Translations under genes and position numbers: made by a program
Part shown: positions 1 through 64,000 of the stretch, piece after piece
How positions within the stretch are numbered: the first letter of the stretch is position 1
Layout of the letters: every line of letters starts with the position of its first letter
Source of the DNA: a virus
Direction: 5' to 3' (one strand)
Length of the DNA: 64,000 bases
IMG/VR virus record: IMGVR_UViG_3300032241_002336
Location: 1 to 64,000 of that record
The notes under the pieces: model-generated
Told to the model about the DNA's origin: nothing
What the model saw: the letters and a program-made list of their open reading frames with translations, nothing else
The model's database searches: none

Positions 1-351
1 ATTATAGTCATCATAATCATCATTCTCATTATCTATTTCTTCATCCTTATCACCATGAAGAATAGTTACCAAATATTCCTCACCAATAAATGTGCCAAAT
101 TCACCATTGAATATTTTTTCTAAATAATCATATTCTGATTTGGTTATTTCTTTAAATTCTATCCTTGATAATAGATCTTCCCCATTTGAATAGTTCAGAC
201 TTTCTGAATTAGCATAATATGCAAATTCCCATGTTATACTTGATGCTAATTCCTCAAATCTTGATTGTTCTTTATCAGTCATTATTTTAAAACCATGTAC
301 ATCAAATTCTTCACCATGGTTATCTGTAAAAATCGCTAGATATCTTGCCAT
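1..351 (-). CDS. Hypothetical protein, 3'-truncated by window edge
   Basis: ATG at 351, open frame MARYLAIFTDNHGEEFDVHGFKIMTDKE... to position 1; not in the ORF track. Confidence 0.75.
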   Translation of the reverse strand, partial: MARYLAIFTDNHGEEFDVHGFKIMTDKEQSRFEELASSITWEFAYYANSESLNYSNGEDLLSRIEFKEITKSEYDYLEKIFNGEFGTFIGEEYLVTILHGDKDEEIDNENDDYDDYN

Positions 352-364
352 AATTTTTTTAATA

Positions 365-396
365 AATATGGTGCTATTTTAAAATAGCACCATATT
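365..396. terminator. Perfect 32-bp palindrome, probable terminator hairpin
   Basis: AATATGGTGCTATTTT/AAAATAGCACCATATT just downstream of the 404..673 gene. Confidence 0.6.
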
Positions 397-403
397 AAAA
401 ATA

Positions 404-673
404 TTAAAGGCTATTATAGCTCTTCAAGAGACGTTTAAACGTTTGATAAGTTTGCCTATCAATGTTTTTATTATCGTAATTCTCTTGGATTCTTGATTTC
501 ACATCAGAAAGATAATTCCTTCCAAAATCATGCTTCCTTGATGCCTCTGATAGAGATAAATTACCCCTAATAGCCGTTTCAAGAATCTTAATACCGTTTT
601 CAACACTTACTTGTGTCCTAGTTTTTGTAACCTTTGTTTTTGTTACCTTTGTTGTTTTTGCTTTTGTAGCCAT
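404..673 (-). CDS. Small basic protein with Lys/Thr-rich N-terminus and possible HTH
   Basis: KVTKT repeats; LSLSEASRKHDFGRNYLS looks like an HTH; TATATTTG promoter at 720-727. Confidence 0.55.
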   Translation of the reverse strand: MATKAKTTKVTKTKVTKTRTQVSVENGIKILETAIRGNLSLSEASRKHDFGRNYLSDVKSRIQENYDNKNIDRQTYQTFKRLLKSYNSL

Positions 674-756
674 TTTTTTTCTTTTTTAATTAAACAATTA
701 TTATTAATAAAATAGAAAACAAATATACAAAGTTTTTTTTATTCGTGCAACTTTTT

Positions 757-1911
757 TTACAATAATTTTAAAAAATTATTATATTCCATAGCATTTATAG
801 TTCTCCCTAACTCAGGTCCTTCTTTATATCCCCTCTTAATTAAATCATTACCATTTATTGTTAATTTAAAATTTAAAAAAGCATTAATTAATTTATTATC
901 AATATGTATTATATTAGCAAAAATTTTAATTTGTTCATTAGTCAGACCAGATAATTTTTCTTGTCGTTTAAAATTAACAGCATTCTCTGGGGTAAGAGAT
1001 TTTAAATTCAATAAAAAACTAATTGCTTTTATCTCAGTTATAGTATAGGTTAATTTATTTAACTCTCTAGATACTATAGACGGTTGATTATCAATTAATA
1101 ACTTAGAAATAACAATTATTGGGTCTTTTGATTCAATGAAATCATGGTTTACCTTCAAGTTTTTAAATATCCAGTCAAATAAATTATATTTATCCGACAT
1201 TTTCATAAAAAATATAACACTTTTAGCTGACTTAATGCTTTTAATGAATTCGTCTCTAATTCTTTCAGGACTAATACCCTCAAGACTAGCATCTTTTTTC
1301 AATGCATTATCTACATTTGAATCTAAATTACTACCAAATCTACTAGCAAGTCTAATTGCTCTTATGATTCTTAATCTGTCTTCATCAAAACGATTTGATG
1401 GATCCCCTACAGTACGTATTACACCATTTTTAAGGTCATTTACGCCATTAACTAAATCAACTATCTCTTGTCTATCTATGTCATAGAAAAGGGCGTTAAT
1501 CGTTAAATCTCTTCTCGTTACATCTGTTTCAATATTAGTAAATTTAACTGAATCTGGTCTACGACCCTTTCCGACATCGGTTCTGAAAGTAGCTATTTCA
1601 TATTCATTATTATCAGTGAATACATTTATTACACCAAAAGCTTTACCAGTTGGTATTGTTCGGTATCCAGCCTCGGATAATATTTCTTCTACCTTATCTG
1701 GTATTGCATCTGTAGCCAAATCAAAATCTTTTGGCTCTATACCTAATAAAGCATCTCTCACGGCACCACCGACCACAAATAATTTATAATCATTATCTTT
1801 AAATACCTTTTGAATATCAAAAATATCCTGTGGTAAATTAAATTTAAATGGAATGCGCTCTTTAGTCAATAATTTTTTAACTTGTTCTTTTATGTGTTTT
1901 TTTAAAAACAT
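757..1911 (-). CDS. cca: Class II tRNA nucleotidyltransferase (CCA-adding enzyme family)
   Basis: Motifs VGGAVRD, DFDLAT, RRDLTINAL, EDRLRIIRAIR. Confidence 0.9.
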   Translation of the reverse strand: MFLKKHIKEQVKKLLTKERIPFKFNLPQDIFDIQKVFKDNDYKLFVVGGAVRDALLGIEPKDFDLATDAIPDKVEEILSEAGYRTIPTGKAFGVINVFTDNNEYEIATFRTDVGKGRRPDSVKFTNIETDVTRRDLTINALFYDIDRQEIVDLVNGVNDLKNGVIRTVGDPSNRFDEDRLRIIRAIRLASRFGSNLDSNVDNALKKDASLEGISPERIRDEFIKSIKSAKSVIFFMKMSDKYNLFDWIFKNLKVNHDFIESKDPIIVISKLLIDNQPSIVSRELNKLTYTITEIKAISFLLNLKSLTPENAVNFKRQEKLSGLTNEQIKIFANIIHIDNKLINAFLNFKLTINGNDLIKRGYKEGPELGRTINAMEYNNFLKLL

Positions 1912-1918
1912 TTATATA

Positions 1919-3031
1919 TCAATATTTTTCACTAAAATAATTTAACACCCCCAAACTAACTTCTTTCATCGTAGTCTGACCATTTTTAATACTCTCTTTT
2001 GCAAAACCAATCATTTCTTTTAATTTTCCCAAATTTGGTAATTTATAACGATATTTTGTATTAAAAATTAATAATTTTTTCTTGTTTTCTTCTGATACTG
2101 AGTTAAAAAATAATTCTTTTTCTTTAGGATCATCGATTGGTTTTAAATGAGTTAGAAGTGTTGTTTCAAATTCTTCATCGCTTGGTTTTAGAGTTATTTT
2201 ATCTATATCACTTCTCTGATAAAATTTTTCAAAAATTGATAATGCTTCTGGTCTAATATCACCCATTCTAGTTGGCATTAGGTATGATGGATATATATAA
2301 GTCATAATAATTTCACACATTAAAGGGCCATAGCCTCTCTCAGCTGCAATTCTACCTAAGTTTTTAGTTGCGCTATTGATATCAGATACTACAATCATCC
2401 CATAGACTTTTTTTTCAGATGGGTTATAAATAGTGGCCTTAAGAAATAGATTTGTTTTTTCAACATAAATACCAGTATCATTTGGTATATCATTTAATGT
2501 AACCGCAGCTTCATTCAACAATTCCTCATCTATCTTTTTCGGTTCACGATACATATGCATATATGGATTTTCTTTTGATGGGTAATCTAATTTTGGATTT
2601 TCAATGAAGCCACGATTTTTGTAATAATTAATTAATTTTTTTCTAGAAAAATTACTCGATGCGCCAGGTATCAGTTTAAGGACTATATTATTATCATCAG
2701 CTAATTTTTGAAGATATTTTAGTATTTTACTTCCCTTTCCTTTACTGCGTTGATCTTTTGGTACTTCTATTATTTTAATTGTAATTAAATGATTATTTAC
2801 TATATCCAATTGTAAATCATATCCCAATTTTGTTAATAAATCTTCATATCTTTTAAAGACAGTTAAATCATTATTTTCTTTTAGTTTTGGTGTATTATCG
2901 TGACCACATTTATGACATATATACATTTCTTTTTTTGTTGATTCGGATGCTTTCCAATGCCAACCACATTTCTCACATGTAATGGTTTTATCTAAATTTT
3001 CTCTTAATAATTTTTTTATTAAATCTTTCAT
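1919..3031 (-). CDS. Multidomain protein: Zn ribbon plus GNAT-like acetyltransferase domain(s); probable head-packaged protein
   Basis: CEKC...CHKC; GNAT motif A VPKDQRSKGKGSKIL and YYKNRGF; second GYGPLM motif; N-terminal MKDLIKKLLRE. Confidence 0.6.
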   Translation of the reverse strand: MKDLIKKLLRENLDKTITCEKCGWHWKASESTKKEMYICHKCGHDNTPKLKENNDLTVFKRYEDLLTKLGYDLQLDIVNNHLITIKIIEVPKDQRSKGKGSKILKYLQKLADDNNIVLKLIPGASSNFSRKKLINYYKNRGFIENPKLDYPSKENPYMHMYREPKKIDEELLNEAAVTLNDIPNDTGIYVEKTNLFLKATIYNPSEKKVYGMIVVSDINSATKNLGRIAAERGYGPLMCEIIMTYIYPSYLMPTRMGDIRPEALSIFEKFYQRSDIDKITLKPSDEEFETTLLTHLKPIDDPKEKELFFNSVSEENKKKLLIFNTKYRYKLPNLGKLKEMIGFAKESIKNGQTTMKEVSLGVLNYFSEKY

Positions 3032-3035
3032 AAAT

Positions 3036-3068
3036 AAAAATGGGATATTAATATAAATATCCCATTTT
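3036..3068 (-). promoter_or_regulatory. Hairpin (terminator or start-occluding) with TATTTATA motif across the loop
   Basis: AAAAATGGGATATT...AATATCCCATTTTT immediately upstream of ATG 3031. Confidence 0.55.
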
Positions 3069-3077
3069 TTTTGATTA

Positions 3078-3506
3078 TTATTGTATTATTTTATTTAATA
3101 TTTTTCCGAATAATGATGTTTTTTGATTATTCATTTCCTTTTTAGGTTCAATAATTAATGGTTTATATTTTGGATATCCCTCTGGTCTTGACTTTAAGAA
3201 ATAAAATTTATCATTGAAAATATCATTAATTACTATATTTTTATTTTGATCCGTTAATTCACCATTAAGATAGGCATTCATTACATAAAATAATTTTCGA
3301 GATTGTCTATGATAGAAATTTAATTTATCAAAACAATTCTTCTCAAAGGTTTTAACTTCTGCACCTTCAATCTTAAATCTTTTGATTGTACCCATTGCTG
3401 AACTAATAGCAGAATATTTTTTTATATATCGATTGAAATGTCTTTTCATTCTTTTTGGTTTATTCCAATTCGCTATAAACCAACTTTGTTTAATATCTAT
3501 TGTCAT
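3078..3506 (-). CDS. Hypothetical protein
   Basis: 142-aa ORF, co-oriented with neighbours. Confidence 0.7.
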   Translation of the reverse strand: MTIDIKQSWFIANWNKPKRMKRHFNRYIKKYSAISSAMGTIKRFKIEGAEVKTFEKNCFDKLNFYHRQSRKLFYVMNAYLNGELTDQNKNIVINDIFNDKFYFLKSRPEGYPKYKPLIIEPKKEMNNQKTSLFGKILNKIIQ

Positions 3507-3558
3507 ATTTTTATATTTTAATTTTAATTATTATTATTAATTGAAAAATTAAAATATT

Positions 3559-3582
3559 TTATGGCGGTCGTATCTAGTACAT
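3559..3582 (-). other. Amber-containing minigene M-Y-(TAG)-I-R-P-P-stop
   Basis: ATG TAC TAG ATA CGA CCG CCA TAA; GC-rich codons in an otherwise A/T-rich spacer; A-rich leader. Confidence 0.6.
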
Positions 3583-3599
3583 ATAGTTAATTTTTATAA

Positions 3600-3947
3600 T
3601 TAAACATATTTTATATCTTTTCCCAATAATGGTAATGAGCTAGTAAGCTTCTGGGACTCATTAGATGGCTCAAATGCAACAGCTGTAATTTCATTATGAA
3701 AGTCAGGTTCTCTGAAAATAGTATGTTTAATACCCCTTAGAGTTGCTTTAATAATGAGTTCTTTTAGCTCTTCTTCATTCTTTACTGTGAGGAGTATGAG
3801 GTAGTTGGATTTATGCCAACAATTTGAAATTTTAGGATGTTCATACTGAAAATCTATTGCGCAGTGGGATGCTTGGGTAGCTTGAGTTCCTATGCTCAAG
3901 TCTCTTCTTGTTACAATACGTAATTTTTCTGTAATCTAGTGTGTCAT
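3600..3947 (-). CDS. Pth2/PTRHD1-like peptidyl-tRNA hydrolase-fold protein with in-frame TAG at codon 4
   Basis: ATG ACA CAC TAG ATT ACA GAA AAA TTA CGT ATT GTA ACA AGA AGA GAC is in frame with ORF 3600..3899 and restores the family N-terminal strand KLRIVTRRDL...AxQAxH; later VKNEEEL, FREPD, TAVAFEP, LPLL. Confidence 0.8.
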
Positions 3948-3983
3948 AATAATAAATATACTTTTTGGTTTATAAAAGTCAAG

Positions 3984-4054
3984 TGAACCTAGTGGGATTC
4001 AAACCCACGAAAACGTTTTTAGAGAACGCTGCTTTATCGCTAAGCTATAGGTCC
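3984..4054 (-). tRNA. Amber suppressor tRNA, anticodon CUA
   Basis: Cloverleaf: acceptor GGACCTA/TAGGTTC, A73; D stem GCTT/AAGC; anticodon arm GCGTT-CTCTAAA-AACGT; T arm GTGGG-TTTGAAT-CCCAC; CCA not encoded. Confidence 0.88.
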
Positions 4055-4055
4055 A

Positions 4056-4388
4056 TTAATGTAATAACAATTCTATATTATCCAAATTCAAGCCAAACTC
4101 AAAACCTGGCATAATATCAGTCGCTATTAATTTTTCACCATATGGAATTAAAGAAAACTTAATCGGATTCTGCCAATCTCCACCAGCACATACTTCCATT
4201 TTGTCAGAGTTAATTGATAAAACTTCAAAATTTTCAAAGTCTACTAATTCTTTAGTACCTTCTTCATTATTAATATATGGTATATTTTCAATAACATCAT
4301 ATAAAGCCATCGGATCTAAATCAATTAGAGTATGCTCAGCAAAGTTAAAAAAACCACATTTTATTAATATTTCAATAACTGATTTCAT
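4056..4388 (-). CDS. Hypothetical protein
   Basis: 110-aa ORF with AGGDWQNP motif; stop 1 nt before the tRNA. Confidence 0.7.
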   Translation of the reverse strand: MKSVIEILIKCGFFNFAEHTLIDLDPMALYDVIENIPYINNEEGTKELVDFENFEVLSINSDKMEVCAGGDWQNPIKFSLIPYGEKLIATDIMPGFEFGLNLDNIELLLH

Positions 4389-4396
4389 TTTAATTT

Positions 4397-4972
4397 TTAT
4401 TTTACAATTTCATTTTCAATTTTTTTATATAAATCATCCAATGATGAATCATTGTTAATTATAATGTCTGGTTTAATACTATCTTGTTCAACTTCTGAGG
4501 CATGTGCATCACTATTATTTGTGTTTGTTCTAATAACCTTTACTATTGTCGCATTCAATTCCTTTAGAATTTTTTCTTCATGTATAAATCTTAAATCTGG
4601 TATTATTATTTTTAAATTTGGATTAGTTTCCCTTTCTTTTAAATACCAATATTTAAATTTTAAGACCCAAATATTTCTCCCAACATTGAATTCATCTTCA
4701 TTCATATATTTATGAATATCATATTGGAATAATTCTGTGCCAATTATTTGGAGCATCTTTCTGGGTGAAACATTCCATCTAGGATCAATTGTTTCTTTAT
4801 CTTTTTCATCACCCCACATTTGTTCGTGACTAAATCCGAACATTTCTATTAAACCCCTTTTTATTGGATCAGCAAATGAATATCTTACGTATCCATAATT
4901 ATTTATTATGTATTCGGCAATTGTATCTTTTCCGCTTCTTTTAAGACCAGTTATTGATATTAAATTATTCAT
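4397..4972 (-). CDS. Deoxynucleoside monophosphate kinase (T4 gp1-like)
   Basis: P-loop ITGLKRSGKDT, SFADPIK, PRKMLQIIGTE, DLRFIHE, HASE. Confidence 0.88.
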   Translation of the reverse strand: MNNLISITGLKRSGKDTIAEYIINNYGYVRYSFADPIKRGLIEMFGFSHEQMWGDEKDKETIDPRWNVSPRKMLQIIGTELFQYDIHKYMNEDEFNVGRNIWVLKFKYWYLKERETNPNLKIIIPDLRFIHEEKILKELNATIVKVIRTNTNNSDAHASEVEQDSIKPDIIINNDSSLDDLYKKIENEIVK

Positions 4973-4987
4973 AAAACTTTAAAAAAA

Positions 4988-5011
4988 AATCCTTTAATTT
5001 CTTAAAGGATT
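4988..5011 (-). terminator. Intrinsic terminator ending the tRNA cluster
   Basis: AATCCTTTAA/TTAAAGGATT hairpin followed by a T-run on the minus strand. Confidence 0.6.
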
Positions 5012-5019
5012 CTATATGA

Positions 5020-5072
5020 CAGAATTATCTTATTTTTTTTAACCAAAAAAATTAATTGCTGAAATAATTCTT
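5020..5072 (-). ncRNA. Stem-CAGCAA structured element, copy A
   Basis: AGAATTAT-TT-CAGCAA...ATAATTCT-G. Confidence 0.55.
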
Positions 5073-5073
5073 G

Positions 5074-5176
5074 TAGCGGGGGATGGAATTGCACCACCGA
5101 TCTCTTGGTTATTTTTTTAACGAATATTCTTATTCGTTTTCTTGAGCCAAGCGAGTTGCTACTTCTCTACCCCGCA
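5074..5176 (-). tRNA. Initiator-like tRNA-Met(CAU) with a 31-nt insertion in the anticodon
   Basis: Acceptor TGCGGGG/CCCCGCT (1:72 mismatch); anticodon arm CTTGG-CTCA[31 nt]TAA-CCAAG; T arm GGTGG-TGCAATT-CCATC. Confidence 0.8.
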
Positions 5177-5288
5177 AGCTGTTTATAAATATATACAAAT
5201 ATACAAAAGTTTTTTGAAACGTCAAATATTTTTTTAAATTATTTTCTAAATAATAATTTAGAGAATATGGTTTATAAAAAAATTTTAG

Positions 5289-5357
5289 TTGCAGGCGCAG
5301 AATCGAACTGAACCATAAAGTTATGAGCCTTACATGCTACCATTACACCAACCCGCT
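5289..5357 (-). tRNA. tRNA-Met(CAU), initiator-like, slightly degenerate T arm
   Basis: AGCGGGTTGGTGTAATGGTAGCATG-TAAGG-CTCATAA-CTTTA...CAG-TTCGATT-CTG...GCCTGCAA. Confidence 0.75.
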
Positions 5358-5360
5358 AGT

Positions 5361-5425
5361 GTTCCCTGCAGATTTGATACTGCATTAATTCCCAGAAGGA
5401 ACTGTGTTACTTACACTAAGGAAAC
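5361..5425 (-). ncRNA. tRNA-like RNA (non-canonical; possible UCU anticodon)
   Basis: Acceptor GTTTCCT/AGGGAAC + A; D stem GTGT/ACAC; AGTTC-CTTCTGG-GAATT arm; GCAG/CTGC arm whose loop lacks TTC. Confidence 0.55.
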
Positions 5426-5429
5426 ATAT

Positions 5430-5496
5430 CAGAATCAGATTTTTTCTGTTTTAAATTTCAGTTTTAATAGAATTTTAATTTGCTGAACTGATTCTT
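5430..5496 (-). ncRNA. Stem-CAGCAA structured element, copy B
   Basis: AGAATCAG-TT-CAGCAA...CTGATTCT-G. Confidence 0.55.
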
Positions 5497-5501
5497 AAAA
5501 A

Positions 5502-5715
5502 TTTTGTCTCAAAATGAGGGTTCGTATTGTTTTTTACTTAGTTACGTAACTAAGGATTTTTATTTAACTGTAATCATAACAGTACTAGTCAACTTTCGTT
5601 TTATTAAGTTCAGAGGATAATTGGGGTTTAGCCGTTTATCTTAAACTATTGGGAACTAGTAATGCACCATATCATATATTTGATTTGTTTGCTGTACCCA
5701 TTTTTTTAGACAAAA
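5502..5715 (-). ncRNA. Stem-CAGCAA structured element, copy C (long form)
   Basis: AAAATGGG-TA-CAGCAA...CCCTCATTTT-G, outer stem TTTTGTCT/AGACAAAA, internal hairpins such as CTTAGTTAC/GTAACTAAG. Confidence 0.5.
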
Positions 5716-5757
5716 ACAATATTTTAAAGAGCTATATATTTCTAATTTAAATATACA

Positions 5758-5789
5758 CAAAGATACAAAAAATTTTAATTACTGTCAAG
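5758..5789 (-). promoter_or_regulatory. Bacteroidota-type promoter driving the RNA cluster
   Basis: TTGAC upstream element and TATCTTTG, matching TAnnTTTG. Confidence 0.65.
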
Positions 5790-5806
5790 TTTTTTTGGAT
5801 TTTTTT

Positions 5807-6013
5807 TTATTTATTTGGTAAATCTCTTATAATTAAAAAAATTCCTTGTTTATTATTCAAATAATGTACCACATTTATTATTTCAAAATATTTCTTGAAT
5901 TCTTCTAAATAAATTAATTCATTTTTTCTTGGTATATAATGTAATTTAATGTTACCTCTAATTATTTTCCATTTATCATCTAATATTGATAGACTGTATT
6001 TTTTTCTAAACAT
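5807..6013 (-). CDS. Hypothetical protein
   Basis: 68-aa ORF. Confidence 0.6.
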   Translation of the reverse strand: MFRKKYSLSILDDKWKIIRGNIKLHYIPRKNELIYLEEFKKYFEIINVVHYLNNKQGIFLIIRDLPNK

Positions 6014-6102
6014 ATCTTAAAAATAATAAATTAGTTACTATTTATTTTTGTTCTATAATGTATTTATTAGTATAAGTAATAATTTTAATTAAAAACAATT
6101 TT

Positions 6103-6234
6103 ATGGTAAAACAAGAAAAACTTTATGGTTGTGGATGTAAGGGTAATACAGTTAAAACAAATACTACTGTTACTCAGACTAATGTACCTCCAACTACTAC
6201 ACAAACAGTCCCAACTGTTAAAACTAGCAAGTAA
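6103..6234 (+). CDS. Small protein with GCGCK motif and Thr-rich tail (43 aa)
   Basis: MVKQEKLYGCGCKGNTVKTNTTVTQTNVPPTTTQTVPTVKTSK; TATTTAT at 6061; terminator directly after. Confidence 0.65.
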   Translation: MVKQEKLYGCGCKGNTVKTNTTVTQTNVPPTTTQTVPTVKTSK

Positions 6235-6242
6235 GGAATAAT

Positions 6243-6271
6243 TAAAAATGGGGTTTTAGGCCCCATTTTTA
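6243..6271. terminator. Bidirectional intrinsic terminator
   Basis: TAAAAATGGGG/CCCCATTTTTA. Confidence 0.7.
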
Positions 6272-6397
6272 ATTTAAAGTTAAAACCCCAATAAAGCGTA
6301 TTACTAGGGGTTATAAGTTCCAATCCTAATAGGTTAGTTGTTGGTTGGAATCTTGATTAGATCATTTATATATACTATATAGTATAAAATGTGCCAG

Positions 6398-6742
6398 TGG
6401 AGCAATTGGGAGTCGAACCCAAGTCTTAAGTATTCTTCAAAAGTTTTCTACATGTTTATTAGAGTTTTATAACCCTACAAATCTTTACAGCATTTTACTA
6501 TTACTGTGAATAGTCTACTATTTTTGATTCTTAGTATTGAATGTTCGTAGTTTACTACTATTACTTTATTAGGCTAAAGCAAGCTCTTCTTCGCTAACAG
6601 TTAATGTTGCTTCGTCAAGAAAATTTTTTGATACGATAAAATCGTTGTCATTTATTTTTTTAATAGCGAGATTTAAGTGCTTCCATCTAGCACTACATGC
6701 TTACGATTTACGACTATACCTAATCAAAACCAGTATTGCCCC
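6398..6742 (-). ncRNA. ssrA: tmRNA
   Basis: 5' GGGGCAA pairs with 3' TTGCTCC-A (G3.U70 Ala identity); T arm TTGGG-TTCGACT-CCCAA; ATAAAT before resume codon; tag frame 6649-6569 DNDFIVSKNFLDEATLTVSEEELALA-TAA-TAA. Confidence 0.92.
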
Positions 6743-6843
6743 ATATTTTAAAGAACTAAAATTTATTTATATAAATACATCATTCTGACATAAAAGTTCA
6801 TAATGCTATACAAATATACAACATTCTGAACTATTTTGCAAAT

Positions 6844-7545
6844 TTATTTCTTAGTTTTTGATTTTTTCTTTATAATATCATCTATAATGCCATAACTAAA
6901 TGCTTCTTCTGCTGAAAACCATAGATCTCTTTGGGCATCTTTTTTAACTTGTTCGGCAGACTTATTGGTATATGAACCAAGTAATTCGAATAATAAATCA
7001 TTCATTTTTTTAGCCTCAGTCATTGAAATTTCCATATCTTGGATATTACCAACAGCTCCGCTAGATACTTGGTGTAGCATTACTCTACTTGATGGTAGAG
7101 AAAATCTCTTCCCCTTTGTACCTGCACCCAATAATATACTACCCATACTAGCGGCCATTCCTGTGTTAATAGTGACAATATCTGAATTAACATAATTCAT
7201 TACGTCTACCATACTGAGACCAGATTTTACGCTACCACCTGGCGTGTCAACGTGTATTGTAATATCACTATTTTCAAGATTATCTAGGAAAAGAAGTTGA
7301 GCTTGTACAACTGTACTCATTCTATCATTTACTGGACCAGCTAACCAAATTTTTCTTTCCATCATCATACGTGAAAAGATATCTATCTGTGTCACTCTTA
7401 ACTCTCTTTCTTCAAGAACATATGGTGTCATTGATGCTTGTACCCCATATAATTTCTCCTGAAGATGTGACCAATGTTCAAAATCTGATAATGATACTCC
7501 CATATGCTGTATAGCATAATCTTTAAATTCGAGTTTAAAATTCAT
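6844..7545 (-). CDS. clpP: ATP-dependent Clp protease proteolytic subunit
   Basis: DIFSRMM, TPGGSV, GMAASMGS (Ser), MLHQ (His), RDLWF (Asp). Confidence 0.95.
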   Translation of the reverse strand: MNFKLEFKDYAIQHMGVSLSDFEHWSHLQEKLYGVQASMTPYVLEERELRVTQIDIFSRMMMERKIWLAGPVNDRMSTVVQAQLLFLDNLENSDITIHVDTPGGSVKSGLSMVDVMNYVNSDIVTINTGMAASMGSILLGAGTKGKRFSLPSSRVMLHQVSSGAVGNIQDMEISMTEAKKMNDLLFELLGSYTNKSAEQVKKDAQRDLWFSAEEAFSYGIIDDIIKKKSKTKK

Positions 7546-7546
7546 A

Positions 7547-7859
7547 TTATTTTATTATTGTTAAAAAAACTGGTGTATTGTCTCCTAACCATGCGCATAG
7601 AATATTATATTCAAAATACTCAAGTGCCATTTCATATTTTATATTTTATATCCTCAATGCTACGACCATCTGTAATGTCGCCATATAAATCAATTGTAGG
7701 TATATCCATTTGACTTTTTAAAATATCTATTGCTTTTTCTATATCATAAGCAACTACAGGCCCTAAATTAATACGTTCCGCCATACCAACAATGGCATCA
7801 TCTAAACCATCATATATTATAGCCTCTGGATTTATTTCAAAAATTTCTTCTCTTGTCAT
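7547..7859 (-). pseudogene. Phage hypothetical gene frameshifted by a 7-nt tandem duplication
   Basis: ATAAAAT x2 (7634-7647); removing one copy fuses ORF 7632..7859 to YEMALEYFEYNILCAWLGDNTPVFLTIIK, whose stop is 1 nt before clpP. Confidence 0.75.
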
Positions 7860-8285
7860 TAATTATTATTTTCAGCATCTTCTTGAGCTTCTTCGGAAAA
7901 TAGTTCTTTTATTAAAGTCTTTAAATTTAAACATTTTTCAGCACCATATTTCAATAATAATAAACTAAAAGTAGAAAAATCTGGATTAATTAATGTTAAT
8001 TTATCCTTTTCAGGATCAAAATAAATTCTCGCAACATATTCTTCAACAATCATATTTTTTTGTTCGGCTTCTAGTTTCTCAAAAATAGCCTCATTCAATA
8101 GAATAATAACATCTTCATTAGTCATATGTTTAAGAATATCTGAGGCCTTACTGACTTTACAGATTTCTTTTAATCTATTGCAACCCAATATTTTAACGTT
8201 TAAATCACGTAATGAGTCAATTTGTGAAATAAAATTAATAAATAGTTCTTCGTGATCTTCAAATACTTCATGATATTTTGCCATA
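7859..8285 (-). CDS. Hypothetical protein (possibly degenerate phage metallopeptidase-like)
   Basis: ORF; likely start at MAKYHE because a TAnnTTTG promoter (8300-8307) overlaps the upstream TTG. Confidence 0.6.
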
Positions 8286-8319
8286 ATATAAATTTTTGTC
8301 AAATATACACAATACTATC

Positions 8320-9351
8320 TTAACTAACAATTTTTTTATTAATTTTTTTTAATTCTTCAATTAAATGTCTTTCCTCGTCAGTAATTTTATTTGGTATATA
8401 TAAATCAAGATTTATAAGCATATCGCCCCTATTATTTGTATTAAGCTGTTTCATGCCTTTTTCTGGTATCTTTAAAGTATCACCAACTTTACTATATTCA
8501 GGTATTTGAATTCTTATTTTACCACCTTCTATTGTAGGTATTTCAACTTTATCACCCAATATTAATTGCGGATAGGTAAGTTTTATATTTATTTTTAAAT
8601 CATTATTACTTCTCACAAATTTATCATTTGGCACTTCTAATATTGCCATAATTAAATCACCAACACCACCATTTTTCACAGCATGACCCTTATTACTCAA
8701 TGCTAAAGTCATATTTTCAACAACACCGCTTGGAATAGTTACATCTACTATTTCATCAATAGAAACAACACCCCCACCATTACATATATTACAAATATTT
8801 TCATATGTAAATCCTTCACCATTACATACATTACATTGACTTGAATTATGTATCTGTCCAATGGGTGTATTTATTATTTGCGTAATTATACCACTACCAT
8901 TACATGTATTACATGATTTACTTCCAGTCCCACCCTTACCACTACAATTACTGCAGTGTGTATTTCTTTTATATTTAAATTTTTTATTTACACCATTAAA
9001 GATTTCTTCAAGGGTTAATTTAACGGTTAAATTTAAATTGGCACCATTTCTTGGCGTAGAATTTCTAGCAAATGGATTAAAGCCACTTCTATTGAAAAAA
9101 TCTTGAAACATATCAAACGGATTTCCTGATGGTCCTTGTCTTGGGATATTATGACCATGAATATCATACTGTTTTCTTTTTTCATCGTCAGACAGTATTT
9201 CATATGCTTCAGCTATTTCCTTAAAAATATTTTCATCACCTCCTTTATCAGGATGATGGGCAAGTGCTTTTTTACGATAAGCTTTTTTTATCTCATCCTG
9301 AGTTGCGGTTTTTGGGACTTCCAATACTTCATAATAATCTCTTTTAGACAT
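8320..9351 (-). CDS. dnaJ: DnaJ chaperone (type I)
   Basis: J domain with HPD, G/F region, four CxxCxGxG repeats, C-terminal domain. Confidence 0.95.
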
Positions 9352-9400
9352 CTATTGATTTTTTGACAAATATAGATATTTTAACTAAAAAGGAAATATA

Positions 9401-10060
9401 ATGTTATATAGAGTTGTATTGGTAAGCAATGATGAATATAAAAAAACTATTTCTAGAAGTCTAACTAGAGAAACTGCCTTTATTAATTTTAATAAGTTAA
9501 TTGAAAAAAATAAAGAAGTAAAATTCCCTAAAAAATATATTAATACAAATGCCATTCTGCCTGTTAAATTTAAAATTTGTATAACAAAACCGACAGAACC
9601 TAATGATGTATTTAGAACACTTAGGGATAATTTTGGTCGTACTTATATTGAAAAGCCATTGGGTGATTGGACAATTCTTGCTTCTGCAGATTATAATGTA
9701 GAGGAAAAATTTTGGATATACGGACATGATCCTAAAGCAAATAGGCCTACAATTGATGTAATAGTTAAAAAACTAATGCTGGGGGCTTATAAAAAAAATA
9801 TGGTAAAACAAGTCATAGTTGTACATAATAAATTGATAATTTATAATGAAGAACAATTTGATATGGTATTATGCAAATGTATGGATGATGCTCAGCGTTT
9901 ACACCATACATTAGCAAAAATTGCTAAAAAAATGAAAATTAAAAGTCTATTATTTATGGGAACCGCTCAACCCGTAGTAATTAGTCAAATGTATGAAATA
10001 ATTCAACAACATACTAATTGGCCAATGGAAAAAATAAGAAGATATACAACTAGACCATAA
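9401..10060 (+). CDS. Hypothetical protein
   Basis: 219-aa ORF divergent from dnaJ. Confidence 0.75.
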   Translation: MLYRVVLVSNDEYKKTISRSLTRETAFINFNKLIEKNKEVKFPKKYINTNAILPVKFKICITKPTEPNDVFRTLRDNFGRTYIEKPLGDWTILASADYNVEEKFWIYGHDPKANRPTIDVIVKKLMLGAYKKNMVKQVIVVHNKLIIYNEEQFDMVLCKCMDDAQRLHHTLAKIAKKMKIKSLLFMGTAQPVVISQMYEIIQQHTNWPMEKIRRYTTRP

Positions 10061-10246
10061 TTAAAATAGACTCTCTAATTTTTTAACAAATTTTGATATT
10101 TTAATTTCATTTTCGGATATTACTTTTTGAATATGCTGTGGTATATTAGTCACATATTGAGATTTTAATCTTGAATTCTCTCTCTGTAAAACTTCAACTT
10201 GTCTTATACAATCATCATATATTATCGCCTTTTCTTGATTATTCAT
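10061..10246 (-). CDS. Hypothetical coiled-coil protein
   Basis: 61-aa ORF. Confidence 0.6.
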   Translation of the reverse strand: MNNQEKAIIYDDCIRQVEVLQRENSRLKSQYVTNIPQHIQKVISENEIKISKFVKKLESLF

Positions 10247-10258
10247 TTTAATATTTTT

Positions 10259-10546
10259 TTAAATTTGATCTTCTTTAAGATTATCTTCACCGACATTGAA
10301 ATGTTTATTCAAATCTTGAATTATTTTGGAGACTTTTTCCATCTCTATTTTTGGTACAACAACTGGATTAAGACATTCAAGTCGTTCTTCTCCATCTGTT
10401 GGTAGAAAAAATGCGACAGCATTCATTTCTTTAATTTCAATTATATGATTCACCGATTCAACAAATGGATTTATAATTTTACTATTACTCATTAATTCTC
10501 TGTCTAGATAAAAGACTAGTACTAGGGGGTGTTGTTTTTCTGCCAT
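10259..10546 (-). CDS. Hypothetical protein
   Basis: 95-aa ORF. Confidence 0.7.
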   Translation of the reverse strand: MAEKQHPLVLVFYLDRELMSNSKIINPFVESVNHIIEIKEMNAVAFFLPTDGEERLECLNPVVVPKIEMEKVSKIIQDLNKHFNVGEDNLKEDQI

Positions 10547-10550
10547 AAAT

Positions 10551-10757
10551 TTATATTAAATAAAATTTCGTTATTTCCGCTTCTGGGTTATTATTTTTAA
10601 TTATATTAATTCTATTATGCATATTATTTGATCCAAATTCTATATATGCTTCGATGGGAATATTATCTATCATTAAGTAGACTATATATTCAGTTATTAT
10701 CTTCTTTTTATGTTTTGCACTTTTGTATTTATCTATTTCCTTCGATAAAATTGTCAT
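10551..10757 (-). CDS. Hypothetical protein
   Basis: 68-aa ORF. Confidence 0.55.
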   Translation of the reverse strand: MTILSKEIDKYKSAKHKKKIITEYIVYLMIDNIPIEAYIEFGSNNMHNRINIIKNNNPEAEITKFYLI

Positions 10758-10807
10758 AGTTTTAAAATTTAATTAAATCTATTAATTTTATTTCAAAGTG
10801 TAAATAG

Positions 10808-10837
10808 AAAAAGGACTATATTTCTATAGCCCTTTTT
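10808..10837 (-). terminator. Intrinsic terminator after the DUF2828 gene and element D
   Basis: AAAAAGG..TATA/TATA..CCTTTTT hairpin with T-runs. Confidence 0.55.
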
Positions 10838-10852
10838 GATTTAACTTGTTTT

Positions 10853-11030
10853 CAGATTACTGGAGCTTTTTACTTCTAACTCTGTATTGAAGTTTGTTTC
10901 TTAAATATTCTGCTATTGGTAGCTACTTAGTTATTTTTTTACTCCAATAACATTGGCGGAAACAATAATAAAAGACCTTTTTTTATTTAAGCATAGAATT
11001 TAAGTATTTCTGGTTGCTGGATGCAATCTT
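10853..11030 (-). ncRNA. Stem-CAGCAA structured element, copy D (long form)
   Basis: AGATTGCA-TC-CAGCAA...GTAATCT-G; internal helix CTTAAAT..TGCT/AGCA..ATTTAAG; starts 16 nt after the DUF2828 stop. Confidence 0.55.
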
Positions 11031-11046
11031 TAATAAACAAGTTAAT

Positions 11047-12495
11047 TTATATTGTTATCGCACTATAACGTTCACTATTAACAACCTTATTCATCATACT
11101 TAGTGGGGTTAGGTCATCACCGCCTAATAAATTAGTCAACAATGCTGGACTGAATCCGCTAACAAGACATGTCCCTTGTTTATCATATTGAACTGGAAAG
11201 TTTTTATTCCTAGAATTCAAATTCCAATAAACAATTTTAGGCATTTTATAGCCAGAATCAGCATACATGTTTTCAATCATTTCCTGAGCAGTTGGATTCC
11301 AATTGCTATTACCCCAGTATGAACCAGTTGCTGAATCAAATTCCATGTCAGACAATATCAAAATCATCGTAGGCATTTGATCTTTTGGAACATTGTTCTT
11401 AGTTGCTTGTCCTAAAACAAGTTTAAAAACAGCTTCTAGATCAGTATTTCCGTCCCAATCAGCTGTAGCTAATTGATGATATCTCTGACTCAATTTACCA
11501 CTCAAATACTGTAATTTAGGTCTAGCCGAGAATGTAATAAACGCATCTTTAAATAAGCCTTCATTTCTTTCAGAAATATAAAGACCAAGTGAAATACTCA
11601 CATCCATACAAGTGACATTTTTACTGCCACCAGCAGAACAAGACATACTTCCTGATACGTCAACCACTGGTAATAGTCTTTCTGAATTATTTATTAAATA
11701 ATTAGGCAAAGCTAACCATTGAGCATCAGCACCTTTTGATACACCTAGTCTTAGATTTTTAGTGACATCATATGGATATAATGCACCAGCATTAATCTTA
11801 GTCTCGCCTTTTTCAAGACTAGTAAGATACGCTTGAAATCTAGCCAAGTCATTTCTGCTAAAACTCTTCATATAATCAGACATAGCCTTAGAAGGCAATT
11901 TGGAGTACTCAATAGCCTCCCAATTTTTAAAACACATAAGTTGTTCAACCGTATTAGAAAGGCCAACAATGAGCTTCCTATACTCTTTAGGGCTAAGTTT
12001 CATGAAATTATAGATAGCTTTAGCTTGTCTTCTACTTTCTCTGCTACTTACATTTGGTCTTGGGCACCATTTAGCGGCCAATGAATTTTTTGCGTCCAAT
12101 CCTTCCTTTATAAGGGACAGAGCTTCTTTTTCAAGAGAAGTTCCAATCAAGACTAATAGATCATCCCATCTTCCATATTCTGGAAATAATGAAATATTTT
12201 TAACAATAGAATCTTTATGATTTTCAGCAAGATATTTTACAATATCTCTGAATATTTGTCTTTCACCTGCGCCACCTCTGATATCACGTGCCCAGAATAG
12301 GAGCCTAATAGCGGTTAATTGGTTTTCATTATAGGCTTTAACAAAAGTATTAATAAGCAATTGTTTATCTTTTCCACGCATAGCTCCAATCTGGAAAAAT
12401 AAATTAACACAATTGTTTAATGACGAACTGTTAGTTGTCATACCATTTTCCGTAAAAGAATCTCTTGTCTGTAAAGCTTCCAATAATGTTCCCAT
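11047..12495 (-). CDS. DUF2828-family protein (TROVE/Ro60-like helical domain + vWA)
   Basis: TENG, RDIRGGAGER, YGRWDDL, AKWCPR, MIDAS DVSGSM, WDGNTDL, LSDMEFD, IVYWNL, VSGFSP. Confidence 0.85.
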   Translation of the reverse strand: MGTLLEALQTRDSFTENGMTTNSSSLNNCVNLFFQIGAMRGKDKQLLINTFVKAYNENQLTAIRLLFWARDIRGGAGERQIFRDIVKYLAENHKDSIVKNISLFPEYGRWDDLLVLIGTSLEKEALSLIKEGLDAKNSLAAKWCPRPNVSSRESRRQAKAIYNFMKLSPKEYRKLIVGLSNTVEQLMCFKNWEAIEYSKLPSKAMSDYMKSFSRNDLARFQAYLTSLEKGETKINAGALYPYDVTKNLRLGVSKGADAQWLALPNYLINNSERLLPVVDVSGSMSCSAGGSKNVTCMDVSISLGLYISERNEGLFKDAFITFSARPKLQYLSGKLSQRYHQLATADWDGNTDLEAVFKLVLGQATKNNVPKDQMPTMILILSDMEFDSATGSYWGNSNWNPTAQEMIENMYADSGYKMPKIVYWNLNSRNKNFPVQYDKQGTCLVSGFSPALLTNLLGGDDLTPLSMMNKVVNSERYSAITI

Positions 12496-12564
12496 AAAAA
12501 AATAATTTAAGAATGCAAATATACAAAATAATTTTACGTTTTACAAATTTTTTTTAATTTTTTT

Positions 12565-13077
12565 TTAATTTTTTTTTATTTTAAAAGAAGTAATTTTTTT
12601 TAAATCGGATGTTTTAACTAAAAATATTAGGTCTTTTCTCTTTTCTCTCTTATAGAGTTTATTTAGCTTTATTTTTGTTTCTTTATGAATTACATCTGGT
12701 TCCTCTGTAAAATTTATTAATTTAAGGTATTCAACAATTGAAGTTCTTGGTACAAAAAGATAATCGTTTATTGTTTCAAACGCTATAAAATCGGCCATTC
12801 CATATATCCAGCCTTTATTTCCAAGTACATTTTGTATTTCAATCCAATGATAGTCTTCAGTAGGGGTTAAATCACTTCGATGAACTCTTTTCATTGATTT
12901 AACATCAATTTTTTTCCCAATTAATTCTAATTCAGAATAATCACCTAAAAAATCCCAATGTTCATTAATATCCTCTTCTTTTGTCGCTTTTTTTATATTT
13001 TTAAAATAACTTTGGCAATCTAATTCAACAACTTTGCTTGGTTTATATACTATATTTAAATCATTTAATGTAATCAT
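12565..13077 (-). CDS. PD-(D/E)XK nuclease-fold protein (putative)
   Basis: EHWDF...IDVKS, WIEIQNVLGNKGWIYGMADFIAFE. Confidence 0.55.
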   Translation of the reverse strand: MITLNDLNIVYKPSKVVELDCQSYFKNIKKATKEEDINEHWDFLGDYSELELIGKKIDVKSMKRVHRSDLTPTEDYHWIEIQNVLGNKGWIYGMADFIAFETINDYLFVPRTSIVEYLKLINFTEEPDVIHKETKIKLNKLYKREKRKDLIFLVKTSDLKKITSFKIKKN

Positions 13078-13102
13078 AGATTAGCCTATCATATATTTAA
13101 AC

Positions 13103-13327
13103 TTATTTTTTTTTATTGAATTTTATTAATAAACCACCTATTTCCACTTCAAAAAGATCTGTATAAATTACTGGCTCAGATTTAAAATTATTCATATAAA
13201 AAAAATGTTCTTGCATTTTTTTATGGTCAGTTTCATTCAATGAATATTCTAATGATAATCCATTTTTATCAATGTTAGCATTTTCAATTATTTCTGAAAC
13301 AGTTGATATTAATTTATCGTAATTCAT
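13103..13327 (-). CDS. Hypothetical protein
   Basis: 74-aa ORF. Confidence 0.65.
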   Translation of the reverse strand: MNYDKLISTVSEIIENANIDKNGLSLEYSLNETDHKKMQEHFFYMNNFKSEPVIYTDLFEVEIGGLLIKFNKKK

Positions 13328-13549
13328 TTAAAACTTAGTAAATATTTTTTTTAAAAAATTTTTTAATCTGATGATTAAGGGTGTTTTTACTATTTTTATA
13401 GCATTTGGATTTTCTTTTATCTCTTCACCCAATCCATTCTTAATTTCTTTAATAAACTGAACTTTTTTAAAAGCCGTTTTATATTTCTCAACAGCATTTA
13501 TCCTCTCAGTATTTTTTAATTCTTTTAATATAATATCATCGTTTATCAT
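13328..13549 (-). CDS. Hypothetical protein
   Basis: ORF; start probably at MINDD, downstream of the TAnnTTTG at 13562-13569. Confidence 0.6.
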   Translation of the reverse strand: MINDDIILKELKNTERINAVEKYKTAFKKVQFIKEIKNGLGEEIKENPNAIKIVKTPLIIRLKNFLKKIFTKF

Positions 13550-13621
13550 AAAAAATATAAACAAATATACAAATAACTATTTATAAAGTCAAAAAAAACA
13601 ATTAAATTTAAATAAAATTTT

Positions 13622-13948
13622 ATGAACACATTAATTTTTATTCTTATTTGTTACGGAGCCTGTAATAATTTAATTTATGGAAGTATTTTTGAAGGATTCA
13701 GAAATTATTTAACAAAATTTGGTACTAATGGATATAGTATATATAAATTATTCACATGTTTCATGTGTCTAGGCACTTGGATGGGATTTGCCATTTCTGG
13801 AATTTATATTTTATCCGATACACAGACACCACTCAATATATCCAATCCAATATTATCTATTTTCATGCATGGTCTATTATCAGCTGGTGGTGTATGGTTA
13901 ATACATACTTTTCAGGAAGCTTTTGAACGAATGGGGAATAAAAACTAA
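13622..13948 (+). CDS. Membrane protein with CxxCxGxW motif (DUF1360-like)
   Basis: LFTCFMCLGTWMG; three hydrophobic segments. Confidence 0.65.
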   Translation: MNTLIFILICYGACNNLIYGSIFEGFRNYLTKFGTNGYSIYKLFTCFMCLGTWMGFAISGIYILSDTQTPLNISNPILSIFMHGLLSAGGVWLIHTFQEAFERMGNKN

Positions 13949-13955
13949 GGAAATT

Positions 13956-14651
13956 TTATAAGTCTTTTCTATGGATACATTTTGAACAAGCTTCATCTGG
14001 TCCACATTCACACTCTTCGTCCATTACATCAACTTCAGTATTTTTTTTGGGTGGTAATTCGACTTTACTAGCAATTTTCTTTAGTTTTTTATTAAACTTT
14101 TGACTCTCTTTCCATTTTTTAAAATTCTCAGCTCTTTCTTCTTCAGCCAATATTTCTTTATCTTCTTCAGATATTTCTCGTATTTCAGAAATTGAATCGG
14201 TTTCTTGAGTCGGTTCTGCTATAATATTTTTTATTTCATTAGGTTCTTCAGATTCTTTATCCTCTATACTTATATCATCTAAATTTGGAATTAGATCATC
14301 TTCAAGTATAAATTTTAATGTCTTTAATTTACTTAAAGAGTTATCTTTAAAAATTTCTTTAAGTTCATTTACTTTGACCTTTAAAAGTTCAATTTTAAGT
14401 TCTCTTTCAATATTTGCTTTGATTGTTGTTTCTAAATATTGTAATAATTCATCTAGACCAATGCCTTCGGTATCACTGAATATCATAAAATGATTATGTT
14501 CATTCTCAGCTTTAATTCTTTTTATTAATTTTGAATCTGGAACAAACCAACCATCCTTAAATACAGCATCAATGATTGGTATACCTTCTAGATATCTTAT
14601 ACCGATAAGATATGGTTGTAGAGCTTGAAGTGTTTTTTGTAAATCAGACAT
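13956..14651 (-). CDS. Hypothetical protein with C-terminal Cys cluster
   Basis: 231-aa ORF ending CECGPDEACSKC. Confidence 0.7.
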   Translation of the reverse strand: MSDLQKTLQALQPYLIGIRYLEGIPIIDAVFKDGWFVPDSKLIKRIKAENEHNHFMIFSDTEGIGLDELLQYLETTIKANIERELKIELLKVKVNELKEIFKDNSLSKLKTLKFILEDDLIPNLDDISIEDKESEEPNEIKNIIAEPTQETDSISEIREISEEDKEILAEEERAENFKKWKESQKFNKKLKKIASKVELPPKKNTEVDVMDEECECGPDEACSKCIHRKDL

Positions 14652-14654
14652 TAA

Positions 14655-14867
14655 TTAAATTTTAAATCCAGTAAAAAAAGTCATTAGAACATATGAAATG
14701 GATACACCCAATAAAAATAATGACTTATCATTAATTTTATATTTTATTGGTTTTTCTTCAGTAGAAGTAACCCATGTTTGTACAAAATAATAAGAATGTC
14801 TAAATATATTTAATAATGAAAGAATAAATAACAATACTAATATTTTATTAAGTGTATCCAATAACAT
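14655..14867 (-). CDS. Small two-TM membrane protein
   Basis: Two hydrophobic helices. Confidence 0.65.
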   Translation of the reverse strand: MLLDTLNKILVLLFILSLLNIFRHSYYFVQTWVTSTEEKPIKYKINDKSLFLLGVSISYVLMTFFTGFKI

Positions 14868-14870
14868 AAA

Positions 14871-15044
14871 TTAAGCTTTTTTCTGTGCTGAGATATCTAT
14901 CCTAATTGCTTGTGCAAGTGCTTTGATGTCTTGCAAAGATTTTCTTACTCTGACACCAGCCGCTTTATTTCCTTTGTCATAAAATTTAGTAACATCATCT
15001 TTTAAGCTAGTTACTAATGTCTCTAATTCATTAAACTTATCCAT
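14871..15044 (-). CDS. Histone H1-like protein Hc1 family (57 aa)
   Basis: MDKFNELETLVTSLKDDVTKFYDKGNKAAGVRVRKSLQDIKALAQAIRIDISAQKKA; KGNKAAG.R.RK motif; below the ORF-track cutoff. Confidence 0.85.
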   Translation of the reverse strand: MDKFNELETLVTSLKDDVTKFYDKGNKAAGVRVRKSLQDIKALAQAIRIDISAQKKA

Positions 15045-15282
15045 TTTCTTTTTCGTTTAAATTGTCGTTATTATCATTTTTTTGATTACTTTTTAATAAT
15101 TGTTGAAATTTAGCCATCATGATTTCATTAAGAGCCATTTCTTTAAGAGTATCTTTTACATTAAATACTTTAGTATTAATATGAATATTCTCATTAAATT
15201 CTCTCTCCAATTCTTCTTGAAGTTTTAAATTTTCAACAGATAAATCCGCTAGTACGAGATTTACTAATCTTGTTGTGTCCAT
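15037..15282 (-). CDS. Hypothetical protein
   Basis: 81-aa ORF. Confidence 0.65.
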   Translation of the reverse strand: MDTTRLVNLVLADLSVENLKLQEELEREFNENIHINTKVFNVKDTLKEMALNEIMMAKFQQLLKSNQKNDNNDNLNEKENG

Positions 15283-15337
15283 AATTTTAATTTTTTTTAT
15301 AATTTAAAAAAACTTTTATAAAAATCAATAGTAAAAC

Positions 15338-15814
15338 CTATTTTTCTACACTAAGAGTGTTTTCTAATAACTTATATATTTCTATAAGTGTATCAATATC
15401 TGACTTACTTTTTATATTATTATAGTCAAAAATATAATTCCATAATCTTAAAATATTACTATGTATTGTTGGATTTTCTTCTTTTTTATTTAATGGATAA
15501 TATACATCAAACATAAATTCCATAAAATAATTAAAAGTTTTTATATCACCCATTTTAATCCCTTCCTTTTTAAAATTATCTATGTTTTTATCCCAACACC
15601 ATTTAAAATGATTTTTTTGTTGAAAATTATTTGTGAATTCATCACCCATATATGTATTAAAAATTAATGTTATTAAAGACTGAACAAAATCATTAAATAA
15701 TTCACATTTTTCATATCTAATATTATTGGCGTTATACAATAACATTATATTTTCTTTACCCATGGGCGTATTAATATAATTCAACAGTTCCAATGTTTTA
15801 TTTTTATTTGTCAT
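15338..15814 (-). CDS. Hypothetical protein
   Basis: 158-aa ORF (TYMGD, HFKWCW motifs). Confidence 0.75.
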   Translation of the reverse strand: MTNKNKTLELLNYINTPMGKENIMLLYNANNIRYEKCELFNDFVQSLITLIFNTYMGDEFTNNFQQKNHFKWCWDKNIDNFKKEGIKMGDIKTFNYFMEFMFDVYYPLNKKEENPTIHSNILRLWNYIFDYNNIKSKSDIDTLIEIYKLLENTLSVEK

Positions 15815-15895
15815 TTTAAAAACATAGTTATTTTTATTTAAAAATAAATATTAAATAATTTATAACTAAATCTAATAATAAATATTATACTAAAT

Positions 15896-15925
15896 TAAAA
15901 ACCCCATAAAATTATGGGGTTTTTA
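15896..15925. terminator. Intrinsic terminator
   Basis: TAAAAACCCCATAA/TTATGGGGTTTTTA, 2 nt after the stop at 15928. Confidence 0.75.
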
Positions 15926-15927
15926 AA

Positions 15928-16290
15928 TTATATATCTTTAGTAGTTTTGCCTTTTGGTTTAACCGTATTCATATAAAAAGTTGCCATTTTATGAGCAGAT
16001 GTATTATCGCTAGCCATTGCTTTTTTAGCACATGAAATTGAAGGGCCTTCAAATCCATTCTTTTTACACCATGTAGTAAATTTACCCTTTTCTATTTCCT
16101 CATCTACTTTTTTCTTTTCAGGAAATAATTTGTTAAGATCCGCATTAACTTTTGTCTTTTTTACCTCTGGTGATTTAAAAAAATCACTTGTTTTTTCTTC
16201 AGATTTTTTATTTTCATTTATATCAAAATAATCATCAAAAGATTCTTGGATAAAAAATTCAGGATCTTTATTAACTATTGTTTTTTTTTT
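15928..16290 (-). CDS. Start-less -1 frame extension of the 16275..17657 protein
   Basis: Open frame TIVNKDPEFFIQESFDDYF...KGKFTTWCKKNGFEGPSISCAKKAMASD...KDI-stop entered from the A10 run at 16281-16290. Confidence 0.65.
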   Translation of the reverse strand, partial: KKKTIVNKDPEFFIQESFDDYFDINENKKSEEKTSDFFKSPEVKKTKVNADLNKLFPEKKKVDEEIEKGKFTTWCKKNGFEGPSISCAKKAMASDNTSAHKMATFYMNTVKPKGKTTKDI

Positions 16291-17657
16291 ACTGCTTCTT
16301 TGACATCTTTTTTTGCTTCTGGAGCGTGTTTTACCGCATCATCAGGATTACCTGTTTTTGGTTTTGGCGCAGAAATTTCTTGTTTTCCAGATTGTTTCAC
16401 TAGACTTTTTGCTTCAGACGCTTGTTTTTTTACATTATCTCCCCAATGACCTTCTTTTGGTTTAGGGGCATGAAACTCTTTACCATTGGCTACGCTGCCT
16501 TCGATATGTTTCTTAGCTTCTTTAGCTTGTCCTTTTACATTATCTTCCCGATGACCTTCTTTTGGTTTAGGAGCATGAAATTCTTTACCATCAGATGCAT
16601 TACCTTCAATATGTTCCCCAGCTTCTTTGGCATAGTCAACAGCATCGTCAAGGTCACCTTCTTTAGCAGGATGATCATCAATATTATCGGCTTCCATAAT
16701 AGCCTTAGTTTTTTTCCAAATTTCATCAAATTTAGCATTCTCGTTAATTCTATCTTTGCCTTTTACAGTACCAAGAGTAGTTTCTGATTTATAATTAAAC
16801 AAAGCTTTCATTCTTTGAATATCTTCATTTACTAATTTTTTATCCGCTGCCATAAGAACAACTGCTGAGCCATCTTCTGATGAGCCTTCCCAACGGATTC
16901 TATAATTTTCATTACCGTCAGTCATTTCAAATATTTTATTGTCTACTTTATAGCTTTCTGGAATTAATTTAAGTGCGTTTCCAACGCCATTAAACTCACT
17001 TTTAAATCTTAATCTTTTCATGGTTTCTTTTATTTGATTATTTTTTTTATTTGTATTTTCAAAAGCATATGGTTTATTGCCATAATCTTTTCTATCAGCT
17101 TCAATATCTTTACCCTGAAGATGTATTGTAGGGGTTTCTTTATTTCTTAATTCAATACTCTTTTTAATTTTTTTAACAAGATTTTCCCCGAATTTTGGAT
17201 TTCCACCCCATGGTTCTTCTACTACATTAGCCCATTCATTGCTATTTCCCATTCTAGCACTACCAGCAATTGCTTCCATGGCTCTTTCAGTAAAGTTTGA
17301 ATCTGGTTCACGATCATATTGAACCATCTCCATACCATTCATGATTTCCATTTGATCATGATATTCTTCCTCTTTTTTAGTGTTATAGTTAAATTTATTT
17401 ATAGCCATTTCATCTTTATTAGGATCTTGTTTCTTAAACCCCTTTTCATAAGATTTCATTTCTTTGGCAATATCATCAACACCTTCTGAATTTGATTTTT
17501 TATTCTTTTTAGAAATTTCGCTACTCAACTTTTTTGCTGGAAAATTACTAGGCACGGGTGCACCAATATTAGCATCAACAGTTTCTTTCGGATTATTGTC
17601 CACAACTTCTTGAATAAAAGTTTTGTTTAAATACTGTTTTATAATGTTTTTATCCAT
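16275..17657 (-). CDS. Probable internal head/core protein with ~36-aa C-terminal repeats
   Basis: Many (I/L/V)xE sites; repeats HAPKPKEGH..DNVK.QA.EAK; TATTTATA at 17671. Confidence 0.65.
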   Translation of the reverse strand: MDKNIIKQYLNKTFIQEVVDNNPKETVDANIGAPVPSNFPAKKLSSEISKKNKKSNSEGVDDIAKEMKSYEKGFKKQDPNKDEMAINKFNYNTKKEEEYHDQMEIMNGMEMVQYDREPDSNFTERAMEAIAGSARMGNSNEWANVVEEPWGGNPKFGENLVKKIKKSIELRNKETPTIHLQGKDIEADRKDYGNKPYAFENTNKKNNQIKETMKRLRFKSEFNGVGNALKLIPESYKVDNKIFEMTDGNENYRIRWEGSSEDGSAVVLMAADKKLVNEDIQRMKALFNYKSETTLGTVKGKDRINENAKFDEIWKKTKAIMEADNIDDHPAKEGDLDDAVDYAKEAGEHIEGNASDGKEFHAPKPKEGHREDNVKGQAKEAKKHIEGSVANGKEFHAPKPKEGHWGDNVKKQASEAKSLVKQSGKQEISAPKPKTGNPDDAVKHAPEAKKDVKEAVKKKQ

Positions 17658-17688
17658 TTTTGTATTTTAATATAAATATCACAGAAAA

Positions 17689-19182
17689 TTATAAAGATTT
17701 ATTATTATTTAATTTTGATTCAATTACTTTTTGAATATCTTCAACATTTCTACCTGTTATTTTAGCTATTTCAGTATAAATATTTTTAGAAATTACGGAA
17801 TCTTTAGTTTTATGTGTTTTTACAACATTATCGACAGCTCCCTGACTACATTTGCCATTTTGCGCTGCTTTGTTATTATTGAGTCTGACACATGGATCAA
17901 ATTCAACCATTTCTCCATTAGGATACTGTGTTTTTTTATTACCAGCCCAATTTTTTTTATCCTTAGCCCAAATAGCTGGCTGTGTATATTGTCCAGTACT
18001 CGAAGATTGTGGTGTACCACCAGCCGCAGCGGTTGTTTCTTTTACTAAAGCCTTTTTGTCTTTTTTATTATTTTTGTTTTCTTTTTTAAGCCCAAATAAT
18101 TCTTCCTCATCATTAATAATTTCACCGATTTGTTTTGATGGACTATTTTCTGATGACATATTTTTATTTTGAGGTGAAAATAAACCAGTAAATGAGCCAG
18201 AACTACTTGCTCCAGTTGTTTCGTCTACAGCATCCATAGAGTCTTTATCACTATCGTTTAGGGCTTTTACAATATTTCTATCTTTTTGATATATGTCCAA
18301 TAAATCATTTTTTAATTCATCATCTAATTTAATAAAATTTTCCTTGGATATATTTTTAATATTATCATTTACATAGCTAGTTATATCTTCATCATTTAAT
18401 TCATAACTAGTATTAGGGAGTTCTTCTCTGGGTATTTCGTCATAATACAAAACATACTTACCGTCAGGTCCGTCAAGAATAGCTATTTCCATATTCATGG
18501 CTATTGTTTTGAACATTTTTGGTTTTTTGGAAACATATACTTCTGGTTCTTTTTTAGAATATTTTGCTTCTGGACTATCTGGATGTGGTTCTACATTGTA
18601 ATAAGCCTCATCCATTTCAGGATTCATGAGTTGTTGACCCTTTGGATCTTTTAATTTATTTTTACTCCAAGGGGCTATTGGATCTTTTTCAATTTTGTCA
18701 GTAATTTTTTCAATTTCTTCTTTTTTCTCTATCATTTTTTTTGATGGATCATTGCTAAATTTCCTATTGAATAGATTTTTAATTTTATATATTCCACCAC
18801 TAAGAACACCGACAACACCAACACCAGTCAAATAACTAATTATATCACCCCATGTAATACCATTTTCAACAAAAAATTTATCCAAATGTTTTTGTGATGG
18901 ATTTAGCCAAATATTCTCAATAAGATTATGGATGGCTTGGTGTAACTCTGGACTAAATATATTTTCTTTTAAACTATCAGGAAGTGGATTTGGTTTAAAT
19001 TTCTTATTCCCACCAGGCACATGAGTTTTTTTTAAGATACTCGCACCATTTTCTTTTATTTTTCTAAATTCGCCAGTAAAAGTCTTATCCACTCTGTTAA
19101 AACCACCTTTAACCCCAGTTGATTCATTTAGTTTTTTTAACATTACATTATACTGTTCCTGAGTTATTTTAATTTTTTTCAT
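17689..19182 (-). CDS. Probable internal head protein
   Basis: MKKIKITQEQY..LNE N-terminus; ETT..SS.G.(F/Y) repeats; one hydrophobic segment. Confidence 0.6.
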   Translation of the reverse strand: MKKIKITQEQYNVMLKKLNESTGVKGGFNRVDKTFTGEFRKIKENGASILKKTHVPGGNKKFKPNPLPDSLKENIFSPELHQAIHNLIENIWLNPSQKHLDKFFVENGITWGDIISYLTGVGVVGVLSGGIYKIKNLFNRKFSNDPSKKMIEKKEEIEKITDKIEKDPIAPWSKNKLKDPKGQQLMNPEMDEAYYNVEPHPDSPEAKYSKKEPEVYVSKKPKMFKTIAMNMEIAILDGPDGKYVLYYDEIPREELPNTSYELNDEDITSYVNDNIKNISKENFIKLDDELKNDLLDIYQKDRNIVKALNDSDKDSMDAVDETTGASSSGSFTGLFSPQNKNMSSENSPSKQIGEIINDEEELFGLKKENKNNKKDKKALVKETTAAAGGTPQSSSTGQYTQPAIWAKDKKNWAGNKKTQYPNGEMVEFDPCVRLNNNKAAQNGKCSQGAVDNVVKTHKTKDSVISKNIYTEIAKITGRNVEDIQKVIESKLNNNKSL

Positions 19183-19185
19183 AAA

Positions 19186-19422
19186 TTAACTTTTTTTATT
19201 GCTTAATCCACTTAACCAAGTGTTTCTTCTTGTCCATAATGTCTTATATAGTTGTGTAAGAACATTTTTATTAATTTCAACAACTTTGTCTTCCAGTTCT
19301 TTATTATTTCTGAGTCTATCGTTTACTATTCGTTCAATTTTAGTCTTAAACTCAGCACTACTCATATAGGTTTTTATACCCTTTTCTATATCACTTTTAT
19401 TTAAATCTTCATTAATTTTCAT
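19186..19422 (-). CDS. Small probable virion protein
   Basis: MKINEDL start; TATTTATA at 19449. Confidence 0.6.
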   Translation of the reverse strand: MKINEDLNKSDIEKGIKTYMSSAEFKTKIERIVNDRLRNNKELEDKVVEINKNVLTQLYKTLWTRRNTWLSGLSNKKS

Positions 19423-19472
19423 AGTTACTAATAGAATTTTTAATATATTATAAATATATTAAAAAAAACAAA

Positions 19473-19492
19473 AAAAGAGACTTTCGTCTCTT
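19473..19492 (-). terminator. Intrinsic terminator
   Basis: AAGAGAC-GAAA-GTCTCTT followed by a T-run. Confidence 0.65.
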
Positions 19493-19524
19493 AATGATTG
19501 AATATTATTAATTTAAAATAAAAA

Positions 19525-19974
19525 TTATAAAATTAAAATAAATGTTAAAATCCCAATTCCTATGAATCCAATAATTTTTAATCTTTTTTGCTTTTTTATT
19601 TGTTTATTCTGGACGTTAATCGTATTTTCAAGATAGCCTATTTCATTTTTTTGATTATCAATAATTTGCATTAAAAGTTCCATTTGGTTATCTTTATTTT
19701 GGCTAAGAATCTCTAGTTTTTTAATATCAATCATTTGTAGCATAATGATTGATTTATAAATTTTTTCGTTTTCTTCATAAACATCTAAAATGCTATCTAC
19801 ATATTGTTTATCCAATAGATCAGAGAGGATTACCCTTGCATCCTTTACATTCATAACTATCAAAGTGTCCCCTTTGGGGTTTATTAGCAACTTTACTTCT
19901 CCATTTGAGATAGTCTGAGAGTTGCCTAGCAACACCGTTAGCATCAAGGTCGTTAACAATATTATGTACTTCAT
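19525..19974 (-). CDS. Exported coiled-coil protein with C-terminal TM (spanin-like candidate)
   Basis: N-terminal signal peptide, coiled coil, C-terminal hydrophobic helix. Confidence 0.55.
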   Translation of the reverse strand: MKYIILLTTLMLTVLLGNSQTISNGEVKLLINPKGDTLIVMNVKDARVILSDLLDKQYVDSILDVYEENEKIYKSIIMLQMIDIKKLEILSQNKDNQMELLMQIIDNQKNEIGYLENTINVQNKQIKKQKRLKIIGFIGIGILTFILIL

Positions 19975-20239
19975 GTCTTTTTTTATTTAAAACTTCTATA
20001 ATTGAATCTTGGTCAAACACGTATTCAACATATTCATCAATGGCTGTATTACTTTCTTTAATTTGTGTTAATAAGCTATCATTACTTTTTTTAAAATTAT
20101 TAACAAGATTCAATAATGAATCATTTTTTAAATTAATTTTATTTATTTCTTTTTTATAATCATTTTTTTTAACTGTAAGTATAATTCCGTAAATGCTAAT
20201 TAATAATAAAATTAATGATATAAAAACTTTTAATTTCAT
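19820..20239 (-). CDS. N-anchored coiled-coil membrane protein (i-spanin-like candidate)
   Basis: N-terminal TM then coiled coil; overlaps the next gene by 155 nt. Confidence 0.55.
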   Translation of the reverse strand: MKLKVFISLILLLISIYGIILTVKKNDYKKEINKINLKNDSLLNLVNNFKKSNDSLLTQIKESNTAIDEYVEYVFDQDSIIEVLNKKRHEVHNIVNDLDANGVARQLSDYLKWRSKVANKPQRGHFDSYECKGCKGNPL

Positions 20240-20245
20240 AAATTA

Positions 20246-20764
20246 TTATTTTATTTTATATTCATTGGTTAATTTAGTTGACCATTCTTTAATAAAATTT
20301 TGGAAATACCCATCTACTCTTTTCATCATATCAAGTAAATTAGAATCTAGGGGTATTTTAACTGGTTCACTATTATTATCTGTTATAGATATAATTGCAT
20401 TTTTTTCTTTTAATGAAAAATAAAAATTAAGACCCGTAAAACTTCTACATTCGATTTCAACATCACTATCTCTTGGATATATTTTAAATTTAGTAATTTG
20501 AACTCTCGAATCAATAGTATCTTTTATTTTTTTTAATTCTTCTACATAATTTGGATCATTTTCAGATGGAGTAATTACATCTTTTCCCTCATCATGAGGC
20601 TCAGCATTATAATCTATTTCAGCACTATTATTTGGTGTTTCATTATTAGATTCATCATTAATATCCAACTGAGTTTCTTCTTTAATGATATTTTTTTTGC
20701 TATTTCTAATAGCATCAATCATTAATTTGGTATAATCGTGTTCGTTAATTAAATTTTTTTTCAT
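20246..20764 (-). CDS. Hypothetical, probable virion protein
   Basis: LINE and IIKE motifs near the N-terminus. Confidence 0.6.
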   Translation of the reverse strand: MKKNLINEHDYTKLMIDAIRNSKKNIIKEETQLDINDESNNETPNNSAEIDYNAEPHDEGKDVITPSENDPNYVEELKKIKDTIDSRVQITKFKIYPRDSDVEIECRSFTGLNFYFSLKEKNAIISITDNNSEPVKIPLDSNLLDMMKRVDGYFQNFIKEWSTKLTNEYKIK

Positions 20765-21371
20765 TGTTTTCTAATTTATATTTAAACATTTCAAAATCCC
20801 ATGCTGGACTTAAATCGGTAAAATGTTTTTCTAAATTGCTCTTATATAAAATACCTGAAAAATTATCCAGATCATCAATCTTTGTATTATGTGATATGGC
20901 TACTTTTGGTATATAAAAATCCTCACACAATTTATTAACTAATTCTAATGTAGAATTAAATTGTTCATTCGTATAAGGTGCCCAATAAAAATAGTTTCTC
21001 CACTTTTTTTCAACTATTTCTTCAGGTTTATTATAAATATAACCAATCCAATTAATATACTTATTTTTCTCAAAATCTTTAATTAACCAACCATCGTTTT
21101 CCAATAAAATAACAATACTTTTTTTATCCAAATCATTATTTCCTAATATATTAGAACAATAAATTGGATCGAAATGTTTATAAACATTACCCTTCTTATT
21201 TATCGTAAATGGAGCTGTTTTTGTATAATTACCATTGAGTCTATTCGTCCACTTAGCAAAATTATTTTTTTCATTTTCACTAATATGACCAATGACTATT
21301 TGCTTTTTAATAGTCTCAATTTGAATATAATTTTTATCACTAATAGGATATTTTGAATTATTAATAATCAT
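20745..21371 (-). CDS. N-acetylmuramoyl-L-alanine amidase-like protein (Amidase_2)
   Basis: IVIGH, FTINKKGNVY, SIVILLEN, YTNEQFNS, ISHN, TDLSP.WDF. Confidence 0.7.
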   Translation of the reverse strand: MIINNSKYPISDKNYIQIETIKKQIVIGHISENEKNNFAKWTNRLNGNYTKTAPFTINKKGNVYKHFDPIYCSNILGNNDLDKKSIVILLENDGWLIKDFEKNKYINWIGYIYNKPEEIVEKKWRNYFYWAPYTNEQFNSTLELVNKLCEDFYIPKVAISHNTKIDDLDNFSGILYKSNLEKHFTDLSPAWDFEMFKYKLENNEKKFN

Positions 21372-22585
21372 TATTTAAATCTTTTAATAATGTTATTTTT
21401 AGGATGTGGTATATTCATACTAAATCCACGATTTGTTTCTTTTATTTCTTTAATGTCGTTTAACTCTACTTTACCATTTGGTATGACAGGTTCGTTTTTA
21501 ATAGGTATTTCAACAATTTCTTCAACATCTTCAATAGGCTCCTTATTAATTTCTTCAATTGTTTCTTCAACTACTATATCAATCGGTTCTTCAATTGATT
21601 CCTCAATTTCATCCTCAATTTCTTTTTGAGTACCTTCAATTATTTCTTCTTTATCATCAAATACTTCAATTGATTTTTCAGTTTCTTTTTCTTTATGCTC
21701 AACTATTTTCTCTGGTTTTATATCTTCTTTAAATTCTACATTTTTTTCAGAAAAAGGAATAGTCGGAATTTCTGTATTATCAGTTTTTACATTTTCTTGT
21801 TCCAATTGCTGTACTTTGTTAAAAGCTATAACAAGCGCAACTGCTAATGGATCAAAAACAAATATAAGAAGTAAAATAAAATAGTTTACAACTTTATCCA
21901 TCGGATATCCAGTTAATTGAGCGAGATATTTTAATGGCCCAATTTCACTATTTGTAGTACTTTTTGATTTAGCATCAATGGCTTTACTTGAATATAGATT
22001 TGAAGAATCTAATAATATACTATTTTTAGCATTTAAAGTATCAATATCTTTATTTAAATTCTGTATCTCAAGCGTTGATAAGGATATATCATTTCTAGCC
22101 CTATTTCTGTTAGCGTTACTAGTCGCAGCATCCAATCTTGATTCTTGATTATTTCTTAAACTACTGAGTTGTTCTAGTCTTTTTGATTTTGTATTTATAA
22201 TATTTTGATTATCTAAAATATTTTTATCAAATAAAGCTTTTTTATTAGTCAATACAGAAATTTCGTTCTCGCTTATTTGGTATTTATTAGCTGTTTTTTG
22301 ATATGCATTTGATAGAAATCCATATATACCAGCAGATGTTATACAGACTAAAATAAAAACACCTATTGATAAATAAATTTTTAAGGAGTTTGAAATTTTA
22401 TGCCAGAATCTTTGTAATAGACTTACACTTATAATTTTACTAAATTCGAGACTAGATGCCATTATAATAACCGCCAAACTAGCTCCTGCGAATAATTGAC
22501 TCAATCCGAAGACAGAATAATATGCAGCAGAAGAAGCAAGTAAAAATGCTGATAATGCTACAATATAACTAAACCTTATTTTCAT
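21371..22585 (-). CDS. Multi-TM coiled-coil membrane protein with acidic tail
   Basis: SAAYYSVFGL..LFAGA, TSAGIYGFLS, IFVFDPLAVAL. Confidence 0.75.
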   Translation of the reverse strand: MKIRFSYIVALSAFLLASSAAYYSVFGLSQLFAGASLAVIIMASSLEFSKIISVSLLQRFWHKISNSLKIYLSIGVFILVCITSAGIYGFLSNAYQKTANKYQISENEISVLTNKKALFDKNILDNQNIINTKSKRLEQLSSLRNNQESRLDAATSNANRNRARNDISLSTLEIQNLNKDIDTLNAKNSILLDSSNLYSSKAIDAKSKSTTNSEIGPLKYLAQLTGYPMDKVVNYFILLLIFVFDPLAVALVIAFNKVQQLEQENVKTDNTEIPTIPFSEKNVEFKEDIKPEKIVEHKEKETEKSIEVFDDKEEIIEGTQKEIEDEIEESIEEPIDIVVEETIEEINKEPIEDVEEIVEIPIKNEPVIPNGKVELNDIKEIKETNRGFSMNIPHPKNNIIKRFK

Positions 22586-22603
22586 ATATTTTATTAATAA
22601 ATA

Positions 22604-23428
22604 TTATTCATTTATTAATGAATATAGATCATGAGAATTATGACGCAACTTTCTTAGACTTTTTTCTTTTATTTGTCTTATTCTTTCTTTTGTTAAATCA
22701 TATTTTTCACCAATTGCTTCAAGCGTCATTGGTTCAGAATCCCTATTAATACCATAATAAGATTGAATTATATCTCTTTCTCTTTCATCCAATATAGATA
22801 ATGTCGTATTTAGTTGATTTTTTATTCTATCATCTATTATTGATTCTTCCTCTTCATCAGAAGAAATTAAATCAATAATTTCATCACCATCTTCATTAAT
22901 AATATCATTCAATGATGAGCATTTTGGAAAACTATATAATTCAATTGGTTCATTATTGTCATCGAATAAATCACCATATATTGGCTCACGCTCATTTTCA
23001 TTTTCAAATTTTTCAATTTCTTTTTTTAAAAATGATATTTTATTAATTATATTTGCTGGTAATCTTACTGTTCTAGCATTCTCATTAAGACTCTGAATTA
23101 TGGATTGTTTAATCCACCAAACAGCATATGATATAAATCTAAATCCTCTAGTATGATCAAATCTACTAGCAGCTTTAACAAGACCATAGTTTCCCTCGCT
23201 TATTAAATCAGAAAGAGATAATCCTTGGTTCTGGTACTCTTTAGCAATGGAGACAACAAATTTTAAGTTCGCATTTATTAATTTTTCAATAGCTTTTTTA
23301 TCACCATTTTGTATTTCTTGAGCTAATGTTACTTCTTCATCTGGTGTTAATAAAATTGACTTTCTTACATCTTTAAAATACTTTGATAAACTATCTTGGC
23401 CATTCGAAATTACATTCTTTTTAATCAT
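22604..23428 (-). CDS. RNA polymerase sigma-70 factor, Bacteroidota primary-sigma-like
   Basis: ANLKFVVSIAKEYQNQGL, DLISEGNYGL, FISYAVWWIKQSI, region 4 LTKERIRQIKEK; no region 1.1. Confidence 0.93.
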   Translation of the reverse strand: MIKKNVISNGQDSLSKYFKDVRKSILLTPDEEVTLAQEIQNGDKKAIEKLINANLKFVVSIAKEYQNQGLSLSDLISEGNYGLVKAASRFDHTRGFRFISYAVWWIKQSIIQSLNENARTVRLPANIINKISFLKKEIEKFENENEREPIYGDLFDDNNEPIELYSFPKCSSLNDIINEDGDEIIDLISSDEEEESIIDDRIKNQLNTTLSILDERERDIIQSYYGINRDSEPMTLEAIGEKYDLTKERIRQIKEKSLRKLRHNSHDLYSLINE

Positions 23429-23513
23429 TTAAAACCTCATATTTGCATAAAATTGTTATTGTTCATAGAACATACAAATATACTCAAAAAATGCTAAAAG
23501 TCAAGGTTTTAAC

Positions 23514-24032
23514 CTAGTTTATAGCTAATTTTTTTAATATTTTTTTATCGTATTCTGATAATTTACTCGGTCCTTTTTCTAATAATTTATTTAATAAAAT
23601 TTCTTTTTCTTCAGAACTCATTTCATCAATATCCTCTAGAGAAATTTTATTTTTTTGTGGCTTTTTTTCTTTTATGTTTTTGAAATTATGAACTATTGTT
23701 GAGGATGTTAATTCTTGTATTAAGTCTTCTGTTTTTTGCTTTAAAAAACCCTCGGATAAATTATCCAAAAAACCAAATAACCCCTTACTTATATCCTCTT
23801 TAAGAATATTAAAACCAGAGTAATCTTTATTTAAATCAAAAATTAAAAAATTGCGATTCATATTTTTAAAAAAATCAGTTAATTCACTTGGTTCAGCATT
23901 TGACATAAATGTCGCAATTAATATACCCTTAGCATCTAAAATATTGGGACCTTTTTCAGCAATACTAGTTATTTCCTTTATAACACCATCTGTCTCACCC
24001 ATAACAACAATACAATAATTTCTAAATTTCAT
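23514..24032 (-). CDS. Hypothetical protein
   Basis: 172-aa ORF. Confidence 0.7.
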   Translation of the reverse strand: MKFRNYCIVVMGETDGVIKEITSIAEKGPNILDAKGILIATFMSNAEPSELTDFFKNMNRNFLIFDLNKDYSGFNILKEDISKGLFGFLDNLSEGFLKQKTEDLIQELTSSTIVHNFKNIKEKKPQKNKISLEDIDEMSSEEKEILLNKLLEKGPSKLSEYDKKILKKLAIN

Positions 24033-24033
24033 A

Positions 24034-26388
24034 CTATTTTAACGTTAATTTGGATATATTATTTTCTTTTTCCACCGTAACGATATTATCGGACCAATCT
24101 TTTATAAGATCATTATGTGTAATTAAAAATACAATTTCATACATATTCTTAATTTTATCAAATAATGTTTTTATCTTTTCAAGATTTTCATTAGCCACTT
24201 TTCCTAAAACTTCATCAAATGTGATGAAATTTGGCATAGGTAGAGTGGATAATTTACCCAGAATACTTCTTAGTGTTAAACTAGCCGCAGTCTTTTCAAG
24301 ACCACTACCAGATTTTAATAATTTTGTTATTCCATCCTTATTTAAATGGAATTGAACATCATTCTTATCATCAATAAATATCTCAACCTCAAAATCAACA
24401 ACATCATCTAAAAGCCTCTGTAATTCAGAATTAATAATTGGTAATACAGATCTGAGTACTAATTTACTAATCCCCTTTTTACCAACCAAGTCTATGTATA
24501 TTTTATATATTTTTTCTAATTCTTCTTCTTTTTTTATTTCTTTAATTAGTTTTTGTTTTATAATTATTTCACTTTCATTATTTTTAATATCCTGAGTAAT
24601 AGTCTGAATTTTGGATAAAAGATTTTCTTTACTATGATTTGCGACACTTAATTTAGTCTTAACTATATTAACATCGGCATCAGCTCTTCTATTATGCTCT
24701 ATGGCTTCTTGATTTAATTTATATTTTTTTAAATCATTATTTTTTTCATAAATTTTATTCCTGAGGCCACTCATTTCTACTTCACCCCTATCTCTTTCAA
24801 GTTCAAGTTTATTTTTTTCATCTATATTTTTCTTAATACTATCAAGAGATTGTAATTCAGTAACAATAATTACCAATTCTTTATCTAAATCAATAATTTC
24901 TTTTTCAATTTTATGAATTCTTTTTTTATGTGTCTCTATGTGTTCAGTATTATCTACATCATCCAATTTTCTATTACACGCTTTACAAATACCACCATCT
25001 ATTAAATCCTTTATTGTAGCTTCTAATCGTTTAACTTCAGCTTTTTTAAATAAAATATTAGTAGTAACAGTATTTTTATTTTTTGTTAAATCATAATACC
25101 TATCCTCATTAAAAATAATATCTCCAAACTCAATAATTTTTAAATTGATATTATTTACCTTTTCTTTTATTTTTAACCCAGTACTAGTATATTCTTTTAT
25201 TTCCGATTCTAATTTTGATGGATTTAATGAAATTATGCTGACATCTATAGTTATTTTACTATTAAGAAGTCTATCATTCTCATTATTCAAATCCTCTATT
25301 TCCTTCTTAACTTCTTCTAAAGAAATATTTAATTTTTCTTTAGCATCATTGCCCATATTAATCTTCTCTTCATGATCCTGTATTTCATGCATAAGAGTAA
25401 CTACGTCATAATCATTTGATTTTTTCTTTTTATCAAATTCATTATACATTTTTCTAACAACAACTTCCTTCATCTCTATTACCTCAAGACCTATTAATCT
25501 AGTTAATATTTTACCACTCTCAGTTGTTGTTAGACCAATTAAATCATCTAAATTTTTTTCAGTAGCTAATACAAGCATTTCAAAATCCTTTTCGCTACCT
25601 ATGGTATTTCTTAGTTTAGCCGTTGTCTTTATTGCATCTTCATCATTTAATTGTTCTTCTTCACCATCTGGCAATAATTTAAAATAGTTAACTTTATTAG
25701 TAACAGTCCATCCGCCACCCTTTTTGGCGGTTCTTTTCATTCTGCGTTCTATGATTAACTCTTCGTCAGAAATATCGATCATTCCCCTAACTGTCAATTC
25801 ATTCTTATCTGAAAATGAATTAAATATTTCCTCATTCTTATCCGTCTTTGTTGTACTGCCATGTAATAAAAATTTTAAAGCATCAATGGTTAAAGATGTT
25901 TTCCCACCTTGATTTGCGGGTAATGAATTTACTACTGTAAGCCCCTTTAATTTATTAAACGGAAGATAATTTTTTTCACCAAAAGATAAAAAATTATCTA
26001 TCATAAGCCATCTTATAGCCCAACTTCTGTGTTGGATATCATTATTTTCTATATTTAATTCAGCATTAATTTTTTCATCAAGATTTATAATTCTATTAAA
26101 ATCAACAATCTTATTTTCTCTTTTAATCCATTCTTTCATGAGTTCACGCTGATAGTTCGTGTCCATGATATTTTCAATACTAGCACCATTAATTTCAATT
26201 ATATTGCCATTTTCGGTAATTTTTATTGGTCTATATATAACATCAATATTATTCTTATTAAACCCATATTTCTTTGCAAAATGGCTTCTAATCTTATTCT
26301 TAGCTTCTTTACTATAGTTTTCAGGGACATCGTCCCAATATACCTTTACCTTAGCGTATGGCGATAATTTAATATCAAGATTCTCCAT
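24034..26388 (-). CDS. SbcC/Rad50-like ATPase (T4 gp46-like)
   Basis: Walker A NQGGKTS, zinc hook CKAC, signature SGSGLEK, Walker B FITFDE, H-loop LITH. Confidence 0.9.
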   Translation of the reverse strand: MENLDIKLSPYAKVKVYWDDVPENYSKEAKNKIRSHFAKKYGFNKNNIDVIYRPIKITENGNIIEINGASIENIMDTNYQRELMKEWIKRENKIVDFNRIINLDEKINAELNIENNDIQHRSWAIRWLMIDNFLSFGEKNYLPFNKLKGLTVVNSLPANQGGKTSLTIDALKFLLHGSTTKTDKNEEIFNSFSDKNELTVRGMIDISDEELIIERRMKRTAKKGGGWTVTNKVNYFKLLPDGEEEQLNDEDAIKTTAKLRNTIGSEKDFEMLVLATEKNLDDLIGLTTTESGKILTRLIGLEVIEMKEVVVRKMYNEFDKKKKSNDYDVVTLMHEIQDHEEKINMGNDAKEKLNISLEEVKKEIEDLNNENDRLLNSKITIDVSIISLNPSKLESEIKEYTSTGLKIKEKVNNINLKIIEFGDIIFNEDRYYDLTKNKNTVTTNILFKKAEVKRLEATIKDLIDGGICKACNRKLDDVDNTEHIETHKKRIHKIEKEIIDLDKELVIIVTELQSLDSIKKNIDEKNKLELERDRGEVEMSGLRNKIYEKNNDLKKYKLNQEAIEHNRRADADVNIVKTKLSVANHSKENLLSKIQTITQDIKNNESEIIIKQKLIKEIKKEEELEKIYKIYIDLVGKKGISKLVLRSVLPIINSELQRLLDDVVDFEVEIFIDDKNDVQFHLNKDGITKLLKSGSGLEKTAASLTLRSILGKLSTLPMPNFITFDEVLGKVANENLEKIKTLFDKIKNMYEIVFLITHNDLIKDWSDNIVTVEKENNISKLTLK

Positions 26389-26674
26389 ATATATCTTTTA
26401 TTTTTTCTCTAATATCAATTTTTTTATTGAGTTCGATATTTTTATTCTTTTCTTCTAGTAATTCTTCATGTAACTTTTTAATTTCATCATCATTAGTGAT
26501 GACTTTTTCCACTACTTTTTCTATTATTTGAGCTTTAGGCGTTGCACCATATTTTTCAACGGTAAACCCTTGCTTTATCATTTTTAAAATAAAACTATCA
26601 ATATCTGTAATATTGTTTAACTTACAGTAATTAATTATTTCATTATTAAGTGCTTGTGGTATCTCCATATTCAT
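26375..26674 (-). CDS. Hypothetical protein
   Basis: 99-aa ORF. Confidence 0.7.
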   Translation of the reverse strand: MNMEIPQALNNEIINYCKLNNITDIDSFILKMIKQGFTVEKYGATPKAQIIEKVVEKVITNDDEIKKLHEELLEEKNKNIELNKKIDIREKIKDIYGES

Positions 26675-26912
26675 TAGAATTTAATACATCGTTTACGTCT
26701 TCCTGTGTCTGGTGAAATAGACAAATCTCTCTATCATTTTTATCAACATATAGAGCAATTATTGGTTTGTCAACACGATACATGACTTTATCATCATCTT
26801 TATCATTAGTGTTCTCAATGTCAAAATAACCAACTTCACCATTCACAACTGTGAAATCGTTCATTTCTTCTGGAAGATTATTAATAAAATCTTTTAATTC
26901 TTTTAGTGTCAT
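26646..26912 (-). CDS. Hypothetical protein
   Basis: 88-aa ORF. Confidence 0.7.
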   Translation of the reverse strand: MTLKELKDFINNLPEEMNDFTVVNGEVGYFDIENTNDKDDDKVMYRVDKPIIALYVDKNDREICLFHQTQEDVNDVLNSNEYGDTTST

Positions 26913-27733
26913 AAATTTGTAAGTATTTCTTTGTTATTATCTAAATCCTCTAGTGATTTAATTTTAAAATTATAAAAAGGATTATTATTGTTTACATTGT
27001 GTTCTGTAAAAGTTCTGTTTTCGACATCCCATAACAAATAACCATGATTTTTAACAGTCTCTCCAAAGTTCTGTTGTATTAGAGAACTTGGCATCATAAT
27101 GGGTATATTTTTTTTACCCTGTTTTAAAGTAAACCCACCTCTTTTATGTATGTCACCACATAATACCATATCGCAATCTTCAAATATTTCTAATTCAGCA
27201 CCATTTTCAATAATATATCCTATATCAGTTTTTAGTCCTATAATTGGCCCATGAAATAATCCAATATATGTTTTATCATCGCCAAATTCTTGTCTCGCAC
27301 TTTCAATATTTGGTCTGCTATTTTCTTCAAAAATACTATATACACACCATACAATATTATCATCTAAATAACACCTACTTTCTTTGAAAAAATTAATATC
27401 ACTATTTGGTAAAAATTGGACCATGGGTGTTATGCTATCAACACGATCTTTATTATTCTCCAATAAATCATGATTTCCAGCTATAATAATAACTGGACCT
27501 ATTTCTTCTAATTTTCTTAGAAACCAAGTTCCTAAGATTAATTGTTCATTTGAAATGATAATTTTTTGATGTACCAAATCACCAACTAATACTATCCTAA
27601 TTTCTTCTCTTTTATAATCCTTGAGTTGGTTTTTCAATTGATTTAAAAAAGTAATAAAAACCTCTTTATATTCATCATGTAATCTATATGTACGTATATG
27701 AATATCGGCCAGGTGAACACAAATTCTTATCAT
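26909..27733 (-). CDS. SbcD/Mre11-like metallophosphoesterase nuclease (T4 gp47-like)
   Basis: ADIH, GDLVH, GNHD, LFHG, GDIH, QQNFGE. Confidence 0.9.
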   Translation of the reverse strand: MIRICVHLADIHIRTYRLHDEYKEVFITFLNQLKNQLKDYKREEIRIVLVGDLVHQKIIISNEQLILGTWFLRKLEEIGPVIIIAGNHDLLENNKDRVDSITPMVQFLPNSDINFFKESRCYLDDNIVWCVYSIFEENSRPNIESARQEFGDDKTYIGLFHGPIIGLKTDIGYIIENGAELEIFEDCDMVLCGDIHKRGGFTLKQGKKNIPIMMPSSLIQQNFGETVKNHGYLLWDVENRTFTEHNVNNNNPFYNFKIKSLEDLDNNKEILTNL

Positions 27734-27812
27734 AAGAAAAATTTTAATACAAATATACCAATTAATGTAATCATTTGCAACTAATTAAAATATTTATTTT
27801 TATAATAAACTT

Positions 27813-28733
27813 ATGAAAATTTGGATTAAACAAAAATTAAGGGAAAATTTAGAAGGGGGGTGGAAAAATAACGCATTAGCCGCTATTTTAACCGTTTCTA
27901 ATTTATTTGGCAATGCTAAGGCTTCTGGTACTAATCCTGAACCAAATGTTGGTATTTCAAAAAAAATTGTAAATAATTCGTTTACATTGAATATAACTAA
28001 TGCTTTTGCTAGCGGAAAATATAATTTTCATGAAAAGGAGATCGGTGTTTTACAGTCTGAATTAAAAAAATTTGGTTTTTTAATAGAAAAAAATCCAAAT
28101 ACAAACATACTCGTAGAAATTGTTTCAAGTGAATCTCAAGTACCAAACTATGATAATGAAATAGGGACCAATATTAAATTGGATGTTGGCATATTAGCCC
28201 AAAAAAGAACCAATACAGCTAAATTTGCTATCTTAAAATTTATTGAGGATTTAAAAAATAAAAACGTATTTAGGGGTGGTCTTAAATTTACGGAACCTGT
28301 AATTAAAATTGGTAATGTTAAATGGGACCCCAAACTTGGTAAAGATAACCCAGTATACACTAAAGATCAATTTGTAAAAGTACATATAAAATTTGTACCA
28401 ATTAAAGATACAATTAATACTATTGATTTTAGCGCATATTCAGATAGGGGTGAAGTAATACGTTTGGGTAACAATACTTGGGGTATGATTTTCTATCCAA
28501 CTAGAAAATCAAATACTGATACAGCTTCTGGTAATTTAAACACAGCATATCAAGATGTTTTATTAAAAACTGTAAAACCAAACACACCATTAAGAGGCCT
28601 TAAAGATGAAAAAAATGTTTATTTAGATACATATCTCATACCATCAGAATGGTGGAATAAAAATGTCTCTAATAATACATTGACACCAGAACTTGTTAAA
28701 GTAATAACGAGTACTCCTGAATGGAAAAAATAA
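27813..28733 (+). CDS. Putative virion protein with OmpA-like domain
   Basis: MKIWIKQKLRE; FASGKY...VEIVSSESQVPN...LAQKRTN pattern; TATTTAT at 27791. Confidence 0.5.
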   Translation: MKIWIKQKLRENLEGGWKNNALAAILTVSNLFGNAKASGTNPEPNVGISKKIVNNSFTLNITNAFASGKYNFHEKEIGVLQSELKKFGFLIEKNPNTNILVEIVSSESQVPNYDNEIGTNIKLDVGILAQKRTNTAKFAILKFIEDLKNKNVFRGGLKFTEPVIKIGNVKWDPKLGKDNPVYTKDQFVKVHIKFVPIKDTINTIDFSAYSDRGEVIRLGNNTWGMIFYPTRKSNTDTASGNLNTAYQDVLLKTVKPNTPLRGLKDEKNVYLDTYLIPSEWWNKNVSNNTLTPELVKVITSTPEWKK

Positions 28734-28736
28734 AAA

Positions 28737-29495
28737 TTATTTATACTGTGTATTGTATTTATGTATTTCCATTAATTTTTTAGCCTCATGTTTTAGATAC
28801 ATGACTTGAATTTTAGTAAATGATTCAATTGCTTTATCCCAATACATAATAAATATTTGTCTACATTTTCGACCAGTCTCCATTTCATACATTAACGCAT
28901 ATATACTCAATTGTATTGTATATATTGACCATTGACAGTTTTGAAGATGGTCAAATGGTTTTAATAATGTCTCAAATCCATATGGATTATAATAATTAAA
29001 AACTCTATTCGTTTTATAATCCCCGACATCAAAAAATTTATCATCAATATCTATAATTAAATCGCTCATTCCAGCTAATTCAAATTCTTCGGAAAACATG
29101 ATTCTTTCTGGATGTATTCTTATACCCTCATCAATATTTAATTTATTATATTCGTCTATTACCTTCTTAGCTAATTCATCCTTAGGAAACCACCATTTAT
29201 TAGCTTTTAAATATGTCTCCATGATGTCATGAACCTTGCTACCATAGATATTTGCCTCATCGTTTAACATCTGCCAATAGTCTAATATTTGCGTTACACT
29301 CATTTGAATATATTTCGGATCTTTGACTTCATCCAATTGATTGAATATAGCCTCTGCCACAGCAGGGGCATCAAAATGAGGTTCAATACTAGAAATAGTC
29401 TTAGTAACAGAACTATATTTTTTTCCTGTAATTTTATGAATATATGTATGGGAAATTGGCTCTAAATATACGGGTGAAACTTCTTCTGCTAACAT
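28737..29495 (-). CDS. PD-(D/E)XK exonuclease (lambda exo/Cas4-like)
   Basis: SVT, GSKVH, E...AGMSDL, GDYKTN, YTIQLSIY. Confidence 0.85.
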   Translation of the reverse strand: MLAEEVSPVYLEPISHTYIHKITGKKYSSVTKTISSIEPHFDAPAVAEAIFNQLDEVKDPKYIQMSVTQILDYWQMLNDEANIYGSKVHDIMETYLKANKWWFPKDELAKKVIDEYNKLNIDEGIRIHPERIMFSEEFELAGMSDLIIDIDDKFFDVGDYKTNRVFNYYNPYGFETLLKPFDHLQNCQWSIYTIQLSIYALMYEMETGRKCRQIFIMYWDKAIESFTKIQVMYLKHEAKKLMEIHKYNTQYK

Positions 29496-29525
29496 AATTT
29501 TTAATACAAATCTACAAAATTAATT

Positions 29526-30473
29526 CTAATAAAATACTGTTTTTTTTATTTTTTTTATATTATGTAAGTAATGTACAATTCCACTACTATTCCATTTTTC
29601 AAAAATTAAACTTGGGTCATACCCATCTGGTAATTTACAAATTCTAATACGACCAGATAAATCCCCAAAATCTAATTTAAAATATAATTTTTTAGCATCC
29701 TCATAAGCATCATTATCCAATAGTATAACAATATTGGACTTAGCGTTTTCATATAATTTATATAATAATATATCTGGAATATTTTTGCCTAATAAAGGTA
29801 TGGAGTTTGGAACAACAATGTGATCAAAAACACCTTCCACTAAATAAATTGTTGCGTCCCAATTTATTTTATATTCATTAAAAATAATATCCTGTTTTGA
29901 GGCATCTGGATTTAAATATTTTAACTTTGTAAATTGTTTATCAAACCATCTAGCTATAAAATAATTTAAAAATCCTTCTTCATTATATGAAGGAATTATA
30001 ATACGATTATGATATCTTCCAACAGTTGTATAACCAATATCAAATTGAGATATAATTCTGGAATTTATACCACGTTGTGTCAAATAATACATGGCACGAT
30101 TATATTTAAAATCTCTTGAATTACAATCTTTTAACAATTTAAATCCATCTGGAAGTGCAAGTATTTTAAAATTATCTCTTTCTTCTAATATTTTTTCAGG
30201 CTGTAATAATCTATAATTTGATAGAATTTTATTATTACCAAATCTCTTAATTAATTTAGTAATACTGCCATGCATATCATTGGTATCTTTGCAGACCCAA
30301 CAATTAAAAACATCTTTATAATAATTTAATTCAAGATTTCCCTTACCATCACCCTCAGGCATACCCTTCTCAGCTGAACAACTCGGACAATCCCATTTGC
30401 ATTGACCAGAGTCTTCATTATGTCCTCTACACTCGCCTAAAAAACTTTCTAAAATATTTATTATATTCGTCAC
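29526..30473 (-). CDS. DNA primase (Zn finger + TOPRIM)
   Basis: CPSC...CWVC, RIIIP, KYLNP, LVEGVFD, LLDND, DP. Confidence 0.9.
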   Translation of the reverse strand: MTNIINILESFLGECRGHNEDSGQCKWDCPSCSAEKGMPEGDGKGNLELNYYKDVFNCWVCKDTNDMHGSITKLIKRFGNNKILSNYRLLQPEKILEERDNFKILALPDGFKLLKDCNSRDFKYNRAMYYLTQRGINSRIISQFDIGYTTVGRYHNRIIIPSYNEEGFLNYFIARWFDKQFTKLKYLNPDASKQDIIFNEYKINWDATIYLVEGVFDHIVVPNSIPLLGKNIPDILLYKLYENAKSNIVILLDNDAYEDAKKLYFKLDFGDLSGRIRICKLPDGYDPSLIFEKWNSSGIVHYLHNIKKIKKTVFY

Positions 30474-30498
30474 AAGACAAATATACTAAAAATAAAAA

Positions 30499-31149
30499 TT
30501 ATTTCCAGTAATTATTTTTTTTCATGTATCCAACAACTGAACAATACGCATCAGCGCAATCAAAGTTTTCTTTTTTAAGTTTATTCTTTTTATCATAAAA
30601 CCAACTAATTTGAGGCTCTAAATCGGATACTAACTCCCAGATAATCATTTTTTTATCAGCATCAAAATCATATGCCCCAAATAATACTGGTTCACTTTTG
30701 GCTATTTCCTTTTCATTACGAGGTGAGCCGTCTTTTTTAAACTTTCTGACACTAATTAATTCTGGGAAAGCATATTTTCTAGCATCATGAGAGGAAATAA
30801 AATCAGGTACTATATTAAGTGTTTCGTAAACACTTCTGGCAATCATACCATTAAATCTAAGAAGTGTTGCTATTGTATAAACATTATTAGATTGTAATAA
30901 TGGCTCTTCAATTATTACCCTATTAATACCAACATCAGCATAATCATTGAGAAATTCTTTCTCAAAAATACGAGCTTTTTCGAATAATTCTTCTAATTTT
31001 TTTTCTGGTTCTGGTTTGACTTTGGGGCTGACGTGATGTAATAATTTTAAATCTCCAACACCATTTTTATCCTCAAATAAAGCAATTCCAATTGTTTTTG
31101 TTGAAATGTCAAGCCCTAGAACTAAATTACTTTCATTATCTTTATCCAT
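30499..31149 (-). CDS. RuvC-like Holliday junction resolvase
   Basis: LGLDISTKTIG, IIEEPL, DCADAY. Confidence 0.8.
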   Translation of the reverse strand: MDKDNESNLVLGLDISTKTIGIALFEDKNGVGDLKLLHHVSPKVKPEPEKKLEELFEKARIFEKEFLNDYADVGINRVIIEEPLLQSNNVYTIATLLRFNGMIARSVYETLNIVPDFISSHDARKYAFPELISVRKFKKDGSPRNEKEIAKSEPVLFGAYDFDADKKMIIWELVSDLEPQISWFYDKKNKLKKENFDCADAYCSVVGYMKKNNYWK

Positions 31150-31194
31150 AAGTTTTTAAACATAATATAAAAACAATATATAAAAAATAAAGTC

Positions 31195-32391
31195 TTATAC
31201 TGTAATTTTAATTGATAATGCAAAGAAATCATTAATATTTTTTAATATGTGCCTATCAGTTTTGGCTATTGCTATAAGACTTCCATTAATATCATATAAT
31301 CCAACTTCACTAATTCTTGGGGTATCTCCAGTACTAAATGTAGTATTTGTGGAAATGGCAAATTCACCTCTATCAGCTATGCATGTAATATTCTGTGATA
31401 CCGTACTAGATAGACTAGTCAATGTCACACTTGTTGCTGTTGATGATGTATTGAAGCTATTAACGATAGTCGGATGTGTTATGACACAGAATCCCTTATC
31501 TAAATAAGCAATACCGACAATAGTATCGGCTGTCTGACTTAGATTACTATTTGTTGTTAAATTATATAACTGTTTATTATTTTTGCTGAATGGTTTTACT
31601 GTATTATATCCAGTAGCCCAACTTAGACTTGGGTTTCCACTTGGTTTAGCTATATTATCTGAGAACAGAAAAGCTATATTCGAGCCTAAAAATTGTGTAT
31701 TTGTTGCTGTATCATTATTATTAGCATCCTGAACACTCAATGGAATACCAGTATTCTGATAAGTGCTATAAATTGTGTAACTACTAGCTGTTGTGCTTAA
31801 ATTTAATTTTATTGATTTACCATCAATTAATTCACCATAATTATTATTATTAAGTCCAATAACCAATATATTAGTAGCATCAATGCCACTTAACGCTGTA
31901 TTTGCATAACCACCAAAATTTGATGTTAATCCTGTAAATTTATAATCATCACTTGTTGATAATGGTAGATTAAAAGTATAATATAAATTAACTAACGGAT
32001 CTGTATTAATATTGTTTCTATTAACTATATTCTGTGTAATATTCGCACCACTAATTGTTGTTTGGCCATTTGATACATATACAAATGTTACACCACTTGA
32101 TTGTGGCTCAACAGCTTTTGTCTTTGCGTTAGTACTATTAACAAATAAAACGCTTTTAATATTAACATTATTTCCAACACTATTTGAAATAGAATTATTT
32201 GCGCCTATATTTCCCCCATTTGTTGATACCTGACCCGCTGACAGAGGTAATGCTGCATTATAATTTGCATCAGAATCACCTAAGCTAAAAGTTGAAATTA
32301 ATGTTGTATCATTCTGTAACAACATTGTTCTGCCGTATGGTGTTAATTTTGCCGTTAATGTTGTGGTACTACCACTGTTAATATATCCCAT
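31195..32391 (-). CDS. Virion structural protein (tail/baseplate, tail-collar-fibre-like termini)
   Basis: KLTPYGR...LGDSDANY N-terminus; ISEVGLYD..GSLIAIAK C-terminus. Confidence 0.65.
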   Translation of the reverse strand: MGYINSGSTTTLTAKLTPYGRTMLLQNDTTLISTFSLGDSDANYNAALPLSAGQVSTNGGNIGANNSISNSVGNNVNIKSVLFVNSTNAKTKAVEPQSSGVTFVYVSNGQTTISGANITQNIVNRNNINTDPLVNLYYTFNLPLSTSDDYKFTGLTSNFGGYANTALSGIDATNILVIGLNNNNYGELIDGKSIKLNLSTTASSYTIYSTYQNTGIPLSVQDANNNDTATNTQFLGSNIAFLFSDNIAKPSGNPSLSWATGYNTVKPFSKNNKQLYNLTTNSNLSQTADTIVGIAYLDKGFCVITHPTIVNSFNTSSTATSVTLTSLSSTVSQNITCIADRGEFAISTNTTFSTGDTPRISEVGLYDINGSLIAIAKTDRHILKNINDFFALSIKITV

Positions 32392-32404
32392 TAGTTTATT
32401 ATAT

Positions 32405-34546
32405 TTAGAAATCCATTGATAATTCTAGCATTATTGTCTGACCAGCTATCAATGGAACTGGTTGACTTAATTTACCCACAACAACAAGATTATTATTAGA
32501 ATCATATATTCCTACTTCACTAACCTTAATATTTGGCGGATTAGTTGATGCTGTTTGGCTTCTTGTTTTATTTGTCGTCTGTGTTAATTGAGCTGAATTA
32601 ACCCTTATATCAAATAATGTTTTATAAATTGTTGCACCTATATAGGTATCCAAATTACCATAAAAAAATCTTTCATCACCAAACTGTAAAATATTTGAAT
32701 TTGTATTTGGTGCCATTCCCAATGGTATTGTTATATCATATGTCGTAGCAAGAGCATCAATTGCATTTGTTAAAACAAAACCATTGACTATTGGTGTTTG
32801 ATTTTCTAACAACAAAGGATCTATTGTCTGTCCTGCTGTATTAGTAATCAATGTACTAGTAAAATCATAAGTCTTCCAATTATTTGGATCTGGTCTAGAA
32901 TTTTCACTAGGAACAATTTGATATAATAACCTAAAATTATAGGCATTAAAACCACGACCATCATATCCAACTTTTTCAATTTTTCTCATGAATGGTAGTA
33001 GACCAACATTACTAATTGAAAAAGCCACATCCTGTGCTGTAGGTGTATTATTTGTAAGAACTGTATAATATTGACATGGTAAAGATGAACCTAAACCAGA
33101 ATATGGACTATCTAATGCATATGTTATATACATTGTTTCATTTACATCCAATATACCAGTATCAGTTCCACCAGTAGGACTGCTTAAGACAGCACTCAAT
33201 GGGGGTAAAGTCCAATTTCTATTTGATTTATATGACATTGCCGCAACTATTTCGTCATCACTTATTACTATTGTTTTAAGTTGTGGAAATACCTTACCAA
33301 CTACATTTGGTGTTAAATTACCTATTAATGTTGGATCTTCGATTAAATCTAAATATTGAATATTTGTATCACTTAATAATTGTATATTGCCAGTAGCAAT
33401 AAAACTCATACCCATTGTTGTACCAGTAGAAGTACCATAATTGCTTCTGTGATACATCAAATCTGGTAATGTAATACGCACATTTTTATTATTTGTTGTA
33501 TCTATATAAAAAAATTCTCCATATAGATTAGATATTGTATTATTTGTATAATGAATAATAGATATAGATTTGCTAATATAATCTATATAACCGTAGCCTG
33601 GTCCACTACACTGATTAGTTACACTTGTACCGATAGATGCGCATAGATATTGAAAATATGGATTTTTACTACCCAGATAATCAAATGAACCAAATTTTGT
33701 ATAATCCTCATAATAAGCCGTTGTACTTAAACCAGTCATACCAGCTAAGTTTTCACACCATACATTATTCATATTCCAAACCTTTACATCATTACATGTA
33801 ATATTTGTAGCTGAATCAAACGATAAAGTTCCTGTATCCCAATAAGCTGTTGTTGTATTATAACCAAAAGCGGTAGCAACTTCTCCGCTGGGATATATAA
33901 AAACATATGAGTTACTTGAGCTTTGGCTTGAATTATTTGGTAATTTTCTATCCAATGTCAATACCAATGTAGCTCCTGTTGATATTGATTGTACATTATA
34001 CCATAAATTTGGCATAGGAGTAGCATTTTCAACAGCATTTGGGGTTGAAGTATTATTCGTTAATTTAAGTCTGATAAAATCACCAACACTTACATTTGTT
34101 CCTAATGGAAGATTAAGGGTAGATGTTCCACTTATCGTTGTATTTGAGACACTTGTAACAGCTTTTACATATGTCGTACTTGTTAAACTTGTGTATGATA
34201 AGGATGAACCAGTAAAAAATCCTCTTTCTTCAGCTTGATTATTTACAATAGCTTGAACTACATTAATATTTGCTTGAGTCATTGGAAATAAGTGATTTCC
34301 ATTAGAATCTATAATATATGATTCAAAATTTGGTTGTTGATCAACTGGTCTAAATACTCTACTTGTAGCTGAAAGTATTGGATCTGTAGGATTAGCATCT
34401 AAAATAGCTTCTCTTTCATAATTTAATTCAGAATCACCAATTGCCCAATTAGAAAAATTTAATTGACCAGATGCAAGTTGTTTTCTTCCAACTTCAGTTA
34501 GTTTGATGTTAATGTACGGACTCGTACTTTTTATAATGTAACTCAT
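32405..34546 (-). CDS. Virion structural protein, paralogue of 31195..32391
   Basis: KLTEVGR...IGDSELNY; VSEVGIYD..NLVVVGK. Confidence 0.65.
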   Translation of the reverse strand: MSYIIKSTSPYINIKLTEVGRKQLASGQLNFSNWAIGDSELNYEREAILDANPTDPILSATSRVFRPVDQQPNFESYIIDSNGNHLFPMTQANINVVQAIVNNQAEERGFFTGSSLSYTSLTSTTYVKAVTSVSNTTISGTSTLNLPLGTNVSVGDFIRLKLTNNTSTPNAVENATPMPNLWYNVQSISTGATLVLTLDRKLPNNSSQSSSNSYVFIYPSGEVATAFGYNTTTAYWDTGTLSFDSATNITCNDVKVWNMNNVWCENLAGMTGLSTTAYYEDYTKFGSFDYLGSKNPYFQYLCASIGTSVTNQCSGPGYGYIDYISKSISIIHYTNNTISNLYGEFFYIDTTNNKNVRITLPDLMYHRSNYGTSTGTTMGMSFIATGNIQLLSDTNIQYLDLIEDPTLIGNLTPNVVGKVFPQLKTIVISDDEIVAAMSYKSNRNWTLPPLSAVLSSPTGGTDTGILDVNETMYITYALDSPYSGLGSSLPCQYYTVLTNNTPTAQDVAFSISNVGLLPFMRKIEKVGYDGRGFNAYNFRLLYQIVPSENSRPDPNNWKTYDFTSTLITNTAGQTIDPLLLENQTPIVNGFVLTNAIDALATTYDITIPLGMAPNTNSNILQFGDERFFYGNLDTYIGATIYKTLFDIRVNSAQLTQTTNKTRSQTASTNPPNIKVSEVGIYDSNNNLVVVGKLSQPVPLIAGQTIMLELSMDF

Positions 34547-34606
34547 ATTGTATAAATATGTTTATTTTTTATTTTATTTTACTTATAAATACTAAATTGT
34601 CAATAT

Positions 34607-37255
34607 TTAATAAGAATTTATTGCATTACTCTGAATAGTAACCTTAACAGTCTCGCTATAAGCTGTACTACTGATAACATCACCACAAATTGAATTATAA
34701 TTTTTAATATTTTGAACCCTATAATAATAATTACTTCCAGATAAACCAGTTAATATCAAATTTCCTGTATAATTTGTGACTAATGGTACATATTGTACAG
34801 TGGAACTGATAGTATATGCAGTAAATGTATTATCATTGCTATATTGTACAGTAAAGTAGCCGTTATTAGACTGAGGTTGGTTCTGTATACTCCACCCAAT
34901 TACAGTATTATTTTGAGTAATTCCATTTATTACATTTGCAAGTGGATAATAGATAATTGTTAATATATCACCTGACATTATATATCCATTTAATATTATT
35001 CTATTTGGATTAGAAGTAGATGGATAAAAATCAATATTGCTCAATAATGTTATACCATTTAATGTTAAAATTACATTTGTAAAATTTAAAATTTGATTCT
35101 GTGTGTAAATTTCATATTTTCCAGTACTTGTATTATAATAATATGTATTGGTACCTTGATTATTAGTTATTCCAGATGGAATTGGAGACCCCACATATAT
35201 ATTCTCTGAAATTATAGTTAATACAGAAGATCTAGTATAAATTATTGTTATAACATCTCCGTTTACAATTGGTCTTGTAAATGTTAAAACAGTTCCATTA
35301 AGAGTATAATCTATGCCATTTGCTAATGTTAATCCACTTAATGTCACTACAATATCACCGACATATGTACTGTTTAAAGTAAGTGTTGATCCAGTTCTTG
35401 TATAACCGCTTGGTGCTGCGTCATTTATTACAATTACATCTTGATACAATGGTAATGTACCGTTTAAGGGTAAATTAATGACATTGCTCTGTTGAAATAT
35501 AGGTGTATCCGCATTTTTTACAGCGACAAAATAAAAATCAGTGCTTGGTTCATATAATTGAAATGAAGAACCCTGATTATAAATTGATGTATCAATTGTT
35601 TTACCCAATAATCCAAGATAAGTCGTACATGCTGCAGCATTATAATAACCCTTAATTAAGTAATCACCATCTAATGATAGACTACTTATTGGTATATTTT
35701 GTAATAATTGATTAGTACTACTAAATTCACTATATGGTATATTAGCACTAGTATATACAGGTGGAACCGTAAAAACATTTAAGCTAGTATTAAATTTATA
35801 TATTTCATATTTAAAACTTGCATTATTTCCCGTAAAACTATGTGTATTACCTGTAAAATTAAATGTAAGGGGTATATTGGGTATTGTATTATTTACTAAA
35901 TAAACACCAATACTATTTGCAGATATTGAATCAAAAGTCTGTGAACATATTGTAGTACAATTAGCACTGCATGATCCAGTACAACTAGTACCTCCAGTTG
36001 TTATAATTTGAGTACAGACATAACCATCACCACAGCCATCTAATGAATATCCAGATGGACATGAATAACCAATACTAGAACCTATTTCCCATGTTTTACC
36101 AACAAAATCAGCTGTTGTAAAAATTGCATTGGCTTGTGTCGCTCCAATACTTGTAGCCCCAGTTAATATTTGATAATTAATTGGATTATATATTTCCGCA
36201 CCAAAAGCTGAAACTGTTGAGGGAACATTTGAACCTAATAACTCAATTATATTTTTACCAGAATTTAAATAAAATGGAAATACGCTCCAATTTTTAAAAT
36301 TTTCTTGTGTTGAACTTCCTGTAAAATTAACATATAATATTCCATTAAGATACAATTCAGCATAATTATCTCCAGCAACTCCAACATAATAAAGACCGCT
36401 AGTTGGTATATCTAAACAATAAGTAAAACCCACGTATTCTGGACTAGTTGATGCGCTTAAACCAATATTATTTAATCTTCCACTAGTTAAATTGTGTGCG
36501 CTATTCGCCCAAAATGTATTTGAATTATTTATATTTAAAGCTGTTATTGTTCCGCCACTTTGATCCTTTAAAAAACCACTTCCATCATAATAAACTGGTA
36601 ACGCACCATCATTTTGAATATTTGGATAAAAATAAGCTCCATTATCAGCATATAAACCATCTTTATTTCCAGCAACAATTGGTATACTGCTGCCATTAAA
36701 AGTAGCACCAGTTGTGTTAATTTGAACACAAGCATCATTTGCTGGTGTTGGTGAAAACCCACTTGGGCAGCTAAGTTTTTTAAGATTAAATACAATACAG
36801 ACATCTACCTCTAAATCAATCACGCCATATGGCTTATCAATAGTAAAATAAGCACCATTTGATGTATACGAATATCCCAATGCATTGTAGGCACTGGCTA
36901 CTGAATTTAGAAATAAATTATTTGATGGTGTATCTCCAGTTAGATTTGATGTATTATAGAAAATACCAGTATATACAACTTCATTATTCGCAAGTATTAC
37001 AGTCTCCCAAGAGGTTGATTCATAGCATGTACTTCCTGATGTAAAACAATTACTTGTAGCAGCACTGAGCATATTGGAAAAAGAATATCCAGTTAATATA
37101 CATTCAACTGTATTACACTGTATTTTTGTAGCACCATTAACATTAAATGTTGGTGACTTAAAAATACAGAAATCAGAAGACATATTTACATTATTAATAG
37201 CTCTATTTCTAACATAAATGTTACTCTGGTCATATATTGGTTCTTGGAATCTCAT
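34607..37255 (-). CDS. Large virion structural protein with inserted Cys-bounded beta module
   Basis: 882 aa, Asn/Thr/Ser-rich; repeated LNG.TL..DY/F motifs. Confidence 0.6.
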   Translation of the reverse strand: MRFQEPIYDQSNIYVRNRAINNVNMSSDFCIFKSPTFNVNGATKIQCNTVECILTGYSFSNMLSAATSNCFTSGSTCYESTSWETVILANNEVVYTGIFYNTSNLTGDTPSNNLFLNSVASAYNALGYSYTSNGAYFTIDKPYGVIDLEVDVCIVFNLKKLSCPSGFSPTPANDACVQINTTGATFNGSSIPIVAGNKDGLYADNGAYFYPNIQNDGALPVYYDGSGFLKDQSGGTITALNINNSNTFWANSAHNLTSGRLNNIGLSASTSPEYVGFTYCLDIPTSGLYYVGVAGDNYAELYLNGILYVNFTGSSTQENFKNWSVFPFYLNSGKNIIELLGSNVPSTVSAFGAEIYNPINYQILTGATSIGATQANAIFTTADFVGKTWEIGSSIGYSCPSGYSLDGCGDGYVCTQIITTGGTSCTGSCSANCTTICSQTFDSISANSIGVYLVNNTIPNIPLTFNFTGNTHSFTGNNASFKYEIYKFNTSLNVFTVPPVYTSANIPYSEFSSTNQLLQNIPISSLSLDGDYLIKGYYNAAACTTYLGLLGKTIDTSIYNQGSSFQLYEPSTDFYFVAVKNADTPIFQQSNVINLPLNGTLPLYQDVIVINDAAPSGYTRTGSTLTLNSTYVGDIVVTLSGLTLANGIDYTLNGTVLTFTRPIVNGDVITIIYTRSSVLTIISENIYVGSPIPSGITNNQGTNTYYYNTSTGKYEIYTQNQILNFTNVILTLNGITLLSNIDFYPSTSNPNRIILNGYIMSGDILTIIYYPLANVINGITQNNTVIGWSIQNQPQSNNGYFTVQYSNDNTFTAYTISSTVQYVPLVTNYTGNLILTGLSGSNYYYRVQNIKNYNSICGDVISSTAYSETVKVTIQSNAINSY

Positions 37256-37497
37256 TAATAACTTATTTGTAAATTTTTAATTTTTAAATTAAACTGATTT
37301 TTTAAACCAAATGTCAATGGTTTATTTAGCGTAGTTAAACTCTGAACTTGTGTAAAATTCTGTAAATACGCTATATATCCATTTAAATTAATATAATCCT
37401 CAAATTGAATCTCAGATGATAATGTCGTATAATAAGACAAATTTGACATATAATTGTCTAGTATTACGGATTGTATGTTTTTTATTAAATTTGGCAT
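37255..37497 (-). CDS. Small structural-cluster protein
   Basis: 80-aa ORF coupled to the next gene; TATTTAT upstream. Confidence 0.6.
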   Translation of the reverse strand: MPNLIKNIQSVILDNYMSNLSYYTTLSSEIQFEDYINLNGYIAYLQNFTQVQSLTTLNKPLTFGLKNQFNLKIKNLQISY

Positions 37498-37515
37498 ATT
37501 AATAAATAGTTTTTA

Positions 37516-40500
37516 TTAAATTATTGGTGGACAATAATAAAATATTGTATTATCACCACTATCAGCTAACAATAAAATATTAGTTGATTGATTATTAGTT
37601 ACTGTAACAGAATATGGTAATGTTTCACAATATCCGTTACTCATAGAATCTTGGAATTCAATATAATGAGTTGGGCTAGTAACACTTTGAACATACATAG
37701 TAACAATATTACCACTAGTTAATCCTGTTACTGTACCAAGTAATCCATATGTAGAATTGGCTGGTACTGATGTTGTTTTAAGTAGTTTATAACTTCCACT
37801 ATTAATTTTATAATATAATGAAGCAGTAGGTGTTGATACCATATTTCCATTATAAGCCCAATCTATTGTTAGAGAATAACCTGGCACGACACTTGTTGTC
37901 GCTGTACAACCCCAAAGTGTATCTGTTACTGTTACAGTGTAGGTCGTACCCGCAACTAGACTAGTTGCTGTTGCAGTAGTTTGTCCATTACTCCAACTAT
38001 AGGAATAAGAACCACTTCCTCCAGCTGGTATAGCAGTAGCTGTTGTATCCGTATGTGTTGTTGATACTGTTAAAGCACATGGTGTATTATTAACCGTAAT
38101 ACTAGGTGTAATGACGCAATTTAATGCATCTTTAATCGTTACAGTATATGTACTAGGTGTTAATCCTGTTGCTGTAGCTTTGGTCTGTACTGGGCTTGTA
38201 TTCCAACTATATGTATATGGTGCCGTACCAGCTGTTACCGTGGCAGTTGCTGTGCCATTTGCAAACCCTCCGTGTGAAGTTGTTGAACTTAGGGTAGCAT
38301 TGAGTGTACATGGTGTAGCACTTACTGTAACATTACCTGAATATGTACAATTCCATATATCTTTAACAGTTACTGTATAAGTACTAGCTGATAATCCTGT
38401 AGCTGTAGCTGTAGTCTGTACAGGAACGGTGTTCCAAATATATGTATATGGCGAATGTCCAGATAAAATAGTGGCACTTGCTGTACCATTATTTAAATTA
38501 CCAGCTGTATTTGTTGAACTTAGATTAACAGTTAAATTACATGGTATATCTAAGATAAAGGCACTATTTGTATAATTACAACCAGCATTATCTATTACAG
38601 TAACACTATAAGAAGTATTTCCAGATAAATTATTGGCAGTAGCTGTAGTCTGACCATTGCTCCAACTGTATGTATATGGTGGTGTACCACCGCTAGCTGT
38701 AACAGTTGCTGAGCCGTTTGATAGATTACCCTGAGAATCAACTGTAGTTATTGTACTTGTTAAATTACATGTTAAATTTGATACTGTTCCCCCTGTCGAT
38801 GCGCTACATTGATAATAATCAGTAACAATAACACTAAAAGTACCACTTGTAATACCAGTAATGGTCTGACCAGTATAAGATGTATTCCAAATATAAGTAT
38901 ACGGTGGAGTACCACCAGCTGGTATAGCTGTTATTGAACCATTTGAATTACCATTTGTACCATTTAATATATTGACATTGGCTGTCAATGTACATGGTAT
39001 ATCACCTACATTTACAGTCGTATCCGCTTGACAGAATACTGAGTCCGTTACTGTGATAATATAATCCCCAGTTGTAAGACCCGTTGCTGTTGTTCCCGTT
39101 TGGATCGGACTTGTCCCCCATTCATAATAATATGGCGGTAATCCACCCGTGACGGTTACACTTGCTGTACCATTTGCTAATATATTATTTGCATTTGTTG
39201 ATGTAGTTGTTAATGCTAAATCACATGGTAATTCTGTTAAATATATCTCTTGATATGCTGTACAATTTGGCATACTTGTATCAGTAACTGTTACACTATA
39301 TACTTCTGCTGGTATATTTGAAATAGTCTGTGTTGTGGCACCATTATTCCATAAGAATGTAACGGGTCCATTAGAGCCATATACATGTGCCGTAGCACTA
39401 CCATTTGATTGATTATAACTAGGCTCTACTGTATCAATTATAACTTGTATTCCACATTCATTTATAGTATTTTTTAATGCTGGGGCATTTGGTCCAACTA
39501 CACTAACAGTACCATAAAATTCAGAACCACTATTCATTTGGATTAAATATACATTAGAATAATCATTTGATTGTCCCTGTGTAAAAAATGATGCTGTGGC
39601 TAATGAGTTTCCTTCAATAACTTTAGTAGTAGCACTTACACTACATGAAATACCACTTGCTGGATATGAATCAAAAGAAAATGAACCATCATATCCAAAT
39701 AATGTACTATATGATTTATATTTAAATTTATTATTATCAAATATTGTATTTGTATATATTTTTGTAGAGCCCCATAGTGTTGTGGCTGGAATGACTTGTT
39801 CGATAATACTGACCCAATAGTTTCCTACTAAATTAGCAAACGAATCCATATTAAAATAGTTAAACTCAGCACTCTTTAAGCCGCATAAATTGGTGCTATT
39901 CATATATCTATCATATAATAGTCTTAATGTAGGATATGAGCTAATTGTTTTTCTATTCTTCGCATCAATTAATTCTGTAGTTAAATAGTATTCAAAATCC
40001 TCTATTGTAGATACAGCACTCAATGGCTGTGTCATTAAACTATTAATATCAACATTTGCGTCCCCACAATATTCGCTACAGCAATAAATCTGTGGTGTAC
40101 ATATTATTGTTCCAGTATGAGCTGTTGTATATGTATATCCTGTAGTATAACCAAATACAGTAGTTGTTCCTGTAGTAATCATTATAGGGACATTATCTAT
40201 TTTACTACAAGTAGGTGGAGTGGCGCATGTATTTAAAGCAAAATTAGTCGGACATGTATAACCCATAGTTGTGCCTAGATCAAAATTCATCCCTATTTTT
40301 TGAATTGTTGAAAATATGACATTAGCACCAGTAATTCCTGAACTAGTAGCACCAGTTAAAGTCGCAAAACTTGTGGGTTCATAAATTTCAGCAGCAAATG
40401 CAGTAAATCCACCCGCATTTTTACCTATCATTTCAATTATGTTTACCCCTGCGTTTAATTGAATTTCAAACACACTCCAAAAATAATAACTAGTGCCAGC

Positions 40501-42258
40501 TGTTGAACTACTAAAATCAACTATTAATGTTCCATTTAATGAAAATTGAGCATAATTATCAGCACCAATTCCAAGATAATAAGTTCCACCAGTTTGGGCA
40601 CTTATACATTCTGAAAATCCTAACCATTCTGTAGTTGATGCGCTTAAACCAGCATTATTCAATCTACCATTAGCAATACTTCCTAATGAAGCCCAAAATG
40701 GACTAGTATTATTAATAACTATTGGTGAAATTGTTCCACCACTTTGGTCTACTAAAGTTCCCCCACTATAGGTAACTGGTAAAGCCCCATCATTCAATAC
40801 ATTTGGATAAAAAAAGGCACCATATGTTCCATAAAGAGTATTTTTATCACCAGCTACTATAGTGCTTCCAGAACCATTATAAGTTGCACCTGTTACAATA
40901 ATAGATTGACAAGAACTATTTAATGATGTCGCAGTATAACCAAGTGGACATGAGTATATTGTTGTAGCTGAAGTTGTACTTGTTAATGTTAAAGTAGTTG
41001 ATGTTATTACTGTATAATTTGGATAAAAATTTCCAGCTTCCTTTACACATAATGTAGTACCAATACTGACACCAGTTAAAATACAGGGATTATTAGATAT
41101 AAAACTCCAGACATCTGTTTCCACGGCTTCAGCTAAGTTAATATCTAAATTAATTTCTTTTGTATTTATAGCTTGATTTGAATTATCTATATAATAATCT
41201 GTATATCTTATTGGATTATTGCCAAAAGCATCTGTTACTGAAAATGTACGCTGTGTTGTACTAGAATTCGCTATCCAAGATTTTTTATTATCTCTTACTC
41301 TGTCTAATTGAAAGCCTGGGGATTGTGTAAGAAATAATGTATTTTCTTTTACATCCACACAATTATGATTAAGTGTAATATTATCCAGTAAAACACAAGT
41401 ATCAATACATATACCACTTACTTGAATTGATAATTTTATTTTTTGATTGGTCATGGCACTTATTACAGTTGGATCTGTAATATCTGTATGAAAATGCTGC
41501 CAATTTGCGCCAAATGCGTTTGCATTTATATTTTGCGTAAATGCTGTTAATTCTAAAACATTTAATCCAGATTCATCATATAATTGTGTTATAAGTTGAT
41601 TAGCAACAATACCACAATTAATACTATTACCACTGGCATTTAAATTATATAAATTTAGGGGATGGCATGTAGTATCTGATGTATTAGTGACAGATTCCCC
41701 ACAAATAAAAAAACCAGTATTTGTACCAGTTGTACTTAAATAATTATATAAATTACCACTTCCTATTACATTAAAAAGTTTTTGTTCATATACTGTTTTA
41801 AAATTTGTTTGGGATTCTACTACATCTATTGATATAGAAGCTCCTATTGATTCAAAAACATCTATAATTGTGTTACAAGTTCCAGTAACAATACCAGAAG
41901 CAAGTTGTGTTAATGTAGCGCAATCAAATTTAAATAAATAATCAAAATCAACACTCAATGTACATGTCTGATCAGGATAAATTGCAAACATAGTACCATC
42001 ATTTCCTCTTGTATTTAAGACTATATTAGGCGCAACCGAACAGTCTATATTAGACCAGCGACATTGTTGTTTTGTAGAGTCCCAATATGCGTTAGTAATT
42101 CCCAGCGCATCACAACTAGATTTGACTAAAGATTGGGGGGCTAAATTTCCTGTGATACTATTATAGGTATAAACAGAAATTGTCCCATCAGGATTTTGAA
42201 TAACCTGTCCATTTGCATTTGTTATGTCTTGCGCTGATGGCCAACTTGTTTCTGTCAT
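37516..42258 (-). CDS. Large baseplate/fibre protein with SprB-type repeats
   Basis: About seven repeats of G.AT.T..GGT.PYTY.W....T..TATGL....YTVTVTD...C. Confidence 0.7.
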   Translation of the reverse strand: MTETSWPSAQDITNANGQVIQNPDGTISVYTYNSITGNLAPQSLVKSSCDALGITNAYWDSTKQQCRWSNIDCSVAPNIVLNTRGNDGTMFAIYPDQTCTLSVDFDYLFKFDCATLTQLASGIVTGTCNTIIDVFESIGASISIDVVESQTNFKTVYEQKLFNVIGSGNLYNYLSTTGTNTGFFICGESVTNTSDTTCHPLNLYNLNASGNSINCGIVANQLITQLYDESGLNVLELTAFTQNINANAFGANWQHFHTDITDPTVISAMTNQKIKLSIQVSGICIDTCVLLDNITLNHNCVDVKENTLFLTQSPGFQLDRVRDNKKSWIANSSTTQRTFSVTDAFGNNPIRYTDYYIDNSNQAINTKEINLDINLAEAVETDVWSFISNNPCILTGVSIGTTLCVKEAGNFYPNYTVITSTTLTLTSTTSATTIYSCPLGYTATSLNSSCQSIIVTGATYNGSGSTIVAGDKNTLYGTYGAFFYPNVLNDGALPVTYSGGTLVDQSGGTISPIVINNTSPFWASLGSIANGRLNNAGLSASTTEWLGFSECISAQTGGTYYLGIGADNYAQFSLNGTLIVDFSSSTAGTSYYFWSVFEIQLNAGVNIIEMIGKNAGGFTAFAAEIYEPTSFATLTGATSSGITGANVIFSTIQKIGMNFDLGTTMGYTCPTNFALNTCATPPTCSKIDNVPIMITTGTTTVFGYTTGYTYTTAHTGTIICTPQIYCCSEYCGDANVDINSLMTQPLSAVSTIEDFEYYLTTELIDAKNRKTISSYPTLRLLYDRYMNSTNLCGLKSAEFNYFNMDSFANLVGNYWVSIIEQVIPATTLWGSTKIYTNTIFDNNKFKYKSYSTLFGYDGSFSFDSYPASGISCSVSATTKVIEGNSLATASFFTQGQSNDYSNVYLIQMNSGSEFYGTVSVVGPNAPALKNTINECGIQVIIDTVEPSYNQSNGSATAHVYGSNGPVTFLWNNGATTQTISNIPAEVYSVTVTDTSMPNCTAYQEIYLTELPCDLALTTTSTNANNILANGTASVTVTGGLPPYYYEWGTSPIQTGTTATGLTTGDYIITVTDSVFCQADTTVNVGDIPCTLTANVNILNGTNGNSNGSITAIPAGGTPPYTYIWNTSYTGQTITGITSGTFSVIVTDYYQCSASTGGTVSNLTCNLTSTITTVDSQGNLSNGSATVTASGGTPPYTYSWSNGQTTATANNLSGNTSYSVTVIDNAGCNYTNSAFILDIPCNLTVNLSSTNTAGNLNNGTASATILSGHSPYTYIWNTVPVQTTATATGLSASTYTVTVKDIWNCTYSGNVTVSATPCTLNATLSSTTSHGGFANGTATATVTAGTAPYTYSWNTSPVQTKATATGLTPSTYTVTIKDALNCVITPSITVNNTPCALTVSTTHTDTTATAIPAGGSGSYSYSWSNGQTTATATSLVAGTTYTVTVTDTLWGCTATTSVVPGYSLTIDWAYNGNMVSTPTASLYYKINSGSYKLLKTTSVPANSTYGLLGTVTGLTSGNIVTMYVQSVTSPTHYIEFQDSMSNGYCETLPYSVTVTNNQSTNILLLADSGDNTIFYYCPPII

Positions 42259-42298
42259 TTTATTATTTTAGTTTTTTATAAATAGCGAATATTACACT

Positions 42299-45200
42299 TT
42301 ATATACAATTATTTGGTATACCCTTACTGTTATTTTCGCTTACTACAGTAATAAGTACAGGTACAATTTTAGTCCCAACAACAAAGCTATAATAATTATC
42401 AGATGGGCGAAATCCACAATAAGCATTTGTATCCCCATAAATGTAAAAACTAGCTATATTATTATTTAAATCCGAAACACCAATATATACTGTTGTTCCA
42501 ATAGCTACATTATCAATTTTTCCTATACTCATATAACTAAGTGACATGCCTTGTGGGTATACAGTAAAATATTTCCAATTTTTGCCATTATCAACACTAT
42601 ACCAAATATTAACGCCCATAACATTTTGTTGTATAGTTTGATTTAACTCAATAGGTACACTAACTGTATTGGATACATACGCAGTTGCTGTTACTTGACA
42701 ACCAGTACTTAAATCAGTTACAGTAACATTATAAGTTCCAGTTCCTAAATTATTTATTGTCTGTGTAGTAGCATTATTATTCCATAAATAAGTTATATTT
42801 GTATTAGAATTAACACCACCTACATTAGCCGTAGCTGAATTACTTGTTGTTGTTATAGTTACTGTTAAATAACTACAATCAATTGATGGAACAGTAATTG
42901 GTAATGTATTTGAACAGCCAATACTATCTGTTACGGTTACTTTATAATTACCTGCTGATAAGCTACTTATAGTATTTGTTGTATTCTGTATTAAAATAGT
43001 ACCATTATTATTGAGTGAATACCAAGTTATTGTATAGGGTCCCGTGGCATTATTTACATTAATTTTTATGGAGCCATCACTTCCTGTACTACCCTTAACA
43101 GTAGGTGTTATTGTTAAATTACAAGATATTAAGGGTACATTTATGGCAGTAGTTACTGAACAACCATTTGAATCATTAACGGTAATATTATATATACCAT
43201 TAATTAAATTTGGTATTGTAAAAGTACCGACAATATTTTCATTCGTTGTTGTTGTATTTCCTATATTCCAACTATAATTATATGTTCCATTACCACCAGC
43301 AGTTATTATTGAAATAGAGCCAGTTGGTGAACCATTAGTTGAACCAATGACATTAGTTGTTAGTTTTAATTTACAAGCTATACTGCTACAGCCTATAGTT
43401 CCACTGGATCTCTCATTATATGTAGAAATTATTATAGAATTAGCTGATAATAAATCATTTAATCCTAATGATGTCAATTGACATCCATAACCAATATTAT
43501 TAGTGATTGGATCGGTAATTTTTGTCGCTATTGTATAATTAGGAATACAATTACATCCATCTACAGATACCGTTGTTGTTCCACCAGTTTCTGTATCAAA
43601 TACCAAATATTTTTGATTATCCTGAGGATTTATAAGATATTCTGCGACATCTAATTTCCAATTACATGTAACAAAGCAACCACATGTATTAGTTGTTTGG
43701 CAGCAAATATATCCGTTATTATATAAATTACCATTTGAATCTAATTCATTATAGAAGTATGGTATACTGCCGTTAAAATTACAGCATTTTTCATTAATAA
43801 AATAACTACTGTAATAAACTGGGGCGTTATTAACTTCATAAAGGCTACCATCCAAATTATATTGATTAAAATTGAATATATAATAACCATACTGAGTATT
43901 TAAACTTGTACTAGCTATTTCTTCTTGACAACTTAATTCTATAACTTTATTACTAAGACAAACACTAAGACATTTTGAATCTGTTGGTATAACACAACCG
44001 CAATTTGTTAAATCTTGTCTATCCGCTGGATCTAATACGACACTTGATGTTATCAATACACAATTACTAAAATCAGCGCCATCATCATTTGTTATGTCAA
44101 CATATGTATTACCAGAATAACTGGTCATTGTGCCACCATTATAGTTATTGAATAAATTTACACTACTTGTTGTTGTAGTCTGTGAACTTATAGTGACAGC
44201 TGAAAAATTAGGTATTAGGCTTTTAAATTGATTAATATAAGCATATCCACCATCATATGGACCTAAATGTGGATTATTACCAGTTGTAATATCAAGATTT
44301 GCATTCGGACCTCCTGTTTCTCTATACCATAATCCATTACTCTGAAAATATAAATTAGGAGTATTTGTTAATGGAGCTGGGTATCCACTTAGACTTACTG
44401 GATAATTTGTTAAATCAGGATTAGCATTATTTAATAGTAATGCTTCTTGAAAAACATTCATGTCTATTTGATTCTGTGCGACATAAACATATTCATTAAA
44501 TGATATAAGACCCAATGGAGTACCTATAAATTTAAATAAAAATTCAACAGCTTTTCTTGTTCCCTTTGACTTCCATAACCATGGAGTATTTAAAATTAAT
44601 CTTCTCCATAGCTCATTATCAGCCTCTTCAGCAGTAAATCCAACACTATGTCCACTATATGTTGATTGATTAGGTAAGACATAATTTTTTAATAAATCTA
44701 ATTCTAATACAGAAGATATTAAATCCCAACCTAGATTTTTAGCTAGATCTTTTAAATATACATCTGGTGTATTATCATTTTTATCATAACTAACAACATG
44801 TGCAAAACTAATACCCTTTACGTATGTATTTAAATCATCATATCCCCTACCATAAATGTTTAAAGTTTTTAACATTTTTTGGTCACTTGTATCTTGATCC
44901 TGCGGATCAGCATGTACTTCAGTCGTGTCAAAATCAGTAATAGAATTTGATACAAGGAATCTGGTCATTAAACTACTTGTTGTTAAATCATAATTTGAGC
45001 ATATTCCAGATAATTTGGTAGCATAATTGATATATTGAACAGTATCAAAATCAAGATTATAACCATCGGTTGTCGGCCATGTAACAGTATCGCTTATATA
45101 TAATATATTACCCGTATCAGCCTTAACTGTATAATTAAATTTTGCGGTATATTTTGGATTTGAAAATCTATTTAATAGATATGCTTCAAAAGGTGGCAGA

Positions 45201-46003
45201 TTATTAAAAAATAAATTTTCTTGTACGGTATTTGGTTTTATATAATATGTTAAATAACCATTATTCGTTATTCCAGAAAAAACATTTCCCTGAACAACAA
45301 AATATAAATAATCATTAATTGTTTTTGTAGAACCAGTGAACCCAAATATATCATATTCTTGATTATTATATAATATCGCATATTCTTGATAACTGTTAAT
45401 TAAAACAGTTAATGGGTTGTTTGAAGCCGTTGTCTGTCCAGACATCCCATTATTAAAATAATTAAGTTGATATTGATTAGCAATTGTATTAACATTAACT
45501 CTAAAGGATGACTGATTACTAATGCTATTGTATATATAATTTTCAACTGTATATCCTGATTGTGTCAGATATACTGGAGGAATGGCATAAATTGGATTGA
45601 CGTATAATGCCGCTGGCCAATTAATAATAATATCCTCTAGTGATACTCTAACTAATTCAGTCAAGGAACCAAATAAAGCATAATTTGTTAAATCTGTAGT
45701 ATCAAGATTTAATAAAACTGTAGCATTATTTAATAATAAATTTAAAGAATCTGCTAAATTTGTATTTAAATTAGTTAATGTTACAAAATTAGAAAAGTTC
45801 TTAGTTGTAAAAGTTTTAGTCGTTTTAGGACTATAATTTGTTGTTACAGCAAAATTACCAAGCGTAAAAAGAGATGTTGAGCCTGATGAAACTAGCGATG
45901 GGCCAGCTAGATCAGGCATAAAATTTCTATATTCTATATTGTCATTATATACGACCTTCTGGGCATATCCGACAACTTTTATTCTTGGGTTGCTACTTGT
46001 CAT
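42299..46003 (-). CDS. Baseplate wedge-like protein (P2 gpI/T4 gp7-like motif) with C-terminal SprB-type repeats
   Basis: LAKNLGW...WLWKSKGTRKAVEFLFKFIG; three SprB-like repeats. Confidence 0.7.
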   Translation of the reverse strand: MTSSNPRIKVVGYAQKVVYNDNIEYRNFMPDLAGPSLVSSGSTSLFTLGNFAVTTNYSPKTTKTFTTKNFSNFVTLTNLNTNLADSLNLLLNNATVLLNLDTTDLTNYALFGSLTELVRVSLEDIIINWPAALYVNPIYAIPPVYLTQSGYTVENYIYNSISNQSSFRVNVNTIANQYQLNYFNNGMSGQTTASNNPLTVLINSYQEYAILYNNQEYDIFGFTGSTKTINDYLYFVVQGNVFSGITNNGYLTYYIKPNTVQENLFFNNLPPFEAYLLNRFSNPKYTAKFNYTVKADTGNILYISDTVTWPTTDGYNLDFDTVQYINYATKLSGICSNYDLTTSSLMTRFLVSNSITDFDTTEVHADPQDQDTSDQKMLKTLNIYGRGYDDLNTYVKGISFAHVVSYDKNDNTPDVYLKDLAKNLGWDLISSVLELDLLKNYVLPNQSTYSGHSVGFTAEEADNELWRRLILNTPWLWKSKGTRKAVEFLFKFIGTPLGLISFNEYVYVAQNQIDMNVFQEALLLNNANPDLTNYPVSLSGYPAPLTNTPNLYFQSNGLWYRETGGPNANLDITTGNNPHLGPYDGGYAYINQFKSLIPNFSAVTISSQTTTTSSVNLFNNYNGGTMTSYSGNTYVDITNDDGADFSNCVLITSSVVLDPADRQDLTNCGCVIPTDSKCLSVCLSNKVIELSCQEEIASTSLNTQYGYYIFNFNQYNLDGSLYEVNNAPVYYSSYFINEKCCNFNGSIPYFYNELDSNGNLYNNGYICCQTTNTCGCFVTCNWKLDVAEYLINPQDNQKYLVFDTETGGTTTVSVDGCNCIPNYTIATKITDPITNNIGYGCQLTSLGLNDLLSANSIIISTYNERSSGTIGCSSIACKLKLTTNVIGSTNGSPTGSISIITAGGNGTYNYSWNIGNTTTTNENIVGTFTIPNLINGIYNITVNDSNGCSVTTAINVPLISCNLTITPTVKGSTGSDGSIKINVNNATGPYTITWYSLNNNGTILIQNTTNTISSLSAGNYKVTVTDSIGCSNTLPITVPSIDCSYLTVTITTTSNSATANVGGVNSNTNITYLWNNNATTQTINNLGTGTYNVTVTDLSTGCQVTATAYVSNTVSVPIELNQTIQQNVMGVNIWYSVDNGKNWKYFTVYPQGMSLSYMSIGKIDNVAIGTTVYIGVSDLNNNIASFYIYGDTNAYCGFRPSDNYYSFVVGTKIVPVLITVVSENNSKGIPNNCI

Positions 46004-46908
46004 TATACTGTTGTTATTGTTGTAAAGTTTTTAGTAAAATCAATATTGGTTCTCTGTTGTCTAATTTCAAATAATGGCAATCCAGTATATGCATCTTTAA
46101 TTTCATACAAATCATACTGTGCATAAATTTGATTATTGAAATTGTATATTGTATATATACCATCATCAATTGATTTAGACTGATTACCATACAATGCATA
46201 AGCAAGTGTATCAAAATCATTTGTAACAAGTTCTAGTTCAATCATTATTGGATTGAAAAATGTATTTGTTAAAATAACTGGCTGATTTGTCTGTCCTATA
46301 AATGGAAAAATATTTGGACTTACATTTGGTGCCGAATTAGGGGAAACAGTACAAAAAACAAGAGTGGAATTATCATTAAAACGATATCTTATAGCTTTTT
46401 GATTTGTATTTGTAAGATTTTGATTTACTGGTTCAGCTCTATTATTAGAGGTAATTATAGTAAATGTATTATTTATCTTAGCGTCTGGCGCAGAAGGATT
46501 TAAATATTCAATTTTATAACCAATTAAGCCATTATTTTCAAAATATGTCAAAAAATTAGTAGGAATTGTTGATAAATCAAATATTAACCCGTTAATATCT
46601 GGATATGCTGACAAAACACCGACATCAACAATATTTGTTCTTATTTCAACTGGTTTTATAATAATTGTATAAATTCCAGCTGTTGAAAATATATTTGTGG
46701 GTAGTTGTAGCGTATACATTCCACTAAACATTTCAAAACTATAGGGACTATTTGGATTTTTAACTTTAACCAAAACATCACTAGAATTAGTTATTTTAGT
46801 CAATGTACTAGCTTGTACTGACCTATTAGACGCATAAGTATAAAAAATCTCTACATCCTGTGGTGCTACATCAGCACTTCTTATATTACCATAGATACCA
46901 CTAGCCAT
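46003..46908 (-). CDS. Virion structural protein
   Basis: 301-aa ORF in the structural operon. Confidence 0.65.
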   Translation of the reverse strand: MASGIYGNIRSADVAPQDVEIFYTYASNRSVQASTLTKITNSSDVLVKVKNPNSPYSFEMFSGMYTLQLPTNIFSTAGIYTIIIKPVEIRTNIVDVGVLSAYPDINGLIFDLSTIPTNFLTYFENNGLIGYKIEYLNPSAPDAKINNTFTIITSNNRAEPVNQNLTNTNQKAIRYRFNDNSTLVFCTVSPNSAPNVSPNIFPFIGQTNQPVILTNTFFNPIMIELELVTNDFDTLAYALYGNQSKSIDDGIYTIYNFNNQIYAQYDLYEIKDAYTGLPLFEIRQQRTNIDFTKNFTTITTV

Positions 46909-46968
46909 TTATTTTTTTTTTATTTTTTTTTATTATTTAATATATTTTACTAACTTAAAAAGTAAAAT

Positions 46969-47090
46969 TTATTGTTTTTTTAAATTAAAATATCCGTTAC
47001 CGTAATTCTGTAATTCATCTATATTTGTAATTTCAGCCATTTTTAAATGACTTTCAAATACACTCAAAATTCCTCTATCTATAAATACAT
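46969..47090 (-). pseudogene. Orphaned duplicate 3' end of gene 48028..48861
   Basis: Encodes VFIDRGILSVFESHLKMAEITNIDELQNYGNGYFNLKKQ-stop versus IFIDRGILSVFESHLKLSEITNLDELTKYGKGYFKLIPQ-stop. Confidence 0.85.
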
Positions 47091-47139
47091 GCAATTATTT
47101 ATATATTTGATATATTTATAAATATGCAAAAAGTAATTT

Positions 47140-48042
47140 ATGTCTAAAAAAATAACATCGGATGAATTCGTCAATAAAGCAAATGAGATTCATAATAATA
47201 AGTATGATTATAGTAAAGTAGAATATATAGATAATTATAGTAAGGTAAAGATTATTTGTCCTATACATGGGGAGTTTGAACAAAAACCTAATAATCATTT
47301 AAAGAGAAAACAAGGTTGTGTATATTGCGGGGGAAGATATAAATTTACTATTAATGATTTTATTTCCAAATCTTATAAAATTCATGGAAACAAATATGAT
47401 TATTCTCTGGTTAATTATAGGAATGCTAGTTCAAAAATAAAAATTATTTGTCCCCTTCATGGTGAATTTGAACAAACCCCAAGTAGTCATACAGACCAAC
47501 AAGCTGGTTGTCCAAAATGTTCAAAAAAATATAAATATACTAATGATGAATTTGTTAATAAAGCAAATGAGATTCATAATAATAAGTATGATTATAGTAA
47601 GGTAAAATATATAAATAATTATACTAAAATTGAGATAATATGTAAAATTCATGGGATTTTTAGCCAAACTCCATCTAATCATTTATCTGGTAAGGGTTGT
47701 CAGGATTGTAGTAATTCAAAAAATGAAAATTTAATTAGTTTATTTTTGGATAAAGAAAAAATAAATTATGCTACGCAGCATAAATTTAATGATTGTATGA
47801 ATATTAGGAAATTACCATTTGATTTTTATATACCAAAATATAATACTTGTATTGAATTCAATGGAAAACAGCATTACGAACCAATAGATTTTTTTGGGGG
47901 GATCAGGGGATTTGAAAAACAGAAAAAAAGAGACAAGATAAAAATAAAATATTGTTTAGATAATAATATAAAATTAATAACAATTAAATATAACGAAAAT
48001 ATTTCAGAAATATTATCAAAACTAGTTTTATTGTGGGATTAA
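47140..48042 (+). mobile_element. Free-standing homing endonuclease (DUF723-like Zn repeats + PD-(D/E)XK/Vsr-like nuclease)
   Basis: Three HxNKYDYS...IICxxHGxF...GCxxC repeats; LPFDFY...IEFNGKQHY; antisense within the structural operon. Confidence 0.8.
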
Positions 48043-48861
48043 CTTAAAATAACCCTTTCCATATTTTGTTAATTCATCTAAATTTGTTATTTCTGACAAT
48101 TTAAGATGACTTTCAAATACGCTTAAAATTCCTCTATCTATAAAAATATCACTTTTGACTTCTGGTTGAGAAATAATCCCTAATAAATATTCTTCTTTTG
48201 TCATCGCTGATAAAGAAATATTTGTCATATTAAATCCCTGACTTATATATGAAAAATTTGTAACAATAGTTGATGTAAAATCTTGAAAAAATAAGCCGTT
48301 TTTCTGGTTTATTGTTCCAATATTTATATCATTTTTATCAGCATCAAATACATAACTTATTGGTTCAATTAATTGTGTAACTCTATTTACGCCATTTACA
48401 GTATTACCCTGAAAATCAATATATGTATCAGTACTTGTATCGAAATTTAATGTATATTGTCCATTATTAATATATGATTGATTATCCTGTAATCTCGAAT
48501 CACTTGTTCCAGTAACAATAATATTTGGATATTGATAATAAGCTGATACAGTTTGTCCTGTTACTCTTGTATCAATATTAACCATAGTTTGAGCACTTAT
48601 AGGCATTTTTCCAAACATAAATGGAAATGTTATACCACTGGCTGATAGTTTTTCAATTAAAATTGTATAATCAGGTGGTTGACTTATGCCAATAGTAGAT
48701 GGTATATAATAGGTATCCGTAAAAATGCCTAAATCCTCAATATTTTTGGTTAAATAAATGTTTACATAAAAAGTACTAGCCGTTAAAGTACCATAAGTTG
48801 GGCTATAATCATTCCTATCAATAAAAGGCTCAAGTGATATAGTTTTTTTTATAATTTTCAT
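48028..48861 (-). CDS. Virion structural protein
   Basis: 277-aa ORF in the structural operon. Confidence 0.7.
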   Translation of the reverse strand: MKIIKKTISLEPFIDRNDYSPTYGTLTASTFYVNIYLTKNIEDLGIFTDTYYIPSTIGISQPPDYTILIEKLSASGITFPFMFGKMPISAQTMVNIDTRVTGQTVSAYYQYPNIIVTGTSDSRLQDNQSYINNGQYTLNFDTSTDTYIDFQGNTVNGVNRVTQLIEPISYVFDADKNDINIGTINQKNGLFFQDFTSTIVTNFSYISQGFNMTNISLSAMTKEEYLLGIISQPEVKSDIFIDRGILSVFESHLKLSEITNLDELTKYGKGYFKLIPQ

Positions 48862-49715
48862 TATAATGTCTGTATTTGATATAAATTAACAAAAACATTT
48901 GTATTATTTTGATTTTGGACATAACTTACATTAGTTGAATAAGTATTATCTATTTTGTAATAATATCCATTTGTGTTCTTATATAATGTATATTTTGTAT
49001 ATAATTTATTTACCAATGTATCTATACTATATACATTTGAATCTGTCATTAACTTTGTTACAGAACCATTTTTAGCATTATAATAAGAAGCATTCATATA
49101 TAAATTTTTTGGCGTTTCTATGGAAACAGAATTTTTATAATCATAAATATAATAACCCTCATAAAATGCTTTTGATATTAATAATGGATTAGATAATACA
49201 AAATCAACTGGAACTTGATTTGCTGGTTTTGATTCCCCCTTTAAATAATGAACACCATTTAAGACACCTCCCTGTTGATATAAATCATCCTGTGTCAACA
49301 TACTATATATGTTAATCTGTGTCACTAAATTCTGTGTTAGATTATTATCGGAATCATAAAAATTTAACTCTAAATAACTCTGAGTAAAATAATTTGTTTC
49401 AGTCTGTAAATCAGTATCTGTCATTCCAATATCTGAATACATTGTAGTAATTGGAAAACTTCCATTAACTAAAAAAGATAAATTGTAATTTACATTAATT
49501 ATTAAATTACCATTCATATTTACTGGTGTATATCTTACCTTTTCATAATCCAATATTGGATTTATTGCATTGGCTACCTCAACATTTACAAAATTAGTCT
49601 GTATTATGTCAGCATTATCAACCATTTGATAATTCATGTTTATTGGTATATTAATAGTACTAGCTGTAGTACCACTTAATAGTGTAAATGGATTTATATA
49701 ATATTTAACAAACAT
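48861..49715 (-). CDS. Virion structural protein
   Basis: 284-aa ORF; FTQSYLELNFYDS. Confidence 0.65.
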   Translation of the reverse strand: MFVKYYINPFTLLSGTTASTINIPINMNYQMVDNADIIQTNFVNVEVANAINPILDYEKVRYTPVNMNGNLIINVNYNLSFLVNGSFPITTMYSDIGMTDTDLQTETNYFTQSYLELNFYDSDNNLTQNLVTQINIYSMLTQDDLYQQGGVLNGVHYLKGESKPANQVPVDFVLSNPLLISKAFYEGYYIYDYKNSVSIETPKNLYMNASYYNAKNGSVTKLMTDSNVYSIDTLVNKLYTKYTLYKNTNGYYYKIDNTYSTNVSYVQNQNNTNVFVNLYQIQTL

Positions 49716-51432
49716 TATTTACTTTATTTACTTTAAAATTATTGCTCATTGGATCACCCAATGGATCTGCTGGAAATCCATAAAAATATAGATTCCAATT
49801 ATCAAATGGATCTTGTCTTCTGACATTAAAACAATAGTTTTGATATAGATAATGACATCCATTTAAAAACGGATAATCGGCCATTCCATACTTTATATCC
49901 GATTGACCAATATCCAAAAGACTTCTCCATAAATAAGTTCCATCACCCAAATTAGTAGCATAATCTGGTATATCTATAGTATTTAAATCACCCTGTTCTA
50001 TATAACTTGAAAAAATTCTTATTGTCATTAGATTATGTGCTTTATAATAATAACCCTCTGGTCTCGGACCAGCTACAATAGAATCACCAGTAGTCTCTCT
50101 ATTAATTGTATTAAACCTATGATATACATCTGATAATGAAATCTCTTGAACTGTCATAATATTATATTCAACTACATCGCCATAAAAATATGAATTATTT
50201 ATAGTTACATTTGTTTCTAATGGCGTAAACGTCTCACTAGGTGCACTGAGTACATTATGTATTTTTTGTATTACTGGAATATTTTTTAAATATGTAAGTG
50301 TATTTCCATTATTTAATGTAGGAATAAATGGTGATTCTATTCCAGATGATATTTCTGAAAATATATTATTACTATCTGTTTTAATAGTAGTTAAATATAA
50401 TTGACTCAATGGTCTACCTAAATTATCAACTAAATCGCTGACATCAATATCTTTATTAAAAAGAAATTGCGTTATATCATCAGTAAAAATATTTTCTGAA
50501 AATCCTAATTTATATATTTCATAATCATTTGGTCCTAATACAGATGTCTCAGTAGTTTTAATTGGTTTGAATAGTCTAAAATAATATTTTGATGGAACCC
50601 CATTATATAATTTAATCATTCTTGAATTATCTCCAATTGATAATGTAGTTATATCTAAATTTATACAGAAATAATTATTCTGTAGACTTCCATCATCCAA
50701 TCCAAGTCTTTTTATATCATAAGTCCCATCCATGTTTGTACCCGTGAGTATTATACTATCACCGACATTGAGATTATGATTAACAGCTACGCTTAATGCT
50801 GTCATATTTTTACCACCAATAATTACTGAATTAGAATCCACAATTAATAAACCATTATTAATCATTGGATGTTTTGTATCTGCACTAAATGGATAAGTAA
50901 TTGTTATCTCCCAATTTTTTGTTGGTAAATTATTTTGATTTAAATTTGTTATATCTGGAATAAAAGAAAATCTTTCTCTTTTAGGCTCCATGTCAAAATA
51001 ATTACATAATGAAGCATTTGTCAATACAGGATCAAAATATCCAAACCATCCATCTATTTCCTTTAAATGATTTTGTATGCTCTGTGCAAAAGTATATGGA
51101 ACTAGATTATTATTATAGCCAGTATCTGTAAATAATGGCGTACTTAATGATTTCCAAGAATATTCTATATCAGTTGTATTAAATAATGGATTACTTGTAA
51201 TTGGATTTATAGTACCGAGTATTCTATAATAAGTACTATTTTGCCTTTCAGTATTAAATTGTTTATTTACATCAAGCATATAAGCATTATCATCAGAAGG
51301 CAAAAGTTTTCTACTACTTGTAATTTCAAAATTTGTATACAACTTCGGACTTGTAGCCTGTTTTGATGTACTTGATATTAATATTTGTCTTATTCTATTA
51401 TCCATAATTATAATTGAGCTGTTGCAGTACAA
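49705..51432 (-). CDS. Virion structural protein
   Basis: 575-aa ORF (true start probably MDNRI); DNLGRPLSQLYLT, YPFLNGCHY. Confidence 0.65.
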   Translation of the reverse strand: MYCNSSIIIMDNRIRQILISSTSKQATSPKLYTNFEITSSRKLLPSDDNAYMLDVNKQFNTERQNSTYYRILGTINPITSNPLFNTTDIEYSWKSLSTPLFTDTGYNNNLVPYTFAQSIQNHLKEIDGWFGYFDPVLTNASLCNYFDMEPKRERFSFIPDITNLNQNNLPTKNWEITITYPFSADTKHPMINNGLLIVDSNSVIIGGKNMTALSVAVNHNLNVGDSIILTGTNMDGTYDIKRLGLDDGSLQNNYFCINLDITTLSIGDNSRMIKLYNGVPSKYYFRLFKPIKTTETSVLGPNDYEIYKLGFSENIFTDDITQFLFNKDIDVSDLVDNLGRPLSQLYLTTIKTDSNNIFSEISSGIESPFIPTLNNGNTLTYLKNIPVIQKIHNVLSAPSETFTPLETNVTINNSYFYGDVVEYNIMTVQEISLSDVYHRFNTINRETTGDSIVAGPRPEGYYYKAHNLMTIRIFSSYIEQGDLNTIDIPDYATNLGDGTYLWRSLLDIGQSDIKYGMADYPFLNGCHYLYQNYCFNVRRQDPFDNWNLYFYGFPADPLGDPMSNNFKVNKVNNVC

Positions 51433-54400
51433 GCAACACTATCTGTTACTGTTGCTGTTATTAGATCACTACTTGGTGCTGTATAGGTATTAGTGCTATT
51501 AGTATCAACTGGTGAATAAATATATGGTGGTTGACCACCAGTTGCTGTATATGTTATTACATTATTACTATCTCTAACACCACTTAATGTTAATGTAGCT
51601 GGTTGAGATACAACCACGGTTGCCGTAGTTTTCTGTCCATTGCTATCTGTAGCTGTCAATGTATATGTATCAGAACATAAATCATTAAATTGCATATTAT
51701 TATATGAATATGTTTGATTATAACCCATAGTACCAACTAAATTAACATTATATGGCGGATAACCACCAGATATAATAGGATTAATACTTGTAGAACAATC
51801 AGTTGTTGAACAGGGAGCGTATTTTGGTAATATTGGCTGTGTTATTAATATTGGTGCTACTGTAGTTACATTCAATGTCGTAATACATTTATTTACTGGA
51901 TTGCTACTGTCTGATGCTGTAATTACATATGTACCAACTCCAATATTGTTTATTGGTGAGTCGCTTAAAGAAGCATTAGTCAAATTAATATTTGTATTTG
52001 GACCACTTATATTTATACTATATGGATGGATACCTCCTAATAAATATTGTATGTTTATACTACCATTATTAGAAGTTGTTGTAGTTGGTGGATTTAATAT
52101 TGAAAATGAGCATGTAAATGGCTGAGGACCAAATAAACTAACTTCTCTAATCATTACAGTATTCAAAGCATCTGTAGCAGTAATTATATAGGGCTGTGTA
52201 CTCGCTGGTAATCCAGTTATAGATCCAGAAGTATTTGTTGTTAATAAGCCACTATTATAATTTATATTTGTTATAGTATATCTATATGGTGGTGTTCCAC
52301 CCAAAAATGTAAATGATATACTACCATCCGTTGATGTCGTAGTAGTAGCATTTGTAACAGACACGATAATGTCAAATTCGTCTTTTACTTGATTAATACA
52401 TGTAGTAAAGAAATTTTTTCTAAATAAATCTAATGCTGTATTATTTGGTACTATACCAAAATAAAAATAATATGAATTACCTTTAGCTTGGGATGAAAAA
52501 TCTAAACCAATATTACTATTATTTGAAAAATTTCTATAGAGTTTATAAGCATTTCCATCATTAAAATCTGGCGTTCCAACGTAATCTTGACCAGTTATAC
52601 CAAATGACGTTCCATTTGCTATTGAATTTAATTGGGTTAAATTATTTGATGGATATGTCTCTTGTGAGCCATTTATATTCAATAAATATAATGAATCTCT
52701 TAAATACTTATTTATACTAGTCTGTGTATCTATAGTATTAGTCTGTTCATAAATTTGATTTATTGAAACGGCATATGGTGGTGTGCTAGTACCTGTAGCT
52801 GAAGGTAAATCAACACCTATTTCTGAGAGTCTTCTTATATTTAAACATTTTTGTTCATTGGCACCTATACCAGCACAATCTATTGTGAAAAATAAACCAG
52901 TATATTGTCCTGATATATCAAAAATTCCAGTAACCGTTTCACCAATTGGTATTCCATTAGACATATCCACTGGTTCTTGGATTAGTGGTGGCATTTTAAA
53001 AGATGAATTAGTTAAATATTGTATAATTTGTGGATATCCCTGCCAATCACAACTTAATATAGAACCTAAGTTAACTATATCTGTCGCAAATAGTTTATTA
53101 TTATTATTATTTAATGTTAATGGTGGGTAGTATAAAATTTTATTATATTGAACTAATAATCCATTTAACATGCTATCATAAAAAGAATCTGAAGTACTAG
53201 TATTACTTACATTTGAATTAGTACTATCATGTAATTGTATTGTATGACATTCGTTATATGATGTTCCAGATATTCCATCTAATGGGCTAATTTCTTTACA
53301 ATATGTTTCACAAAATCTTTCACTGCCACTAGCTTTTTTCTTATATTTTAATAGATAATAATATAATGATCCATTAACCCAATCATTATAAAAATCAAAT
53401 TGAAATATATCTAAATCTTGTGCTAAAATAGTTGCAATGCATGTATCAAAGTTTTTAGCCGTTTGTCCACAACCAGGCGTATAATCTTGTCCATTACAAT
53501 TTAATTTAATCGGATTTATCCATCCAAATGGATGAACACCCAGAATAGATACGCATACAATAGAATTTATAACACTAACAATAGCGGATATTATAGTTAT
53601 TATTAAACATATTACCGTAAATAATATATTTTTTTGTGAATAAAATCTATTATAAGGAAAAGGATTTTTATTACCGACACATCCATCAACATCTTTTATA
53701 CCTGTAAAATTGGTATTTGTTTGTCCAACACCACCTGAGGCTATTAATTCAGCTTTATTTATTATATTACCGACATTTGTTTCGGTTCTAGGAATAAAAT
53801 TTTTAATTGTATATATTTTATTCCAATATAAATCAGTAAAACTATTATCATTTGTGGTTGAATCAAAATTGAAATCAATATCAGATATGGTATTTGGATT
53901 ATGAGGCACTAAATATTTTCCATGTGTTCTTATTCTGCCTATATCAGATTCTTCATCCATACTTATCCTAAATCTAACTCTAGACCTTGTTGGTATGCCT
54001 TTAGTTGTGTCTTTTGATGGTATTAATTCACCAGTCTCACTCGTTACTACATAATCGAGATTCATTGGTATTTGATAAGCCCAATTTCCATTATCATCAA
54101 TAACTCTACCGCCATTTACATTAAAACTTTCTATTTGATTGTTTAATGTTTTTCTAATCATTTCAATTGTTCCTTGTCCAGTTTCTTGTTCACAGAGTAC
54201 GCCTAATTTTTTTCTCGGTATACAATTTTTATTTACGCTATTTTTTTTGCTATCGCCAAAAAGACTTCCAATGAATATTGCAGAAGGGGTTAAACTATAA
54301 TTTAAATTTATTTCAACTCTATTTATTCCTATTTGGCAATTATCAGTATCTCCCCAGAATGGTAATACATTTACAGATACATTTGCTGATTTAATTTGAA

Positions 54401-55031
54401 CTAAAGAATCTAAATTTGTCCCACCTTTAAACTTTGTTGAACTATAGAAAAATTCTTTTGGTGTACCTTGGCTTATTAAATCATATGGTTTCTGAGACGC
54501 AATACCAATATCTGATATATCCGCATCTACATGCAGTGTATATGTACCAAGTGGTATCCCAAAAAGCATAAAATCACCAGCATAATTTGTTGTTGTAGTA
54601 AATTTATAATACTTACAGTATACATAAAGCATTTCATCATTATCCAATACCTCTCTTTTACTTGGAAATGTTCCGACTGGGGTATAACAGGGATTTTGAT
54701 TATCTGGCTCAGATTTTAATAGGTTATATCTTATGCCATTACTATTTGTATCTGTTACAGTCTCAAATGGATAAAGACCGTATATTTGTGGGTTGGCTTT
54801 ATCAACGTCATCAACTGGTATAAAAACGCTTACTTTAGCATTTGGTATACCAAACCCATTATTAACTAATACACGACCAACAACAACACCATAATCAGAA
54901 CAAAAATTTCGATAAGCATTTTCCTGACTTATATTTAAAGATAAAATTTTAATAAAATCAAAATCCTGTTCAATTTTAAAATTAATATACTGTGTTCCTT
55001 GATTTGCTGGTATTCTTATACTATCTGACAT
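51408..55031 (-). CDS. Large virion structural protein with C-terminal SprB-type repeats
   Basis: YGVVVGRVL...GIPNAKVS N-domain; GGTPPY/GGYPPY repeats. Confidence 0.7.
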   Translation of the reverse strand: MSDSIRIPANQGTQYINFKIEQDFDFIKILSLNISQENAYRNFCSDYGVVVGRVLVNNGFGIPNAKVSVFIPVDDVDKANPQIYGLYPFETVTDTNSNGIRYNLLKSEPDNQNPCYTPVGTFPSKREVLDNDEMLYVYCKYYKFTTTTNYAGDFMLFGIPLGTYTLHVDADISDIGIASQKPYDLISQGTPKEFFYSSTKFKGGTNLDSLVQIKSANVSVNVLPFWGDTDNCQIGINRVEINLNYSLTPSAIFIGSLFGDSKKNSVNKNCIPRKKLGVLCEQETGQGTIEMIRKTLNNQIESFNVNGGRVIDDNGNWAYQIPMNLDYVVTSETGELIPSKDTTKGIPTRSRVRFRISMDEESDIGRIRTHGKYLVPHNPNTISDIDFNFDSTTNDNSFTDLYWNKIYTIKNFIPRTETNVGNIINKAELIASGGVGQTNTNFTGIKDVDGCVGNKNPFPYNRFYSQKNILFTVICLIITIISAIVSVINSIVCVSILGVHPFGWINPIKLNCNGQDYTPGCGQTAKNFDTCIATILAQDLDIFQFDFYNDWVNGSLYYYLLKYKKKASGSERFCETYCKEISPLDGISGTSYNECHTIQLHDSTNSNVSNTSTSDSFYDSMLNGLLVQYNKILYYPPLTLNNNNNKLFATDIVNLGSILSCDWQGYPQIIQYLTNSSFKMPPLIQEPVDMSNGIPIGETVTGIFDISGQYTGLFFTIDCAGIGANEQKCLNIRRLSEIGVDLPSATGTSTPPYAVSINQIYEQTNTIDTQTSINKYLRDSLYLLNINGSQETYPSNNLTQLNSIANGTSFGITGQDYVGTPDFNDGNAYKLYRNFSNNSNIGLDFSSQAKGNSYYFYFGIVPNNTALDLFRKNFFTTCINQVKDEFDIIVSVTNATTTTSTDGSISFTFLGGTPPYRYTITNINYNSGLLTTNTSGSITGLPASTQPYIITATDALNTVMIREVSLFGPQPFTCSFSILNPPTTTTSNNGSINIQYLLGGIHPYSINISGPNTNINLTNASLSDSPINNIGVGTYVITASDSSNPVNKCITTLNVTTVAPILITQPILPKYAPCSTTDCSTSINPIISGGYPPYNVNLVGTMGYNQTYSYNNMQFNDLCSDTYTLTATDSNGQKTTATVVVSQPATLTLSGVRDSNNVITYTATGGQPPYIYSPVDTNSTNTYTAPSSDLITATVTDSVACTATAQL

Positions 55032-55372
55032 TAATCTATTTTAACTATATCATACTTATTGACCAATTCATAATCATCCTCATTAAATTCTTCATCAATT
55101 GGTTCTTCTAATTCTTCTTCTTTTGGAAATATTTTCCTACCAATATATAATAACAATGGTGAGATATCAACTCCTTCTGATAATACAATAACTTTAAATA
55201 ATATAACTACCAATATGGGTATTATAAGTGGTGTTAAAATAATTGATAATAATAAAAAAATAAAAAACTTTACAGTATAAAGTTTAATTTTTTGAGATGA
55301 GGTAAGAGGCTCATCAATTTTAGATATAATATCTTCGTATGAAGATTTTTTTTTGCAACTATTACAAGACAT
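55031..55372 (-). CDS. Small membrane protein with N-terminal CxxC
   Basis: MSCNSCKKK; long hydrophobic segment; acidic tail. Confidence 0.65.
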   Translation of the reverse strand: MSCNSCKKKSSYEDIISKIDEPLTSSQKIKLYTVKFFIFLLLSIILTPLIIPILVVILFKVIVLSEGVDISPLLLYIGRKIFPKEEELEEPIDEEFNEDDYELVNKYDIVKID

Positions 55373-55415
55373 AATTTTTTTATTTAAAATACTATTTTTT
55401 TATAAAAAGAAAACA

Positions 55416-57236
55416 TTATGCGGTTTTGGTACGAACTATTATGTCTGTATTTGGAAATTTTACCTCATACATGGTTTCAGGCTCTCCATATAATGTATAT
55501 GCATCAGAAATATCAATTTGCATTGTTGATGCATCAATATATGGCTGTGTTATTTGATTTATTGAATAAACACCACCAACCATATTATATACTCTTATTT
55601 CAATTGTATTTAAAACACCATTAACACTATTAATTGTTTGATATAAACCGCCTAAATAAATATTTTCACCCATATCAAAATTATTCACACTCATATGGCT
55701 AGTTATATCATTGACTACTTGGCTTATAATTTGTGATTGAGAATAATTATGATCTACAAGTAAATCAACTTGAAATGATATATTAACTATTCTAGCATCT
55801 AATACTTCTATATAATCATTCATCATTCTATAATTAGACAAGTAAGTCGCTATATTCTGTTGAAGTGTCGTATTTGAAGTATTATTTAATGTTCCGTCAG
55901 CATTAAGTCCTAATATATATACTTGAATTTTATTCTGATTTTCCTGAACACCGACTCTAAATGGTATGCCATATTGACCTGGCATGTTGTTAATAATTGT
56001 CTGATAATCTTTAATTGTAACAGCTCTATTCTGAGCAGAAAAATTATATCTAATATAATTTCTTATTTCTTCAATCGAAGGCGCATTTTTACCGCCTAAA
56101 GCAGGAATTGGATTATTAACAGTTAAGGAAGACTTGACGGAATTATTTGTAGCTGTATTACCACCATTAACAAGAATATTTGCTAAACCAACGCTATTTA
56201 TGACTCCTTGTCCTATATTTGAAGATATACCACCACCTACTCTATATTTAACAAATAATGTATTATTTGGTGATAATGTATAACCTAATGATAAATTATT
56301 TATAAAATCACCGATTTGATTAATTAAATTAGGATTAATTCCATAATTTGTTAATGAACTAATATCCTGTGTACCACCGCCAAATATTAATTTTAAAAAT
56401 CCTTTATCCGTATATTCTGTTATAAATTTATTGTTAACCGTAATGTACTTACCTGCTACAATACTAGGATTACTTGAAAATGAGTTATAATCAGGTACAA
56501 ATACTAAATTTTCTGCTAATGCATCTACTCGATACCATTGATATGTTTCATCTAAAAATTGAGCATAAGTTGGATCTGCATTGTAATTTGTTCCTGGCAA
56601 CAGTATAACGGATTCTATTGATAAAACGTTATTATCTGGTAAAACAACTTCTAAAAATGGAACTATATCAGCAGTAGTAATAACTCTACTATATGTTTTA
56701 CTATATCCATTTGTTACAATTTCCCTCTTTGTAAGTGTATAATTAATTAGATTACCATTGCTATCAAAATTTGGAATAATGAGCCTATTTGGTATACCAC
56801 CAGCGCTAAATGGCTGGGAAAAATCAATATCATCTGTAGTCTCAAATACTTGACCACTGCCATTTACTTGAGCACCAGCTTGAATAATTGGCGCATAAGA
56901 AATATCAAAACTACTTCCATAAACTGGTACTGTTACTGAAAAATCAACAATTGTGGCTGAAGCTCTATTACCAGCTACATTTAAGCCAAAAGTCCTTGCT
57001 AACGCCATTAATGAACTTCTTTGTTGAGCATAATCAATCTGAGTCTCTTGGAACATCCTGTCAGTATTGAAAGAAATCATATCACCTACAGCCGCATTTA
57101 ATTCTAGCAACATCATACCAACAGAGGAATCATTAAAATCGTTGAATATTGAAGGATAGTATTGTTTTACATAATTTATTAGATCGGTTCTAATGTCGGA
57201 AAAATTTCTTGAAGTATAGTTTACATATTGTGCCAT
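55416..57236 (-). CDS. Baseplate wedge protein (T4 gp6/baseplate J-like)
   Basis: YTSRNFSDIRTDL, DFNDSSVG, YRVGGG..SN, AQNRAVTIKDY. Confidence 0.85.
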   Translation of the reverse strand: MAQYVNYTSRNFSDIRTDLINYVKQYYPSIFNDFNDSSVGMMLLELNAAVGDMISFNTDRMFQETQIDYAQQRSSLMALARTFGLNVAGNRASATIVDFSVTVPVYGSSFDISYAPIIQAGAQVNGSGQVFETTDDIDFSQPFSAGGIPNRLIIPNFDSNGNLINYTLTKREIVTNGYSKTYSRVITTADIVPFLEVVLPDNNVLSIESVILLPGTNYNADPTYAQFLDETYQWYRVDALAENLVFVPDYNSFSSNPSIVAGKYITVNNKFITEYTDKGFLKLIFGGGTQDISSLTNYGINPNLINQIGDFINNLSLGYTLSPNNTLFVKYRVGGGISSNIGQGVINSVGLANILVNGGNTATNNSVKSSLTVNNPIPALGGKNAPSIEEIRNYIRYNFSAQNRAVTIKDYQTIINNMPGQYGIPFRVGVQENQNKIQVYILGLNADGTLNNTSNTTLQQNIATYLSNYRMMNDYIEVLDARIVNISFQVDLLVDHNYSQSQIISQVVNDITSHMSVNNFDMGENIYLGGLYQTINSVNGVLNTIEIRVYNMVGGVYSINQITQPYIDASTMQIDISDAYTLYGEPETMYEVKFPNTDIIVRTKTA

Positions 57237-57350
57237 CTTTTTTTTATTATAAATATTAAGATAAAATTTTTATAGTTAAATGGTTAATAATTAAAATATT
57301 TTATGTATATTTGTATTTATTAATATAATTATAGTGAAACATCTACTGGT

Positions 57351-58991
57351 ATGATAAAAAAAAATACAAATGAATTTATTAAAGAGGCCAAAAAAGTACA
57401 TGGCGATAAATATGACTATTCATTAGTTGAATATAAAAAAAATAATCTTAAAGTAAAAATAATATGTCCTATACATGGTGAATTTGAACAGTCTCCGTCT
57501 AAACATATAAATGCTAAACAAAATTGTCCTAACTGTAGTAATGAAAAAATACATAATAAACAAAGAAAAAATATAAATGATTTTATTAAAGAAGCTAAAA
57601 AAATTCATGGAGATAAATATGACTATTTTTTATCAAAATATGTTAGTTATAACAAAAAGATAAATATTATTTGTCCAATACATGGTGAGTTTAATCAAAC
57701 ACCAAATAATCATTTAAATGGTAAAGGATGTAAATATTGTGGCGGTACTTCAAAATTAGATACCAAATTATTTATTATTAACGCTAAAAAAATACATGGG
57801 AATAAATATGACTATTCTAAAGTAAATTATATAGACGCAAGAACAAATATAAAAATTATATGCCCAAAGCATGGAGAATTTGAGCAATCTCCAAATAATC
57901 ATATTTCAAAAAAACAAGGTTGTTATGATTGTTTGGGTAAAATCTATGATACTGATAGTTTTATTAAAATTTGTTCTTTAATACATAATAATAAATATAA
58001 TTATTCTTTAGTTGATTATGTAAATTCAAGTACAAAGGTTAAAATTATATGTTCAGAACACGGTGAATTTGAGCAAAGGTGTGATACCCATAGAAACGGA
58101 GCTGAATGCCCTAAATGTTTAGATATTGGACAATCAAAAAACGAAATAAATTTATACCAATATCTAATATCCATATATAAAAACGAAATTATACAAAAAG
58201 ATAGAAGTATTTTAAGTAAACAAGAATTAGATATCTATATTCCAAATAATAATATTGCCATTGAATATAATGGATTATACTGGCATAACGAATTAAATAA
58301 ACCATCAAACTATCATCTTAATAAAACAAAATTATGTGAAGATAAAGGAATCAAACTTATTCACATATTTGAAGATGAATGGATACATAAAAAAGATATC
58401 GTAAAAAGTAGATTAAAAAATATACTAGGATTAACATCTAATAAAATATATGCAAGAAAATGCATTATTAAAAATATTGATACTAAATTATCAAAAGAAT
58501 TCTTAAATACAAATCATATACAAGGACATGTTAATTCAAGTATAAAATTAGGATTATATTATAATGATGAATTGGTTAGTATTATGACATTTGGCTCTCT
58601 AAGAAAAACAATGGGCAAAAATAAAATAGACGGTTCGTATGAATTATTAAGATTCTGTAATAAATTAGATACTACAGTAATCGGAGGTGCTAATAAACTA
58701 CTTAGTCATTTTATTAAAAATTATAATCCAAATGAAATAATAAGTTACGCTGATAGAAGATGGTCCAATGGTAATTTATATGAAAAATTAGGCTTTGAAT
58801 TTAGTCATAATAGCAAACCAAATTATTGGTATGTTAAACAACTTAAAAGAGAATATAGATTTAAATATAGAAAAAATATTTTAGTTAAAGAAGGTTATGA
58901 TCCTACTAAAAGTGAGCATGAAATAATGCTTGAGCGTGAAATATATAGAATATATGACTGTGGAAATAAATGTTATAAATTAACCATTTAA
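57351..58991 (+). mobile_element. Free-standing homing endonuclease-like protein (DUF723-like Zn repeats, Vsr-like nuclease, C-terminal Hef-like domain)
   Basis: Four HxxKYxY...IICxxHGEFxQ repeats; ELDIYIP..IAIEYNGLYWH; ISYADRRWS, RIYDCG. Confidence 0.8.
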
Positions 58992-59374
58992 ACATTAATT
59001 ATGACAAAATCATCAATATCAAATACATTATCAGATATTGTATATTTTAAAGTAATTACAGCGGCATAATCGCTATTTGTGGCTGGTGTAACTGTTAAAC
59101 TTGTAATTATTAGATTTGGTAGATACTTTTTAACTGAAGTTTTAACAGCATCTGTTATATCTGATAATGTTTTTGAATCATTTGGTTCAAATATAAATTT
59201 TAATAAATCTGTTCCAAAATCTGGATTATATAGTCTCTGGCCTTTTCTTGTTAATAATAGATGCATGAGATCGGCTTTGATAGCTTTTTGGTTATCAGCA
59301 TTTAGATTTAAAAAAAACCCCTGTGGACTATTTTTAAACGGATAATCAATATTTATATATCTAGTATTTGACAT
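58988..59374 (-). CDS. Baseplate protein gp25-like (sheath initiator)
   Basis: LLLTRKGQRLYNPDFGTDL..FIFEP. Confidence 0.9.
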   Translation of the reverse strand: MSNTRYINIDYPFKNSPQGFFLNLNADNQKAIKADLMHLLLTRKGQRLYNPDFGTDLLKFIFEPNDSKTLSDITDAVKTSVKKYLPNLIITSLTVTPATNSDYAAVITLKYTISDNVFDIDDFVIINV

Positions 59375-59428
59375 TATAACAATTTAATTATAAATATAAT
59401 AGTAATTGTTTTTTAACATAAATAAATA

Positions 59429-59452
59429 AAAAAGGGCTCAAAAGAGCCCTTT
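59429..59452 (-). terminator. Intrinsic terminator after the RNR locus
   Basis: AAAAGGGCTC/GAGCCCTTTT. Confidence 0.75.
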
Positions 59453-59476
59453 ATTTTTTTTAAAAAAAATTAAAAA

Positions 59477-60277
59477 CTAGACTATTAAAACTTCACAACC
59501 ACCACTTCCACAAGCTATTTCTCCGCTTAGATTTGTGGAATCAGTTACTTCAATAACTTTAGTTAAATCAATATCTGATATATGTTCTATCATTTCTTCA
59601 TACGTTTTTTTGGTACAATCAGTAAATGGAGCTTGGATATATGTTCCACCATCATATGGTAATACGGATATACCATTAAATGAGTTTCTATTATCCCACA
59701 TCCATTTACCTACATTTGGCCATTCATTTATTTTAAAAATAATATTTTCCTTTTCATCTTTTCTATCCTCCAAAATTGGAAATCCGTTAGAATCTATTAT
59801 TGGTAATCCATCATCATTTAGTTTAGTTACCTTTTCTGATTCTTTTTTAATACTAACTGTTACGCTGACATTATGTGTATTTTCACCATCCCTATGTCCG
59901 CCTCTAACCCATTCAATATTAAATCTTTTAACTCTCTCTAATAAATTCATTGGAGATTCAAATCTTAAAATAGAACCTTCTGGTGCTTTAACTGGTAATG
60001 AAATAACGGCTTGGTCCTTTGGCTTAAAATATTCATCTTCAACTAATTCTGGATGATAAATTGATAAATATGTATAAATTGCTTCATTCTTACCTACACG
60101 TATCCTTCTAATATAATAATCATTATGCCAAGCATGAATTCCTGATGCCGTACCTAGAACGAGAGAACTTGTATTATGTACTACAGCTTTATTTTCTAAT
60201 TGATAAGAGTGTGTTTCGTTAACCTCAATATCTACAGTAAACTTAGCTTCTCCCTTTTTAATTGATTTAATTTTCAT
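59477..60277 (-). CDS. nrdJ: Split intein C-fragment (35 aa) fused to the C-terminal part of class II ribonucleotide reductase
   Basis: MKIKSIKK...TVDIEVNETHSY...VVHN|TSSLVLGTASGIH; C-terminal ACGSGGCE. Confidence 0.9.
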   Translation of the reverse strand: MKIKSIKKGEAKFTVDIEVNETHSYQLENKAVVHNTSSLVLGTASGIHAWHNDYYIRRIRVGKNEAIYTYLSIYHPELVEDEYFKPKDQAVISLPVKAPEGSILRFESPMNLLERVKRFNIEWVRGGHRDGENTHNVSVTVSIKKESEKVTKLNDDGLPIIDSNGFPILEDRKDEKENIIFKINEWPNVGKWMWDNRNSFNGISVLPYDGGTYIQAPFTDCTKKTYEEMIEHISDIDLTKVIEVTDSTNLSGEIACGSGGCEVLIV

Positions 60278-61422
60278 TTTTTTAAATTTTTATTTATAAA
60301 TACTATTATGTTTTCTAAAACATTATTTTTATTTGAAATATATTCTGCCTCTTTAACTCTTTTAACTATTAGATTATTATCATTATATATTTTATTTTTT
60401 AATTCATCACGTATAATTGTATTCGGTAAAGAGTGCCAATAATCACCATCAAATTCTATTATTATATTACATATTTTTATATCTGGAACAACACAATATG
60501 TTCCATATTTATCATAATCAACATTAATATAAAATGGTTTAGTTATTGGCGAACCGTGAAATTTTTCCTTAATATCATCAGAAATTAAATTATAAATACT
60601 CTGATTAAATTCAAGTTCAATATTTGAAGAAAAATCGGGAAAATTTGAAAGTTTGGATTTTAATATTTCTTGATATTTTATTTTACCTTCCGCTTCACCA
60701 TATTTTTCTATAAAATAATCTAATCGCCCACCATTACCTTTTTTATAACAAACATCTTTATATTTTTCCAACCCCAAAATTTGACCATACTTTTCAATAT
60801 AATATTGTTTAGTGTTTTTAAAAGCACGAGTTAAATTAATATTATTAAATTTTTCTCTTCCGTCTTTTTCACCATATTTTTTAATAAAAAAATTTAAATC
60901 TCTAATTTGTCTTTTACTAACAATATTTTTAGCTTCTTCCTCAGAAATATTATGATGTTTCATCACTGACTCATATTTAAATGGATTATAATGTTTTTCC
61001 ATCTTATTTTTATGTTTTTTAACACCATTATCAAAACCATATTTATGAATCATACTATTTAAATCTGTTTTTGAGTTATCTCTATGTTTTGTGCGTATTT
61101 TAATGATTTCATCATCTGAATATCCATTAGATTTAAGACTATTAACACTTACAGATAACCTACTATTTTTATCATAATAACGCTTAGTTCCTTCTTCCTG
61201 ACCGTATCTTTTAATAAATCCATCTAATGTATTTTTAACTTTATCAATTTCTCTAAGTTCATTATATCGTTTAACACCATTTTCATAGCCAAATTTAAAT
61301 ATTAGTACTTTTAATGATGATCCTCTCATAAGATTCCCACATCTCTTTTTACCTTTTTGTTCACCGTACAAATGAATTAAAAATCTTCTTAATCTATTAA
61401 TTTTTTCCATGTTTTTTTTCAT
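60274..61422 (-). mobile_element. Free-standing Vsr-like homing endonuclease between the split intein halves
   Basis: KYG repeats; VPDIK..IIIEFDGDYWH...RDELK; stop overlaps the IntC ATG (ATGA). Confidence 0.85.
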
Positions 61423-61423
61423 A

Positions 61424-61479
61424 ATTAAACCTCCGTTTATATTATAAATATAAAGTATTTATATAAACGGAGGTTTAAT
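61424..61479 (-). promoter_or_regulatory. 19-bp perfect hairpin sequestering the endonuclease RBS, with TATTTATA in the loop
   Basis: ATTAAACCTCCGTTTATAT/ATATAAACGGAGGTTTAAT; GGAGG 7 nt before the ATG. Confidence 0.8.
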
Positions 61480-61487
61480 GGTAAAAT

Positions 61488-64000
61488 TTATAAGTTATAG
61501 TCAATAATATCATCATCAATTGTTAGTTCATCGGCTCTAACCCAATCTCTATTTTTTGTTAAAAATTTATGATTACCAGTTACAGATACAACTAAACCAT
61601 CTTCAAATTCTATATCATAAGTTTCTTCAACTCCATTAATGAATAATTTATCAATTTGTTGCCATTTATTATCCTTATCTTTAACTTTAATATCATCATT
61701 AACACCTAAAAATATTTTATTCTTATCTTTAAATTCATTTAAATTATAACCATTAATTTTAAAAATTTCCTCTAAAGATAAAATACCTTTATTAGTAATA
61801 ATTTTAGTCTCTGGTACGACACAACCGCTTGGTTTAACTGTTGTAGCTCTAGCCGCTTTATTAACACCAATTAATTTAGCTACTCTAGCGTTTTCTTTAA
61901 GAACAACTTTAGACGCTGATTCTAAATCATATTTTAATATCTCACCACTACCAATACCAGTCATACCGACACCAATTAATGCTTCTTTTTCTGTTGTTCT
62001 TCTCCAAATATCTCTTAGGTAATGAAAATTAGTATAACTAGCTTGTAGAGTACCAATAAATGATGCGGCTTTTACTCTTTCTTCTAAATCTTCTTGTGAA
62101 ATAATATCTGAAACATTTACCTCACATAAATTACAGAATTGAAATGGTCTTAAACCAATTTCGCAGCATGGATTAGTGCCATAATCTTTATCATTACTGA
62201 AATAAACGCCTGGTTCACCACTACCGCTATCTTCAATTTTTTTCCATAATTGTAAAAATTTATCTTCAGTAATTTTATGCCTAAGAATAACGGCTGAATT
62301 ATTTGCTCTTCCTCTTTGTGGATTTAATTCCCACCAAGCACCAGATTTACATGATAACATTTCTTCATCATCCATTGAAAATAATGAAATCAATGCTGCT
62401 CTACGAATACCACCAGTTAATACAGCATCAGCTATAAAACAATTATGGGCTATACCAGACATTGTTTTAAAATTATGATTGTCCTCTACATCAATACAGT
62501 ACGATGTTTTATATTTTCTAGCGTTTGATTCATCCATTGATTCTATCATTAATACTCTAAGGTATAAAGGTATCTTTTCATAGTTTAAAATATCCAACTC
62601 AAAATCACTAATATTAGTATCGATTTTATCATTAGAAATCTTATATCGCATACATTTTGGTATGTATTTACTAATTAAAGATATAAATTTTTTTGTGTTT
62701 TCAACATTTAATCTTAGCCTGTAATGTATCGTTGAATATTGCTCATATTCAATTTTATCAATAACAGAAGAAATATTAAATTTGTTTAACAACATATTAG
62801 AAATTTTTTCAACATCACTATAGGATAAATTATATGTTGAGAATGTAATATAGGGATGTCTATTGCCTGTTGCAGAATGTAAAGAACCGTCATCCATATA
62901 CCAAAAAGCCAGTCCAATTGGATTAAGTCTTTTTAGCCACTCTTCTGTGATTGATTTAACGCCATCCACATAACAATAATTATATAGTTCAGAAATAGCA
63001 TACGTTGATTTACTTCTTACCGTATTTAGATTAGTATTATACTTCCTTTCAGATATAACAGTATTTCTTTCATAGGAAAACTTATTTCCCAATAAATCTC
63101 GATTACTTAATATTTCAGCTATATAATCAACATATTCTTTTTGCTTATCTGTATGTGATGTTACAAAATATGCTGTTCCCTGTTTAATTATCGACCCATC
63201 ACCCAATGTCGATCCCAAAATCATTTGTTCTAATAATGTATCATTTCCATATTCACCAATGTTGATATAGTCATTATTTGTTAGATCTTGAATCTCTTTA
63301 TATCCCTCTTTGGTTAACATTTTATGATTATGAGTAAACCATCCACCTAAAACACCATGTTTTCCATTTCGTTGATGTTCGAAGTGAATTTTTTTCCAAT
63401 CTCCTTCTTCATATTTATTTTTATACCATCCAGTGATTTTTTTAGGTTCAAAACTATTAGTATCCTCATTAAATGACATAACCTCACAATCCAATTTATT
63501 TTTTACAACGTTTCCAATCTTTTCCCAACTTCCATCTGCTAACAAAATTAAATTATCGTGATGTAGACAAACAATATCATGAGCTTCTATTGGCTGTAAT
63601 TTAGAACCATCTTCTTTTGTATCCAATATTTTTTTAATATTATGAATACAGTCTTTTAGTGGCTGCGGACCTGGTGCTCTACCACCGCTAGTTACCAATA
63701 ATGCACCTTTTTGTCTAATGTCTGAATAATCAAATTCTGGAGTCGATAAGCCTTCAAAATACGCTCTCATTAGTATTTTGATAGCATCAGCCCATCCTTC
63801 AATACTATCGCCAACAAGAAACCTTCTTGTACGTAATGGATTTGGTTTTCTTATTTCAGGTAATTGTTCGACATGATGTTTCTGTACTGAAAATCCAACA
63901 CCAGTACCTCCCAATAATAAGAACATAGTCTCACTGAATGCTCTATAATCATCAACTGGTAAATATGCGCAATTCCCAGTCACAATACCTCCACCCAAAA
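61488..64000 (-). CDS. nrdJ: Class II (B12-dependent) ribonucleotide reductase, N-terminal part, 5'-truncated, with inteins
   Basis: NCAY, GTGVGFS, SGGRAPGP, GGIRRAA, TNPCCEI, FCNL, TTVKPSG. Confidence 0.92.
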   Translation of the reverse strand, partial: LGGGIVTGNCAYLPVDDYRAFSETMFLLLGGTGVGFSVQKHHVEQLPEIRKPNPLRTRRFLVGDSIEGWADAIKILMRAYFEGLSTPEFDYSDIRQKGALLVTSGGRAPGPQPLKDCIHNIKKILDTKEDGSKLQPIEAHDIVCLHHDNLILLADGSWEKIGNVVKNKLDCEVMSFNEDTNSFEPKKITGWYKNKYEEGDWKKIHFEHQRNGKHGVLGGWFTHNHKMLTKEGYKEIQDLTNNDYINIGEYGNDTLLEQMILGSTLGDGSIIKQGTAYFVTSHTDKQKEYVDYIAEILSNRDLLGNKFSYERNTVISERKYNTNLNTVRSKSTYAISELYNYCYVDGVKSITEEWLKRLNPIGLAFWYMDDGSLHSATGNRHPYITFSTYNLSYSDVEKISNMLLNKFNISSVIDKIEYEQYSTIHYRLRLNVENTKKFISLISKYIPKCMRYKISNDKIDTNISDFELDILNYEKIPLYLRVLMIESMDESNARKYKTSYCIDVEDNHNFKTMSGIAHNCFIADAVLTGGIRRAALISLFSMDDEEMLSCKSGAWWELNPQRGRANNSAVILRHKITEDKFLQLWKKIEDSGSGEPGVYFSNDKDYGTNPCCEIGLRPFQFCNLCEVNVSDIISQEDLEERVKAASFIGTLQASYTNFHYLRDIWRRTTEKEALIGVGMTGIGSGEILKYDLESASKVVLKENARVAKLIGVNKAARATTVKPSGCVVPETKIITNKGILSLEEIFKINGYNLNEFKDKNKIFLGVNDDIKVKDKDNKWQQIDKLFINGVEETYDIEFEDGLVVSVTGNHKFLTKNRDWVRADELTIDDDIIDYNL
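61491..61823 (-). mobile_element. Split intein N-fragment (111 aa)
   Basis: KPSG|CVVPETKIITNKG...VTGNHKFL...WVRADEL followed by a stop. Confidence 0.9.
62442..63569 (-). mobile_element. Contiguous intein (376 aa) with LAGLIDADG endonuclease
   Basis: DIV|CLHHDNLILLADG...THNHKML...LGSTLGDGS...WYMDDGS...CIDVEDNHNF..IAHN|CFIAD. Confidence 0.92.
63972..64000 (-). mobile_element. C-terminal end of a further intein extending beyond the window
   Basis: GGGIVTGN|CAYL: intein block G variant (TGN) before the conserved RNR Cys. Confidence 0.65.

What the first reader, a model, noticed from the sequence alone, without database searches (positions are those of the whole stretch)
3559..4054. Amber-gated module: suppressor tRNA(CUA), Pth2-like gene with TAG at codon 4, and amber minigene
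Seen: three adjacent co-oriented elements. A tRNA with a CUA anticodon (3984-4054); 36 nt later ATG ACA CAC TAG ATT..., continuing in frame into a complete Pth2/PTRHD1-like domain; then ATG TAC TAG ATA CGA CCG CCA TAA. Both ambers share the context AC-TAG-AT. TAG acts as an ordinary stop elsewhere (15338, 23514, 24034, 29526, 59477) and long ORFs have no internal TAG, so this is not genome-wide recoding. Known: Pth recycles dropped-off peptidyl-tRNA, and very short ORFs (lambda bar type) promote drop-off. Inference: a self-contained translational switch in which the Pth-like protein is made only when the suppressor outcompetes RF1, possibly sensing release-factor or tRNA status. I do not recognise this arrangement from described systems.
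Basis: partly seen in the sequence, partly recalled or inferred. Interest (0 to 1): 0.88.

Follow-up and report, generated by a model that had tools for sequence, protein, structure and literature searches.

The report
Suppressor-tRNA-gated phage translation switch
A large phage that otherwise uses the normal genetic code carries its own UAG-reading tRNA beside a tRNA-hydrolase-like gene and a tiny ribosome-stalling leader that each hold an early UAG, so both should work only when that tRNA overrides the stop, a layout kept in dozens of phage lineages.

Summary

It is not chance. In 88 related loci whose DNA I could read, 87 have TAG just before the domain and none has TAA or TGA. An ATG lies 1-7 codons upstream in 83 of the 84 loci counted. 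ARAGORN finds a CUA tRNA in 73 of 85 loci. An amber mini-ORF with an R/K-x-P-P, RGPT or RGP tail is present in 72 of 85.

The 81.6-kb contig and a complete 362-kb relative use the standard code. Each has one CUA tRNA, one amber-gated gene and one amber leader.

New here: a helix starts at the mini-ORF stop and pairs with the start region of the next gene, beating shuffles in 42 of 53 distinct regions. That is the architecture of an arrest-peptide switch.

Best reading: a suppressor-dependent switch with two outputs. Readthrough and stalling are inferred, not shown.

I found no paper describing it. This scan has noted the same module on other DNA.

The parts
3984..4054 (-). tRNA with anticodon CUA (amber suppressor type). 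Short variable loop, G1-C72, A73, D loop without GG. Amino-acid identity unknown.
   Evidence: ARAGORN. Rfam RF00005, 62 bits. 65 distinct CUA tRNAs at the homologous loci. A nearest-isoacceptor test was inconclusive.
3955..3982 (-). Sigma-70-like promoter match TTGACT-16-TATATT between the tRNA and the ATG. Weak; may be chance.
   Evidence: 10 of 12 positions match, but the region's total of 19 hits equals the shuffle mean of 18.2.
3600..3947 (-). PTH2-family (Pth2-like) ORF, 115 codons plus stop. ATG 3947-3945, in-frame TAG at codon 4 (3938-3936), then ATT. Stop TAA 3602-3600.
   Evidence: Sequence and translation. Pfam PF01981 E 2.9e-8, residues 8-107. PDB profile search finds Pth2 chain 2zv3 at E 2.6e-8. 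TAG at this place in 84 of 84 loci and in 3 of 4 further loci.
3936..3938 (-). The gating amber codon, in the context CAC TAG ATT.
   Evidence: Across 60 distinct contexts the base after TAG is A in 47 and G in 12, and the next codon is ATT in 43. Logan contig identical.
3559..3582 (-). Amber mini-ORF (leader): ATG TAC TAG ATA CGA CCG CCA TAA = M-Y-amber-I-R-P-P-stop. TAG at 3576-3574.
   Evidence: It is the only such ORF in the 81.6-kb contig, with 0 for the TAA and TGA versions. The pattern ATG-x(1-6)-TAG-x(0-8)-Pro-Pro-stop occurs 43 times on the gene strand and once on the other strand in 85 loci; the TAA version occurs once and the TGA version never. A relaxed motif is found in 72 of 85 loci.
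3513..3557 (-). Predicted long-range helix. The 5' strand (3557-3545) starts 2 nt after the mini-ORF stop. The 3' strand (3525-3513) ends 6 nt before the ATG of the next gene.
   Evidence: MFE fold. In the window the duplex is -9.5 kcal/mol against a shuffle mean of -5.7, z -2.0, with 8 of 200 shuffles as good; 42 of 53 distinct relatives' regions have 10 or fewer of 200. Geometry.
3078..3506 (-). Gene X, 142 aa, no known family. It starts 52 nt after the mini-ORF and is the proposed regulated output.
   Evidence: ORF. No Pfam or PHROG hit. Only 2 homologues in the protein search. No usable atlas hit. In relatives, an 88-156-aa gene from one of four unrelated families sits in the same position.
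6395..6742 (-). Phage tmRNA (context: a ribosome-rescue RNA in the same co-oriented block).
   Evidence: 71.6 bits. A tmRNA also lies near the module in L005, L016, L019/22, L031/32, L044 and L083 and in L033.
757..1911 (-). CCA-adding enzyme / tRNA nucleotidyltransferase (context, two genes downstream of gene X).
   Evidence: Pfam PolyA_pol E 4e-37; PHROG 2244 E 1.2e-54.

Best explanation
This is a translational switch driven by the phage's own amber-suppressor tRNA. It has two outputs.

1. Ribosomes start the Pth2-like mRNA at ATG 3947 and meet UAG at codon 4. If RF1 wins, only a tripeptide is made. If the adjacent tRNA(CUA) decodes UAG, the full PTH2-family protein is made.

2. The leader at 3582-3559 works in the same way. 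Without suppression the ribosome leaves at codon 3, and a helix that begins right after the leader's stop codon stays paired with the start region of gene X (3078-3506). With suppression the ribosome runs on to R-P-P-stop and pauses there. The pause could be RAPP-like arrest or slow termination after Pro-Pro. The paused ribosome's footprint melts the 5' strand of the helix and frees gene X for initiation.

So production of the hydrolase-like protein and of gene X would be tied to how well UAG is being read in the infected cell.

Shown: the sequence elements, their conservation and linkage, standard-code usage, and the helix signal.

Inferred: that readthrough occurs and is due to this tRNA, that the ribosome pauses at the leader's end, and the physiological purpose. 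A plausible purpose is timing, or matching rescue of peptidyl-tRNA and stalled ribosomes to the amount of stop-codon readthrough; a tmRNA and a CCA-adding enzyme lie in the same block.
For: 1. Exclusive use of TAG. In 85 loci (window, L001-L084), 84 contain the gene's 5' end. All 84 have TAG directly before the domain, with no TAA or TGA. 83 have an in-frame ATG 1-7 codons upstream. After dereplication TAG is present in 55 of 55 clusters at 90% identity and 28 of 28 at 70%. Three of 4 further loci in mis-binned MAG contigs also have it. By contrast, among 84 complete long ORFs in this genome the stops are TAA 57, TGA 16, TAG 11.

2. Linkage to the tRNA. A CUA tRNA is found in 73 of 85 loci and lies on the gene's strand in 72 of those 73. 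That is 47 of 55 clusters at 90% identity.

3. Initiation at the upstream ATG. A GGAG-type sequence lies 7-9 nt before that ATG in all 6 of the 63 distinct 5' regions that have one. The post-TAG codon is Ile or Val but often not a possible start codon: GTA 8, GTT 3, CTT 1, GCT 1 of 60.

4. Same context in both amber ORFs. The TAG is followed by A or G, then T. The base after TAG is A or G in 59 of 60 gene contexts and 49 of 49 leader contexts.

5. No general recoding. The Pth2-like gene is the only real gene in the contig with ATG-x(1-10)-TAG followed by a long ORF. In the complete relative G005 (362,018 bp) there is one CUA tRNA. Same-frame ORF pairs split by a single stop number 4 for TAG, 17 for TGA and 55 for TAA. 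The other early-TAG candidates I inspected have an ATG 3-15 codons after the TAG or are not convincing genes. There is one amber leader per genome.

6. Leader motif and geometry. There are 45 distinct leader peptides, all with at least 4 codons between TAG and the stop. Their tails include RAPP, KAPP, RPP, KPP, RGPT and RGP. RAPP and RGPP are reported as robust, context-tolerant arrest motifs (PMC12992588 abstract and sections 8 and 10; PMC10951233 abstract).

7. The helix. 42 of 53 distinct leader-to-gene-X regions beat dinucleotide shuffles, with 10 or fewer of 200 as good and a mean z of -3.5. In all 42 the 5' strand starts between 6 nt before and 4 nt after the first base following the stop. 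The 3' strand includes the ATG of gene X in 20 and ends 1-14 nt before it in 22. The helix sequences differ between families.
Against: - There is no expression, proteomic or toeprint data. No RNA run holding this DNA was listed, which is only a blank.
- The window's own helix is weak: z -2.0, and the whole spacer folds no better than shuffles (z -0.65). Eleven of 53 regions show no significant helix.
- The window's tail is R-P-P, not the tested R-A/G-P-P. The nascent chain would be only 7 residues, much shorter than known arrest peptides.
- Thirteen of 24 database homologues in alignment A1 have Q where the window has TAG. They may be code-15 gene calls of TAG, or true CAG codons.
- One relative (L129, 42% identity) starts normally, and the mycobacteriophage ScoobyDoobyDoo homologue has a usable GTG start. 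Both still sit next to a CUA tRNA, so the gate is not obligatory for the pairing.
- L003, L044 and L075 have the TAG but I found no CUA tRNA there.
- The contig is only about 23% of the genome, so other TAG-containing genes of this phage could lie in the unseen part.
- Only the best 80 of 159 IMG/VR relatives were examined.
Confidence: 0.7

Rival explanations
1. The switch reads release-factor activity rather than the tRNA. The tRNA is made constitutively, and the variable input is how well host RF1 terminates at UAG (host state, or phage interference with RF1). Readthrough still occurs; only the sensed quantity differs.
For: The architecture is a direct competition between tRNA(CUA) and RF1 at codon 3 or 4. 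The tRNA lies only 36 nt upstream of the gene, so the two may be made together, which would make tRNA supply a poor variable. The conserved post-TAG context suggests tuned competition.
Against: Nothing in the sequences separates this from tRNA gating. I did not look for an RF1 gene or an RF1 inhibitor. A possible promoter between the tRNA and the gene would uncouple them.
Confidence: 0.12
2. There is no readthrough. ATG-x-TAG is a tiny upstream ORF (a start-stop or bar-like minigene), and the Pth2-like protein starts at the codon after TAG or further downstream by reinitiation. The neighbouring CUA tRNA serves another purpose.
For: ATT, ATA, ACG and ATG follow the TAG in 47 of 60 distinct contexts and are start or near-cognate start codons. 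In mycobacteriophage ScoobyDoobyDoo a GTG start directly follows a TAG, with a fitting AGGGG 7 nt upstream. Gene callers place starts downstream.
Against: GTA, GTT, CTT or GCT follow the TAG in 13 of 60 contexts. A tiny uORF would not need TAG in 84 of 84 loci when TAA is the common stop. Where present, SD-like sequences are spaced for the upstream ATG. The tRNA linkage and the same TAG context in the leader would go unexplained. Downstream TTG or GTG starts cut the first strand of the domain.
Confidence: 0.08
3. Ordinary TAG recoding (code 15). The phage reads TAG as an amino acid in many genes, and these two ORFs are just the examples that fall in this fragment.
For: Suppressor tRNAs are typical of TAG-recoded phages (10.1101/2021.08.26.457843, passages read). 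The contig is only about 23% complete. L001, L078 and L081 have a second in-frame TAG inside the domain, and no long ORF ends in TAG in the two of these loci that one search examined (L078, L081).
Against: TAG ends 11 of 84 complete long ORFs here. Reading TAG as sense adds no more coverage than reading TGA as sense. No structural gene in the 81.6 kb has an in-frame TAG. The complete relative G005 shows no excess of TAG-split genes. The TAG always sits at codon 2-8 of both ORFs, which random recoding would not give.
Confidence: 0.04
4. Chance or decay: a pseudogene with a nonsense mutation next to an unrelated tRNA, plus a random short ORF.
For: Taken alone, the window has a single TAG and a 7-codon ORF in AT-rich DNA.
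Against: Conservation across 55 clusters at 90% identity. Strand bias of 43 to 1 and stop-type bias of 43 to 1 to 0 for the leader pattern. 23 invariant residues in the protein alignment.
Confidence: 0.01

Closest known systems
RAPP/RGPP-type regulatory arrest peptides (ApdA, ApdP, ApcA; SecM with RAGP) that control a downstream gene
   Same: A short ORF ending in an Arg/Lys-x-Pro-Pro-type motif sits 26-144 nt upstream of a gene. That gene's start region is paired with sequence next to the arrest site, so a paused ribosome would unmask it. RAPP itself occurs in three relatives' leaders. The motif's properties are taken from PMC10951233 (abstract) and PMC12992588 (abstract, sections 8 and 10).
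   Different: The leader is only 6-15 codons long, so there is no long nascent chain in the tunnel. The motif is often directly followed by the stop. The window has R-P-P, not R-A/G-P-P. The input is not secretion or insertion but whether an early UAG is read through. The elements are phage-borne, and the downstream genes belong to at least four unrelated families. No arrest has been measured.
Stop-codon recoding in phages, with suppressor tRNAs and 'code change modules' (Borges et al., preprint 10.1101/2021.08.26.457843, passages read)
   Same: A phage-encoded suppressor tRNA makes translation of ORFs with in-frame stops depend on a phage-made factor. This is proposed as a timing device.
   Different: Here the genome uses the standard code. 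Only two short-range targets carry the TAG, always within the first 8 codons. The targets are a PTH2-family gene and a leader, not lysis or structural genes. The words 'peptidyl' and 'hydrolase' do not occur in that preprint's main text. Its supplementary tables were not seen.
Engineered amber-in-leader switches (Liu, Qi, Yanofsky and Arkin 2011, as described in review PMC6412442, section 6 and the Figure 8 legend)
   Same: A UAG placed in a leader peptide makes downstream expression depend on amber suppression.
   Different: That system is synthetic, uses the tna leader and controls transcription termination (Rho). The one here is natural, and the helix points to translational unmasking.
PTH2 genes of jumbo phages (Iyer et al. 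2021, PMC7824862, passages read)
   Same: The same protein family in large phages, proposed there to hydrolyse peptidyl-tRNA during ribosome rescue.
   Different: That paper's main text mentions neither an in-frame stop nor 'suppressor' (0 occurrences). The clade here lacks the Lys-rich loop of archaeal Pth2 in the profile alignment.
RF2 (prfB) autoregulation through an in-frame UGA, and lambda bar minigenes (both recalled, not checked in a paper here)
   Same: prfB: an early in-frame stop whose decoding outcome reports termination capacity. bar: 2-3-codon ORFs that yield short peptidyl-tRNAs needing Pth.
   Different: prfB bypasses the stop by +1 frameshifting and senses its own product. bar minigenes are not read through and do not gate a gene.

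Membership tests
Pfam PF01981 (PTH2, peptidyl-tRNA hydrolase 2 superfamily) | Profile HMM score above the curated gathering threshold over the whole domain | tested here: met
   34.3 bits against a cut-off of 23, E 2.9e-8, profile positions 2-114 of 115. Six-frame search of the genome gives 33.8 bits. A profile of 25 homologues finds Pth2 chains 2zv3, 24bt, 1rzw, 1q7s and 1wn2 at E 2.6e-8 to 4.9e-5.
Pfam PF01981 (PTH2) | Pth2 alpha/beta fold | tested here: inconclusive
   The AlphaFold2 model has mean pLDDT 68.3 and pTM 0.52. Seven of the first ten Foldseek rows are chains named as Pth2 or bit1; the others are an uncharacterised Thermoplasma protein (1rlk), a Pyrococcus project entry (1wn2) and a PrfH-bound ribosome entry (9mq4_A, rank 8). 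The Pth2 and bit1 rows are weak (E 8e-3 to 9e-2, TM 0.42-0.48), and no match reached E <= 0.001.
Pfam PF01981 (PTH2) | Catalytic residues and hydrolase activity on peptidyl-tRNA | tested here: inconclusive
   In the profile alignment the GKGK loop of archaeal Pth2 falls in a gap, and the R-D-A-G segment aligns with the invariant F-R-E-P-D. Which residues are catalytic in Pth2 is recalled, not checked. Activity cannot be tested with these tools.
Amber suppressor tRNA | Cloverleaf tRNA with anticodon CUA | tested here: met
   ARAGORN. Rfam 62 bits. 65 distinct CUA tRNAs at homologous loci.
Amber suppressor tRNA | Is aminoacylated and decodes UAG; identity of the inserted residue | not testable with these tools
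   The nearest-isoacceptor comparison gave no clear parent, with 59-73% identity to several isotypes. 'tRNA-Pyl' is only ARAGORN's label for the CUA anticodon.
RAPP-like arrest peptides | R-A/G-P-P core at the arrest site | tested here: not met
   The window's leader ends I-R-P-P-stop. RAPP occurs in relatives L015, L023 and L029; KAPP, RKPP, RGPT and RGP occur in others. So it works like, but is not shown to be, a RAPP peptide.
RAPP-like arrest peptides | Upstream of a regulated gene whose initiation region is masked by a structure the stalled ribosome would open | tested here: met
   42 of 53 distinct regions beat shuffles. The helix starts at the leader's stop and ends at or within 14 nt of the ATG of gene X. 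The window itself is borderline, with 8 of 200 shuffles as good.
RAPP-like arrest peptides | Measured elongation or termination arrest | not testable with these tools
   Needs toeprinting or in vitro translation.
TAG-recoded (code 15) phage | In-frame TAG in many genes; TAG not used as a stop | tested here: not met
   TAG ends 11 of 84 complete long ORFs. There is one amber-gated gene in 81.6 kb. The complete relative G005 has 4 TAG-split ORF pairs against 17 for TGA and 55 for TAA. The unseen part of this genome, about 77%, is untested.
Lambda-bar-type minigene | Two- to three-codon ORF whose expression causes peptidyl-tRNA drop-off | not testable with these tools
   Without suppression both ORFs are 3-codon ORFs. 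Drop-off cannot be assessed. The conserved tail after the TAG argues that the read-through form matters.

The most novel reading that the evidence does not exclude
The three conserved parts may form a self-regulating 'readthrough rheostat'. In this reading the Pth2-like enzyme is not a housekeeping hydrolase. It is the effector of a feedback loop that acts on products of suppression: peptidyl- or aminoacyl-tRNA(CUA), or the peptidyl-tRNA of the ribosome paused on the leader. The phage would thereby set and limit how strongly UAG is read in the infected cell. The same circuit could be the control core from which full TAG recoding evolved in related huge phages.

Three observations fit this. The Pth2-like gene stays next to a CUA tRNA even where the TAG gate is absent (L129, ScoobyDoobyDoo). 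The clade has its own invariant polar residues. The module occurs both in standard-code loci and in loci that look recoded.
Probability: 0.2. Interest if true: 0.9.

Novelty: new variant of a known kind. Interest (0 to 1): 0.82.

Why it matters
Many phages that use the standard code carry suppressor tRNAs with no known purpose. This module gives such a tRNA two concrete, conserved targets.

It would be a natural gene switch whose input is stop-codon readthrough. So far that design is known mainly from synthetic biology.

It links three areas that are usually studied apart: phage code switching, ribosome arrest peptides and peptidyl-tRNA or ribosome rescue. It also suggests a possible route by which recoding could evolve from a small control circuit.

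In practice it corrects systematic misannotation. Gene callers truncate these PTH2 genes or translate the TAG as Q.

It also offers compact parts for engineering: a tRNA, a readthrough context and a 7-10-codon leader.

It can be tested now. The cultured Tenacibaculum phage pT24 has the TAG-gated gene and a tRNA-Sup.

Tried and rejected
- Similarity searches that found nothing: blastn (distant mode) of window 3000-7000 against phage records. The search for related loci with the single protein also found none; an alignment was needed.
- tRNA identity: pairwise identity to co-resident tRNAs gave no clear parent.
- Function of gene X and its counterparts: no Pfam or PHROG hits. The four families and the window's gene are unrelated by hhalign, all with probability below 1%. 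None has a homologue in this contig. The atlas gave no usable hit. The protein search found only 2 homologues.
- The small gene coupled to Pth2 in relatives has no Pfam family.
- Structure: the AF2 model is only moderately confident and the Foldseek matches to Pth2 are weak.
- Folding the window's spacer alone is not significant (z -0.65).
- The promoter scan equals shuffles.
- The motif ATGNNNTAGATT is not enriched in four relatives' genomes (31 hits against 35 for the control). The four extra hits I fetched are out of frame in other genes.
- Missing tRNAs: a pattern search of five records found 14 places. ARAGORN on 8 of them gave no CUA tRNA. Rfam at E <= 0.1 did not call the odd CUA-loop sequences that I saw by eye upstream of the gene in L033 and L034.
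- The crude TAG-sense ORF gain on 12-kb loci is noisy and settles little.
- RNA evidence: no RNA holder was listed. The one run laid is contigs from what is probably the source sample.
- Pyrrolysine reading: not pursued, and I did not search for pyl genes.
- Supplementary files of the papers were not seen. Table S2 of the recoding preprint could list such genes.
Full report
**What is in the window**

All elements lie on the minus strand.

- ARAGORN and Rfam agree on a tRNA with anticodon CUA at 3984-4054, at 62 bits against a gathering score of 29.
- Thirty-six bases downstream the sequence reads ATG ACA CAC TAG ATT ACA GAA AAA and stays open to TAA at 3602-3600.
- Pfam PTH2 (PF01981) matches residues 8-107 of this 115-codon frame to profile positions 2-114 of 115, with E 2.9e-8 and 34.3 bits against a cut-off of 23. 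The domain therefore begins four codons after the TAG.
- The first canonical start after the TAG, TTG 3899, would remove the first strand of the domain.
- Seventeen bases after the stop lies ATG TAC TAG ATA CGA CCG CCA TAA (3582-3559). Fifty-two bases further on, a 142-codon ORF begins (3506-3078).
- The same co-oriented block holds a tmRNA, a tRNA-Met, a dNMP kinase and a CCA-adding enzyme.
- A Logan contig at word depth 18 matches 3450-4100 without a difference. The run is probably the source sample, so this is not independent support.

**The genome uses the standard code**

- The contig is 81,655 bp with 28% G+C. CheckV rates it 23% complete.
- A protein identical to the window's gene X sits on a 324,674-bp contig that I could not fetch. 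This is therefore a fragment of a jumbo phage.
- Of the 85 ORFs of 100 or more codons, one runs off the contig end; the other 84 end in TAA (57), TGA (16) or TAG (11).
- Reading TAG as sense raises ORF coverage from 0.914 to 0.923. Reading TGA as sense gives 0.915.
- I scanned for ATG, then 1-10 codons, then a stop, then 60 or more open codons. This gave four TAG cases. Three are antisense inside larger genes and the fourth is the Pth2-like gene.

**Relatives**

- tblastn against phage records found 12 records. The best are uncultured huge phages of 462-735 kb and Tenacibaculum phage pT24.
- All four loci I opened begin M-x-TAG-I. In pT24 the annotated CDS starts 87 nt after the homology begins.
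- With an alignment of 25 homologues, a scan of IMG/VR found 159 relatives, of which the best 80 were kept.
- In the resulting 85 loci, L042 lacks the 5' end. In the other 84 the codon before the domain is always TAG, never TAA or TGA.
- An in-frame ATG lies 1-7 codons upstream in 83 loci: 2 codons in 42, 3 in 18, 4 in 14, 7 in 8 and 1 in one. L075 has none.
- The next codon is ATT in 64, GTA in 9, GTT in 4, ATA in 2, CTT in 2, and ACG, GCT and ATG in one each.
- Many loci are near-duplicates. At 90% protein identity there are 55 clusters: 55 with the TAG, 54 with the ATG, 47 with a CUA tRNA and 44 with the amber leader. At 70% identity there are 28 clusters, with 28, 27, 22 and 18 respectively.
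- A scan of 185,579 species genomes gave only four loci, all on large contigs filed under archaeal MAGs. Three have the TAG. The fourth (L129, 42% identity) starts normally but has a CUA tRNA just downstream.

**The tRNA travels with the gene**

- ARAGORN finds a CUA tRNA in 73 of 85 loci, on the gene's strand in 72 of them. It lies either just upstream (as here) or 0.3-3.3 kb downstream.
- Of the 12 loci without one, seven are cut by a contig end beside the gene.
- L033 and L034 have an odd CUA-loop tRNA-like sequence directly upstream. I saw it by eye, but neither ARAGORN nor Rfam calls it.
- In L003, L044 and L075 I found none.
- The linkage reaches a distant lineage. In mycobacteriophage ScoobyDoobyDoo the annotated 'peptidyl tRNA hydrolase' is followed 181 nt later by tRNA(cta). 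That gene has a usable GTG start, directly preceded by a TAG.
- The Stenotrophomonas and Xanthomonas phage homologues are C-terminal domains of longer ORFs and have no TAG.

**Where translation starts**

- Six of the 63 distinct 5' regions have a GGAG-type sequence, and in all six it lies 7-9 nt before the upstream ATG. The other regions are A-rich (58% A), as expected for hosts that do not use Shine-Dalgarno pairing.
- The post-TAG codon encodes Ile or Val in nearly all loci. It is GTA, GTT, CTT or GCT in 13 of 60 distinct contexts, and none of these can start translation.
- Exclusive use of TAG in an AT-rich genome where TAA dominates is hard to explain by a plain upstream ORF.
- I therefore read the TAG as decoded, most simply by the adjacent tRNA.
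- Against this, 13 of 24 database homologues in the alignment show Q at this position. They may be gene calls made under code 15, or true CAG codons.

**The minigene is conserved and looks like an arrest leader**

- The strict pattern ATG, 1-6 codons, TAG, 0-8 codons, Pro-Pro, stop occurs 43 times on the gene's strand and once on the other strand in the 85 loci. With TAA in place of TAG it occurs once, and with TGA never.
- Allowing RGPT, RGP, RAPT and similar tails, 72 of 85 loci have such an ORF within 2 kb downstream of the Pth2-like gene.
- There are 45 distinct peptides. Examples are MY*IRPP (window), MN*IKAPP, MK*IIRAPP, MM*ILRAPP, MEH*IIRPP, MM*IIRGPT and MK*IKIRGPTYVVFN.
- All 45 have at least four codons between the TAG and the stop.
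- The contig has one such ORF. The complete relative G005 also has one, and the TGA control gives one hit there.
- RAPP and RGPP are reported as robust arrest motifs that tolerate different N-terminal contexts and resist EF-P. [quoted passage not shown]
- Pro-Pro before a stop is also known to slow termination (Hayes et al. 2002, seen only as a reference in PMC6412442).
- The window's R-P-P lacks the middle residue, and the chain is very short. Arrest is therefore a proposal.

**What the leader would control**

- In 70 of the 72 loci with a leader, a further ORF of 40 or more codons starts 26-144 nt after it (88-156 aa where complete); in L056 and L071 none was found, both being cut by a contig end.
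- These genes fall into four families of 32, 17, 12 and 6 loci, plus three singletons including the window's. They have no detectable relationship to one another and no Pfam or PHROG family.
- MFE folds showed a recurring long-range helix.
- I tested it by duplex energy between two stretches: the 30 nt that start at the leader's last sense codon, and positions -30 to +9 around the next gene's ATG. Each was compared with 200 dinucleotide shuffles.
- Of 53 distinct regions, 42 had 10 or fewer shuffles as good, with a mean z of -3.5. L017 was skipped because my start call was wrong.
- The window gave -9.5 against -5.7 kcal/mol, z -2.0, with 8 of 200 shuffles as good.
- Eleven regions were not significant: L001, L002, L024, L033, L044, L054, L063, L070, L073, L078 and L081.
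- In all 42 significant regions the 5' strand starts between 6 nt before and 4 nt after the first base following the stop. The 3' strand includes the ATG in 20 and ends 1-14 nt before it in 22. The median is 16 pairs.
- The helix sequences differ between families, so the architecture is conserved rather than the sequence.
- A ribosome released at the TAG would sit at least 15 nt short of the helix. A ribosome paused at the leader's end would cover the 5' strand. This is the layout of SecM-secA-type switches, with readthrough as the input.

**No other targets in a complete relative**

- G005 (362,018 bp, CheckV 100%) has 45 tRNA genes and one CUA tRNA.
- Its long ORFs end in TAA 355, TGA 65 and TAG 40. 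Reading TAG as sense raises coverage exactly as much as reading TGA as sense (0.889 against 0.888).
- Same-frame ORF pairs split by one stop number 4 for TAG, 17 for TGA and 55 for TAA.
- There are 14 early-TAG candidates. Apart from the Pth2-like gene, the five I inspected either have an ATG 3-15 codons after the TAG or are not convincing genes.
- The tRNA therefore seems to have two dedicated in-frame targets. It could still act on ordinary TAG stops.
- L001, L078 and L081 carry a second TAG inside the domain. In the two of these loci that one search examined (L078 and L081), no long ORF ends in TAG, so they may be truly recoded.

**The protein**

- A full-library phmmer search found 1,420 cluster representatives at E <= 0.001 and 425 at E <= 1e-10. 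More distant ones start normally, as M-x-K-L-Y-V.
- A profile of 25 homologues finds archaeal and human Pth2 structures (2zv3 at E 2.6e-8). The Lys-rich loop falls in a gap, and F-R-E-P-D aligns with R-D-A-G.
- The AF2 model is moderate (pLDDT 68.3). Most of the top Foldseek hits, 7 of the first 10 rows, are Pth2 or bit1 chains, but the matches are weak.
- Family membership by profile is therefore met. Activity is unknown.
- Iyer et al. noted PTH2 in jumbo phages as a possible rescue factor, without mentioning a stop codon or a suppressor (PMC7824862, passages).

**Literature and earlier notes**

- These term sets found no paper describing the module: peptidyl-tRNA hydrolase + suppressor tRNA + phage + recoding; suppressor tRNA + bacteriophage + arrest peptide; huge phages + suppressor tRNA + peptidyl-tRNA hydrolase (none with all three); PTH2 + suppressor tRNA (zero papers); and leader peptide + amber codon + suppressor tRNA + ribosome stalling + phage (only genetic-code-expansion reviews).
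- The nearest idea in print is synthetic: an amber codon placed in the tna leader (PMC6412442, section 6).
- The library lacks most subscription journals, and supplements were closed.
- This scan's own notebook holds 15 notes on the same kind of module in at least 14 other genomes, with similar readings. I looked at these after my analysis, and they are not independent evidence.

**Verdict**

The most likely mechanism is a suppressor-tRNA-dependent gate on a PTH2-family gene, together with an amber-gated stalling leader that unmasks the next gene (confidence about 0.7). Still open are the input that is sensed (tRNA or RF1), the residue inserted, whether the ribosome truly arrests, and what the hydrolase-like protein and gene X do.

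Noticed in passing
L005 6329-6586, L009 6329-6583, L063 4785-5045 and 12 other loci: In many relatives a conserved 78-94-aa gene (..IIFHFNKKHLED..IPMWVIK.KG.TYYV.HV..GFSTKETPDNP.TKGS..) starts at an ATG that overlaps the end of the Pth2-like gene, so it would be amber-gated through translational coupling. It has no Pfam family and no homologue in the window's contig.
   Followed up: partly
Spacers between leader and gene X, e.g. L009, L010, L016, L023, L029, L050: Repeated heptamers TTGGACA and ATAGACA, often as palindromes (CTTGGACA..TGTCCAAG), sit inside the loop of the long-range helix. They could be a protein-binding site, a promoter element or a stabilising hairpin.
   Followed up: no
L034 5880-5955; L033 5880-5955: tRNA-like sequences with a CUA anticodon loop and an abnormal D region lie directly upstream of the Pth2-like gene. 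They were seen by eye and are not called by ARAGORN or by Rfam at E <= 0.1.
   Followed up: partly
L099 (Mycobacterium phage ScoobyDoobyDoo) 1474-2090: The annotated peptidyl-tRNA hydrolase gene 79 reads GTG TAG GTG at its start and is followed by tRNA(cta), gene 80. Between them, at about 1870-1945, is an unannotated sequence with a T arm and an acceptor end in CCA that looks tRNA-like.
   Followed up: no
L004 (Tenacibaculum phage pT24) 2952-3906: CDS BPT24_235 is annotated from 3088, but homology and an ATG-AAA-TAG-ATA head begin at about 2952. The PTH2 domain is there the N-terminal part of a frame of about 315 codons. A tRNA-Sup lies 2.5 kb upstream. I found no amber leader within 2 kb downstream.
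   Followed up: partly
L001, L078, L081: A second in-frame TAG lies inside the PTH2 domain (..EFP*IY..). In L078 and L081 no long ORF ends in TAG (L001 was too short), so these huge phages may be truly TAG-recoded while keeping the same module.
   Followed up: partly
window, whole contig: The contig is rated 23% complete. A protein identical to ORF 3078-3506 is recorded on a 324,674-bp contig, so the window comes from a jumbo phage of roughly 325-355 kb.
   Followed up: partly
window 5198-5225 and 3955-3982, minus strand: The two best sigma-70-like matches in 3000-5500 share the form TTGAC(G/T)-16-TATATT. The second ends 7 nt before the ATG of the Pth2-like gene, which would give a leaderless or nearly leaderless mRNA if it is used. 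The total number of hits equals the shuffle expectation.
   Followed up: no
L126-L129: Contigs of 170-427 kb filed under archaeal MAG names (Methanobacterium, Pacearchaeota, Thermoplasmatota) carry this phage module. One has the same length as IMG/VR phage contig L038, so they are probably mis-binned huge phages.
   Followed up: partly
window 6397-6742, minus strand: Phage tmRNA with predicted tag peptide VSEEELALA. A tmRNA recurs 2.4-6 kb from the module in several relatives.
   Followed up: no
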